Below are positions 1 to 44,581 of a DNA stretch of 44,581 nucleotides, piece by piece. Position numbers and translations under genes: made by a program. Source of the stretch: Escherichia phage vB_EcoS-K1_SXAU_B4. The stretch's first letter is position 1, and every line of letters starts with the position of its first letter. Where the stretch lies: sequence record OQ696342.1. One strand, given 5' to 3'. The notes under the pieces were generated by a model. That model was not told the origin of the DNA, ran no database searches, and was given only the letters and a program-made list of their open reading frames with translations.

Positions 1-87
1 GGTGATACGTTGAATTACGATAGACGACTGGTACTGGTTGCCTGTGGACTGCCCTTCTATACTTTGGGTAATTGATTCAGGGCCGGA
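1..87. repeat. Terminal duplication: 1..87 is identical to 44495..44581, consistent with a circularly closed assembly (unique length 44,494 bp)
   Basis: Direct comparison of the first and last 87 bases of the window. Confidence 0.9.
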
Positions 88-1158
88 TATTTCTGGCGTA
101 ACCGCCGTAAGTTCGGCGCGTTTCAGGCTGAAAGACATAGCCCCGTTTACCCCCGCCAGAATAGAGTTAATCTCTACCTGCTGTTCGTTGATAAACTTCT
201 GAATCATCGCCATGTCGTACAGCTTGCCGGAGATGGAGAAGGTGTTAGCCGCGCGGCTACGCTCCACAAATGCAACGTTAGTGTTGCCGAGTTCGAACTG
301 CGCAGACGCGCTGTTATCGTTGGTGATGGTCAGGCTGTCGCAACGCAACGGCGTTGAGCCATCGAACACAGACACATCGACCGAAGAGAACGGCTCATCA
401 GTAAACGTAACAGAGGAGAAGTCAGAACCAGACGGCGGCGTCGCGAGAATCTCCTGGCTGCGCCCGATGAACGGGAAGCTGCCCGTTACCATTGCGTTAA
501 CGGCCTGCTCCACGGTAAAACCGGAAACTTCCACACCTTTGGTCAGTGTGTACGCGTCGGCCCCGCCGCACTGGCCTTTGTACCAGGTGAGGATAGAGAA
601 CGTTTTACACGCATTACCAGTTTCCAGTTTATCGCCGGTCTTAGCGTCGGTTGTTACGGTCTCGGTGGTCAGAGTATGTTGGATGCCCGCACCGGTAACA
701 ACAGTCGCACTTACCTCGGTTACGATGAACGGTTTTGCGTTGTCACCGGTTAAACCAGTGAACGCAATCAGGTCGCCTACTTCAACGCCGTCAGAAATAA
801 AGCTGCCATCAGCACGGGTGAACGTCTTGCCCGCCGGTGCGACGGTAATTGACAGGTCAGTCAAGGATACACCTGATTGCCACGTAGAGCCTAAAGCCCC
901 AGCTAACCAGTCGTCCTGGCTTTTCGAGCTAAGCTCGATCGCGTATTCACCGCTAACCTGTTTGTTACCGGTGCGGATGGATGTAGTTTCACGGCTGCCG
1001 TCCAGTTCGTTGGAGGTCAGCGTGTCGCGGGTAATAGCAGGAACACCGCCAGTGTTACGCAACGGCGACCAGACAGGGTTGTCTGGGGTCACGCCCGGGG
1101 TAGTTTCCGCCACATAGAATTGCGCGGTAGTCGCGCCCTTAAAAGGAGTTGTAGCCAT
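1..1158 (-). CDS. Putative major tail (tube) protein, 5' portion; ORF starts at ATG 1158..1156 and runs off the window start, with stop found at 44486..44488 in the duplicated end (about 388 aa in total)
   Basis: Manual reverse-complement translation (MATTPFKGATTAQFYVAE...) is open for more than 380 codons; lies after the neck genes on the same strand. Product assigned by position only. Confidence 0.55.
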   Translation of the reverse strand, partial: MATTPFKGATTAQFYVAETTPGVTPDNPVWSPLRNTGGVPAITRDTLTSNELDGSRETTSIRTGNKQVSGEYAIELSSKSQDDWLAGALGSTWQSGVSLTDLSITVAPAGKTFTRADGSFISDGVEVGDLIAFTGLTGDNAKPFIVTEVSATVVTGAGIQHTLTTETVTTDAKTGDKLETGNACKTFSILTWYKGQCGGADAYTLTKGVEVSGFTVEQAVNAMVTGSFPFIGRSQEILATPPSGSDFSSVTFTDEPFSSVDVSVFDGSTPLRCDSLTITNDNSASAQFELGNTNVAFVERSRAANTFSISGKLYDMAMIQKFINEQQVEINSILAGVNGAMSFSLKRAELTAVTPEISGPESITQSIEGQSTGNQYQSSIVIQRIT

Positions 1159-1160
1159 AT

Positions 1161-1577
1161 TCACAGCCTCTTGGTGAATGCAATAAAGTTAATTGACAAT
1201 GGTCGTTTGGCCCATCCGTTTTCTACAATCAGCGGCCCCAGGCTAACCGATTGAACCTCGGCGCAGATGTCGTTACGTGAAAATGACTTACCTGCTTTAA
1301 ACGCCGTGTTGAGTAAGTCTGCCATTTTATTGATTGGCGCGCTACCTTTCACCGATGCGTAGTTAATGTCTACCTGGTAAATACCGGAGCGTTGTTCCGT
1401 GAAGAACAAATCCGCCTGTTCCGTATCCGCCAGCAACATGTAACTTGCCAGATACGGGGTATTGGTTGACGTAGGCGCATCGATGTTCTCAAGAGCAACC
1501 TTGATGCCGTTGGCGGCCCCAAAGGCTACCAGCGGCACATCGAACGCTTTTGTTAAGTCCTCAAAGTAGCCCATCAT
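1161..1577 (-). CDS. Tail/neck component (tail terminator-like), hypothetical
   Basis: ORF track 138 aa; positioned between neck genes and the major tail gene; tightly stacked with neighbours. Confidence 0.5.
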   Translation of the reverse strand: MMGYFEDLTKAFDVPLVAFGAANGIKVALENIDAPTSTNTPYLASYMLLADTEQADLFFTEQRSGIYQVDINYASVKGSAPINKMADLLNTAFKAGKSFSRNDICAEVQSVSLGPLIVENGWAKRPLSINFIAFTKRL

Positions 1578-1969
1578 TTCACCTTGTTGGCTTCTTCGTT
1601 AATGAGTTGCTGGAAGCGAGACACATTAGTCCTGACAACCCCAGCGGGCGCCTGTTGCGACCAACCATACTCCAGCCGTTGAGCATACGGTAGATTATTT
1701 GTCAGCGTGAACTCACGCCAGTCGGCGGCTTTCAGTACGAAACTTGTAGCGTTTCCAATAGCTATGTTTCCTGATTTATCCGTAGCGTCTGTAGTTCCGG
1801 AAGCAGGAGTACCACCAGACGCCATCCAGTTCATACGAAAGCGGCCAGTATCTACCGGACTCGCCTTTATGATAGCGGAAAACAGCTTGATAGACACCTG
1901 ACGCATCACCTTCTCAGGGTTCTTCTTCGCCTTTTCCACGAACTTAGAGACATCAAGCGCGAAACTCAT
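1574..1969 (-). CDS. Head-tail joining / tail completion protein (HK97 gp10-like)
   Basis: 131 aa; a VDTGRFR-type motif recalled from the HK97 gp10 family; 4-nt overlap with downstream gene. Confidence 0.5.
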   Translation of the reverse strand: MSFALDVSKFVEKAKKNPEKVMRQVSIKLFSAIIKASPVDTGRFRMNWMASGGTPASGTTDATDKSGNIAIGNATSFVLKAADWREFTLTNNLPYAQRLEYGWSQQAPAGVVRTNVSRFQQLINEEANKVK

Positions 1970-2379
1970 TTTCTCACCTGAATAAAATACGCCACGACAT
2001 CATCGTTAACCATCTTCTTCTCGATGGCTACGACCGACCATTGCTCGCCACCGAATTGGACTTTGTCTTCCATCTTCGGAACGACGCTGTGATCGGCTTT
2101 AACAATCATGTCACCGGCCTGAATCGTCGTACCGTTTACCAGTCCCGCGTTTACCGGAACCGGAACGGCCTTCAACGGCAACACTTCATCGTCAGACCAG
2201 ACGAACTCACCGAGAACCTCATCCCATACTTTCGAGCCAGCGCGAATCAGAGATACCGTGCTACCGAATTTGGTTAGCAGGCGTGTGCCAACGCCTTGCA
2301 TACGTTTACTGAAAGCGGTGCCCATTACGCGGCCTCCAGTCTCGAAATAACCAGTAGCGCGGATGGTGCGGTCCCCCAT
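1966..2379 (-). CDS. Head-tail adaptor-like protein
   Basis: 137 aa ORF within the neck cluster; assigned by position. Confidence 0.45.
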   Translation of the reverse strand: MGDRTIRATGYFETGGRVMGTAFSKRMQGVGTRLLTKFGSTVSLIRAGSKVWDEVLGEFVWSDDEVLPLKAVPVPVNAGLVNGTTIQAGDMIVKADHSVVPKMEDKVQFGGEQWSVVAIEKKMVNDDVVAYFIQVRK

Positions 2380-2939
2380 GCAGTTACGGCAGCCGCTTGA
2401 GGGTATACACCGCCGAAGTCACTCCCGGCGCTATCCCGCATAATCTGAACGGCAAACGTCTGGCCTGCGGTCGGGTTAATAACGACGCGGGACTCAATCG
2501 GGATCGTCATGTCAGCGCTTACCAGTTTTGTGGCAGCGGGCGAGCCGTACTGAGCACCGTTGATGAGGATGCGTGATAGCAGGATGGACGTCCCGCTAGC
2601 ACCAGTGCGTCCAGCCTGTAACTTGATGCGCACGGCGTAGTTACCCGCTGTGTTGAACGTAACCAGCCCCGCAGCATTAATCATTACTGGGTCAGATGCG
2701 CCCCCCTGAGCAGAGCCGAAAGTTAACTGCAATGCCGTATCTGTCGCAGTGGGCGCTTGTATCACGGTCGACGCGGCACGGAGAACTTCAACCTCTTTCA
2801 CCCCGTGAGTGGCGTAAATAGGTGAGTCCGCCATCTGCGTCATTACCTCGCGCAGTGCTGCTGGAGTAATAAGTCCGGTAGTGTTATCGGGAAGATTTGC
2901 TCCAATAAGGGTAAACATCTCTGTTTTAGTCTTCGCCAT
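2325..2939 (-). CDS. Structural (neck/head completion) protein, hypothetical
   Basis: 204 aa ORF in the structural operon. Confidence 0.5.
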   Translation of the reverse strand: MAKTKTEMFTLIGANLPDNTTGLITPAALREVMTQMADSPIYATHGVKEVEVLRAASTVIQAPTATDTALQLTFGSAQGGASDPVMINAAGLVTFNTAGNYAVRIKLQAGRTGASGTSILLSRILINGAQYGSPAATKLVSADMTIPIESRVVINPTAGQTFAVQIMRDSAGSDFGGVYPQAAAVTAWGTAPSALLVISRLEAA

Positions 2940-2941
2940 TT

Positions 2942-3454
2942 TTAGCCCCGGTACACGTTAAACGAGAAGCCATTATTAAGTCCGCCGCACAGTAACGGGC
3001 GTAAAGCGTCGTCCGCAGCGGTGATCGAGGTCGTAGCGCCACTGTTGCCGTTGTTGAAGTAGGTCACTGTCACCGCGCCTTCTACGCGCTCGGTCTGCAC
3101 GGAGCGACCGTCCGAGTTAGCCCTCACCTCCGTACCTGAGCCATATGTAACGGCGGCGATTACCTGCGCAAGAATCACCTGCTTCGGGATGACATTGTTC
3201 ACTACAGGGAACCCGTTTAGCATTACGCCAGTGCGCGGGTACGCAAGAGACTGTTCGGCGGATACACGACGACCGCACATCTGCGGTTCTGCAAGCCCGA
3301 CATAAGTAGCGCCGTTGCGCAGGGCCACTTCCGCGGCGGTATCGTCTTCCGGTAGCTCAAGGCCATAATTAGCCGCTAACGCGCGGGCGTCAGCCAGACT
3401 AATGTAACTGTCGGCGCCAGGTACTATTGACCCATCTTCCACGATTAGCGGCAT
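2942..3454 (-). CDS. Structural protein, hypothetical
   Basis: 170 aa ORF in the structural operon. Confidence 0.5.
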   Translation of the reverse strand: MPLIVEDGSIVPGADSYISLADARALAANYGLELPEDDTAAEVALRNGATYVGLAEPQMCGRRVSAEQSLAYPRTGVMLNGFPVVNNVIPKQVILAQVIAAVTYGSGTEVRANSDGRSVQTERVEGAVTVTYFNNGNSGATTSITAADDALRPLLCGGLNNGFSFNVYRG

Positions 3455-3457
3455 AAA

Positions 3458-3637
3458 TTATTCCTCTGACTTACGGCGACGACGCTTAGTACCACCGCCA
3501 TTGTTGTGCGCTTCTTCGTTGTCCGGTTGCGTCGCAACCAGTTCATCCGCTTCTACAACACCGCGAACAGGCATCACCTGACCATCGACAATATCGACGT
3601 GGGTGTACTTCTCGCGTATTACATAATTATCTGCCAT
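3458..3637 (-). CDS. Small hypothetical protein (59 aa, basic C-terminus)
   Basis: Manually found ATG at 3637; MADNYVIREKYTHVDIVDGQ...GGGTKRRRRKSEE; below the 60-aa cutoff of the ORF track. Confidence 0.3.
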   Translation of the reverse strand: MADNYVIREKYTHVDIVDGQVMPVRGVVEADELVATQPDNEEAHNNGGGTKRRRRKSEE

Positions 3638-3673
3638 GACCTTTCCTTATTACGGCCCCGAAGGGCCGTTATA

Positions 3674-4018
3674 TTAAGACACAGTTGCTACAGTGCTGCT
3701 CGAGATAATATTACCATACGCATCGTGAACAACCACTTTATACGTGCCTTCGTCAGCTGGTTTAGCGGCGTTGGCTTTGGTATACGTCTTATCGGTAGCC
3801 CCAGCGATGGCGTTGTTATTCTTGTACCACTGGTAAGAATATGGCTCCAGACCGCCAGTTGCGACCACGGTCAGTGTCATGGTTTCGCCGGAGTTTACTG
3901 CGGTAGTAGCGTTAAGTGGGGTAGAAAAAGACGCAGGAGAAATAGTCGCCATGTCAATCTTAGCACCTACGGTATCCGCAGAGACGCCGGTGATGCGTCG
4001 TTTCAATACGTCTGCCAT
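3674..4018 (-). CDS. Ig-like (Big_2-type) domain protein, possible capsid decoration protein
   Basis: 114 aa; YQWYKNN...GTYKVVV pattern typical of Ig-like domains; immediately downstream of the capsid gene with RBS GAGGA. Confidence 0.6.
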   Translation of the reverse strand: MADVLKRRITGVSADTVGAKIDMATISPASFSTPLNATTAVNSGETMTLTVVATGGLEPYSYQWYKNNNAIAGATDKTYTKANAAKPADEGTYKVVVHDAYGNIISSSTVATVS

Positions 4019-4043
4019 TGAGGAATCCTCTTAGTAAATGAAA

Positions 4044-4063
4044 AGAGGGACCGAAGTCCCTCT
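4044..4063 (-). terminator. Hairpin (agagggac-cgaa-gtccctct) followed by a T-run on the minus strand; partial terminator after the capsid gene
   Basis: Perfect 8-bp stem with a tetraloop, then TTTCATTT on the minus strand just before the next RBS. Confidence 0.45.
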
Positions 4064-4073
4064 CGATTATATC

Positions 4074-5129
4074 TTAACCTTGAGACCCTACACCAGTTAC
4101 CAGGAAGGCAATCGGTACATGCTTACGGTCAACAACGCGGTTCCAGTTGGAGGCATTCGCCAGGTCCTGCCAGGAAGCGGAGCGCGGGGTAGTCTCGGTG
4201 CCGTTGCCGGTGATTACCGCGCTGGTGAAGCTGTAGCCCAGTGGGTGCAGCAACCAGGTCTTACGGGTCCACAGGGTTTCTACGCCGCCGCCGTTGCCGC
4301 GGGACGCTTCACGATCGTATTCCAGCGGGTTGGACGGAGAACCTTCACCGTAACCGATAGCGCCGTTGCCGAAGATGATGGAGATGAACTTACGGCTTGA
4401 GCCGGTGCCAACTACGGTCATGCTGTCGTCAACAATCACGCGGTAGCCCTGGTAGGTGGCGAACAGGGTGTCGTTGTCAGCGTTCTTGATGAAGTCAATA
4501 AGCTGCTGCTTACGGGCCTGCGCATAAACGAAGCTGTGCATCGCGATAGCACCCAGCACTTCACCACCGTTGCCCATCAGAGCATCACCCATAGTCTGGG
4601 TAGCGTCGATGAACGCACCTGCGTCGAAGCCCAGAGAAGCAGACACGTCGATAACCATATCGTTCTGCGTATGGTATTCATCGGTAGTGGCTACGTTGTC
4701 GTTGTACAGCCCGAGCGCGGTAGCAATCAGACGGCGTTGCGCCTGGCGCTGCCAGAAGTTATCCAGACGGGCCGCTACGGATTTCAGCGGGTCTTGGCGG
4801 GTAAGTTCAACAGTCAGGTCCGCCTGACCGAAACCTTCGTTCAGGTAGGCAACGCGGGCCATCATCTCACCGGTCTGCACATTACGCAGGGTAGCGATGT
4901 CCTGGTATACATCGTTCGAGTAGTTAGGCTCAATAGAAGTATCAATCGCTTTCCAGAAAGGAATGTTGGCGATGTTGGACGGGCCGCGAGCAATCTCGGC
5001 AGCGTATGGGGTCGGGGTCAGAATACCGGACTGGAAGAACGCGGTTTTTTCTACCGGGTCCTCGGTCATATAAGACGCCAGGACCGGGATGTTGCCAGTT
5101 ACGATATCGCCGATAGTGGTAATTGCCAT
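4074..5129 (-). CDS. Major capsid protein
   Basis: 351 aa, directly after the scaffold gene; terminator-like hairpin downstream; assigned by position and size. Confidence 0.75.
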   Translation of the reverse strand: MAITTIGDIVTGNIPVLASYMTEDPVEKTAFFQSGILTPTPYAAEIARGPSNIANIPFWKAIDTSIEPNYSNDVYQDIATLRNVQTGEMMARVAYLNEGFGQADLTVELTRQDPLKSVAARLDNFWQRQAQRRLIATALGLYNDNVATTDEYHTQNDMVIDVSASLGFDAGAFIDATQTMGDALMGNGGEVLGAIAMHSFVYAQARKQQLIDFIKNADNDTLFATYQGYRVIVDDSMTVVGTGSSRKFISIIFGNGAIGYGEGSPSNPLEYDREASRGNGGGVETLWTRKTWLLHPLGYSFTSAVITGNGTETTPRSASWQDLANASNWNRVVDRKHVPIAFLVTGVGSQG

Positions 5130-5131
5130 TA

Positions 5132-5887
5132 TTATTTCCTCAGGGCTTTAAGTTGCCGTTCAAATTCGGCAGGGTTCGATTTATACAGAGCTAAACGCTC
5201 CGCTTCACTCATGTCTTTAAACGCTGGTGCGGCCCCGCCGCCTTTGCTACCGGAAGCCCCGCCGCCGGAAGCTGCATTTGCTTTAATCAAATGCGAAAAC
5301 GCTTTGTGTTCACGCAGGTATTTGCGGAACTGTTCCGGGTCAGTTGTGATTACATTGCCATCTGCGCCAACAAACTTAGTAACCACGTCATCACCTTCGA
5401 ACTCAGTCTTAACGAACGGAGCAAGGATGTCCACTGCTTCCGGGGTAATAAAGTCACCTGCGAAAGAGCCTAACACCGCTTTACGTTCGCTGCCGAGGAT
5501 GCGCTCTGCCATTCTGGAGATGCGGCCATCTTTCTCGGCTAACACCGGGTCATACTGGCTACGAATCGTTTTTTCGAACTCATCCATCTTACCAGCGGCT
5601 TTTAACGCCTCCTGGTGTGCGCGCTGCCGTTCTTCTTCGGCCTCTTTTGCTTTACGAGCGGCTTCTTTCTTCTCCGCCAGCAATGCTTCCTGATTAGCCT
5701 TAAGCCCGGCCACTTCTTTCTCAATCAGTGCCTGAACTTCTTCAGCGGTGAACATTTTCGGCGCATCACCGCCGCCAGATTTATCTTCTGCCCCAGCTTC
5801 TTCCCGGAACGGATAACGTAAAAAACGATTCATAGTCAGTATGTCCCCTGGACGTTGGAACCCGGGCCACCCGGATTTACATGTCAA
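5132..5887 (-). CDS. Scaffolding protein
   Basis: 251 aa, charged and coiled-coil-like (EKKEAARKAKEAEEERQRAHQEALK), upstream of the capsid gene; true start may be the internal MNRFLRYPF. Confidence 0.6.
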   Translation of the reverse strand: MTCKSGWPGFQRPGDILTMNRFLRYPFREEAGAEDKSGGGDAPKMFTAEEVQALIEKEVAGLKANQEALLAEKKEAARKAKEAEEERQRAHQEALKAAGKMDEFEKTIRSQYDPVLAEKDGRISRMAERILGSERKAVLGSFAGDFITPEAVDILAPFVKTEFEGDDVVTKFVGADGNVITTDPEQFRKYLREHKAFSHLIKANAASGGGASGSKGGGAAPAFKDMSEAERLALYKSNPAEFERQLKALRK

Positions 5888-5915
5888 GAATAAATTATTC
5901 CAACATGCAAGGCAA

Positions 5916-6179
5916 CTATTCCAGAATATTCCTCACGTAATCCTGCAACATGAACACTTTCAGGCGCAGTTGCCGTACACATTCAGCGTTCTGGACGTCA
6001 ATAGCTAAATCCTCGTCAGCGTCGCTACTTGGCTGTGCCAGTTTGCACGGCGGCTGCATCATCGTCGTATCCGGGGATGGAATTGGCGTTTGCGACGGCT
6101 CGGGACTTGAGCAGGACGCGAGCATCATCGAAAGTGCACATGCTGCGACCAGGCGTTTTAATGTACTTAACGACTTCAC
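5916..6179 (-). CDS. o-spanin (Rz1-like outer membrane lipoprotein)
   Basis: 87 aa; signal peptide with lipobox L-A-S-C (LVAACALSMMLASC), proline-rich mature part; overlaps the 3' end of the i-spanin in another frame. Confidence 0.65.
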   Translation of the reverse strand: MKSLSTLKRLVAACALSMMLASCSSPEPSQTPIPSPDTTMMQPPCKLAQPSSDADEDLAIDVQNAECVRQLRLKVFMLQDYVRNILE

Positions 6180-6411
6180 GGGTAATTACCTCTGATTTCG
6201 TCTTGCCTTCGTTGTCAGCGGCTGCGGCCTTTGATTCATCCTGCTGCTGCCGTTGTGTTTTCTTCGCTAACTCAGCCTGTGCTTTCTGCTGCTGCTGCGA
6301 AACGAGATTAGCCCGGCCTTCTTTCCAGCCGATGCGGTATTGATAGTAGCCGTGAGCATATAACAGGATGATGAAACACGCCCCCGCTACGACAGTTGCT
6401 CTAAGATTCAT
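6025..6411 (-). CDS. i-spanin (Rz-like)
   Basis: 128 aa; N-terminal transmembrane segment (TVVAGACFIILLYAHGYY) followed by a Q/A/K-rich coiled-coil region. Confidence 0.65.
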   Translation of the reverse strand: MNLRATVVAGACFIILLYAHGYYQYRIGWKEGRANLVSQQQQKAQAELAKKTQRQQQDESKAAAADNEGKTKSEVITREVVKYIKTPGRSMCTFDDARVLLKSRAVANANSIPGYDDDAAAVQTGTAK

Positions 6412-6730
6412 GTTTCTCCTTTCTCGATAAGTAAAGCCCCGCCATAAAGCGGGGCGCTAGTCCTTATCATTTAAACATAGAAACGGCGTAATCTCAGTAA
6501 ACCCGTTACTTTTTACACAAGCAATAGAGTATGACCCTTCCGAACGCGTCAGCGTAACTACACTCAGGACTTACGTCCCGCTCCGTTACCTGCCCGCGCC
6601 GCGGTCGCTTGTTCATACTTCACAAGCTCAGGTGGAGCTTAGCACATTTTTAGTGAAAAGTCAACTATTCGAATAGTTTATTCCAAGATTTACAATTCGG
6701 TGGAATAACTGGAATACACAAACAAATAGT

Positions 6731-6759
6731 TTGCACACACCAATATAATAGGGTACTAT
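6731..6759 (+). promoter_or_regulatory. Sigma70-type promoter TTGCAC-N17-TACTAT (cassette family copy)
   Basis: -35 at 6731..6736, -10 at 6754..6759; conserved leader with RBS GGAG 7 nt before ATG 6787. Confidence 0.6.
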
Positions 6760-6786
6760 TCAGTTATCGAAACGAGGAGATGAAAA

Positions 6787-7308
6787 ATGGTTACTACAGT
6801 AATTACTTTCCCCGCGTATGTAGGGGCAAAAATCTGCAGGGCGAAAAATGATGTGCGCTATTATTTGAATGCGTTTTACATAGACCCGGAAGGGTGGATA
6901 GTGTCTACGGACGGCCATAGATTGTTCTGCGACAATGTTAAGACAAACGTCGAGAATGGGGTTCTCATAGACATCAAAGGGAGAGAGCCTTCTAAATTTA
7001 ACTACGCGGAGGTAGACCACGACAACGGCAGTGTATCTTTCTATGACGGCAGTCGTGCGCTTATATGTACACTTCCGGTGGATGTTGTAGACGGAAAATT
7101 TCCTGACTGGCGACGTGTTGCGCACATCACGCCGGGGGCGGTTGATAGCATAGGATTCACCATGTCCTACTTGGCAGACGCGCACAAGATTTCTAAGGCA
7201 TACAAAAATGAAATTGCTCGTTTCGATTTCCAGGACCAAACCAGAGGATGCAAAATATCGTTTTCAAACACTGCATTTATGGTGCTAATGCCGGCGCGAT
7301 TTAAATAA
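6787..7308 (+). CDS. Truncated beta sliding clamp (DnaN-like) protein
   Basis: 173 aa; motifs DVRYYLN, TDGHRL, VDGKFPDWRRV, SIGFTMSYL and C-terminal MVLMPARF match, in order, remembered E. coli DnaN motifs (QDVRYYLNG, ATDGHRLA, VDGRFPDYRRV, EIGFNVSYV, YVVMPMRL); covers roughly domain II and part of domain III only. Confidence 0.7.
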   Translation: MVTTVITFPAYVGAKICRAKNDVRYYLNAFYIDPEGWIVSTDGHRLFCDNVKTNVENGVLIDIKGREPSKFNYAEVDHDNGSVSFYDGSRALICTLPVDVVDGKFPDWRRVAHITPGAVDSIGFTMSYLADAHKISKAYKNEIARFDFQDQTRGCKISFSNTAFMVLMPARFK

Positions 7309-7312
7309 AACT

Positions 7313-7335
7313 AAGGCCCCGTAATGGGGCCTTTT
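7313..7335. terminator. Bidirectional rho-independent terminator (aggcccc-gtaat-ggggcct + TTTT)
   Basis: GC-rich 7-bp stem flanked by an A-run upstream and a T-run downstream, between convergent genes. Confidence 0.7.
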
Positions 7336-7336
7336 A

Positions 7337-7798
7337 TCATTCCGGCTTAGTGACCTTCGCCGCTTTACTTACCGCCTCTACACCATCGGCATCAGTAACT
7401 TTAACGAAGTATTCACCGACCGCATTAACCGTCAGAGACAAAGCCTCTTCCGGGGCGTTGACCACTTCCTTACCATCTTTGTACCATGTCAGCACATACG
7501 GCGCTTTACCCGCTTTAACTTCGACAGTGAGAGTCGCGCTGCCGTCCGCCAGTTCCGTGTCTTTCGGTTGCACAGAGAAATACACATCCCCCGCATCAGC
7601 CAGATACGGAATCTCGTAAAGCATCCCCGCGGCGGGTAGCGCAATACCGGTTTTATCTGCAAACGGCATATTGTCTACTGGTGTACCGAGTACACTTTCA
7701 TCTTCAATAAACACCACGTTCTCGCCAGAGCCAGATACACGGGCGTACTGGACTACGCGACGCGACGGAACATCAGTTACTTTGAAAAAGCCCATCAT
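7337..7798 (-). CDS. Structural protein with C-terminal Ig-like domain
   Basis: 153 aa; YVLTWYKDGKEV...GEYFVKVTDADG pattern typical of Ig-like domains. Confidence 0.55.
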   Translation of the reverse strand: MMGFFKVTDVPSRRVVQYARVSGSGENVVFIEDESVLGTPVDNMPFADKTGIALPAAGMLYEIPYLADAGDVYFSVQPKDTELADGSATLTVEVKAGKAPYVLTWYKDGKEVVNAPEEALSLTVNAVGEYFVKVTDADGVEAVSKAAKVTKPE

Positions 7799-8901
7799 TA
7801 TTCCCCTTTCAGATAATCAGCAACACGTTTATCGAGTTCCGCCATCTGCTTAAGCGTGAGCGGATTCCCGAAACCATCTACAGATATTACGCGAAACTCT
7901 TCCGGCGATATACCGCTGTTGCGGAAAATCTTACCGCGAACAGGGCCGAGCGCCTGGTCCTGAAACCATGCAGGTTGTTGTTTCAGGAACTCGTAATAAG
8001 TGGTGTCGGCGCTTACCTGAGTACCGCCGTCCGCACCTTTAGCCGCTCGTTTCGCTCCTACGTCCAGGAAGTCGAACTCGGAACTGATTACAGGGGCTGT
8101 GCACGACCGGCAATTCGGATGGGCGGGAGGCATCGGCCCTTTACCGATTTCCCACGTCATCCCATCTCTGGCCTTGCAAACGGCTGAGGTCCTAGAATCA
8201 AGAGTAGACACCCACTCGTACTTCTCGATGATGTCGTCGTTCTGGCGGTACGTCTCGTTGCGAGCTTCGTTGGATACGTGAGACAGCGCGGTGCGGATTA
8301 CTGTGGCTGCGTTACGTTCAGAGATGTCCGCCAGCCCGCCCGCGCCTACTACATTCTTAACAATCTGCCGTGTTGTCTGGCCTTGTACGAAACCCATCTT
8401 AACGCCAGTTACAAGACGTGCTACTTCCGTTTCACCCCAGCCCGACATCAGTTTAGTGAAGTCAACAGGCTTGTCGCTCAACGATAGCGGTTGAAACTCG
8501 GCAGCAGCCCACACCTGTTCAGCGGTAGGCGTAACAAATTCCGCATCTACGTTGGCGGTCAGTGTCTTTACGTTCCATTCAGCCTCATACGCCGCCAGCT
8601 CCTTAAGGTCTTCTGTCAGCTTTGTTTGCCAGTCACCTGTAAGTCCAGTTAGCGCTTCTTCGAGGTCACGTAACAGTTTATTCAGCCGGGCGGTGCTGCG
8701 ACCTTCGTCGCCAAATAGCAGAACCTGCCGTTTGATTTCGTCGCGCATTTCCTGAATGAACGGCGCAAGGTCTTTCACTTCACCGGAAGCGGTGCGTTGT
8801 AGCCATATCTGGTGGCTGATTAAGGATGTAAGTAAGCTCATAGGCCCTCCTGTAGTATCGACAGTGTAACGCATAAAAATAATATTTGCAGACACCAACA
8901 T
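7798..8901 (-). CDS. Head morphogenesis protein (Mu F-like / SPP1 gp7-like minor head protein)
   Basis: 367 aa; LDSRTSAVCKARDGMTW...PPAHPNCRSCTAP matches the Mu F family motif; downstream of the portal gene. Confidence 0.8.
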   Translation of the reverse strand: MLVSANIIFMRYTVDTTGGPMSLLTSLISHQIWLQRTASGEVKDLAPFIQEMRDEIKRQVLLFGDEGRSTARLNKLLRDLEEALTGLTGDWQTKLTEDLKELAAYEAEWNVKTLTANVDAEFVTPTAEQVWAAAEFQPLSLSDKPVDFTKLMSGWGETEVARLVTGVKMGFVQGQTTRQIVKNVVGAGGLADISERNAATVIRTALSHVSNEARNETYRQNDDIIEKYEWVSTLDSRTSAVCKARDGMTWEIGKGPMPPAHPNCRSCTAPVISSEFDFLDVGAKRAAKGADGGTQVSADTTYYEFLKQQPAWFQDQALGPVRGKIFRNSGISPEEFRVISVDGFGNPLTLKQMAELDKRVADYLKGE

Positions 8902-8914
8902 AATAGGGTACTAT
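8886..8914 (+). promoter_or_regulatory. Sigma70-type promoter TTGCAG-N17-TACTAT (cassette family copy)
   Basis: Near-identical to the 6731 and 41818 cassettes; leader TTATCGAAACGAGAGATAAGGAATTTAGAAATG. Confidence 0.6.
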
Positions 8915-8948
8915 TCACTTATCGAAACGAGAGATAAGGAATTTAGAA

Positions 8949-9134
8949 ATGACTAACACATACGAACTTACTACAAAGAACGTACAGGCGTATGAAGTTG
9001 TGGAAAACGGCCCAGACTCTACGGATTATGTGGTCGCTGTAGTAAAAGGCGAGAATGCCGCTCTGCTGCGAGCCTCCGCCATGCAAGAGGAAAACGGCTA
9101 CCTCGGATATGGATATACAATTCGTAAGGCCTAA
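8949..9134 (+). CDS. Hypothetical protein (moron island)
   Basis: 61 aa; plus-strand ORF inside the minus-strand structural module, behind a cassette promoter. Confidence 0.45.
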   Translation: MTNTYELTTKNVQAYEVVENGPDSTDYVVAVVKGENAALLRASAMQEENGYLGYGYTIRKA

Positions 9135-9172
9135 GGGCCTTACCTTAATAATTATTTAATCGGAGGTGTGCT

Positions 9173-9403
9173 ATGCGTTGTGGGGTTAAAAAACTCTATG
9201 CAGAAAAAGGGGTTATCGGCGTCTCTTTTATGGTTGTTGATGATGTTGTGTACCACAGTCTTCCAGGTGTAAAAGTTGGCAACAGGTACACGTGGTACAA
9301 AACAAATTCAGGGCTGGAATTTATAGACAGTCTTGTTGCGAAAGGTGTGATTAAACAGGTAGATTGTGACTGGAAGTTTAAACAACCAGTAATACACTTC
9401 TGA
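9173..9403 (+). CDS. Hypothetical protein (moron island)
   Basis: 76 aa ORF; RBS GGAGG upstream. Confidence 0.45.
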   Translation: MRCGVKKLYAEKGVIGVSFMVVDDVVYHSLPGVKVGNRYTWYKTNSGLEFIDSLVAKGVIKQVDCDWKFKQPVIHF

Positions 9404-9412
9404 GAAATCACC

Positions 9413-9721
9413 ATGCGGAAAAGAAAGAAGACTACTAAAAAATACGCGTACAGATATCTTGTCGGGGATTCTAGCGAGTTCCCGGATTCAGAAGACTACG
9501 ATACATTTAAAGCTGTTATATTCGCCAGCGGATGTGTTTATGTGTGCCAACATTACGACGTCGACGCTCCGCAAACAATACACATCCTGTACGCCGATTT
9601 CAGAACGTCTGAATGGATGAAATCATGGTTCAATGGTTTTACAGATTCAATAATATCAAGAGATATTGGCAATCATAAACTCGTAGCGCTAAGGGAAGTC
9701 TGGAAAACTAAGGCCCCATAA
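9413..9721 (+). CDS. Hypothetical protein (moron island)
   Basis: 102 aa ORF followed by a strong terminator. Confidence 0.45.
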   Translation: MRKRKKTTKKYAYRYLVGDSSEFPDSEDYDTFKAVIFASGCVYVCQHYDVDAPQTIHILYADFRTSEWMKSWFNGFTDSIISRDIGNHKLVALREVWKTKAP

Positions 9722-9733
9722 CGGGGCCTTTTT
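9710..9733. terminator. Bidirectional rho-independent terminator (aaggcccc-ataac-ggggcctt + TTTTT)
   Basis: GC stem plus T-run between the plus-strand island and the minus-strand portal gene end. Confidence 0.7.
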
Positions 9734-9734
9734 C

Positions 9735-11207
9735 TTACTCCTGTTGTTGCTGCGCCGACTGCGGAATCTCGTCAGCCACCTGAGCAACCGCGCCTAACGG
9801 CAGCGGCGCATCCTCAATAGCGTTCTGAATATCCTCGTCTGTCCAGTCAGTTACACCCGCCTTGCGCAACGCAGCATAGTAAGCGGTAGCCGGTAACAGG
9901 CCAGCGTTAATGTCTGCCATCCACTGAGCGCGGTCCTGCGCGGTCATAGGTTGCAGGAAGAACTCCATATTTAGCTTGAACTCAATCTCTGTGTCTTCGC
10001 GAAGCCCTAGCATCTCAGCTACCCAGCGCAACGCATCGGTATACGCCATGCTTACGTTACGTGCGATTGTCGCCATAACGGACGTATCGGCACCTCGTTG
10101 CAGGCGGGCCGATTCTGCGGTGATTTGCTGCGTCGGGGTGATAAGCTGCGCACCAATCTGGATGGCCTGGTTCTCTTTATCCAGCATATTCTGCTTAGCC
10201 AGGTTATTCTCTCCTGCCTGAACCAGAAACGCATTGCCGCCGTAACCGATGTTATGGCCTGAACGCGACCCCATACGCACGCCGTGTGGGTTAGCTTCTT
10301 TCCACTGTTCCATGCTCATGTTCTCACCAGGAGCGATGAACAGGGTTGGCTGACCTACAACGAAGCTGGACTCCTCATTGTCTGCGCTGTTACGGAAATG
10401 CCCAATATTAAGCTCAGCCAACGGCAGCAAAGGCGCATCGTCGATGGTCGCATCGTTGTTGCTTGCCCCGATGAACGTGAACGGGATTTTGCCGCGCAAC
10501 TGTTCGCCGAGTTCCGGGAAGATTTCGATTACTTCACCGTGAGCGCCACCTTCTGCATCGAAGCGGTAAATGCGCTGGCGGTAGCGCCCGTCAATCAAAT
10601 CGAGAACGCGATACTGTTCACCGAACTTTGTTTCGAACTCTGCGCCAGGTTCCGAGTATTCCCATACTTCGCGCAACACGACCATTGTCACGCGGTTAAC
10701 CGAACCGATGCGAGTCAGCCGCCAGTTGATGATGTTCTCAGCGGTGTAGAATGCGATGACCGGGTTTAATAACCCCGCGTTCTGTTCCGCCGCCGTTGCC
10801 GCGGCTGTCTCCGGTGCGTCCACCAGCAACCCACCACGGCCAACCGAGTCAATCTCCATCAAAGTGTCCTGCGCGTGCTGCCACAGCCCGACACCGGAAC
10901 CGTCAGCGTTACGTAACAGGTACTCCAGTTCAGGGGGAATAATCTGCTCTGGGTCTTTGCGCATCACTGACCCCACCATCCCCGCCAGCGTTCTCTTGGT
11001 GAAGTTGTAGCAGATAGCGCCGTTCTCATATTCTTCCTGGCGCTGTGCCGCGTATGCAGGGTCTGGTTCGTTCTTCCCGACGTTGCGCAGATAGCGAATA
11101 AGGTCACCCTCTAGGGCGTGTCGCACCTTCTGCCATTTATCGAAGTGATGCAGCCATTCCCGGTGTTTTGTCTTAACACCCTGATTCTGACCGTTCATAG
11201 TTAACAT
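9735..11207 (-). CDS. Portal protein
   Basis: 490 aa, immediately downstream of the large terminase; assigned by position and size. Confidence 0.7.
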   Translation of the reverse strand: MLTMNGQNQGVKTKHREWLHHFDKWQKVRHALEGDLIRYLRNVGKNEPDPAYAAQRQEEYENGAICYNFTKRTLAGMVGSVMRKDPEQIIPPELEYLLRNADGSGVGLWQHAQDTLMEIDSVGRGGLLVDAPETAAATAAEQNAGLLNPVIAFYTAENIINWRLTRIGSVNRVTMVVLREVWEYSEPGAEFETKFGEQYRVLDLIDGRYRQRIYRFDAEGGAHGEVIEIFPELGEQLRGKIPFTFIGASNNDATIDDAPLLPLAELNIGHFRNSADNEESSFVVGQPTLFIAPGENMSMEQWKEANPHGVRMGSRSGHNIGYGGNAFLVQAGENNLAKQNMLDKENQAIQIGAQLITPTQQITAESARLQRGADTSVMATIARNVSMAYTDALRWVAEMLGLREDTEIEFKLNMEFFLQPMTAQDRAQWMADINAGLLPATAYYAALRKAGVTDWTDEDIQNAIEDAPLPLGAVAQVADEIPQSAQQQQE

Positions 11208-11219
11208 TGAATAATCCTC

Positions 11220-12470
11220 TTAAAGTGCGAAAGTCACCGGGATGTTGATTACTGGTTTAACCACCGGCATCTCGTAAACTACAGGATAGCCTAGAGCATC
11301 CGCCATATGGTCGATGATGCCGTCTTTAGCTGGCTCTCCGTTATCGTCGTATGCCTGCTGCTCCAACGTCTTGGCTATCTCAGGGCATAAGTGGTCGTTA
11401 ACCCACAGCTTACCTTTTTCCAGCGCGGTATTCACTGCTAAAACCCGGTCTTTAACCGGTGGATTGGCAGATTTAGCGCGAACATCAAACCCGGCCTGCT
11501 GTAGTAAGGCGATATCAGAGATTGATGCCGAGTTGGTTTTGCGGTTCTTGCCGCTGGCGTCGGGGTAAACGACGATGCGGTGGCCTTGTGACTTCCACTT
11601 CTCAGTAATTACGCGCACGGTGTCCGGCGTATCGAACAGGCCCTTCAGTTCCGCCACCGCGTGCCAGCCGTCTTTACGTTGCACATACACGGCGCTTGCG
11701 TTCTTCGTAACGTTGAAGTCCTGCCCGATGTACAGCGTGTCCCCCGGCTGAATCGTCTCTTTGCTTCGGTGCTTACGGCGGTCATAGGCGTAGTAGACGC
11801 TGCCAGAGGTCAGGTTGACGAACTCACCGTTCAGATACGCGTTAATCAGTTGCGCGGGGTAAGTCTCGGTCAGCGAGCTAATGTAATCCGGCGGCAGGAA
11901 TCTGGCATTCTCGTGAGTGGACGCCTGCACCATCGAGTAACTCGGTGTCGGATTCTCTTTGAACTTGGCGTACACGAACTTGAACCCTTCCGGCGTCGTG
12001 GTAACAGAGATGTGGTTAGTTACGCCAGGGATAACCAGACGCATACGGGCTACTATTTTGTTCCAGGCCAGTTCAGCTTTCTCGCGGCTCAATACGTCCA
12101 GTTCATCCACGACCGCAGCGGCGATTTTGAAGCCGACTATCGAACCAGGGTTATCCATCGAACGGCAGATAACAGTTCCGAGCACCGTCTTACCACGAGT
12201 AACCACGACCTCTTTGTCACCGGATTTAACCAGCACATCAAGGCCGAGCAGGTTAGCAGCTTCCTCGAATGTCGGGTAGAAGATGTCACGGATAGCCGGG
12301 TATGTGGGGCCAAAATAGCCCAGGCGCGTACCGGGGTGCTTGAGCATGAACGTAAGCAGGTCAAGGCAGCCGACAAATGTCTTGCCGCTGCCGAAGCCCC
12401 CGACATAGGCTTTGTATTTGTTGTCGCAATTCAGGAACAGTGCCTGCGGGGCGGATAGCTGAATACTCAT
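11220..12470 (-). CDS. terL: Terminase large subunit
   Basis: 416 aa; Walker A GGFGSGKT, Walker B-like VVDELD, C-terminal nuclease-like region. Confidence 0.9.
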   Translation of the reverse strand: MSIQLSAPQALFLNCDNKYKAYVGGFGSGKTFVGCLDLLTFMLKHPGTRLGYFGPTYPAIRDIFYPTFEEAANLLGLDVLVKSGDKEVVVTRGKTVLGTVICRSMDNPGSIVGFKIAAAVVDELDVLSREKAELAWNKIVARMRLVIPGVTNHISVTTTPEGFKFVYAKFKENPTPSYSMVQASTHENARFLPPDYISSLTETYPAQLINAYLNGEFVNLTSGSVYYAYDRRKHRSKETIQPGDTLYIGQDFNVTKNASAVYVQRKDGWHAVAELKGLFDTPDTVRVITEKWKSQGHRIVVYPDASGKNRKTNSASISDIALLQQAGFDVRAKSANPPVKDRVLAVNTALEKGKLWVNDHLCPEIAKTLEQQAYDDNGEPAKDGIIDHMADALGYPVVYEMPVVKPVINIPVTFAL

Positions 12471-13051
12471 TCCTCTACCTCGCCCATGTTCGTTGTTACG
12501 ATTTTACCTACAGGCTCCGCAACACTGAAAATAATCTCGGTTGGTGCTGTTTCTTCGGTGGATTCGACTGGTTTATCTTTACTGAGGCCCAGCTTCGCGG
12601 CAGCAAACGTAGCCGAGATGCCCGCGGCCCCTGTCTCAGTGAAATATGCCTCTTCAAGCGCCTGTGCTGTCTCATATGCTTCTGCAAATGCGGGAATCTC
12701 ACGCAGCCACAGCTTAATAATCGGGATAGTGACGCCGATGTGTAAGGCGAAGCGGGCCAGTGACGGCGGTTTATCCTGAATCAGGGGGCGTTCGTCACCC
12801 TTAGACGTGGGCACAAGCTTCCACGACGTGCGGTCGAAGAACTCGATTAGCGCGTCGCAATAGTCCGGGTCCCACAACGCGGCGGAATTACGGGATGATT
12901 GGTAAAGGCTCTGTTTGCCACGCGGTCGTTTACGGCGACGGTTTGCGCTAACAGCTTCTTCATGTGCAGCTTGCACCACCTCTGGCGATGGCTGCTTAAG
13001 TTTCAGCTTCATAGAATCCCCTTGCATATGCGTCTGACCATCAGAGCGCAC
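12467..13051 (-). CDS. terS: Putative terminase small subunit
   Basis: 194 aa, directly upstream of and overlapping terL by 4 nt; no motif recognised. Confidence 0.5.
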   Translation of the reverse strand: MRSDGQTHMQGDSMKLKLKQPSPEVVQAAHEEAVSANRRRKRPRGKQSLYQSSRNSAALWDPDYCDALIEFFDRTSWKLVPTSKGDERPLIQDKPPSLARFALHIGVTIPIIKLWLREIPAFAEAYETAQALEEAYFTETGAAGISATFAAAKLGLSKDKPVESTEETAPTEIIFSVAEPVGKIVTTNMGEVEE

Positions 13052-13110
13052 CAGACGCGCCCTACGCGTCTAAAGGGATTATATAAGGTGATTGGGCGGG
13101 ATGTACAGAA

Positions 13111-13130
13111 AAGCCCTCTACGGAGGGCTT
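13111..13130. terminator. Hairpin aagccctc-tacg-gagggctt between the small-gene block and terS
   Basis: Perfect 8-bp stem; no strong T-run, so its function is uncertain. Confidence 0.3.
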
Positions 13131-13188
13131 GTATCAGTTGTATAGGCCGTGTCGTGGTGCTCTTTTACCATCGCCGCCGTAATGGTCG

Positions 13189-13461
13189 TTAGCTACAGCG
13201 ATGGCCCATGCGTTCGGAAAGACTAAAAGTTGCATTAAATTCCTCAAGGTCTATCTTACGAATACATGGTGAAAGGCAATCAGCGAAAACCAACTCACCA
13301 GAATCAATAACGACGAATCGCCATCCTTTGAATATGTTCTCGGAAATACCATCCACAACTTCGCGTACATTAGGCATGTGTTCGGGGAAATCGCGGAAGT
13401 TTCTGGACAAAAATTCAAGCGCCTCACATCGGTTTATGTGGTAGTTATCATATTCAATCAT
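13189..13461 (-). CDS. Hypothetical protein
   Basis: 90 aa ORF in the minus-strand small-gene block. Confidence 0.4.
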   Translation of the reverse strand: MIEYDNYHINRCEALEFLSRNFRDFPEHMPNVREVVDGISENIFKGWRFVVIDSGELVFADCLSPCIRKIDLEEFNATFSLSERMGHRCS

Positions 13462-13718
13462 TCCCCGCTCTCCTTTTTAGCAATACGTTGCTCTGTTTTA
13501 GTGACACCCCGGCGCGTGAATAACACCGGGCTTGTCTTAACGTGCGTCATCAGACGGTTGTTATAAATTACGTGTCGCTCGCAGTCCACGTCTTTGCTGT
13601 ACTTGGCAATCGTCATTTCGTTGATGCCGGTTTGGCGGCATGTCTCCGCCATCGTGCCATATTCTTTAATCAGGTTCGGAATGCTGGTAATCATCCTAAG
13701 AAATTCCTCGTTGTCCAC
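13458..13718 (-). CDS. Hypothetical protein, possible HTH DNA-binding
   Basis: 86 aa; AETCRQTGINEMTIAKYSK resembles a helix-turn-helix. Confidence 0.4.
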   Translation of the reverse strand: MDNEEFLRMITSIPNLIKEYGTMAETCRQTGINEMTIAKYSKDVDCERHVIYNNRLMTHVKTSPVLFTRRGVTKTEQRIAKKESGE

Positions 13719-13863
13719 ATCGCGTTCGGATATTTGTTATCACGGTCCTGTACTACGGCAATCATGTTACCGCGTTGCACCAGGCAGAAGTGGCGCTGTT
13801 GCTCGCCGTTGTAACGGCGCCAGATTGCCTCTTCGATTGCTGCGTTGATGTCGCTGAACATAA

Positions 13864-14061
13864 CTACCCCACTATCTCGTCACCAAGCCAAGCCGTTTCT
13901 CGTATATCATTGACCACACAAGCGGCGTGCTCACGGCTAATTGCAAAAATGTAGAAGCTGAACTTCTTCCCGTCGGCGTCGATGTGGTTAACCGAGTAAG
14001 GTTTCCACAGGACGCCATCAATTACTACAGGCTCAGGCGTGCTCATCTGGCGCCTCAACAA
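13864..14061 (-). CDS. Hypothetical protein
   Basis: 65 aa ORF. Confidence 0.35.
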   Translation of the reverse strand: MLRRQMSTPEPVVIDGVLWKPYSVNHIDADGKKFSFYIFAISREHAACVVNDIRETAWLGDEIVG

Positions 14062-14341
14062 GACAACTCAGCATGTCAGTAATCTCCGTCTCAAGCCGTT
14101 TTCCTAACGCCGATTTAGTGCAGTGTTCGGCCCACTCCCCGGATTGCAACAATCCAATCATATTTTCTATGTCAGACGCGATGGCTTGTAGCTCTTTAAA
14201 CGCCTCTAGAAGTTCTTTATACGCCTCCAGTTGAAACTCACCGTTAATTGACAGTTGCCCGCCTATCGTCTGTTTCTCCGACTCAAGCACCATAATACGG
14301 CGCTCGAGCGATGCAATTGTGATTTTAGGCATTGGTGCCAC
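14033..14341 (-). CDS. Hypothetical coiled-coil protein
   Basis: 102 aa ORF. Confidence 0.4.
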   Translation of the reverse strand: MAPMPKITIASLERRIMVLESEKQTIGGQLSINGEFQLEAYKELLEAFKELQAIASDIENMIGLLQSGEWAEHCTKSALGKRLETEITDMLSCLVEAPDEHA

Positions 14342-14510
14342 CTTTGTTCAGGTTGAAGCGGTTAATCAGTTCGCGGCGCGTCTCATAAAGCGACTCCACC
14401 ATTTGCTCGGCTACCGCGATTTTATTATTCAGGACGCACATCACGTGGCTAATGTCTACGCCGCCGTTAACGGCCTCTACCATCATCTTTTCATATTCAC
14501 GGTCAGTCAT
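14325..14510 (-). CDS. Hypothetical protein
   Basis: 61 aa ORF. Confidence 0.35.
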   Translation of the reverse strand: MTDREYEKMMVEAVNGGVDISHVMCVLNNKIAVAEQMVESLYETRRELINRFNLNKGGTNA

Positions 14511-14706
14511 TTTTACGCTCTCCCCACATGCGGTTGAGATACTTGTTCTTGTCCGGCCCAGGGAAACTGTTGCGTTTCATCAGTTCCTCGCGTGACGGGA
14601 ACGGGGTGTTGCTTACTTTACGGCCTACTCGTAATGGTTGGCTTACCGGGCCTTGTTCGCTCATTTCTTCTCTCCTGTTTAGCATGTTATGTGTAATTCT
14701 AGCCAC
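14503..14706 (-). CDS. Hypothetical protein
   Basis: 67 aa ORF. Confidence 0.35.
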   Translation of the reverse strand: MARITHNMLNRREEMSEQGPVSQPLRVGRKVSNTPFPSREELMKRNSFPGPDKNKYLNRMWGERKND

Positions 14707-14894
14707 TCGACATCAGATTCAAGCTCTTTAATACGTGCCTCTAGTTTAACTATTAAAGAGTCTCGGTACGCCAACTCAGCCGCTATTGCGCTTTTTGAGT
14801 TAAGGCCCTCGGTAGTCATAGCGTTGATGTGCGCTGCGTAAAACCCACCCTCTTCATCAAGCACATCGATTTCTCTTTCCGCGTACAATTTCAT
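14679..14894 (-). CDS. Hypothetical protein
   Basis: 71 aa ORF. Confidence 0.35.
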   Translation of the reverse strand: MKLYAEREIDVLDEEGGFYAAHINAMTTEGLNSKSAIAAELAYRDSLIVKLEARIKELESDVEWLELHITC

Positions 14895-15133
14895 TTCTTC
14901 TCTCCCGCATAAGCTGCTTTCAGTGTCTGCATCGCAGCGAACCAGAACGCGGACGCCGGAATGCTGTTGCTCAGGTTACTAACGGCGATGCGTGCCATCA
15001 GTTGTGCGTCTTTGAATGCTTCGATATCTGTGATTTTCATCTTCTCTACTCCGTTCTCGTTGTCGATGAAGTAAATATAGTAGGGTCGACGGTAATAGTC
15101 AACTAGTCATTGCAGGAAATAGATAAAAAAAAT

Positions 15134-15154
15134 CCCGGCTGGGTCAGGGCCGGG
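15134..15154 (-). terminator. Rho-independent terminator after the lysis cassette (cccggc...gccggg, T-run on the minus strand)
   Basis: Stem flanked by an A8 run on the plus strand, which is T8 on the minus strand, downstream of the endolysin gene. Confidence 0.6.
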
Positions 15155-15220
15155 AAAAAACTGGAGAGTAGAGGGATGGAACAGGAGGTGATTTAAGTAT
15201 CGTCGGATTAGTCTCAGGTG

Positions 15221-15727
15221 TCAACCTTTCACCGCGCGACCGATAGCCTCAGCCTCTTGCCACGGTTTACCGTCGAACAGGGCCAGACGGCCCGCAGTAC
15301 GGCGGCGCAGGCCGAGAACAGGCTCGAGTTTGCCCGTTTTCGGGTTGCGTTGGTTGATGAACTGGCTCATCTTGTGCCGTAAGGTAGGGATGTCACCCTG
15401 TCGTAGTGCCTTACCGGTTCCGGTCGTCGCCGCGATAACACCGGTTCCGGCGTTAAACACCAGGTCAACAACGGCATCAAACTGAGCCTGGGTCAGTGAG
15501 GGGTGCGCGACCTCATCAACTGCTTTCACTGCCCACCGCATATCACGGTTTAGTAGCAGAAGCCCCTGGCCTTCAGTAATTTTCTGCCCTTCATACACAT
15601 CCGGCCCGGTATGGCCCCAGCCTATAGTCCAGTATTTCTCGTTCTTTGTAGCTTTGTATGCAGTTCCGCGGAACTTCTCCCACGCTTTCTTGAACTGCAA
15701 TCCATTATCTGAAATGTTTCGAGACAC
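15221..15727 (-). CDS. Endolysin, GH24 lysozyme
   Basis: AYKATKNEKYWTIGWGHTG matches the T4/P22-type lysozyme motif (YxDxxGxxTIGxGHT); start placed at GTG 15727 with RBS GGAGGG (longest ORF extends to 15778). Confidence 0.8.
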   Translation of the reverse strand: MSRNISDNGLQFKKAWEKFRGTAYKATKNEKYWTIGWGHTGPDVYEGQKITEGQGLLLLNRDMRWAVKAVDEVAHPSLTQAQFDAVVDLVFNAGTGVIAATTGTGKALRQGDIPTLRHKMSQFINQRNPKTGKLEPVLGLRRRTAGRLALFDGKPWQEAEAIGRAVKG

Positions 15728-15977
15728 GCTTGTGCCCTCCGTATGACAGCCACGCCTGGCGAATCTGGCGCAGCGCAACTAATGTGATTAATGTCTCCGG
15801 CAGCGTTGGTGACATGCTGCCCTGTAACAGGTGGATGCATCCGGCGGCGCAGACGATAGCAGTCAGGATATAGAGCACCCGACCGAATAGTCCGTCGTCA
15901 ACGCTGGGGTGATATACATTAAACAGCGATGTGCCCCCAATTGCCAGCATACCGCCGAACCAGAATAACTCATTCAT
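15705..15977 (-). CDS. Holin/antiholin-like membrane protein (2 predicted TM segments)
   Basis: 90 aa from the internal ATG at 15977 with RBS GAGGAGG; ATGAATGA coupling with the upstream holin stop; MNELFWFGGMLAIGG and VLYILTAIVCAAGCIHLL are hydrophobic. Confidence 0.55.
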   Translation of the reverse strand: MNELFWFGGMLAIGGTSLFNVYHPSVDDGLFGRVLYILTAIVCAAGCIHLLQGSMSPTLPETLITLVALRQIRQAWLSYGGHKRVSKHFR

Positions 15978-16278
15978 CCGGGCCTCCTCGACGTGCGATG
16001 TATTCTCCGGCGACGATGCCAGAAAGGCGGGAATAGATAGGCATCCAGAGAATGGCAATGATGAATCCGAGGCCAGCGATTTCACGGTCGCCCGTGATGC
16101 CGAACCATTGAGCCGCCAGAGGTGCACCAAATACGGCGCAGGTGAAACCAGTTGCAATAAAGCAGAATCCGTCGATGGGGCCAGAAATAACGGACTTATG
16201 TTGCCGTAGTCCGATAACCCCTCCGGCTAGTGCGGCGGCCAGAAGCCACCCCGTCACTGTTTCAGTAAATTTATCCAA
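15970..16278 (-). CDS. Holin (3 predicted TM segments)
   Basis: 102 aa; three hydrophobic stretches, charged C-terminus; apparent TTG start with RBS GGAGGA. Confidence 0.6.
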   Translation of the reverse strand: MDKFTETVTGWLLAAALAGGVIGLRQHKSVISGPIDGFCFIATGFTCAVFGAPLAAQWFGITGDREIAGLGFIIAILWMPIYSRLSGIVAGEYIARRGGPDE

Positions 16279-16353
16279 GATGAATCCTCCAGGTGCGTAT
16301 TAAGTATGCAGTAACTGGAGGATAGCACGGGTAGGAATTATCCTAATAACGGT

Positions 16354-16662
16354 TTATTTATGTCTCCAGATGTATTGTCGTCTCTGCGGTTTCGTCGGAA
16401 TATCATCGTATCCCAGCGATTTCCAGTAATTAAATAACCGATTAGCGATTGCAGCGCGTTCCTGTGTCTTGAACTCACCGAGGTTCACGGCCTTCCCGTT
16501 CTGAAATCCACAAGCGCGTACAGCTTTGCGCCTGGCCTGAATCTCAGGGTACAGCGAATTGCGGCGACGCTTGTATATACGCGTCTTCGCTCTCGGTGAC
16601 AGCGGCGCAAGGCCGCTTCGTTTCAGGATGTCAGTTGCAAGTGTCATTCTATTTTTCCGCAC
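16354..16662 (-). CDS. Hypothetical basic protein
   Basis: 102 aa ORF. Confidence 0.4.
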   Translation of the reverse strand: MRKNRMTLATDILKRSGLAPLSPRAKTRIYKRRRNSLYPEIQARRKAVRACGFQNGKAVNLGEFKTQERAAIANRLFNYWKSLGYDDIPTKPQRRQYIWRHK

Positions 16663-17117
16663 CTAACGCACTGCATCATGTAATCGCCGTCGATATCCCA
16701 CTTATGCACGCATTCTTGGGCGTCTTCTTTACGGCGCCCGGATTGCCACATAGTGTCTTCGGCCCCTTCCACATGTGTAACGGACCCACAGTTCGCGCAC
16801 TCGACGTAATCAGGGAACTGGTCTTTGTATTTCTGTAACTCGGCTTCAAGATTATCTATCTTGGTGCGTGCTTCCTCCGACGCTTTTAAAGCAACGTCTA
16901 TCACCTGCGCGCGCCACTCTTTAAGTCCGCTAAGTTCGGCTTCGAGTTCCTTAATTACCCCCGCATACTGCTCTGCAACCGTGTAAGCGGAGGCTTTGTA
17001 CGCCTTAAAATCTGCTTCGAGTTTCACGTAGTCTTCGTATTCTACATAGTCACCGCAGTCATGCTTTATCATATGGGCGTCACCCCATTTATATGTCAAT
17101 TCGTATCTCTGCACCAT
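16644..17117 (-). CDS. Zinc-ribbon protein (paralog of 17320..17703)
   Basis: 157 aa; CANCG...C...CVRCG cysteine pairs; shares the RKEDAQEC block with the neighbouring paralog. Confidence 0.5.
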   Translation of the reverse strand: MVQRYELTYKWGDAHMIKHDCGDYVEYEDYVKLEADFKAYKASAYTVAEQYAGVIKELEAELSGLKEWRAQVIDVALKASEEARTKIDNLEAELQKYKDQFPDYVECANCGSVTHVEGAEDTMWQSGRRKEDAQECVHKWDIDGDYMMQCVRCGKIE

Positions 17118-17119
17118 AA

Positions 17120-17338
17120 TTATTTCTCCTGTTTATCAAGTCGCTTAGGTGAGCAGATAGCGCGTACCTCTGAATCGTTGGGCTTGTCACCCTGAAACAG
17201 GAAGTGCGCGTTCTCTGCGGCGCGTGCCGCTGACTGGCACGCCTCCATCGAATAAAACGTTTCTGTTGCCGCCAGGTGCATCTGGCCAGCAGACAATACC
17301 CAGATAAATAAGATGCTGGTCATTTCTTTAACCCGCAT
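17120..17338 (-). CDS. Small secreted protein (signal-peptide-like N-terminus)
   Basis: 72 aa; N-terminal hydrophobic MTSILFIWVLSAGQMHLAA. Confidence 0.4.
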   Translation of the reverse strand: MRVKEMTSILFIWVLSAGQMHLAATETFYSMEACQSAARAAENAHFLFQGDKPNDSEVRAICSPKRLDKQEK

Positions 17339-17703
17339 TTAAGGCACATATATGGAAACCCGACTCCGTAAAATTGCCATTCGTGCTCACATTCCTGGGC
17401 ATCATCTTTACGCACCCCACAGTTAGAGCAAAAGAAACCAGTTCTATGTTTACTGCGTAACCGGTTATGCTTGCACCCCGGAGTGTCTCCTTTGTGTAGA
17501 ACTTTGTAAGCCTCAACGTCCCCGTTCATCAACGTTATTGTCCCCATTAACTCGTCCACCAGCTCCGACATATCACGTAACTTATTCTTGAGTGACTGCA
17601 CCTCATGCGCCAGGTCTTCGCACTGTTGTTTGTATGGGTTGTTACTTATCTGCTGCCGTAGCTGGTCAATCAGGTACTCGAATACTTCGTTTTTGTTACT
17701 CAT
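17320..17703 (-). CDS. Zinc-ribbon protein (paralog of 16644..17117)
   Basis: 127 aa; CSNCG...C...CLKCG; shares RKDDAQECEHEW with the paralog. Confidence 0.5.
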   Translation of the reverse strand: MSNKNEVFEYLIDQLRQQISNNPYKQQCEDLAHEVQSLKNKLRDMSELVDELMGTITLMNGDVEAYKVLHKGDTPGCKHNRLRSKHRTGFFCSNCGVRKDDAQECEHEWQFYGVGFPYMCLKCGLKK

Positions 17704-17720
17704 TCTGTCTCTCCTATCAC

Positions 17721-17996
17721 TTACTCAACAGCGCCGGTTATTGCTATAAGCCCAGTGTTACCGCGGCGGCGATACTTACGAATCACCGTTTTAAGTTCTT
17801 CATTGCTACTCTGATGCCCGAAAGTGATCGGCAACTCTTCTCCTGACATCCCGAACTCAGTGTCTGTTGGTTTGTTACGCCACCCCTGAATAAACCAGAA
17901 ACGGTCGCGAGTTATGTACCGGTAGTTGTTAGGGAGGGGCAACTCCAGCCCCTCAAAATCAACGGTAACAGTGTAACTGCTAAAATTCATAGTCAA
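17721..17996 (-). CDS. Hypothetical protein
   Basis: 91 aa ORF. Confidence 0.4.
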   Translation of the reverse strand: MTMNFSSYTVTVDFEGLELPLPNNYRYITRDRFWFIQGWRNKPTDTEFGMSGEELPITFGHQSSNEELKTVIRKYRRRGNTGLIAITGAVE

Positions 17997-18160
17997 TTAC
18001 CCCGAACTCGTTGATGATTTGCGCCTTGTAGAAGTTGCCGTTTGAGGCCAGGTGGTACGCCTGCACCATTGTCATCTCGCGATAAGTTGCTGCGCTGTTT
18101 TCGAATTCCATAACCATCAAAGTAACCATCTTCTGTCTCTCCTCTCGTTTGTGTAAATGA

Positions 18161-18189
18161 ATAGTAGCCTAGTCTATCCCAGTGTGCAA
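18161..18189 (-). promoter_or_regulatory. Sigma70-type promoter TTGCAC-N17-TACTAT on the minus strand (cassette family copy)
   Basis: Reverse complement gives TTGCAC (18189..18184), 17-nt spacer, TACTAT (18166..18161); followed by leader AAACGAGAGGAG and ATG 18129. Confidence 0.55.
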
Positions 18190-18521
18190 GTAAATTTTAT
18201 TGGTGTTTGTATTGTTGCATCTCCTGCAATAGTCGCTTCGATTGTTGCGTTTAACTTAGTGTCGCCTTTTGACGACACTAAGTTAAAGTTGTACGCTGCT
18301 GTGTAGCAGCGTAAGACACAAAGACAAATAGTAAACTATTGACCTGTTACACCACCTGTTACACCGGCCCGATATTGCGCTCCGGCTTTCCACGCCCGCC
18401 ACGCGAGACGCGTCTTAACGTTCAGGTATGCTTTCTTTGGTCCCTTGTTAACCGGCAACCCCTCGACGATGGCCCACCGTTCAAATGCTTGTCTCATAAA
18501 TCAACCCCCACAATTAAAATA

Positions 18522-18728
18522 TTATTCACGGCAACCTCCCTCAGAGTCGTCGGCACGAGCATCTTGATTCGATGCCGTTCGTAAGGAACGCAGGAGTTTA
18601 ACCAGCATCTCCGGTGATGATGTTGAAATTTCTTCACCATCAAGTGTGGCAATCGCATATCGTTTAATTGTGAAATTAACTTCTATTAATCTATGGTGTT
18701 TCAGCTCTTCAAATAATTCTTCCATCAC
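18522..18728 (-). CDS. Hypothetical protein
   Basis: 68 aa ORF. Confidence 0.4.
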   Translation of the reverse strand: MMEELFEELKHHRLIEVNFTIKRYAIATLDGEEISTSSPEMLVKLLRSLRTASNQDARADDSEGGCRE

Positions 18729-18919
18729 TTCGCCCCTTTTAATTTAAAATTGTTGCCGATGAGTTCTAAATCACATTTACGAAGTAATCCTTTGCCGTAA
18801 CCCGTGACGCTATTAACCTCCGCAAAACCGAACCACATTAGCTTCGATTCTATTACCGTAAATAAATTGCCTGTAAATTTATCCCTAACCAACTGACCCT
18901 TCTTAAACATAACCCTCAC
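18725..18919 (-). CDS. Hypothetical protein
   Basis: 64 aa ORF. Confidence 0.4.
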   Translation of the reverse strand: MRVMFKKGQLVRDKFTGNLFTVIESKLMWFGFAEVNSVTGYGKGLLRKCDLELIGNNFKLKGAK

Positions 18920-18928
18920 TCCTCTGCC

Positions 18929-19147
18929 TTATTTAAAGTAGATAGCAAATTTCTTGTAACCCGCGGGCTCGTTACGAAGCCCTTTGCCGTTGGCAAAACG
19001 TTGTACGTTGATAAAATCATTTTCATCCATTCCGTCGGTGTCGAACGTAAAGAAGTTGCGCTTGTTCCCAATAACTACGCGCTCAGAAATATCGATGCCG
19101 TAAACTTCTTTGATTGCGGAAACTACGCTTGCGGTCGCTTTGTTCAT
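18929..19147 (-). CDS. Hypothetical protein (first gene behind the 19182..19210 promoter)
   Basis: 72 aa; leader identical to that of the 8949 gene. Confidence 0.45.
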   Translation of the reverse strand: MNKATASVVSAIKEVYGIDISERVVIGNKRNFFTFDTDGMDENDFINVQRFANGKGLRNEPAGYKKFAIYFK

Positions 19148-19181
19148 TTCTAAATTCCTTATGTCTCGTTTCGATAAGTGA

Positions 19182-19210
19182 ATAGTATCCTATTATATTG
19201 GGGTGTGCAA
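19182..19210 (-). promoter_or_regulatory. Sigma70-type promoter TTGCAC-N17-TACTAT on the minus strand (cassette family copy)
   Basis: Reverse complement: TTGCAC (19210..19205), 17-nt spacer, TACTAT (19187..19182); leader TCACTTATCGAAACGAGACATAAGGAATTTAGAAATG. Confidence 0.6.
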
Positions 19211-19443
19211 GAGAATAGTTACGTTGCCGTTGAGATTCTTCAGGTGGGGTTGTGCCTTTATTCTTATTACTTGGTAACTAAAGGGCAGGCCCTAAGCCTG
19301 CCCAATAATCGTTACATTTTTACTGTTGCGAATCTACGGCACATTAAGAAACAGTAGATATTTCAGTGGGTTACTTTTTTAAATGAGATTTAGATACACT
19401 TATCCTTAAACCCCAAGGCAAGCATCTCAGCTGTCTGGGAGGG

Positions 19444-19475
19444 GTTGACGAATCCCTCGGGGAGGGTTCGTCAAC
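19444..19475. promoter_or_regulatory. 32-bp near-perfect palindrome GTTGACGAA-tccctcggggaggg-TTCGTCAAC in the divergent intergenic region (candidate operator or structured element)
   Basis: 9-bp perfect inverted arms plus an inner ccctc/gaggg inverted repeat. Confidence 0.4.
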
Positions 19476-19569
19476 TCCGTAATATATACAAGTCCCAAAA
19501 CCATTATACAAACATGTGTCAAGAACTTTCAATAACTTTTTTGTAAAGATTAAATATTGCAGGGATTGG

Positions 19570-19598
19570 TTGCTTTTACATTCCCGCTATCCTATACT
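19570..19598 (+). promoter_or_regulatory. Candidate sigma70 promoter TTGCTT-N17-TATACT for the plus-strand replication operon
   Basis: Hexamers with 17-nt spacing, about 30 nt upstream of the ATG at 19630. Confidence 0.45.
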
Positions 19599-19629
19599 CA
19601 GCTTCACCAAACAAACAGGAGATATAGAA

Positions 19630-19812
19630 ATGCAACATTACATGACACAGAATGAAGTAGCCGAGCGTATTGGGGTAACGCGTCAGACAATTAATAACTG
19701 GTTGCGCAGTGGTAAATTCCCTGACTGCTGTATTAAGGTTATGGGTCGCCGTTTACCAGGTACATTTGACCGTAATAAAGTTGAAGAATGGATTAAGGAG
19801 AATGTGAAATGA
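19630..19812 (+). CDS. Small HTH DNA-binding protein (AlpA/Xis-like)
   Basis: 60 aa from ATG 19630 (RBS GGAG); TQNEVAERIGVTRQTINNWLRSGKFP is HTH-like; the longer ORF from 19516 would start upstream of the promoter. Confidence 0.55.
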   Translation: MQHYMTQNEVAERIGVTRQTINNWLRSGKFPDCCIKVMGRRLPGTFDRNKVEEWIKENVK

Positions 19813-20099
19813 AAGGTGTAATTTTCCACAATAAAGCAGAAAACGAAGTGTATATGGTTCACTCCGTGGCGGGAGAGTTCGCTTTATGCTTCAACATCTC
19901 TTGCCACCTCGATACCTACCGGCCTTTCTGTGTAGAAACAGAAATGAAGCTAATTAGCTTACGCCAACTAAGCACCATGTCGGCGTCGCTTAACGTAAGA
20001 GATAATCTCGAGTATATCGACTTCTATTTCGGCGATGATTTGGTCGAGGAATATTTTGAAGAGTATAAAAATTTGCTGGAAGAGTTGGCTAAACGGTAA
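19809..20099 (+). CDS. Hypothetical protein
   Basis: 96 aa; ATGA-type overlap with the upstream gene. Confidence 0.5.
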   Translation: MKGVIFHNKAENEVYMVHSVAGEFALCFNISCHLDTYRPFCVETEMKLISLRQLSTMSASLNVRDNLEYIDFYFGDDLVEEYFEEYKNLLEELAKR

Positions 20100-20293
20100 A
20101 AAGAAACCCCAACGCCAGAACGTCGGGGCTAAAGTACAAATCATCAAAGTAAGCACAAGGATTATACAATGGCAAAGTTAATAGTTCCACAGCTACGCCG
20201 CCAGAAACACGGCGCTGATTTCTTCGCACCGGTAAAGATGAACCGAGCAATGCGTCGTATGCAGGAAGCCTTAGAACGTGCGGAGAAAAAGAA

Positions 20294-22501
20294 ATGAATA
20301 TTGTTTTTGCAACGCTGCGTAACACATTCGATAAAAACCCTGTAGAGCGTGAAATGCCGCTGGAGCAGTTCGTAGAGTATGTCTGCGATACATCGAAGCG
20401 TTTGGCCGTAGACCCGTCGTGGACTAAGGAAGAGTACGACGCCGCCAAGATTAAGCAGAAGGCTATTGCTCCTGTTGGCGGTCGCCGTAAGAACGCTATT
20501 CTGGAAGACAGTGTGGTTAAGTTCGACTTCGACCATCTCAACCGTACTCAGTACCGCGACCTTACCCGCAAATTCAAGAACGCGCCGTTCTTCAATATTC
20601 TGCACACAACGGCATCGCATCAGCACGCGTGTAAAAACGGGGATTACGCATTCCGCGTTCTGGTTCCGGCTCGCACGCCGTTTAACTCTAACGACGCGTG
20701 GATGGTGCAACGTGCTATTTGTGCAGAGTTAGGGATAGACGAAGCGCTGCGCGACCACTGCACGGAAGACGGCAACCGCCTTATCTACCTGCCGCATAAA
20801 GAGTCGAAGATAACGGTTACAGAAGGGCGTGTTATCCGTGCCGCGCGGTACATCAAGAAAGCCGAAGAAATGGGGTTGCGTAAGCGTGAGGCTAAAACAC
20901 TTGCTTCCGATGAGCATGGGCTTAACGCTGATATAGCGCATTTCTGCGAAGCCGAGCTTGGCCTTGATGCGTTATCTTCCGGGCGCGGGTATGAAGTGCC
21001 ATGCCCCAACGAGCATCTGCACACGGGCAAAGGCTCCACCAGCATCATGCTCGACGGTAAAGAAGTGCGCTTCGTGTGCCAGCACACGAACAATGGCGCT
21101 TGCACCGAGCTTAACCGCCGGCAACATTTGGCCCTGCGTATGTGCGGTCTTCCGGATGAGCTTAACGTAGACAAGCAACCTATCAGTATTAACAGCATTC
21201 GTGCGGCTCTGCCTGATTTACCGGATGAAGAGATTGAAGAACTGCACCGCACAGAGAACGAGGAGCCTGTAACTTGTACACTGGAAGACCTTGAAGACGA
21301 TGACGAGTTACCTGAACCGGTAAAGGCTGATTTCGTCGTTGAAGGGTACATGCCGTCGGATTGCATCTGGGACATCGTCGGGGAGTCAGGCACGTACAAA
21401 TCATTCTATACGCTGGGGATGATGTACCTTAGCGCCGCCGGATACCGGTTTGCAGGCGCTGACACACAGCGTTGCCACCATTTCTATATCGACGGTGAGG
21501 GTGGCGCAGCTACCCGCACACGTATAGATGCGCTCGCGGCTAAGTATGGCGAGGAAGGTAAAGATTATGTACACGTCATCGATATGGGTGAAGTCGGAAA
21601 ACTGAAAAACCTGATTAAGTTAATGCGTGAAACTGCTGGCGATGAACCAATTGGCATGGTTGCGTTCGACACCCTAAACCAGACCCTGGCCCTGACGATT
21701 GATAAGTTCGACGAGAACAGTTCATCGACGGCAATCGGCATGGGTAAAGTTATCGCCATCCTGAAAGAAGTACGCGATGCTACTAAAGCCGCAGTAGGCG
21801 TTGTTCACCATACCCCGAAGGGTGGAAAGAAAGCCCGCGGCAGTGGAGCATTGTATGCTGGCGTCGATGTGGAACTGACAATTGAACGCGCCACTGACCG
21901 TCAAATAAACGTATACCACTCAAAATTTAAGCACGGGCCTCAACAGAAAACGGTTGGCATGGTGCTGGAGTCGGTACAGTTCCGCGAAGCACCGCCGCCG
22001 AAAGAGTACCGTGCGGTTGAGTTCCTCGGTAGCACAGAGGAATACGGCACAATCGTAAACCTCGACCTGCCGGAACCACACAAGGCGCTTGTTCTGATGC
22101 CGTGGGGCTTCGAGCCGTTCAAAACTGACGAGGAGAAAGAGCGGGAAGAAGGGTTAACTAACGAAGGTAAACAAAAAGTAAAGGAAGAAGTTAAACGCGG
22201 CAGGGATGAAGTAAGGAAGGAGTCGATACTTTCGGCACTGGAAGACCTGCAACAGTCAGATGACACAGGTCGCGGTTTTACTCAGCAGCAGATAGTGGCC
22301 CGTTCCGGTGACTTTTCTGTGACTAACACCCATCTTGATAAAATGCTGAAAGATGGGGAACTAATGCTAGGCTGCGACGCTAATGGCGAAGTAGTACCGA
22401 GAACATATCGTATACCCGAAAGAATAGGAGATAGGTTAAGGCCGAAGACGATATACGAGCCAAATGAGATGCTGATAGTGACAGAGGAAGATTTAGAATA
22501 G
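20294..22501 (+). CDS. DNA primase/helicase (N-terminal primase-like domain with a Cys/His cluster, C-terminal RecA/DnaB-like ATPase)
   Basis: 735 aa; CPNEHLHTGKGS...CQH zinc-binding-like cluster; Walker A-like GESGTYKSF; acidic C-terminus. Confidence 0.75.
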   Translation: MNIVFATLRNTFDKNPVEREMPLEQFVEYVCDTSKRLAVDPSWTKEEYDAAKIKQKAIAPVGGRRKNAILEDSVVKFDFDHLNRTQYRDLTRKFKNAPFFNILHTTASHQHACKNGDYAFRVLVPARTPFNSNDAWMVQRAICAELGIDEALRDHCTEDGNRLIYLPHKESKITVTEGRVIRAARYIKKAEEMGLRKREAKTLASDEHGLNADIAHFCEAELGLDALSSGRGYEVPCPNEHLHTGKGSTSIMLDGKEVRFVCQHTNNGACTELNRRQHLALRMCGLPDELNVDKQPISINSIRAALPDLPDEEIEELHRTENEEPVTCTLEDLEDDDELPEPVKADFVVEGYMPSDCIWDIVGESGTYKSFYTLGMMYLSAAGYRFAGADTQRCHHFYIDGEGGAATRTRIDALAAKYGEEGKDYVHVIDMGEVGKLKNLIKLMRETAGDEPIGMVAFDTLNQTLALTIDKFDENSSSTAIGMGKVIAILKEVRDATKAAVGVVHHTPKGGKKARGSGALYAGVDVELTIERATDRQINVYHSKFKHGPQQKTVGMVLESVQFREAPPPKEYRAVEFLGSTEEYGTIVNLDLPEPHKALVLMPWGFEPFKTDEEKEREEGLTNEGKQKVKEEVKRGRDEVRKESILSALEDLQQSDDTGRGFTQQQIVARSGDFSVTNTHLDKMLKDGELMLGCDANGEVVPRTYRIPERIGDRLRPKTIYEPNEMLIVTEEDLE

Positions 22502-22510
22502 GTAAAAAGA

Positions 22511-22529
22511 AAGGGGCATTAAGCCCCTT
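22511..22529. terminator. Hairpin aaggggc-attaa-gcccctt with a T-run on the minus strand; terminator between convergent genes
   Basis: 7-bp GC stem; plus-strand A-run upstream becomes a T-run on the minus strand. Confidence 0.55.
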
Positions 22530-22734
22530 CACCTAGCGCCAGCCACTTGGCGTCTACTTGCAGCACTTCCGCCAGTTTAAACAGCGTCGCAGGGCGGACG
22601 TCCTGAGTTACCCCAAGTGCCAGCTGGTTAATAGCGCCCTGGGAAACGCCGGTAAGGACCGCCAGGCGGCGCTGGGAGATGCCGAGTTCTTTACGGCGTT
22701 GTTCTACACGGATACCTAGTTCAGATGGTTGCAT
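22519..22734 (-). CDS. XRE-family (Cro/CI-type) HTH transcriptional regulator
   Basis: 71 aa; QRRLAVLTGVSQGAINQLALG is a classic HTH; encoded divergently from the downstream plus-strand genes. Confidence 0.75.
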   Translation of the reverse strand: MQPSELGIRVEQRRKELGISQRRLAVLTGVSQGAINQLALGVTQDVRPATLFKLAEVLQVDAKWLALGEGA

Positions 22735-22798
22735 GTCAGTTACTCCTTAGTCAGTTGATATGTGAATAGTACCATATTAATTATTTTAGAAAAGCCCA

Positions 22799-22828
22799 TT
22801 GACAACATGAATAGTTCGCTATTATAGT
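22799..22828 (+). promoter_or_regulatory. Sigma70-type promoter TTGACA-N18-TATAGT with an AATAG-N4-CTATT core in the spacer
   Basis: -35 at 22799..22804, -10 at 22823..22828; leader AAACGAGAGGAGAGAAACAAATG. Confidence 0.55.
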
Positions 22829-22859
22829 TAACCCATACCAAACGAGAGGAGAGAAACAA

Positions 22860-23330
22860 ATGTTAGAGAAATTCTTAGTATTACTGGAACGTTTCGTAGT
22901 TGCGCATGAACTTATTGCGGCGAATAGCGTGAAACAGGTTGTCGTTGCTGAAACTGCAACAATCGAGACTACTGTTTCGAAAGAAGCAACAAAAGAAATC
23001 CCGGTCGAAGGCGAAGACATCGTCGACACTAAACCGGCAGAAGAAGAGAAGCCCAAACGCAAGCCGCGTAAAGCTAAAGTAGAGGAACCGACGCCAGAGA
23101 CGGAAGAAGAGAAAGAAGAAGTCGATTATCAGTCTCTGCGCGACCAGATTCAGGCTATCGACGATGCAATTAACGAAGGTCCGAGCGATGCCGCGTGCGA
23201 TGATTCCGATGAACTGCTGGAAGAGTTCACCGGTAAGAAGATGAAGATTGCCGCGATTAAAGACGAAGACCTGGCTGAATATCTTGAACGCCTGACAGCA
23301 ATCAAGAACAAGTATTTCGAAGAAGAATAA
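22860..23330 (+). CDS. Highly acidic hypothetical protein
   Basis: 156 aa; long D/E-rich stretches (EEEKPKRKPRKAKVEEPTPETEEEKEE...). Confidence 0.5.
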   Translation: MLEKFLVLLERFVVAHELIAANSVKQVVVAETATIETTVSKEATKEIPVEGEDIVDTKPAEEEKPKRKPRKAKVEEPTPETEEEKEEVDYQSLRDQIQAIDDAINEGPSDAACDDSDELLEEFTGKKMKIAAIKDEDLAEYLERLTAIKNKYFEEE

Positions 23331-23373
23331 CTACCCCGCGGCCTTCTGGCCGCTTTAACTGAGGGTCGGAAAT

Positions 23374-23646
23374 ATGATTTACCAACTCTACCGCGCCGTA
23401 GACAGGCGGGATAGCACAGAGGTGCTATGGCTGTTGCGCGCGCCGTCCGGTGCTCACCTGATGGAAGAGATGGCGTACCTAGGCAAAGTACCGCGCCCTA
23501 AAGATATAGGCCGACACGTGTCACAGATTAAGCGCACGACATTCGCCAAACCTGACTTTTATGTCTTCGAGTCGATGTATGGCTGGGCTATGCATTGTCA
23601 CCATCAGACACGGCATTTAATTGACCAGTGGGAGAGCAGGGTATGA
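23374..23646 (+). CDS. Hypothetical protein
   Basis: 90 aa ORF. Confidence 0.45.
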   Translation: MIYQLYRAVDRRDSTEVLWLLRAPSGAHLMEEMAYLGKVPRPKDIGRHVSQIKRTTFAKPDFYVFESMYGWAMHCHHQTRHLIDQWESRV

Positions 23647-24164
23647 ATTGGCATGAACTGTTTGACTATGACCCTGTCACAGGGAAATTGTATTGGAAAA
23701 TAAGCCCTTCTCAAGCTGTAAAGGCTGGCGATGAGGCTGGTACTCTTTGCGGGGGAGGGCGTAGCTGTGACAAGAAATATTTAAGGGTGTGCTATAGGAG
23801 AAAGTTTAAGCAGGTACACCACGTAGTATGGGAAATGTTCAACGGACCTTTAAAAGATGGTGAGGAGATTGACCACATAAATCATATAAGAACAGATAAT
23901 AGGCTAGAGAATTTAAGGAAGGTGTACCGCAGCGATAACGCCAAAAATAGAAGTATGCCAATAAACAATACTTCCGGGGTGCATGGTGTTTCATACTTCT
24001 ATCGTACCAGTATGTGGGTTGCAAGAATAGGGGTAAATGGTAAGTCTATATTTTTAGGGAAATACAATAATTTAGAAGAAGCGGCGCTCGCCAGACGACA
24101 GGCAGAAGTAACATATGGGTTTCATAAAAATCACGGAGCTAAAAAGAATGACTTTAAAAGCTAA
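23643..24164 (+). CDS. Free-standing HNH homing endonuclease with an AP2-like DNA-binding domain
   Basis: EIDHINHIRTDNRLENLR (HNH) followed by SGVHGVSYFYRTSMWVARIGVNGKSIFLGKYNNLEEAALAR (AP2-like); ATGA overlap with the upstream stop. Confidence 0.8.
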   Translation: MNWHELFDYDPVTGKLYWKISPSQAVKAGDEAGTLCGGGRSCDKKYLRVCYRRKFKQVHHVVWEMFNGPLKDGEEIDHINHIRTDNRLENLRKVYRSDNAKNRSMPINNTSGVHGVSYFYRTSMWVARIGVNGKSIFLGKYNNLEEAALARRQAEVTYGFHKNHGAKKNDFKS

Positions 24165-25395
24165 AGATAGGAGCGGGAGTAACGACGTACACGCCTTATT
24201 GTCTCCATCCGGTGCTAAGAAATGGCTAACATGTCCTGCGTCGCTGATATGCGAAAAAGATATCCCCAACACTTCCGGCAGGGCCGCAGTGTTAGGTACG
24301 GCAATGCATAGCATTTCTGAATATCATTTAAACGCGTATATACGCGGCACTGCGCTGCCGTTAGAGCGCGAAGTAGGTGCTTACGTGCTGGACGAGGGCA
24401 AAGGCCCGATTAAGGCGCTAATCAGCCCGATGAAAGGTGCGGTACTGATTACGGCGGACATGATTGAACAGGTGCGAAAGTACACTGACTACTGCAAAGC
24501 GATTATCGATGTAGCAACTTACGCCAAGCTGGAAATGCGCGTCAATCTTACTGAGGTATTGCATCCGGGGTATGAAGGCGTCGAGACGTTCGGGACTGCT
24601 GACCTTGTTGCCGTACAGGAACTGGCTAATACCGATGAACATATGCTCATTATCGGCGACCTTAAAACAGGACGGCATCGTGTCGAAGCAAAAGAAAACA
24701 AGCAGCTTATGCTTTACGCTCTCGGTGTTTATCGCAGACTAAAGAGACGTTATAGCATCACAGTTGTGCGTCTGGTGATATTCCAGCCGTACGCTGGTGG
24801 CGCGTCGGAGTGGGACATCTCAGTTGAAGGTCTGGAACTGTTCGCTAAGTTTGCGCAAAAACGTGCGCTGTTAGCTCTTGATGCTTATTCCCGTGGCAAG
24901 AAGAATCTGAAAGCGTCGGACTTCAGGCCGTCGGTAGATGGCTGTCAGTGGTGTCGTTTCTCCGAACAGTGCGCCGCGCGTACAAAAACCGTTAATTCTG
25001 TACTGGCGGAAGAACTGGAGGACGACTTTGCGCTGGAACTGACGCCGGAGCAACTCGTCGCTGAGTATGAGAAGTTGCCGTTGTTGCGCCAGCACATCGA
25101 CAAGGTTGAGAAAGCGATGGCCACCGCGTTGCATTCTGGTAAGAAAGTGCCAGGGTACAAACTGGTTGAGGGTAAGATGGGCAACCGTGCGTGGAAAGAC
25201 GCCGAGAAAGTGACGGAACTGTACGGCGACAAGCTGACTAAAGAAGTGCTCATGACGCCGACTGAAGCGGTTAAAGTAATACCGGAGGAAGAACTGAAAG
25301 ACTTCATCACCCGCAAGCCGGGCGCGCCATGTGTTGCAACGGTAGACGACAAACGTCCTGAGTGGAATCAGGTTAGTGAAGAAGATTTGGAATAA
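24148..25395 (+). CDS. PD-(D/E)xK exonuclease (RecB/Cas4-like, DUF2800-type)
   Basis: GDLKTGRH...E.KENKQLMLYALG nuclease core and a C-terminal Cys cluster (CQWCRFSEQC); start placed at ATG 24148 with RBS GGAG. Confidence 0.7.
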   Translation: MTLKAKDRSGSNDVHALLSPSGAKKWLTCPASLICEKDIPNTSGRAAVLGTAMHSISEYHLNAYIRGTALPLEREVGAYVLDEGKGPIKALISPMKGAVLITADMIEQVRKYTDYCKAIIDVATYAKLEMRVNLTEVLHPGYEGVETFGTADLVAVQELANTDEHMLIIGDLKTGRHRVEAKENKQLMLYALGVYRRLKRRYSITVVRLVIFQPYAGGASEWDISVEGLELFAKFAQKRALLALDAYSRGKKNLKASDFRPSVDGCQWCRFSEQCAARTKTVNSVLAEELEDDFALELTPEQLVAEYEKLPLLRQHIDKVEKAMATALHSGKKVPGYKLVEGKMGNRAWKDAEKVTELYGDKLTKEVLMTPTEAVKVIPEEELKDFITRKPGAPCVATVDDKRPEWNQVSEEDLE

Positions 25396-25399
25396 AGTG

Positions 25400-25428
25400 T
25401 TGACACCTGAATAGTTAGCTATTATATT
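25400..25428 (+). promoter_or_regulatory. Sigma70-type promoter TTGACA-N17-TATATT with an AATAG-N4-CTATT core
   Basis: -35 at 25400..25405, -10 at 25423..25428, upstream of the SSB-like gene. Confidence 0.55.
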
Positions 25429-25484
25429 TCTAATCACTGGCCGGGCAGCTTCCCGGAGTAAACTGAAAACTGAGGAATCGAGAA

Positions 25485-26111
25485 ATGGGACTGAAATTAA
25501 ATCTGCGTAAAGTAAACACTGCATGGGTTAACGTATTCGAACGCGAAAAAGACCGTGAAAACGATGATGGCTCAATCACTAAAGGTCAGTACAGCGCAAC
25601 TATCATCCTGCCGTCCAACCATGCTCAAATCGACGCGCTCTACGATACCGTCTACGCTGTAGTTGAAGAAGCATTAGGCGCAGCCGCTGCCGAGAAGTGG
25701 ATGAAGTCCAACTACGGCGAAGGTAAGCACATGGATAAATGCGCGATTAAAGACATTGCTGAGCGCGACAATCCGTTCGAAGACTTCCCGGAAGGCTTCT
25801 ACTTCAAAGCGAAGGCACAGAAACAGCCACTGATTGTAACCTCTAAAAAAGGCGAGACTCAGGTAGAGCAGGACTTCAACGTAGATGGCGAACAGATTGA
25901 AGGCGAACAGGTTTACAGCGGCTGCGTAGCTAACGTAAGCGTCGAAATCTGGTTCAGCCAGAAATACAAAGTCCTCGGCGTTAACCTGCTGGCAATTAAA
26001 TACGTTGGCGAAGGTAAAGCGTTCGGCGGTTCTAAAGTCGCTGCAAGCGTCAATGACCTGGAAGACGACGAAGAAGATGAAGCACCGCGCCGCGAACGTC
26101 GTCGCCGCTAA
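25485..26111 (+). CDS. Single-stranded DNA-binding protein (DUF2815-like)
   Basis: 208 aa with an acidic C-terminal tail (DLEDDEEDEAPRRERRRR); conserved position next to the DUF2800-like nuclease and Pol A. Confidence 0.65.
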   Translation: MGLKLNLRKVNTAWVNVFEREKDRENDDGSITKGQYSATIILPSNHAQIDALYDTVYAVVEEALGAAAAEKWMKSNYGEGKHMDKCAIKDIAERDNPFEDFPEGFYFKAKAQKQPLIVTSKKGETQVEQDFNVDGEQIEGEQVYSGCVANVSVEIWFSQKYKVLGVNLLAIKYVGEGKAFGGSKVAASVNDLEDDEEDEAPRRERRRR

Positions 26112-26131
26112 TATCTGAATCAATTTAACTA

Positions 26132-26154
26132 AGGCCCTTCATTGGGCCTTTTTA
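26132..26154 (+). terminator. Rho-independent terminator (aaggccc-ttcatt-gggcctt + TTTTT)
   Basis: GC stem followed by a T-run between the SSB and polymerase genes. Confidence 0.65.
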
Positions 26155-26170
26155 CTAAGGGTCGAAAATA

Positions 26171-29100
26171 ATGAGTTACCTGTTCTTAGACTTTGAAACA
26201 TTCTCCGAAGCCGATTTAAAGAAAGTTGGCTCCTACGCTTACGCCGAACACCCGACTACAGAAGTGCTTATCTGTACCTATGCTTTTGATGACGAGCCTG
26301 TGCAGGTATGGGATTGCACCAACGGCAGCGACATGCCGGGGGATTTGCACCGCGCCTTGCGCCGCCTGGTTAAGCCAAACAGTCGCATCAAGATGGTGTG
26401 GCACAACGGCTCAATGTTCGATCGCCTAATCATGAAACACTGCTGGGGCTTTGATATTCCGGTAAGCAACACCATCGATACGATGATTTGGGCGTTTCGT
26501 CACGCGCTGCCTGGTTCACTTGATGCGTTGTGTGAAGTGCTGGGGGTATCTGCTGACAACGCGAAGGATAAACGCGGCAAGGCGCTGATTCAGCGTTTCT
26601 CTAAACCGACGCCGAAGAACTACAAAATACGCCGCTACACCGCCGAAACACACCCGGACGAGTGGGCGCTGTTCATCAAGTACGCTGTGAGCGACATCAC
26701 TGCGATGCGTGAAGTCTTCCATAAGCTGCCGCGTTGGGGTAACTCAGAGTTCGAGGACCGTGTACTGGAACTGGACCAGTTAATCAATGACCGTGGGTTT
26801 AAGGTTGACGTGGCACTGGCGGAAGCCGCGATTGAAGCCGTGGAGAAACACAAAGCGAAGTTACAGGAAGAAGCCCAACGCAAATACGGCGGCTCGCTTA
26901 CCGGTAAAGACTTCCTTCCTATTCTGCGTGAACTGGCCCCAGCGCACCGAATCCACAACGCGCAGAAGTCGACACTGAATGACCTGCTGGCGGATGATGA
27001 TTTACCTGACGACGCCCGCACTATTATCGAAATGCGCCTCGGGGCCGCGTCCACAGCGTCAACGAAATATACACCGCTGCTGCTGGGCCGCTCTTCGGAC
27101 GACCGCCGTCGTGGTTGCTTGCAGTACGGCGGGGCAAAACGCACTCTGCGATGGGCCGGTAAAGGCTTCCAGCCGCAGAACCTCGCGCGCGGGTACTATC
27201 ACGATGACGAACTGGATAAAGGCATTTCAGCGTTACTTAAGGGTCGTGCGCATCGCCGTTTCGATGTAGCCAAGCTAACGGCATCGACGGTTCGTAGCTG
27301 CATCATTCCGGAAGCAGGACATAAGTTTGTCGTCGCCGATTACTCGAACGTTGAAGGCCGGGGGCTTGCGTGGCTGGCGGGTGAAGAAACCGCGCTTGAT
27401 ACTTTCCGCGCCGGGTTGGATATTTATTGCGTAACCGCAGGTAAGATGTTTGGCATGGACCCAGACGACATTAAGAAAGAACGTAAAGACTTGCGCCAGA
27501 TTGGTAAAGCCTGCCTTCACCGCCATACCCAAGTTTTGACCGATGGCGGATTTAAGGATATTATGGCGGTCACATCGACAGATAAAGTATGGAGTGGTGA
27601 AAAATGGGTGAATACAAAAGGCGCGCACCTTATGGGGTGGAAACCGGTAATAAATGTGGACGGGGTGCTAATGACCGAAGACCACAAAATCTTGGCGCAT
27701 TCCTGGAAGCAGGCAAAGCAACTCGCTTCAAACAGATATATGATGGGCCTCGCCCTGGAGAGAGGTATGGACGCTTGGTTATCCTGCGCGAGTTACCAAA
27801 ACGACAAGGCCAAAGACAACTACTCGTCCAATGTGATTGCGGAGAGATGCCAGGGCGGGTCTATTATGACAACGTCAGAGCGGGTAAAACCACTCAATGC
27901 AACCGCTGCGCCCTTGAAGCAACAAAAAAATATCGTAAACAGTATTTCTGCTACGAAGACGCAATGCCGGATGATGCGCACAGAACGCGATTACTCAACC
28001 GGCTGTCAGCGGCGATCACGCGAACAACAAGCCCCAGGGATAAGGGTTATAAAAACTATGGGGCAAGAGGCATCACGGTATTCGACCAGTGGAGGACTGA
28101 TAAAAGGTCTTTTCTTAGATATGTTCAAACTCTGGAAGGCTGGGATGACCCGAACCTCGAAATGGATAGAATCGACACAGACGGTAACTACGAACCTGGA
28201 AACATTCGGTTTGTCAGCCGTTCTGAAAACTGCCGAAACAGACGGCAAATACCCGAGCTTCAACGAAAGTATGATGCAGCCGTTGCCCGCATTGCTGAAC
28301 TTGAGCGGGAAATTAACCTACTGCGAGCCGGTGTACGACCTGATTGATGTGGAAGACGGCAACCGTTTTCTTATAGCCTCAGACTCTGGCTTTCTTGTGG
28401 CGCATAACTGCGAGCTTGGCCTCGGCTACGAGGGTGGCGTCGGGGCGTTCGTTCAGTTTGCTAAAAACTTAGGTCTCGACCTTATTGAGATGGCAAAAAC
28501 AATGGACGGGACTTTCCCCGACCACATCTGGGCTGCTACCGCACGTGGGTATGAGTGGGCGCGTATTCAGGAAGCAAAGCGGCCACCACATCCAGGTGAA
28601 AAGGACGACCGACCATCGTATATTCTGGACAAGAAAGTGTGGCGCACATGTGACGCAATCAAGCGTATGTGGCGCGAGTCACACCCCGAAACAGTAGCGT
28701 TCTGGCGCGACCTTAAAGACGGAATTTTAGCCGCTGTTCGTAATCCTGGTCGTGAATTTTGGGCGGGAGCGCACTTGCGCGGGAATGGGGAAAGGGCTAT
28801 CCGCATATGGCGCACTGTAGAATTTGATTCATCCGGCAGGAAGGTTCCAGGTTGGTGGTTGTGTGTGGAGTTGCCGTCAGGCCGCATCCTCTCGTATCCG
28901 GGAATCGGCGTTAGTGTGACAAAGGAAACAGACGAAGACGGACGAGTAAACACGAATGTGCGAATCAAGTATCAGGGTGAAAACCAGTTAACCCGCCAAT
29001 GGACTACCCTGTACACCCACGGCGGCAAAGCCTGCGAAAACATTGTTCAGGCGCTGTGCCGTGATTTACTCGCATATGCAATGATTAATGTTGAGGGTGG

Positions 29101-29269
29101 CGGGTATCCCATCGTGCTTTCTGTACACGATGAACTGGTGTGCGAAACTCCAGACACACCGGAATACAATGTCGCAGAGCTTGAGCGGTTGATGTGCGCG
29201 TTGCCCGAGTGGGCAGAAGGCTTCCCTCTTGTAGCGGAAGGGCAGGAGTTAAAACGCTATGCTAAGTAA
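26171..29269 (+). CDS. Family A DNA polymerase (3'-5' exonuclease plus polymerase domains) interrupted by an in-frame intein at 27512..28408
   Basis: Exo motifs DFETFS, HNGSMFD, YAVSDI; Pol motif A VVADYSNVEGRGLAW; motif B RQIGKA|C...|CELGLGYEGG split by the intein; motif C SVHDELV. Confidence 0.9.
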   Translation: MSYLFLDFETFSEADLKKVGSYAYAEHPTTEVLICTYAFDDEPVQVWDCTNGSDMPGDLHRALRRLVKPNSRIKMVWHNGSMFDRLIMKHCWGFDIPVSNTIDTMIWAFRHALPGSLDALCEVLGVSADNAKDKRGKALIQRFSKPTPKNYKIRRYTAETHPDEWALFIKYAVSDITAMREVFHKLPRWGNSEFEDRVLELDQLINDRGFKVDVALAEAAIEAVEKHKAKLQEEAQRKYGGSLTGKDFLPILRELAPAHRIHNAQKSTLNDLLADDDLPDDARTIIEMRLGAASTASTKYTPLLLGRSSDDRRRGCLQYGGAKRTLRWAGKGFQPQNLARGYYHDDELDKGISALLKGRAHRRFDVAKLTASTVRSCIIPEAGHKFVVADYSNVEGRGLAWLAGEETALDTFRAGLDIYCVTAGKMFGMDPDDIKKERKDLRQIGKACLHRHTQVLTDGGFKDIMAVTSTDKVWSGEKWVNTKGAHLMGWKPVINVDGVLMTEDHKILAHSWKQAKQLASNRYMMGLALERGMDAWLSCASYQNDKAKDNYSSNVIAERCQGGSIMTTSERVKPLNATAAPLKQQKNIVNSISATKTQCRMMRTERDYSTGCQRRSREQQAPGIRVIKTMGQEASRYSTSGGLIKGLFLDMFKLWKAGMTRTSKWIESTQTVTTNLETFGLSAVLKTAETDGKYPSFNESMMQPLPALLNLSGKLTYCEPVYDLIDVEDGNRFLIASDSGFLVAHNCELGLGYEGGVGAFVQFAKNLGLDLIEMAKTMDGTFPDHIWAATARGYEWARIQEAKRPPHPGEKDDRPSYILDKKVWRTCDAIKRMWRESHPETVAFWRDLKDGILAAVRNPGREFWAGAHLRGNGERAIRIWRTVEFDSSGRKVPGWWLCVELPSGRILSYPGIGVSVTKETDEDGRVNTNVRIKYQGENQLTRQWTTLYTHGGKACENIVQALCRDLLAYAMINVEGGGYPIVLSVHDELVCETPDTPEYNVAELERLMCALPEWAEGFPLVAEGQELKRYAK
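27512..28408 (+). mobile_element. Intein (299 codons) inserted in polymerase motif B
   Basis: Block A CLHRHTQVLTDGGFKDI, block B VLMTEDHKIL, blocks F/G VYDLIDVEDGNRFLIASDSGFLVAHN followed by Cys+1; the in-frame central part has no recognisable endonuclease motif. Confidence 0.8.
27604..28347 (+). CDS. HNH endonuclease (HNH_3-like) encoded in an alternative frame, nested entirely inside the intein
   Basis: Own RBS GGAG (27590..27593) and ATG 27604 just after an in-frame stop; Cys cluster CDCG...QCNRC and HNH core NYGARGITVFDQW...LEMDRIDTDGNYEPGNIRFVSRSENCRNRR. Confidence 0.7.
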   Translation: MGEYKRRAPYGVETGNKCGRGANDRRPQNLGAFLEAGKATRFKQIYDGPRPGERYGRLVILRELPKRQGQRQLLVQCDCGEMPGRVYYDNVRAGKTTQCNRCALEATKKYRKQYFCYEDAMPDDAHRTRLLNRLSAAITRTTSPRDKGYKNYGARGITVFDQWRTDKRSFLRYVQTLEGWDDPNLEMDRIDTDGNYEPGNIRFVSRSENCRNRRQIPELQRKYDAAVARIAELEREINLLRAGVRPD

Positions 29270-29390
29270 ACTGATTATCGCGATACTGGCGGGATTCGCC
29301 GCCGGTGTCTACTGTCACGAGGGTCAATACGGCATGATTGCCGCTGTATTGGGCATGTTCATCGCAATTTATCTGTGGGTGCTGGAATGA
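29259..29390 (+). CDS. Small membrane protein (43 aa)
   Basis: Manually found; overlaps the polymerase stop; hydrophobic MLSKLIIAILAGFAAGV...; below the ORF-track cutoff. Confidence 0.35.
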   Translation: MLSKLIIAILAGFAAGVYCHEGQYGMIAAVLGMFIAIYLWVLE

Positions 29391-29476
29391 AAATTTACTG
29401 GTTCTACGAAGAAGACTGCCGACTCTGCCCGCGCTGCGGTATTGAACATACGAAACGTGAGGGGTGCGTATTATGA
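29387..29476 (+). CDS. Small zinc-ribbon peptide (29 aa)
   Basis: ATGA coupling; DCRLCPRCG...C cysteines. Confidence 0.3.
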   Translation: MKIYWFYEEDCRLCPRCGIEHTKREGCVL

Positions 29477-29625
29477 CAATGTTTGTATTTTGGACGATAG
29501 CGACCATGCTCGCACTGTTACTTGGTGCAGGAATAGCTGCGATGTTCTGTTATGGCCTGTTCTTTAAGTTTGTCGGTGTTGCCGTTCTCAGTGGAGCTTT
29601 CCTTACTTGGATTCTGCGCTCATGA
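29473..29625 (+). CDS. Small membrane protein (50 aa)
   Basis: ATGA coupling on both ends; two hydrophobic segments. Confidence 0.35.
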   Translation: MTMFVFWTIATMLALLLGAGIAAMFCYGLFFKFVGVAVLSGAFLTWILRS

Positions 29626-29924
29626 CCCAGGAAGGCAAGATTCAGAAATACGCAAAAGAGCGATTCGAGGCCATCGGTGGCCTCGTTCGCAAATTGTCGT
29701 ACGAAAATAGAGCAGGCGCTCCTGACCTGCTGGTAATTCTCCACGGCGGCGTCATCTGGTTCGTCGAGGTTAAGAAAGACGAGAACACGAAGCCAGACCC
29801 ACACCAGTTACGGGAGCACGAGCGGATGCGTAAGCGTGGCGCAAATGTTTTTGTCGTCGGTTCGTTTAAACAGGTTGACGCCCTAATAGCAGACTATTAT
29901 AGTAGTCATACACCAACAATATAA
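29622..29924 (+). CDS. VRR-NUC domain nuclease
   Basis: GAPDLLVILHGGVIWFVEVKK matches the VRR-NUC PD-(D/E)xK pattern; start placed at ATG 29622 (ORF track begins at TTG 29607). Confidence 0.7.
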   Translation: MTQEGKIQKYAKERFEAIGGLVRKLSYENRAGAPDLLVILHGGVIWFVEVKKDENTKPDPHQLREHERMRKRGANVFVVGSFKQVDALIADYYSSHTPTI

Positions 29925-29935
29925 GGAATTGAGAA

Positions 29936-30127
29936 ATGAAACACGAATATGACCGCAAACCAGCCCGTGACATCGTACCTGGCGACATGATTTTCAACGT
30001 TAAGACCCGCCGCCCTGTTGCCGTTGATACAGTGTTTGTAGAGTCGAACGGTAAACTGGTTATCGAAGATGTAACTGGTAATGTTACAGCGTTCGGGCGT
30101 AAAGAGCTGGTGCTGGTGGCAAAATGA
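29936..30127 (+). CDS. Hypothetical protein
   Basis: 63 aa ORF. Confidence 0.45.
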   Translation: MKHEYDRKPARDIVPGDMIFNVKTRRPVAVDTVFVESNGKLVIEDVTGNVTAFGRKELVLVAK

Positions 30128-30904
30128 ACTATTACAACGAATGGGATAAGGGCGCAGCCGCGTGGCTGCGCGAATTAATAAAACAGGGCCACATACCTTT
30201 TGGAGTTGTAGATGAAAGAAGCATTACCGAAGTTAAGCCAGAAGACCTCGACGGGTTCACCCAGTGTCATTTTTTCGCTGGTATCGGCGGCTGGCCTCTC
30301 GCGCTCAGACTTGCGGGAGTTTCGGAAGACACGCCTTGCTGGACGGGAAGCCCGCCTTGCCAACCGTTTAGTGCGGCAGGAAAGCAACTCGGACAGTTCG
30401 ACCCTAGACACCTCGCGCCCGTATTCCTCGACCTCATCAGCGAGTGCCGCCCTCCAGTCCTCTTTGGGGAGCAGGTTGCGCCAGCAATTGCAAAATCGTG
30501 GATGTGCGATTTACAAACTCACCTGGAAGGAGAAGACTACGCCGTCGGGTTTGCTGTACTCCCAGCTTGTAGCGTCGGCGCACCGCACAAAAGAGAACGA
30601 CTGTTCTTTGGTGCGTACAACCTGGCCAACACCGACAGCGAACGACTACAGGGGGAGCGGAGAGACAGTGATTCGCAAGGACGGGAAGGACAGGACATTC
30701 GACAGGCTGGACTACTCGACGGAGCAGGGTCTGAAAATAATACAACCTATTCGCATCACGGCTTCTGGTCAGATGCTGACTGGCTCGGATGCCGGGATGG
30801 AAAATTCAGGCCGGTTGAACCCGGCACATTCCCGCTGGCTAATGGGATTCCCGCCAGAGTGTGACGATTGCGCGGTTACGGCAATGCCATCATCCCGCAA
30901 GTAG
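30124..30904 (+). pseudogene. DNA (cytosine-5)-methyltransferase with an apparent +1 frameshift near 30605..30625
   Basis: N-terminal motifs in the 30124 frame: FAGIGG (I), PCQPFS (IV), FGEQV (ENV-like, VI), PHKRERLFFG (VIII). C-terminal motifs WPTPTANDYRG and LNPAHSRWLMGFP sit in the +1 frame (ORF 30212..30904). Confidence 0.6.
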
Positions 30905-30940
30905 CCGCTGAATTCATAAAGGCGTTCATGGGGGCTGTAA

Positions 30941-32365
30941 ATGAGTAAGTTTCAAAGGCGCGAGTACCAGAAGCTCATGACCTCATTCATGTTGCGGCAC
31001 CATCGCTGTAATATTTGGGCAAGCATGGGTGCCGGGAAGACTGGCAGCGTACTGTGGGCTTTAAACCGCCTGTTCCGCAACGGGCAACTTACGGACGACG
31101 ACCGCGTGTTAATACTCGCCCCGCTGCGCGTTGCGTCCGGCACATGGCCAGCAGAACAAGAGAAATGGCAATTCCCGTGTCTGAATGTCGTAGATGCGAC
31201 AGGTTCGGAGAAACGCCGCATCGCGGCGCTGGAGTCAGACGCTAACGTTGTGTGCACGAACTACGAAGTTATTGAATGGCTGATTGATTACTACGGCAAA
31301 GACGACTGGCCTTTTACGGTTATTGTTGCCGACGAGAGCACGAAGCTAAAGTCATTCCGTAGCCGTTCGGGCGGTAGTAAGAGGGCAAAGGCTCTTAGCA
31401 AAGTGGCGTTCGGTAGGGTTAAGCGTTTCATCAACCTTACGGGTACGCCATCGCCAAACGGCCTCAAAGACTTGTGGGGGCAGAACTGGTTTATCGACGC
31501 CGGCGAGCGCCTCGGGTCTTCATACACGGCATTCACTGACCGCTGGTTTAACTCGGTACAGAAAGGCAAATCGGCTATGGCGCGGGAGTATCACGCCCGC
31601 CCTGGTGCGGATAATGAAATTCACCAGAAGATGAAGGACATTAGTCTCACGATTGACGCTGCCGAGTGGTTCGGTTGTGAAGCGCCGATTATCGTACCGG
31701 TTGAAATTGACCTGCCGAAGAAAGCGCGTCAGGCGTACATCGATATGGAGGAAAAGTTATTCGCGGAACTGGAGAGTGGAGAAGTTGAAGCGGCTAACGC
31801 GGCGGCGAAGACGTCGAAGTGCTTGCAGATTGCATCCGGCGCCGTGTATGTTTCGGGACCAGACGGCGAAGCAACGAAAGACTGGGAGAAAGTGCACGAC
31901 ACGAAACTTGATGCGCTTGAGTCCATTGTTGAGGAGTTACAAGGCGCACCGTTGCTGGTGGCCTATCAGTTTAAGCATGAACTGGAGCGCATCCTGAAAC
32001 GTTTCCCGCAGGCACAGTCGTTTGCCAAAGGTGCTAAGGGTAATAAGCAGATGGAAGCGTGGAACCGTGGTGAGATACCTATGCTTCTGATACACCCGGC
32101 CTCCGCGGGCCACGGGCTGTCGCTACAACACGGCGGGCATCACATGGCTTTTATGAGTCAGGGGTGGAACCTGGAGCATTATCTGCAGGTTATCGAGCGT
32201 ATAGGCCCAGTAAGGCAGATGCAATCCGGATACAAACGGTCTGTATTCATTTATCAAATAATAGCCCGAGATACTCTTGATGAAGTTGTTGCCGCGCGTA
32301 CCGACGAGAAAAAATCGGTACAGGAAGAGTTGCTTAATTACATGAAGAGACGAGGTAAGAAATGA
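30941..32365 (+). CDS. SF2 (SNF2/DEAD-like) helicase
   Basis: 474 aa; Walker A GAGKTG, DExx box VADESTKL, C-terminal helicase region. Confidence 0.8.
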   Translation: MSKFQRREYQKLMTSFMLRHHRCNIWASMGAGKTGSVLWALNRLFRNGQLTDDDRVLILAPLRVASGTWPAEQEKWQFPCLNVVDATGSEKRRIAALESDANVVCTNYEVIEWLIDYYGKDDWPFTVIVADESTKLKSFRSRSGGSKRAKALSKVAFGRVKRFINLTGTPSPNGLKDLWGQNWFIDAGERLGSSYTAFTDRWFNSVQKGKSAMAREYHARPGADNEIHQKMKDISLTIDAAEWFGCEAPIIVPVEIDLPKKARQAYIDMEEKLFAELESGEVEAANAAAKTSKCLQIASGAVYVSGPDGEATKDWEKVHDTKLDALESIVEELQGAPLLVAYQFKHELERILKRFPQAQSFAKGAKGNKQMEAWNRGEIPMLLIHPASAGHGLSLQHGGHHMAFMSQGWNLEHYLQVIERIGPVRQMQSGYKRSVFIYQIIARDTLDEVVAARTDEKKSVQEELLNYMKRRGKK

Positions 32366-32499
32366 ACATCATAGCCCCGATTCCAGCATTGCAAAAACGT
32401 ATCAAGGAACTAGAAGAAGAGGTTCTGCGCCTACGGCAGCAAAGAGACGCTGCTAACGCGCAACTGGCGTTTGTACTGGAGAAATTATCAGAAGAGTAG
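32362..32499 (+). CDS. Small coiled-coil protein (45 aa)
   Basis: Manually found; ATGA overlap with the helicase stop; MNIIAPIPALQKRIKELEEEVLRLRQQ. Confidence 0.3.
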   Translation: MNIIAPIPALQKRIKELEEEVLRLRQQRDAANAQLAFVLEKLSEE

Positions 32500-32503
32500 A
32501 GAA

Positions 32504-32523
32504 AAGGCCCCGTTTGGGGCCTT
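32504..32523. terminator. Bidirectional terminator hairpin (aaggcccc-gttt-ggggcctt)
   Basis: 8-bp GC stem between the convergent replication and tail modules. Confidence 0.6.
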
Positions 32524-32527
32524 AGTT

Positions 32528-34729
32528 TTATGTAGTAAGATAAATTTTCATCTTTGTAATGTTAGTTAGCGCGGACGGTGCCGATATATTTAAGCGTATA
32601 GTGATAACCTCACCCACGATTGGGTCGCTGATAGTAGAATTAAGTAATCCTACCCCGCCTCCAATAACCCCATATTGTGCTAACACGCCGCCGCGATATA
32701 GCATGATGTTACCAGTTGTCGAGGGGGCGTCCAACGCGGCTGTTACTTCTATCTTAATAGATTTAACCCCCGCATCAGGAACGGTGATGGCCCCTGTAGA
32801 TGTGTTTACGATGTAGTGGTATCGGCCCATACGCACATTATCTACAGGATTGTTTCCCCACACAATAGTTGTATTTGTGCTAGCCGGTATGGATTGCGAT
32901 GTAACATTCGCCGCAGTTGCGAGAGTCTCCGGGTGAATCATAATCCCGCCAGCTACCCCCGCCTGATACCCCTTTAAACCTGTAGCAGTGTCAAACACGG
33001 TTTTACCTACTACGATGCGTACTTTTGAATTCCCCGCCGCGTTTACGTTATATCCGGTTCTTTGAGGGGATGTTAATGTGGCGTAAAAAAGCGAGCCGTC
33101 CGGTACAGATATAGCTCCAGCGTATTCTGTATCAAAAACATTAATAAGGCTGGACGCCTCTGGAACACCGCCGATGTACCCACCCGTGCAACCAATGATG
33201 CTCAGCTTACTGTTATACGACGCTGGTGAGGGGTATCCGAAGCGGTTGGCGATATTGCAAATAGGGGCGATAGTTTCAATAACGGCACCGGATATAGCTA
33301 CTTGACCATAAGGGTTACCATACGTAGGACTTAAGCACGGCCCCATGAGAATCATTTGTGTTGAAGAGTCAGAGTGCTGCTCTACGCTTCCGCCTTCAAT
33401 GCTAACAGCCCCGCCGTCGTTAATAATAGTAACTTTTTGCGCGTTTGTTATGCCGTCTATGGTATTAGACGCCAGAGTGCAACCTACGAACGATACCAGA
33501 GTTTGGGACCCAGAAACTTGAACAGGATTTACTGTAAATGGCGTTTTACAGTTCACAAACTGCATTTCAGATGTTTGTGCATCATTGTTAATTTCACCAA
33601 CACGGATACCGTTGCCGATGCGAATTGTTGTCAGATCGTTCACCGAGAAAAATGCGCAAATACCTAACGTCGGCTGTAAAATCCCCCCTGGAACCCCGCG
33701 AACGAGAAACCCTGAAATATAGGCGTTAGGGTTGTTTACCACTGGCCCTGATTGCGGTTTAGTAGTGATCGACCACGGCCCAGAAATGCTGGCGGCCACA
33801 ACATTTCGTATTTCAAACACCGCTTGTTGGCTATTGTCCGCGCCATTGCTGCCGCCGATAAATACTGCACCATCCATCACAAATGAGCAGTTAGTAACGT
33901 CCTGGAAAATAAAACTTGTTAAAGTTACGTATCGCCCCGCTGGAAACAGGAGTGTATAGAACAAGTTCGTACTTTTTGCAAAGTTATAGGCGTTAAGAAC
34001 CGCGGCGGTATCATCCGTCGCTGCGTCCCCTTTGGCACCGAACCATCTAACATTAATAGCTTCTGAAATTTGGTTTTCAGAGAGTGAAGTCTGGACCTGG
34101 CGTATTAGTCTGCCCCCACCGGAAACCGCGAATACCGTCCCCCCGTTTACCGCCAGTGTCTCATCAGAAGTGTATCTAAACACACCACCACCGCCGTCGT
34201 TTACTTCATCACGACCTTTGAATGTGTATATTGCCCCGTTTTTTAATTGATTAGCGACAGCCGAAGTAACAACATCGAAATACCCGTGCGCGTTTGATAC
34301 CAGGTTTACACCACCGGTGTTTGAAAGGTCGGTACGCAACATAAGGTCTGATACATTCACCCAAGTGGTGTCAGATTCCCCTCCAGTAGTAGCGGGTGAG
34401 GACCCCGCCGGGATAGTCTTAGGCAGTTCGCCGTGCCATGCGTAATACGCCCCGTTACTCGGGTATAGTACCACTTTATTTTGGTCGTTAGCCGTGAGGG
34501 TGCCGCCCGTAGAAAAATCGAAAGTTGCTACCGAGTACCCGATATCTCGCAAAACAGCCGGCATGGTCTTCTGCGTCTGACCAGTAACCTGGTTTGTCGC
34601 GTAATCAATATCTACCCCGCCGGCTACCCCGCCGGATTTGCCGGTGATAACCTCTGCCTCGAAAATCTGATGTTTTTTGGCGGTTTGCAAATCCGCCAGG
34701 CTTAAAACGTCACCGCATCCGCTTGACAT
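32528..34729 (-). CDS. Tail fiber / tailspike protein
   Basis: 733 aa, G/S/T/N-rich (beta-helix-like composition), last gene of the tail module; identity by position and composition. Confidence 0.6.
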   Translation of the reverse strand: MSSGCGDVLSLADLQTAKKHQIFEAEVITGKSGGVAGGVDIDYATNQVTGQTQKTMPAVLRDIGYSVATFDFSTGGTLTANDQNKVVLYPSNGAYYAWHGELPKTIPAGSSPATTGGESDTTWVNVSDLMLRTDLSNTGGVNLVSNAHGYFDVVTSAVANQLKNGAIYTFKGRDEVNDGGGGVFRYTSDETLAVNGGTVFAVSGGGRLIRQVQTSLSENQISEAINVRWFGAKGDAATDDTAAVLNAYNFAKSTNLFYTLLFPAGRYVTLTSFIFQDVTNCSFVMDGAVFIGGSNGADNSQQAVFEIRNVVAASISGPWSITTKPQSGPVVNNPNAYISGFLVRGVPGGILQPTLGICAFFSVNDLTTIRIGNGIRVGEINNDAQTSEMQFVNCKTPFTVNPVQVSGSQTLVSFVGCTLASNTIDGITNAQKVTIINDGGAVSIEGGSVEQHSDSSTQMILMGPCLSPTYGNPYGQVAISGAVIETIAPICNIANRFGYPSPASYNSKLSIIGCTGGYIGGVPEASSLINVFDTEYAGAISVPDGSLFYATLTSPQRTGYNVNAAGNSKVRIVVGKTVFDTATGLKGYQAGVAGGIMIHPETLATAANVTSQSIPASTNTTIVWGNNPVDNVRMGRYHYIVNTSTGAITVPDAGVKSIKIEVTAALDAPSTTGNIMLYRGGVLAQYGVIGGGVGLLNSTISDPIVGEVITIRLNISAPSALTNITKMKIYLTT

Positions 34730-34741
34730 ATAGAGTCCTCT

Positions 34742-37297
34742 TTAATTAAAACCATTGCTGAATCCGTCGGAGAAACCGCGGCCGAAAGGTGCGACGCCGT
34801 CGTATTTATAGAATCCGTCGTCATAGTTGTAGCCGGTAATCTTGACCGTGCGGTCGTCGCCAGGGTCGATTGAAGAAACAACTATCTTCTGAGCATTATG
34901 CCTTGCTTCGTTGCCGAATGAAAACTCAGTTTTTAGTGCGCTATTCCCTGTGTATATTGCTTCCTCCGGCGCGGAGAGCATAACCACCTCGCGGTCATGG
35001 CTTCCTTTGATAACGGAGATACTCTGCACCGAGCCATCGCGCTTCTTAAGGATGATGGAGTGGTCATCCCCCGGGGTAAACGTAACAGGCTGGGACAGCG
35101 TCAGCGTAAGCCCATTAACGGCGACAACATAGCCGTCCTGCGGCGCGATGCGGGAGCCTTTAACCACACTGATTACGCCGCCCGGGGTAGCGAGCGCACC
35201 TTCTTCGGTAGCTTCGAACTCTACGACAACTTTACTTAACGCATTGCGCTGATAACGACGCCACGCAAGCCAATACGCCTGCTGGTAGTTGCGCACGCCT
35301 TTCGATTCGTATTCCTCGGTGTTTGCGCCGAGTTCTTCCGGGATATAAATAGTTTCCTGTACGTTTGTATCCGGGTCTATGTATGAGAACGACAGGCTAT
35401 CGTAGGTCGTAGAATCGTTGAACGTGCGTGTCCATTTCTCTGTACCGGTAGTTTTGCTGCGGTGTGTGAACACCATCTCCGGCCCCGCAACAGGACGGTC
35501 GAATCGCAGCATAATATCCGCGCCTTTACGGTACGCAGTACAGAACACGGCTTCCGCTATGGTCTGAACTATGTCCTGCATCGTGGTGTCGTAGTCGTCA
35601 AACGTGTAGCAGAACTGCCCCGCTAATTCACTTCCGAAATAGGACTCAATTTCTTCCTGCACAGCAAGTAACTTGTCCATGTTTGCCGTTGTCAGTTCCA
35701 GATTGCCCACCGCCGGGTCGCGTGCCAGTCTGATTAGTGACTGCACTGCCTGAGTGTTCGGAGTCATTACCGTATCGAACACCCCATTACCAAGATATTT
35801 GTAGCACATCTCGGTCGCAATCATGCGCAGTTCCGGGTTGTCAATACTGGCCGCACGCGGTGTCTGTTTACGGGCGCAATGTACGGTAGTTCGGTTGCCG
35901 TAGTGTGGGGTTGTGTCCAGTGACTGCCCGTACAGGTTGATGAAGGTTATCTCGTCACTTACGGTACCGCCGTAGTCCTTGTCGAAATTAGTTACACGGC
36001 GCATGCGGGCGCGGAAACGCGACGCAGTAGGTAATTGCCCGTAGATAGACGTACCGACGTAATCCGTATTGTTGCCTGTAATTGTAGCCTGTACCGTGTA
36101 AATATCGCTCAACGGGTTACGCTGAGAATCAATCATCTGGTACTGGAGTTCCACCGTTACGCTGGTGCGGTTATAGCCGCCGTCGTATTTGTATAGGCCG
36201 TTCTGACCGGCAACGTTGGCCAGCACCCGGTCAACCTCTCCGCGAACCATGTAATACCAGTCCGTCAGGGATACGTCATAGGTGTTGCTTGGGCCTATAA
36301 ACGTATCTGAACGCTCCGTAAGTGCGTAAGTCTCTCCGCTATTAAGGTTTCCCCAATTACCTATATTCCCGACGTACAACCGAACCTCGAAGTCGTCGAC
36401 ATATAAAACCTCAAATGAGCCGTTCAGGTTAGTGACGTCCTTAACGTCAAAATTGCTCAGCACAGCGACATCGCCTACGTTAAGAAACTCAGAAAAGGCA
36501 GAGTCACCCGACGGGTCGTATAGGTAGCCGGTAGTTGAAATACGTTTGGCGGTTCCCCCGGAACTTGGGTTAGCCCCAATGTCGTTTGGCGCTTTCAGTA
36601 CAATACCGTCAACGTCGTCGTTGGAGTATGTCACATAGAGTTTCTGGTCAATGACGTCGCCGATTTGTAGTTGCGGTGATGTGGTGTTGTTCGGTGACGT
36701 ATACGGCGCGTATACGGCAACAGAGGAACCTGTGATATCGCTTATCAGGGTGTCGCCCTCTGTGACGCCATCAGCCTCGATATGCAGATGCCCGCGACCC
36801 GCGTCATAGTACGAATACTCCAGCAAAGCACCAGTGGAGTTGAACGCCTTATACGTCTGCATAAGGTCGTTGGGGATTGTCTGCACAGTCCCGCAGATGT
36901 CATAAGAGCGCTCGTAAGGACGCGGCTTGTTGGAGCGGTCTGTTAGGCTGTTATTCGGTGACGTTGTCTGGTTGTTAGTCGCCGTGTAGTTGGCGTTTGC
37001 AGACATATTCAACCCAAACAACTTAGCGATTGGCTTAAGGATAAAACCGAATACCTTCCCGATAGCGCTACCAATCCCACCACCAGCACCCTCAATAATG
37101 TGGTACACGGCGTCCTCGTCTTTAAGCGCGTCGAAGTCGTCCGTTACGTCTGTATCATCGCCAATCTCGCCGAGGTAGACGCGCACAGGTACGCCGTCCG
37201 GTATACGGTTGACGACAAACTCCATCGGCATCCCGACGTGTTTTGTACGGTCGAAAGCGCCATCAGCGTTTCGCGTGTAGTGCAGGATTATCGCCAA
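34742..37297 (-). CDS. Tail tip / central fiber protein (lambda gpI-like N-terminus fused to a gpJ-like body)
   Basis: 851 aa; N-terminus (VYHIIEGAGGGIGSAIGKVFGF) resembles the gpI glycine-rich region; position after the gpK-like gene. Confidence 0.6.
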   Translation of the reverse strand: MAIILHYTRNADGAFDRTKHVGMPMEFVVNRIPDGVPVRVYLGEIGDDTDVTDDFDALKDEDAVYHIIEGAGGGIGSAIGKVFGFILKPIAKLFGLNMSANANYTATNNQTTSPNNSLTDRSNKPRPYERSYDICGTVQTIPNDLMQTYKAFNSTGALLEYSYYDAGRGHLHIEADGVTEGDTLISDITGSSVAVYAPYTSPNNTTSPQLQIGDVIDQKLYVTYSNDDVDGIVLKAPNDIGANPSSGGTAKRISTTGYLYDPSGDSAFSEFLNVGDVAVLSNFDVKDVTNLNGSFEVLYVDDFEVRLYVGNIGNWGNLNSGETYALTERSDTFIGPSNTYDVSLTDWYYMVRGEVDRVLANVAGQNGLYKYDGGYNRTSVTVELQYQMIDSQRNPLSDIYTVQATITGNNTDYVGTSIYGQLPTASRFRARMRRVTNFDKDYGGTVSDEITFINLYGQSLDTTPHYGNRTTVHCARKQTPRAASIDNPELRMIATEMCYKYLGNGVFDTVMTPNTQAVQSLIRLARDPAVGNLELTTANMDKLLAVQEEIESYFGSELAGQFCYTFDDYDTTMQDIVQTIAEAVFCTAYRKGADIMLRFDRPVAGPEMVFTHRSKTTGTEKWTRTFNDSTTYDSLSFSYIDPDTNVQETIYIPEELGANTEEYESKGVRNYQQAYWLAWRRYQRNALSKVVVEFEATEEGALATPGGVISVVKGSRIAPQDGYVVAVNGLTLTLSQPVTFTPGDDHSIILKKRDGSVQSISVIKGSHDREVVMLSAPEEAIYTGNSALKTEFSFGNEARHNAQKIVVSSIDPGDDRTVKITGYNYDDGFYKYDGVAPFGRGFSDGFSNGFN

Positions 37298-37653
37298 AAT
37301 TCAATCTCCGTGTACGTGTCTCTGAGGTCCGCCAGCCTGTCAAGTCGCACCTGACGTGAAGCAAGCTCGCAATGGCTCACCATCCCGTCGAAGTAAACTC
37401 CTGCGTGCCACACGATACGACCACCACGGCGATATCCCATAAGCACCGCACAGAAGTTTTCAGGCTTATCAATTTTTGTAAGCCCCTTCGTGTCACGGTG
37501 GCCTTCGTCAAACGCTTCGTTAATCGCCGTTGGGCTTGTAACGTCGAACGCCGGTGTTTCTAACCCGGCATCCGCTCGTACAATGCGCACGTGATGCCAG
37601 CAATTGCGTTTGCGAAAGTCGTAAGGTATGCCCGTGTAGTCGTTAATATTCAT
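37288..37653 (-). CDS. Tail assembly protein (lambda gpK-like, NlpC/P60-type Cys/His residues)
   Basis: 121 aa; CWHH...H pattern; position in the lambda-like order. Confidence 0.5.
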   Translation of the reverse strand: MNINDYTGIPYDFRKRNCWHHVRIVRADAGLETPAFDVTSPTAINEAFDEGHRDTKGLTKIDKPENFCAVLMGYRRGGRIVWHAGVYFDGMVSHCELASRQVRLDRLADLRDTYTEIEFWR

Positions 37654-38180
37654 GTGGTCAACAGGCCGCGTAATAACGGTATCTCTTTAGGTGTCATCAG
37701 TATACCAGTGCTTCGTTGGTTCAGCATAGGTGTACCGACATCCGCGGAGAACCCGCCTTTCTCCTGGTTGATGGCCTGCAACTCATACACGACAGGCCCG
37801 TCAGCCGGATAAGACAGGTCGGTGCTGACGTAACGACGGAAGACGAATTTAGGTAACTCAGTATTACTCATAGGGATTTTATCCATCTCATCATCCAGTT
37901 GATTGAGAATATCCGGTAGAGTAAACGTCGTCGTCTGGTCCATATCACTATTGTTCGAAGCACCCGACGCTTCCATCGGGGTGGGTTCGAACGTGATAGT
38001 TTCGCCGGTCTCCAGTGTTGCCGTAAGTTCCTGTAACCCGCGCACAAGATAATACGTCTTTGACAGCAACGGGTGGCTGATTTGCAACGTAATGTAGTCC
38101 ATCTCGCCGTCGGGATTCGAGGCCAGCTTACGGCGATAGGCGGCTTCTACTGATTCCTGACTCATTGCATCGGGTCCCAA
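37650..38180 (-). CDS. Minor tail protein (lambda gpL-like, by position)
   Basis: 176 aa ORF following the gpM-like gene. Confidence 0.45.
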   Translation of the reverse strand: MGPDAMSQESVEAAYRRKLASNPDGEMDYITLQISHPLLSKTYYLVRGLQELTATLETGETITFEPTPMEASGASNNSDMDQTTTFTLPDILNQLDDEMDKIPMSNTELPKFVFRRYVSTDLSYPADGPVVYELQAINQEKGGFSADVGTPMLNQRSTGILMTPKEIPLLRGLLTT

Positions 38181-38662
38181 ATTCGTGGAAACGTTGACTG
38201 CGCGGTTCCGTATGCCTTAAGGAAACATCCCAGCCCGTCGCCATAGCAACCGTACAAATCTGGTAGATTGCGAACAAGGCACTGGTTATCTTCGTCCTGG
38301 AACGGCGATTTCTCTGCGGTTGCCGTGAAAGTAATCGTCCAGTTAATGCCGTCTTCGGTGGACTCGGCGATGGTGGACGTAATGGTTACCTGATAGTCCT
38401 CAATACCCATGCCGAAGTCGTGCGCCATCCAGAAACTTGACGCACCGCCGTCTACTTTTTCGAGGAACGACAGAAACGCCTGCCGTCCCAGTGCCGATGT
38501 AATCAGGGTTACGCTTATCGGAAACACGTCGTAATATGTGTCACGGCCCTGACGCACCCCGCCACCAGCTAAATCAACGCTCCAGACGTTGTTACGTCTG
38601 GTCATTGAGTAGCCTTTCGATACAATGGGCTTAAGACTACGTGGGAAATATAAGTCAGTCAT
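38162..38662 (-). CDS. Minor tail protein (lambda gpM-like, by position)
   Basis: 166 aa ORF immediately after the tape measure gene. Confidence 0.45.
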   Translation of the reverse strand: MTDLYFPRSLKPIVSKGYSMTRRNNVWSVDLAGGGVRQGRDTYYDVFPISVTLITSALGRQAFLSFLEKVDGGASSFWMAHDFGMGIEDYQVTITSTIAESTEDGINWTITFTATAEKSPFQDEDNQCLVRNLPDLYGCYGDGLGCFLKAYGTAQSTFPRIWDPMQ

Positions 38663-40950
38663 TATTTGAACCCCGGCGCGTTTCTTGTGGCCTTTCTGGC
38701 CTTGCTAATCTTACTGTTGCTGTTCTGCAAAGATGCGGCAACTTGCTCTTCGATGATGATACGCAAACGGCCTTCATCGTCCTGCTCAGTGGATACGTTG
38801 CCGATTTGAGAACTCGTATTGTTTACGATGGTAACATTAGACGGGCCGGAAGAAGACCCGTTTTGCCCCATAATTTCTTTCATCTGCTGTGCAGTGCGTA
38901 CACGTGACGCACCAGCAGGCATGATAACTTCGGGTTTACCGCGTTCAGCGATGGTGGAAGCCTGCCCCGCAGATAACTGACCGCCTTGTTCACGGGCGGA
39001 CCTGATAGCGGAAATCTGCGCCATACCCGCCCCAACGGCAGCGGCGGCAGCTACAGGAGCCAGGAACGGGCCGACTACAGGGATGGCAGCCGTTGACTTA
39101 TACGCCTCAATAGCCGCGGTGTATGTGGCTATGGTGGCCTGTACGATAGCGAACGCCTTGTATGCACCGGAAGCCTCGCCCAACGCCGAACCGATGTTTG
39201 AAGCCATGTTACCAAAGGCGGTTGCCGTTGCGTCGGCGCGCTTCGTAGCATACTGCTCATTGATAGCGTTAAGTGCCGCCTGATACTGTTCCTCGTTAAT
39301 CAGCCCCTGTTCGCGGTACTTATCGGCAACAGCCAGTTTCTGCTGTTCCTGGATGTCTAGAAGCTCAAGTTCAGTAGCGTTCTGACCCATAATCTGAGCC
39401 ATGAAGTCGTCACCTTTCTGCTGCTTTTCCTGGACTTCTTTCTGCCGTTTATCCAGTTCATCTTGCCGTTTTTGTCCGGCTTCGAGGACGATAGCTGTTT
39501 TAGCCTGTTCGTATTCTTTCAGTGACAACGCGCCCTGACTGTAAAACTCTTTTGCTTTAGCCAGTTTCTGCTGTTCCTGGGCGTCAATAGCCTTTAACTC
39601 GTCGTTGTTCTGACGCGCCAAAGTGTCGAGGTAATCTTGCGCCTGTTTGCGCAATTGCTCCGCTTTCTTAGCAGCAGCTTTCGCGTCTTTGTCGTTGGTA
39701 TTCCCGGCCCCACCAGTTCCACCCTTTTTATTAACAAGGCTGGCTAGGTCGATTTCTTGCTTCTTGCGCTCGTCGTACTGCTTGCGCTGTTCCTCAATTT
39801 CTTTCTTACGCTGCTTAGACCTGTTGGTAATGGCCTGTGATTCGGCCTCCGCGCGTTTTATGCTGGCGGCGTATGCGGCGTCGGCTTCTGCGGTCAGGTT
39901 TTTAAACGTGAGCGCTGCCGTTTTGCTAGGGTCAAACACGTCAGCAAGGGTCTGCCCTAACGCTACGGCATAATCGTCAATGCGCTGGAACCACGCAATA
40001 ACCTCGTGGAATGTCTGCTGAATATCAGGCAGCCATTCACGAATGGCATCTGGGATGGTACCCAGCGAGTCGGACATATCCACGGATTTGTCCTCGGTAT
40101 CGTATGCCAGGTCGTTTAAGGCATCAGAAATAAACTTGAACGATTCATTGAACAGTGTCACCCAATCCTGAAGCGTGGCGGCTATCTCATTAGATGCGAT
40201 GGCGTCGGTAAGCGCCGTGATAGCATCTTCCGCGGTCGCAGCTTGCTCGCCTACGGCGTCGCCGAAACCTGATTGCGCCACCGCAAGTACAAGGCCGTCA
40301 AAGGAGTCCGCCAGGCTCGACAACTGACCATCTAATGTCTTCGAGCGCGTCTCCATCGCTCCGGCGAAATCAGTGTTACCGATGTTTAACAGGTATTTCT
40401 GAATCTCTTCGGAGTTCTTCTTAACCGTGGTGGTAACACCGCGGAACGTGAACGACACTGTATCTGCCTGCTGTGACGACTTGATACCAAACTCTTTCAG
40501 TCGCTCAAACTCAAATGTACTGGCGTCCGCCACGGCCTCAATCATCTGATTAAGGTCTTTACCCATAGCCGCCGCGGTGTTGCCGTAGGAGATTAACGCC
40601 TCTTTGCTGGGGTTCAGACCGAGCGCAACTAGCTTGGTAAACCCCTCTACCGCCTGGTTGAGACCGTACGGTGTTTCTTTTGCAAACTGTTGCAGGACGC
40701 TGAAAGCCTTAGCCGCGTTCTCGGCACTCCCGGTCATTGTGATGAGACCGGAGTTCAGCTTATCGAAGTTGCGCTGTGAGTCCACAAGCGCGCTGAACAC
40801 CTGCTTAGCGGTTTCCAGACTGACAACGGCAGCGGCGGCGGCCCCCGCCGCCTTAGTAAGCCCGTTCAGTTGTGATGTGGTTTTATCGACGCCGGTCGAT
40901 GATACTCGTACTATTAAACTAGCGGTATCAGCCATGATTTCTACCTTCAA
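38662..40950 (-). CDS. Tail tape measure protein
   Basis: 762 aa, alanine-rich with long coiled-coil-like stretches; position between the chaperones and distal tail genes. Confidence 0.85.
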   Translation of the reverse strand: MKVEIMADTASLIVRVSSTGVDKTTSQLNGLTKAAGAAAAAVVSLETAKQVFSALVDSQRNFDKLNSGLITMTGSAENAAKAFSVLQQFAKETPYGLNQAVEGFTKLVALGLNPSKEALISYGNTAAAMGKDLNQMIEAVADASTFEFERLKEFGIKSSQQADTVSFTFRGVTTTVKKNSEEIQKYLLNIGNTDFAGAMETRSKTLDGQLSSLADSFDGLVLAVAQSGFGDAVGEQAATAEDAITALTDAIASNEIAATLQDWVTLFNESFKFISDALNDLAYDTEDKSVDMSDSLGTIPDAIREWLPDIQQTFHEVIAWFQRIDDYAVALGQTLADVFDPSKTAALTFKNLTAEADAAYAASIKRAEAESQAITNRSKQRKKEIEEQRKQYDERKKQEIDLASLVNKKGGTGGAGNTNDKDAKAAAKKAEQLRKQAQDYLDTLARQNNDELKAIDAQEQQKLAKAKEFYSQGALSLKEYEQAKTAIVLEAGQKRQDELDKRQKEVQEKQQKGDDFMAQIMGQNATELELLDIQEQQKLAVADKYREQGLINEEQYQAALNAINEQYATKRADATATAFGNMASNIGSALGEASGAYKAFAIVQATIATYTAAIEAYKSTAAIPVVGPFLAPVAAAAAVGAGMAQISAIRSAREQGGQLSAGQASTIAERGKPEVIMPAGASRVRTAQQMKEIMGQNGSSSGPSNVTIVNNTSSQIGNVSTEQDDEGRLRIIIEEQVAASLQNSNSKISKARKATRNAPGFK

Positions 40951-41317
40951 AGATTGCTTCTAAGCCCATGATAATGTCTATCTCGAACAGGCTAAGCTGT
41001 TTTTGCGTAACATCGAGATAGGCTTTCAGGTCTTGCCACGTAACGGATTCTCTTGCAAACAATACTACAGCGTCCTCGCGCACGTGTCGCGTAAACTTAA
41101 TGTCGCAATACGTCTCAAAGGTGGATATAAAAAGGGGTGGGCATTCTGGCCCACCCCGTCGCGCTGCACGTTTTTTCTTATCGATTACACCCATCGCGAT
41201 AAGCGCCTGTTCGTGTCCGTCAGCTATAGAATCAAACTCTCTGATTTTATGCTTATCAACGAACTCGTAGGTGGCGAACCTGTACAGCGCGTCTACTTTT
41301 CCTGTAATGCTTTGCGC
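40928..41317 (-). CDS. Possible -1 frameshift extension of the tail assembly chaperone (G/GT-like)
   Basis: The -1 frame is open from 41317 and overlaps the chaperone's last 8 codons; a non-canonical slippery stretch G GAA AAG is in the overlap; alternatively an independent 88-aa gene from ATG 41194. Confidence 0.35.
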   Translation of the reverse strand, partial: AQSITGKVDALYRFATYEFVDKHKIREFDSIADGHEQALIAMGVIDKKKRAARRGGPECPPLFISTFETYCDIKFTRHVREDAVVLFARESVTWQDLKAYLDVTQKQLSLFEIDIIMGLEAIFEGRNHG

Positions 41318-41709
41318 TCAGCGTTATGAAACGCGGCAACCTGTGTGCCTAAGGCCTTGAACTGGTCGAGCAATTTGTTAAACGCCTCCTTAGAGAAAGG
41401 CTCGTCAAAGCTCCAGCCGTTTACGACTTCTGCCGCAAGTTGCCGGTTGAGGTCTTCCGCCAGTTCGTTAACCGCCAGGTTATATTCAGTATAGTCGCCG
41501 GATTCTTTGGCGGCTTTTTCCAGTTCTTCAAAACGCGCTAGCCCGCGGCGGTACGCGATAATGAAAGCACGCCCCGCTTTAACGGCGGCATCCGCATCCG
41601 GATTTACAACATTAAGCCACTCACCGGAGTCTTCGCCATTCGGCAGGAGAATCGGCATCTTCTTGCCTACCAGTGCTTTCTCTTCGAAATAAAAATCAGA
41701 AAGTTTCAT
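41293..41709 (-). CDS. Tail assembly chaperone
   Basis: 138 aa acidic protein immediately upstream of the tape measure gene. Confidence 0.55.
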   Translation of the reverse strand: MKLSDFYFEEKALVGKKMPILLPNGEDSGEWLNVVNPDADAAVKAGRAFIIAYRRGLARFEELEKAAKESGDYTEYNLAVNELAEDLNRQLAAEVVNGWSFDEPFSKEAFNKLLDQFKALGTQVAAFHNAERKALQEK

Positions 41710-41817
41710 TCTTTAATCCTTTGGTTAAGAGGTTACAGGTTATCGATAAATGCGCCAGACGGGAACCACCCGCTTTTCGTGTGCGACACTAGGCGCAAAC
41801 TTATTCTAGCACATTAC

Positions 41818-41846
41818 TTGCACACCCCAATATAATAGGGTACTAT
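41818..41846 (+). promoter_or_regulatory. Sigma70-type promoter TTGCAC-N17-TACTAT (cassette family copy)
   Basis: Near-identical to the 6731 and 8886 cassettes. Confidence 0.6.
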
Positions 41847-41876
41847 TCACTTACACCAACAATGAAGGGGTTTAAA

Positions 41877-42068
41877 ATGTCCAGTTTACCAGTTTCCTTA
41901 ATTCTGTTCGCACTGCTTGCTTATTTCGCACCTTTCCTGGTTGCGTACTTCCGTAATCATAAAGCGAAGTTAGCGATATTCATGGCCAATCTGTTTCTTG
42001 GTTGGATTCTGCTGCCGTGGGTATTTATTTTAATCTGGGCGTGCAACTCGAATGTTAACGAGAAGTGA
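41877..42068 (+). CDS. Small membrane protein, superinfection-immunity (Imm)-like
   Basis: 63 aa from ATG 41877 (RBS AAGGGG); YFAPFLVAYFRNHKAKLAIFMANLFLGWILLPWVFILIWA resembles the remembered Imm family pattern; the ORF track starts at 41862. Confidence 0.5.
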   Translation: MSSLPVSLILFALLAYFAPFLVAYFRNHKAKLAIFMANLFLGWILLPWVFILIWACNSNVNEK

Positions 42069-42106
42069 GCTAGCATAGGACAAATCCTAAACACGAGGAC
42101 GTAAGC

Positions 42107-43237
42107 ATGGCCCAGAAGAAAATAACCGACGAACAGTTACAGGAAGAATTGAACGCCGGAGTTAAAACTATCGATATAGCCCGTAAATACTGCATCTCAG
42201 ACCGCGTTATTCGTATACGTAAAGCTAAGCTGGCTAAGAAAGGCGTGGGGCACGGTCGCGACGTTAGTCATCTTGTGCCAGACGGTTACAAGATTAAAGG
42301 CACGTCGTCACTGGTAGACGAGTTCGGCAACACTAAGCTGCAATGGGTTAAGACCGACACCGATGCTGAACGTCAGGTCGAGTTGATGAAAGCCGTAATT
42401 GAAGGCATGAAGTCGGAGATTACGCCAGTTTCACCGGTTAAAGCAGCCCGCGCCAAACGTGATGACAAACTACTTAATCTTTACACTGTGTCTGATTTCC
42501 ATCTCGGTATGCTGGCGTGGGCCGACGAGAGCGGCGACGACTGGGATATGAAAATTGCGGAAGACCTGTTCTCCCGTTGGTTTGACGCAGCGTTTCAGAA
42601 AGCGCCTGACGCGGGAACAGGGGTTATTAACCTGCTGGGTGACTTCGCGCACTTCGATAGCCTGGATGCCGTTACACCTGAGTCGCGTCACGTGTTGGAC
42701 GCAGACACTCGCTACCAGAAACTTGTCCGCTACATGATTCGTATGGTCCGCCGTGTGGTAGATATGGCGCTGGTTAAACATAAAACCGTTCGCTTGCTTA
42801 TCGTACAAGGGAACCATGACCCTGTAGGCTCTGTATGGCTGGCAGAAATGTTCACGACTTTATACTCAAACGACAGCCGAGTGATTGTCGATACGTCGCC
42901 GGATGTTTACAAGATGGTGCAACACGGCAAAACGACTCTGTTCTTTCATCATGGGCATAAAGCACGATTCGACGCTATTGAACCAGTTATGATTGCCAAG
43001 TTCCGAAAAGCATTTGGCGAGAGTGTTTACAGCTACGCCCACGTAGGCCACCTGCACCATCAGAAGATTGTAGAAAGCCGTAACATGATTGTTGAGCAGC
43101 ACCGCACCCTTGCGGCGAAAGACGCCTACGCCTCTCGCGGTGGATGGATGTCGGCCCGGAGTGCAAATGTAATTACTTATAGCGCCGAATATGGTGAGGT
43201 CGCACGTTTAACTATTTCACCGGAGATGCTGGGATGA
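42107..43237 (+). CDS. Calcineurin-like metallophosphoesterase with an N-terminal HTH-like region
   Basis: 376 aa; motifs VSDFHLG, LLGDFAHFD, QGNHD, HHGH, GHLHH. Confidence 0.65.
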   Translation: MAQKKITDEQLQEELNAGVKTIDIARKYCISDRVIRIRKAKLAKKGVGHGRDVSHLVPDGYKIKGTSSLVDEFGNTKLQWVKTDTDAERQVELMKAVIEGMKSEITPVSPVKAARAKRDDKLLNLYTVSDFHLGMLAWADESGDDWDMKIAEDLFSRWFDAAFQKAPDAGTGVINLLGDFAHFDSLDAVTPESRHVLDADTRYQKLVRYMIRMVRRVVDMALVKHKTVRLLIVQGNHDPVGSVWLAEMFTTLYSNDSRVIVDTSPDVYKMVQHGKTTLFFHHGHKARFDAIEPVMIAKFRKAFGESVYSYAHVGHLHHQKIVESRNMIVEQHRTLAAKDAYASRGGWMSARSANVITYSAEYGEVARLTISPEMLG

Positions 43238-43719
43238 AAGATATTGTAATTTTCGATTTAGATGGAACATTAGCAGACGGTACGCATCGCTTACACCTGT
43301 TGCCGAAAGATAACTACAACGAAACATGGGCGTGGAAACCATTTAACATGGCGTGCAAAGATGATGCGCCGATTAAAGATAACATCGAACTGTGTAACGC
43401 TCTTAATCGTCGCTATGCCGTTATTATTTTAACCGGCCGCAGTGATGACGCAGAAAAAGAAACAAGAATGTGGCTGCAGCGCCACCGCGTCGAATTTTAT
43501 CAGCTAATCATGCGTAGCAAACACGACAACAGAAAAGACATCGTAATTAAAGAAGAGGTGTTGCGCGCTATCGGGCTGGAAAGAATCTTGTGCGCATTCG
43601 ACGACTCGCCAGCGGTGATTAAGCATTTCCGTGGCTTAGGAATCACGACGCACGCGGTTACTGAATACGACTGTAACGGGAACTCTACACACTTAAAATC
43701 ACACGGGAGCGATAAATAA
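43234..43719 (+). CDS. HAD-family phosphatase (nucleotidase / polynucleotide 3'-phosphatase-like)
   Basis: 161 aa; FDLDGTL (DxDGT motif I), ILTGRS (motif II), FDDS (motif IV). Confidence 0.65.
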   Translation: MKDIVIFDLDGTLADGTHRLHLLPKDNYNETWAWKPFNMACKDDAPIKDNIELCNALNRRYAVIILTGRSDDAEKETRMWLQRHRVEFYQLIMRSKHDNRKDIVIKEEVLRAIGLERILCAFDDSPAVIKHFRGLGITTHAVTEYDCNGNSTHLKSHGSDK

Positions 43720-44288
43720 TGGCTAAGGTAATTATTCTTAATGGTCCTGCGGGTTGCGGGAAAGACACACTTGCTATGGCACTGGTAGAAATGGGCTTTG
43801 CGAAAGGAACTACCAGTTTCAAGAATCCAATGTTCAATATCGCTCTGGCGGCGTTAGGCCCGGATGTTTACCACGAGTTTCTCGACGGCTACGACGACCG
43901 GGCGCGGAAAGAAAAGCCAGAAGGCTTCCTTAATGGCTTGTCGCGGCGTCAGTTCATGATTGCTATATCTGAGCAATTCATTAAACCGGTACTTGGTAGT
44001 GATTATTTCGGTAAGTATCTTGCTGAAAACTTGCCAGACGGCGACGAAGTTTTTGTAGTGTCCGACGGCGGGTTCTCCAGCGAAGTAGCCCCTATCGTCG
44101 CCGCGGGTCATGATGTAAGAATCGTTCGCCTGCACCGAGAAGGCTATACGTTTGAGGGGGACAGCCGCGGTTATCTGTATGATATTGAGGGGGTAGTACA
44201 TCATGACGTCGCCGTCGTTCCGGGCGAGATTACATTAACGGCGGCTGCGATTGCTAATAGAATCCTAGGTATTTACCCAAATGCGTGA
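43719..44288 (+). CDS. P-loop kinase, dNMP kinase-like (T4 gp1-like)
   Basis: 189 aa; P-loop GPAGCGKDT resembles T4 dNMP kinase GVKRSGKDT. Confidence 0.6.
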   Translation: MAKVIILNGPAGCGKDTLAMALVEMGFAKGTTSFKNPMFNIALAALGPDVYHEFLDGYDDRARKEKPEGFLNGLSRRQFMIAISEQFIKPVLGSDYFGKYLAENLPDGDEVFVVSDGGFSSEVAPIVAAGHDVRIVRLHREGYTFEGDSRGYLYDIEGVVHHDVAVVPGEITLTAAAIANRILGIYPNA

Positions 44289-44295
44289 GGGCACA

Positions 44296-44457
44296 ATGGG
44301 AACAATATACGTTATCCGCGTATATGACGAAGAATGGGATGAGTGGGTTGATATTTACGCCGTAGGTAGCAAGGAAGAGGCCGCAAAAGAGATGACAGAA
44401 CGGAGTGACAGAGGTCAGTTAACTAACTTCTACGAAATGCCATTCAAAAGTGAGTAA
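44296..44457 (+). CDS. Small acidic hypothetical protein (53 aa)
   Basis: Manually found ORF (MGTIYVIRVYDEEWDEWVDIYAVGSKEEAAKEM...) followed by a terminator hairpin. Confidence 0.3.
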   Translation: MGTIYVIRVYDEEWDEWVDIYAVGSKEEAAKEMTERSDRGQLTNFYEMPFKSE

Positions 44458-44462
44458 GAAAA

Positions 44463-44487
44463 AGGCCCCGAAAGGGGCCTTAGTTTT
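44463..44487. terminator. Bidirectional terminator hairpin (aggcccc-gaaa-ggggcct, then TTTT)
   Basis: GC stem with a GNRA-like loop between the plus-strand island and the minus-strand tail gene end. Confidence 0.6.
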
Positions 44488-44581
44488 ATGCGTAGGTGAT
44501 ACGTTGAATTACGATAGACGACTGGTACTGGTTGCCTGTGGACTGCCCTTCTATACTTTGGGTAATTGATTCAGGGCCGGA
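44486..44581 (-). CDS. 3' end of the putative major tail protein gene that starts at 1158 (wraps across the window boundary)
   Basis: Frame continuity across the 87-bp duplicated end; stop is complement of TTA at 44486..44488. Confidence 0.5.
   Translation of the reverse strand, partial: SGPESITQSIEGQSTGNQYQSSIVIQRITYA

What the first reader, a model, noticed from the sequence alone, without database searches (positions are those of the whole stretch)
40928..41709. Possible programmed -1 frameshift in the tail assembly chaperone (G/GT-like)
The chaperone ORF (41709..41293) ends inside an 8-codon overlap with a -1 frame that stays open to 40928, just into the tape measure gene start, mirroring the lambda G/GT arrangement. 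The overlap contains G GAA AAG rather than the canonical GGGAAAG slippery heptamer, so efficiency or mechanism may differ.
Basis: inference. Interest (0 to 1): 0.4.

Follow-up and report, generated by a model that had tools for sequence, protein, structure and literature searches.

The report
Conserved tail-chaperone frameshift, non-canonical slip site
This is the ordinary lambda-style G/GT tail-assembly-chaperone frameshift of a K1G-like (Kagunavirus) coliphage, already annotated in close relatives; its only unusual feature is a minimal slip site (A_AAG directly before the stop codon) that never varies across the phage subfamily.

Summary
On the minus strand, a 138-aa chaperone ORF (41709..41293) ends CAG GAA AAG TAG. 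The -1 frame is open from 22 nt before that stop to TGA 40930..40928, 8 nt inside the tape-measure gene.

The window is a Kagunavirus, about 96% identical to K1ind2. GenBank and RefSeq records of K1ind2 already carry this joined CDS, with the junction ...ALQEK|VDALY.

In 84 of 84 usable related loci (25 lineages, about 50% protein identity), G ends GNA AAG TAR and about 120 codons follow in the -1 frame. Codon-position variability switches frame exactly at the stop. Some lineages have no ATG, GTG or TTG in the T frame before codon 95-109, so T cannot be made independently.

Among the conserved degenerate codons compared, only the AAG, GTA, GCG and YTG codons at the junction have invariant third positions. 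This defines a roughly 17-nt cassette, GNA_AAG_UAR_NN_GCGYUG.

I found no conserved downstream RNA structure and no upstream Shine-Dalgarno-like element.

The most likely mechanism is tRNA-Lys slipping from AAG to AAA at a weakly terminated stop. In this phage, near-cognate re-pairing of tRNA-Glu (G_GAA) probably helps.

Verdict: real, ordinary and already known. The stop-abutting cassette and its conserved 3' hexamer are a small unexplained extra.

The parts
41293..41709 (-). G-like tail assembly chaperone ORF: 138 aa, 15.5 kDa, ATG at 41709, TAG at 41295..41293.
   Evidence: Pfam PF08748 Phage_TAC_4, 27 bits against a cutoff of 21.1. phrog_15027 positions 1-138. Annotated as tail assembly chaperone in K1ind2.
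41717..41720 (-). Shine-Dalgarno sequence AGGA, 7 nt upstream of the G start codon.
   Evidence: Read directly from the sequence. Inference only.
41296..41302 (-). Slip site G_GAA_AAG. The invariant core is A_AAG, 41299..41296. tRNA-Lys re-pairs from AAG to AAA.
   Evidence: A_AAG is invariant in 85 of 85 loci and 25 of 25 lineages. The preceding codon is always GNA (GAA, GCA, GTA or GGA). GAA is always preceded by G, within the codons CAG, TTG, CTG, ATG, TCG and GCG.
41293..41295 (-). G stop codon UAG directly abutting the slip site. The next base is A, a weak termination context by established knowledge.
   Evidence: The stop is TAG in 17 lineages and TAA in 8, never TGA. The base after the stop is A in 16 lineages and C in 9, never G or T.
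41285..41290 (-). Conserved 3' hexamer GCGCUG (Ala-Leu in the -1 frame), 5 nt after the AAG codon. Its role is unknown.
   Evidence: GCG in 25 of 25 lineages and YTG in 25 of 25, with zero third-position entropy. Every other conserved degenerate codon compared has 0.4-2.0 bits.
40928..41296 (-). T extension read in the -1 frame: 122 aa from GUA (Val) to TGA 40930..40928. The fused GT product is join(41709..41296, 41296..40928), 260 aa, 29.6 kDa.
   Evidence: Pfam PF23812 Phage_TAC_18, 67.7 bits. phrog_15027 positions 139-259. Mean entropy by codon position for T codons 5-33 is 0.68 / 0.63 / 1.43 bits. tblastn alignments start at T residue 1.
38662..40935 (-). Tape measure protein gene, 757 aa. 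Its ATG overlaps the end of GT by 8 nt.
   Evidence: Pfam TMP_3, E = 1.2e-9, 38.6 bits, just under the 41-bit cutoff. K1ind2 annotation.
41127..41157 (-). Terminator-like hairpin inside the T ORF, GGGGUGGGC-CAGAAU-GCCCACCCC followed by UUUUUAU, about 140 nt 3' of the slip site. It is too far away to stimulate the frameshift and is listed only because it lies within the finding's coordinates.
   Evidence: -23.7 kcal/mol, z = -2.6; a hairpin plus U-run sits at the same place in 11 of the 26 sequences compared, with partial covariation support.

Best explanation
The region encodes the two tail assembly chaperones of a Kagunavirus siphophage from one start codon.

**What is made.** Most ribosomes translate G (138 aa) and terminate at UAG 41295..41293. 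A minority slip back one nucleotide on the last sense codon. They continue in the -1 frame through 122 more codons and make the 260-aa GT protein, with junction ...A-L-Q-E-K|V-D-A-L-Y...

**How the slip occurs.**
- The universally required element is A_AAG followed at once by UAR.
- E. coli's single tRNA-Lys (anticodon mnm5s2UUU) pairs poorly with AAG and perfectly with the overlapping AAA.
- The stop is followed by A or C, a weak termination context. This should lengthen the time the tRNA sits on AAG with an unfilled A site.
- After the slip the A site shows GUA (Val).
- In this phage, and in most lineages, the site is the near-heptamer G_GAA_AAG. tRNA-Glu can therefore re-pair on GGA with a G.U pair in the middle position, allowing a tandem slip.
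- Other lineages use GCA_AAG or GUA_AAG without a re-pairing base. This fits the known NNA_AAG hexamer class.

**What the products do.** By analogy with lambda, G and the G part of GT coat the tape measure protein. The T domain recruits the tail tube protein. Neither ends up in the virion.

**Status of each step.**
- Shown here: the ORF geometry, homology, conservation and nucleotide-level selection.
- Inferred: the slip itself, its efficiency, which ribosomal site the tRNA occupies when it slips, and the assembly role.
For: 1. **Geometry.**
2. **Identity.** The window is about 96% identical to K1ind2, K1G and related phages. G matches PF08748, T matches PF23812, and the fusion matches phrog_15027 positions 1-259 of 259, E = 1.7e-148.
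3. **Prior annotation of the same join.** GU196280 ORF21B and RefSeq YP_009597354.1 are two-piece CDSs. The exact sequence ...ALQEK|VDALY... is ADA82419.1 / UniRef100_D2XJT9, whereas the alternative join ...ALQGK... is absent from the collection. The Shemara record names a 'frameshift product'.
4. **Conservation.** All 84 usable loci from GenBank and IMG/VR end GNA AAG TAR, with 118-121 codons open in the -1 frame where the contig allows and only 4-80 in the +1 frame.
5. **Localisation.** In L045 and L048 the -1 frame is closed until 7 nt before the stop, so the shift must occur within GCA_AAG.
6. **Frame switch.** Third-position variability moves from frame 0 to frame -1 exactly at the stop. 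T codons 5-33 have entropies of 0.68 / 0.63 / 1.43 bits by codon position.
7. **Synonymous sites.** Only K138 AAG, T1 GTA, T3 GCG and T4 YTG have invariant third positions among the conserved degenerate codons compared.
8. **No independent start.** L082 and L084 have no ATG, GTG or TTG in the T frame before codon 109, L067 before codon 95, and L081 before codon 51. The window's ATG (codon 35) is ATC or ATA in eight lineages.
9. **Homology boundary.** T-domain tblastn alignments start at residue 1 in 491 of 493 records.
10. **Literature.** A_AA.G is by far the most shift-prone tetramer in E. coli, and G_GGA_AAG is highly shift-prone (PMC4066793; PMC5009743). NNA_AAG efficiency depends on the wobble properties of the tRNA reading the 5' codon (PMC5009743). 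GAA-to-GGA re-pairing with G.U has been discussed for phage chaperone frameshift sites (PMC10885494).
11. **No phage tRNA.** The window carries no tRNA gene that could alter Lys decoding.
Against: - There is no protein-level evidence, here or in any paper I could find.
- In reporter assays the bare A_AA.G tetramer is barely above background without a stimulator (0.147% against 0.112%). It reaches 5.6% only with a pseudoknot (PMC4066793).
- I found no conserved downstream structure and no upstream SD-like element. The efficiency is therefore unknown and could be very low.
- G_GAA_AAG itself was not among the heptamers tested in that study.
- The review states that a slow-to-decode A site matters more for +1 than for -1 shifting.
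- The conserved GCGYUG hexamer is not explained by this model.
Confidence: 0.9

Rival explanations
1. The downstream ORF is translated on its own and no fusion is made. This could start at the ATG at 41194, giving an 88-aa, 10.1-kDa protein. Alternatively, it could arise by termination and reinitiation at the conserved YUG codon (CUG at 41287..41285), 8 nt after the first base of the G stop codon, using the AGGA inside CAGGAAAAG as a Shine-Dalgarno sequence.
For: - Many GenBank records annotate a separate ORF, for example EM1 at 88 aa, and Bas74, LSPA1 and Shashou at 119 aa from a TTG or CTG-position start.
- The YUG codon has an invariant third base, and TTG occupies that position in 3 of 25 lineages.
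- The Pfam Phage_TAC_18 model covers only the part after the ATG.
Against: - ATG-35 is Ile (ATC or ATA) in eight lineages.
- L082 and L084 have no ATG, GTG or TTG in the T frame before codon 109, and L067 none before codon 95.
- The position is CUG, a very poor initiator, in 22 of 25 lineages, and never AUG or GUG.
- AAC_GCA_AAG and TCA_GCA_AAG lineages have no SD-like sequence.
- Reinitiation does not explain the invariant A_AAG or the GNA third base.
- T codons 5-33 are under protein-level selection.
Confidence: 0.05
2. The same fused protein is made by transcriptional slippage. RNA polymerase would insert one extra A in the GAAAAG run, so that standard translation reads GAA AAA GUA.
For: A one-A insertion gives exactly the same protein sequence (...E-K-V-D...), so annotation and conservation cannot distinguish the two routes. 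This is inference.
Against: - The run is only 4 A's in the window, and only 3 A's in the GCA_AAG and GUA_AAG lineages.
- By established knowledge, productive slippage by bacterial RNA polymerase needs runs of about 7-9 or more.
- Strict conservation of the G after the A's and of the adjacent stop codon is not needed for polymerase slippage.
Confidence: 0.03
3. The -1 ORF is not expressed at a useful level. On this view the arrangement is an evolutionary relic and the chaperone function rests on G alone.
For: Bare A_AAG is nearly inert in reporters, and no stimulator was found.
Against: - A 120-codon frame kept open in 84 of 84 loci at about 40-55% T-domain identity, with a clear third-position signature, cannot be a relic.
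- There is synonymous-site conservation at the junction.
Confidence: 0.02

Closest known systems
Escherichia phage K1ind2 ORF21A/ORF21B (GU196280: ADA82418.1 and ADA82419.1; RefSeq YP_009597355.1 and YP_009597354.1), and the same pair in K1ind3. The Cornellvirus phage Shemara also annotates a 'tail assembly chaperone frameshift product'.
   Same: - Same genus, about 96% nucleotide identity, identical cassette CAG GAA AAG TAG ACGCGCTG.
- Same lengths, 138 aa and 260 aa.
- Same annotated junction ...ALQEK|VDALY....
   Different: Only a few amino-acid substitutions; the window's exact fused sequence is not in the protein collection. Those records give no mechanism and no experimental support.
Bacteriophage lambda gpG/gpGT (Levin, Hendrix and Casjens 1993; Xu, Hendrix and Duda 2004, 2013, 2014; summarised in PMC5009743).
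   Same: - Two chaperones from one start by a low-level -1 shift near the 3' end of G.
- Located immediately upstream of the tape measure gene.
- The T frame has no start of its own.
- No conserved stimulatory structure was found here; from my own memory of Levin et al. 1993, not checked here, lambda needs none.
   Different: - Lambda uses the canonical G_GGA_AAG, and from my own memory (not checked here) G continues for several codons after it. Here the site is G_GAA_AAG, or GCA_AAG / GUA_AAG in other lineages, and abuts the stop codon in every lineage.
- There is no detectable sequence similarity to lambda G or T; the Pfam families differ.
- G is not preceded by the major tail gene. It follows a divergent promoter region next to a superinfection-immunity gene.
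A_AAG tetranucleotide and NNA_AAG hexanucleotide -1 frameshift sites: IS1222 G_CGA_AAG, Bacillus subtilis cdd A_CGA_AAG, and synthetic E. coli constructs (PMC5009743; PMC4066793).
   Same: - Single tRNA-Lys re-pairing from AAG to AAA.
- The 5' codon ends in A and is read by a U34 tRNA.
- The site works in a host with one tRNA-Lys.
   Different: - From my own memory, not checked here, the natural IS1222 and cdd sites rely on a downstream structure or an upstream SD; in the paper read, the synthetic tetramer needed the IS3 pseudoknot. Neither kind of element is conserved here.
- Here the stop codon is always adjacent, and a 3' hexamer GCGYUG is conserved.
Pea enation mosaic virus RNA2 shift site G_GAU_UUU followed by UGG_UAG (PMC5009743).
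   Same: It is a near-heptamer of the G_GAN type, in which the P-site tRNA re-pairs on GGA. A nearby stop codon is needed for efficient -1 shifting.
   Different: It is a eukaryotic RNA virus. Its stop is one codon away rather than adjacent, and it has downstream hairpins and long-range interactions.

Membership tests
Lambda-type G/GT tail assembly chaperone pair with programmed frameshift (Xu, Hendrix and Duda 2004) | Two overlapping ORFs immediately upstream of the tape measure gene, with the second in the -1 frame relative to the first. | tested here: met
   The tape measure gene is identified by Pfam TMP_3, E = 1.2e-9, and by the K1ind2 annotation.
Lambda-type G/GT tail assembly chaperone pair with programmed frameshift (Xu, Hendrix and Duda 2004) | The second ORF has no conserved translation start of its own, and it is protein-coding right from the overlap. 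| tested here: met
   No ATG, GTG or TTG before codon 95-109 in L067, L082 and L084. Codon-position entropy is 0.68 / 0.63 / 1.43 bits for T codons 5-33. The frame switch is at the stop. tblastn alignments start at T residue 1.
Lambda-type G/GT tail assembly chaperone pair with programmed frameshift (Xu, Hendrix and Duda 2004) | A shift-prone sequence lies in the overlap. The canonical form is X_XXY_YYZ. | tested here: inconclusive
   The strict heptamer is not present: the window has G_GAA_AAG. The shift-prone tetramer A_AAG is present and invariant. One relative, L018 (RP180-like), has canonical G_GGA_AAG. Shiftiness of G_GAA_AAG has not been measured.
Lambda-type G/GT tail assembly chaperone pair with programmed frameshift (Xu, Hendrix and Duda 2004) | Two products, G and GT, are made at a fixed ratio. 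Both are needed for tail assembly and both are absent from virions. | not testable with these tools
   This needs western blots, mass spectrometry and genetics. I found no such data for Guernseyvirinae.
Pfam Phage_TAC_4 (PF08748), Phage_TAC_18 (PF23812) and PHROG 15027 | Profile match above the curated threshold. | tested here: met
   G scores 27 bits against a cutoff of 21.1. T scores 67.7 bits against a cutoff of 27. The fusion matches phrog_15027 positions 1-259 of 259, E = 1.7e-148.
A_AAG / NNA_AAG single-tRNA -1 frameshift sites (IS1222, cdd; Sharma 2014; and, from my own knowledge, Licznar 2003) | [quoted passage not shown] | tested here: met
   GNA_AAG is present in 85 of 85 loci. In L045 and L048 the shift is confined to GCA_AAG.
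A_AAG / NNA_AAG single-tRNA -1 frameshift sites (IS1222, cdd; Sharma 2014; and, from my own knowledge, Licznar 2003) | A stimulator: a downstream hairpin or pseudoknot 5-9 nt from the site, or an upstream SD-like sequence. | tested here: not met
   - Window fold z = -0.80 and -0.56.
- RNAalifold consensus energy is -0.18 kcal/mol.
- Hand-named helices are 68.0% paired against 68.1% in shuffles.
- Mean MFE z-score over the 26 sequences is -0.39.
- Upstream columns -22 to -10 are all variable.
- No Rfam hit.
- A few other lineages (SETP3, the Shashou type, L026) do have unusually stable folds, z = -2.4 to -3.8.
A_AAG / NNA_AAG single-tRNA -1 frameshift sites (IS1222, cdd; Sharma 2014; and, from my own knowledge, Licznar 2003) | The host decodes AAA and AAG with a single tRNA-Lys (UUU anticodon). 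| not tested
   This is established knowledge for E. coli (PMC5009743). The window encodes no tRNA. The host is inferred from relatives.

The most novel reading that the evidence does not exclude
The Guernseyvirinae site could be a distinct, structure-free type of -1 frameshift cassette, GNA_AAG_UAR_(A/C)N_GCGYUG. In this reading the stop codon abutting the slip codon, set in a weak termination context, and a conserved unstructured 3' hexamer together replace the hairpin, pseudoknot or SD stimulators that other A_AAG sites need. This would be a '-1 shifty stop' tuned by release-factor kinetics or by an mRNA-ribosome contact 9-14 nt 3' of the P site.
Probability: 0.2. Interest if true: 0.5.

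Novelty: already known. Interest (0 to 1): 0.22.

Why it matters
**Practical value.**
- Public records of this roughly 500-genome phage group annotate the locus inconsistently. Some use a joined CDS, some two chaperones, some a hypothetical protein, and one paper explicitly says there is 'no canonical slippery sequence'.
- The comparative evidence here settles that the frameshift is real. It fixes the junction at the last sense codon of G, so the whole group can be annotated uniformly.

**Mechanistic value.**
- The group offers a natural series of A_AAG sites: G_GAA_AAG, G_GGA_AAG, G_GUA_AAG and N_GCA_AAG. All abut a stop codon and all are followed by GCGYUG.
- This series could be used to test how a bare tetramer reaches a useful efficiency without an RNA structure.
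- This is a modest refinement of a well-known phenomenon, not a new one.

Tried and rejected
- **Downstream stimulatory RNA structure: rejected.**
  - The window's fold is not better than shuffles (z = -0.80, -0.56).
  - RNAalifold on 26 sequences gives essentially no consensus structure.
  - Two helices suggested by single-sequence folds (columns 10-16/91-97 and 24-29/81-86) show no covariation and the same pairing as shuffles.
  - The pairing probability of the GCGYUG hexamer equals the shuffled expectation.
- **Upstream SD-like stimulator: rejected.** No conserved purine-rich block lies 10-17 nt upstream.
- **+1 frame: rejected.** It is open for only 4-80 codons and is not conserved.
- **Known RNA families and tRNAs: none found.** No Rfam match and no tRNA gene in the window.
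- **Solved structures: nothing useful.** No meaningful PDB relative by sequence; the best hit had E = 0.0056 over 33 residues.
- **Literature on Kagunavirus or Jerseyvirinae frameshifting: little found.**
  - No paper in the library combines 'Kagunavirus' and 'frameshift'.
  - Three sister-phage genome announcements do not mention it.
  - The Anany et al. 2015 Jerseyvirinae paper, cited in the Shashou GenBank note, was not in the searchable library.
- **Not attempted:**
  - Structure prediction of GT.
  - The large protein-database searches.
  - They would not have changed the verdict.
Full report
**1. What is in the sequence**

All features are on the minus strand.
- An ORF starts at ATG 41709, with AGGA 7 nt upstream. 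It ends ...GCA TTA CAG GAA AAG TAG at 41295..41293 and encodes 138 aa.
- The -1 frame has a TGA 25 nt before that stop. It is open for the last 22 nt of the ORF and continues for 121 further codons to TGA 40930..40928.
- That stop lies 8 nt inside the next gene (ATG 40935, 757 aa). This gene matches Pfam TMP_3 (E = 1.2e-9) and is the tape measure protein in annotated relatives.
- The only Z_ZZN motif in the overlap is A_AAG (41299..41296), within G_GAA_AAG.
- The fusion would be 260 aa and 29.6 kDa. G alone is 15.5 kDa.

**2. What organism and locus this is**

- The region is 95-96% identical to K1-specific coliphages K1ind1-3 and K1G and to many other Kagunavirus genomes (Guernseyvirinae). 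There were 116 megablast hits.
- G matches Pfam Phage_TAC_4 (27 bits against a cutoff of 21.1). The extension matches Phage_TAC_18 (67.7 bits).
- The conceptual fusion matches PHROG 15027, 'tail assembly chaperone', over all 259 profile positions (E = 1.7e-148). That profile was evidently built from fused products.
- The original K1ind2 GenBank record (GU196280, ORF21B, ADA82419.1) and its RefSeq copy annotate a two-piece joined CDS over exactly this span.
- An exact-sequence look-up shows that the deposited protein has the junction ...ALQEK|VDALY.... This means a shift on the last sense codon. The alternative ...ALQGK... is not in the collection.
- The Cornellvirus phage Shemara is annotated the same way.
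- Other records split the locus into two 'chaperones' or into hypothetical proteins.
- The frameshift is thus already annotated in this genus, but not consistently, and I found no experimental test.

**3. Comparative test**

I collected 80 IMG/VR loci and 7 GenBank loci spanning Kagunavirus, Jerseyvirus, Cornellvirus and unclassified relatives. G identity falls to about 44%.

- **Arrangement.**
  - In all 84 usable loci, G (138 aa; 134 aa in one) ends NNN GNA AAG TAR.
  - The -1 frame then runs 118-121 codons wherever the contig allows.
  - The +1 frame closes after 4-80 codons.
- **Frame switch.**
  - Across 25 lineages (under 90% identity in this region), positions -4 to +1 relative to the stop's first base (A AAG TA) are invariant.
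  - Upstream of the stop, the high-entropy positions are frame-0 third positions.
  - From the first codons after the stop, they are -1-frame third positions.
  - T codons 5-33 lie upstream of the window's first in-frame ATG. Their mean entropies by codon position are 0.68 / 0.63 / 1.43 bits.
- **Homology boundary.** A tblastn search with the T domain aligns from residue 1, which is the G of AAG, in 491 of 493 phage records.
- **Localisation.** In L045 and L048, a -1-frame TAA lies just upstream, leaving that frame open for only the last 7 nt of G. This confines the shift to GCA_AAG.
- **No independent start.**
  - L082 and L084 have no ATG, GTG or TTG in the T frame before codon 109.
  - L067 has none before codon 95, and L081 none before codon 51.
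  - The window's ATG-35 is ATC or ATA in eight lineages.
  - Independent translation of T is therefore excluded as the conserved mode of expression.

**4. Anatomy of the slip cassette**

- **Synonymous sites.**
  - I compared every conserved degenerate codon in G and in the first 40 T codons.
  - All have third-position entropy of 0.4-2.0 bits except four: K138 AAG (24/24), T1 GTA (25/25), T3 GCG (25/25) and T4 YTG (25/25).
  - This indicates nucleotide-level selection on about 17 contiguous nucleotides, GNA_AAG_UAR_NN_GCGYUG.
- **The codon before AAG.**
  - It is GAA in 17 lineages, GCA in 6 and GTA in 2. One locus, L018 (RP180-like), has GGA, which makes the canonical G_GGA_AAG.
  - The amino acid varies but the third base is always A.
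  - GAA is always preceded by G, as the third base of the codons CAG, TTG, CTG, ATG, TCG and GCG.
  - GCA is preceded by G, C or A.
- **Two variants.**
  - The first is a near-heptamer G_GAA_AAG, in which tRNA-Glu could re-pair on GGA with a central G.U.
  - The second is a bare hexamer GCA_AAG or GUA_AAG, whose 5' codon is read by a cmo5U34 tRNA (my own knowledge).
  - PMC5009743 describes this NNA_AAG class. Its efficiency depends on the wobble flexibility of the 5' tRNA.
- **The stop codon.**
  - It is TAG in 17 lineages and TAA in 8, never TGA.
  - The next base is A (16) or C (9), never U or G, even though the overlapping T2 codon takes ten forms.
  - From my own knowledge (Poole, Brown and Tate 1995), A or C after the stop gives the weakest termination in E. 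coli.
  - This fits a model in which slow release-factor action gives peptidyl-tRNA-Lys time to slip. It remains an inference.

**5. Stimulators**

None was found that is conserved.
- The window's downstream 130 nt folds no better than shuffles (z = -0.80, -0.56).
- RNAalifold on 26 sequences gives -0.18 kcal/mol.
- Helices suggested by single-sequence folds are 68.0% paired against 68.1% in shuffles, with no covariation.
- The GCGYUG hexamer is no more likely to be paired than in shuffled contexts.
- Nothing conserved lies 10-17 nt upstream.
- A few other lineages (SETP3, the Shashou type, L026) have unusually stable downstream folds, z = -2.4 to -3.8. These start too far from the site and are not shared.
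- This matters because the bare A_AA.G tetramer gave 0.147% against a background of 0.112% without a stimulator. It gave up to 5.6% with a pseudoknot in E. coli reporters (PMC4066793).
- Either a very low level suffices here, or the adjacent stop, the G_GAA context and/or the GCGYUG hexamer raise the efficiency. The role of GCGYUG is unexplained.

**6. Mechanism and function (best explanation, confidence 0.9 for the frameshift itself)**

- tRNA-Lys slips from AAG to AAA on the last sense codon of G. The ribosome then reads GUA GAC GCG CUG... and makes GT.
- Whether the slip happens with AAG in the A site during translocation, or in the P site facing the stop, cannot be told from the sequence. 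Both routes give the same protein.
- By analogy with lambda (PMC5009743), G and GT should bind the tape measure protein. The T domain should recruit the tube protein. This role is inferred from homology and synteny only.
- Rivals:
  - independent initiation or reinitiation of T, 0.05;
  - transcriptional slippage in a run of only 3-4 A's, 0.03;
  - a non-expressed relic, 0.02.

**7. Comparison with known systems, and novelty**

- The locus works like lambda G/GT and meets the family's architectural criteria. It is unrelated to lambda in sequence.
- It lacks the canonical heptamer, and G is not preceded by the tail tube gene. G follows a divergent intergenic region next to a superinfection-immunity gene.
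- Distant G homologues are Vibrio phage 1.117.O and Xanthomonas phage Elanor. They carry the canonical T_TTT_TTC about 20-60 nt upstream of the G stop and a different T domain. The A_AAG-stop solution is therefore specific to Guernseyvirinae.
- The slip site belongs to the known A_AAG / NNA_AAG class (IS1222, cdd).
- The identical join is already in GenBank, RefSeq and UniProt for phages about 96% identical, so the finding is already known.
- The small new element is the subfamily-wide cassette: a stop-abutting A_AAG, a restricted fourth base, and the GCGYUG hexamer.
- Interest is 0.22. If the cassette proved to be a structure-free, stop-dependent stimulator (probability about 0.2), interest would be about 0.5.

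Noticed in passing
window 41127..41157, minus strand (inside the T ORF): A strong terminator-like element sits here: a 9-bp stem with 8 G-C pairs, GGGGUGGGC-CAGAAU-GCCCACCCC, followed by UUUUUAU (-23.7 kcal/mol, z = -2.6). It encodes RGGPECPPLFI.

- A hairpin plus U-run sits at the same place in 11 of the 26 sequences compared. SETP3 has a different hairpin there.
- The GPECP motif is kept without a hairpin in L026, so coding does not force the structure.
- Covariation is partly supportive: 61% paired against 51% in shuffles, but one slid control scores similarly.

It could be a partial terminator that raises G mRNA relative to tape-measure mRNA.
   Followed up: partly
window 41285..41290, minus strand (GCGCUG); columns +5 to +10 after the first base of the G stop codon in all lineages: The Ala-Leu codons GCG YUG just after the slip site have invariant third positions in 25 of 25 lineages, unlike every other conserved degenerate codon in G and T. 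They are not part of any conserved helix. The role is unknown.
   Followed up: partly
L018 (IMG/VR copy of a 44,851-bp genome, the length of Raoultella phage RP180), end of G: This relative has CAG GGA AAG TAG, the canonical lambda heptamer G_GGA_AAG. It differs from the window's G_GAA_AAG by a single A-to-G change, E137G.
   Followed up: no
L089 (Vibrio phage 1.117.O) and L091 (Xanthomonas phage Elanor): These distant G homologues have the same G / -1 T / tape-measure layout. They use a canonical T_TTT_TTC heptamer about 20-60 nt before the G stop and a different T domain. The frameshift is not annotated in either record.
   Followed up: partly
L088 (Pseudomonas phage PaMx28, JQ067089.2): The T-like sequence (...FFRGRVEQL...PRGSKQ...) lies in the +1 frame relative to the annotated G ORF. 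That frame is open for 395 nt upstream of the G stop, so the G call or the sequence may be off. The record also annotates a terminator between the G stop and the tape measure gene.
   Followed up: no
L004 (SETP3), L005 and L025 (Shashou type), L026; the 100 nt after the slip site: These lineages have unusually stable downstream folds (z = -2.4, -3.2, -2.8 and -3.8). The window's lineage does not (z = -0.56). They may be lineage-specific modulators, or a by-product of the GCCCG...CGGGC codons.
   Followed up: partly
window 41710..42068: G is not preceded by the tail tube gene. It starts an operon at a roughly 150-nt divergent intergenic region. On the other side lies a 68-aa superinfection-immunity gene (Pfam Imm_superinfect, 47.6 bits), followed by genes that correspond to the exonuclease and polynucleotide kinase of K1ind2.
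   Followed up: no
GenBank and RefSeq records of Guernseyvirinae: Annotation of the T frame is inconsistent across about 500 records. Forms seen include a joined CDS, a separate 88-aa ORF, a separate 119-aa ORF starting at the TTG or CTG-position codon, a hypothetical protein, or nothing.
   Followed up: partly
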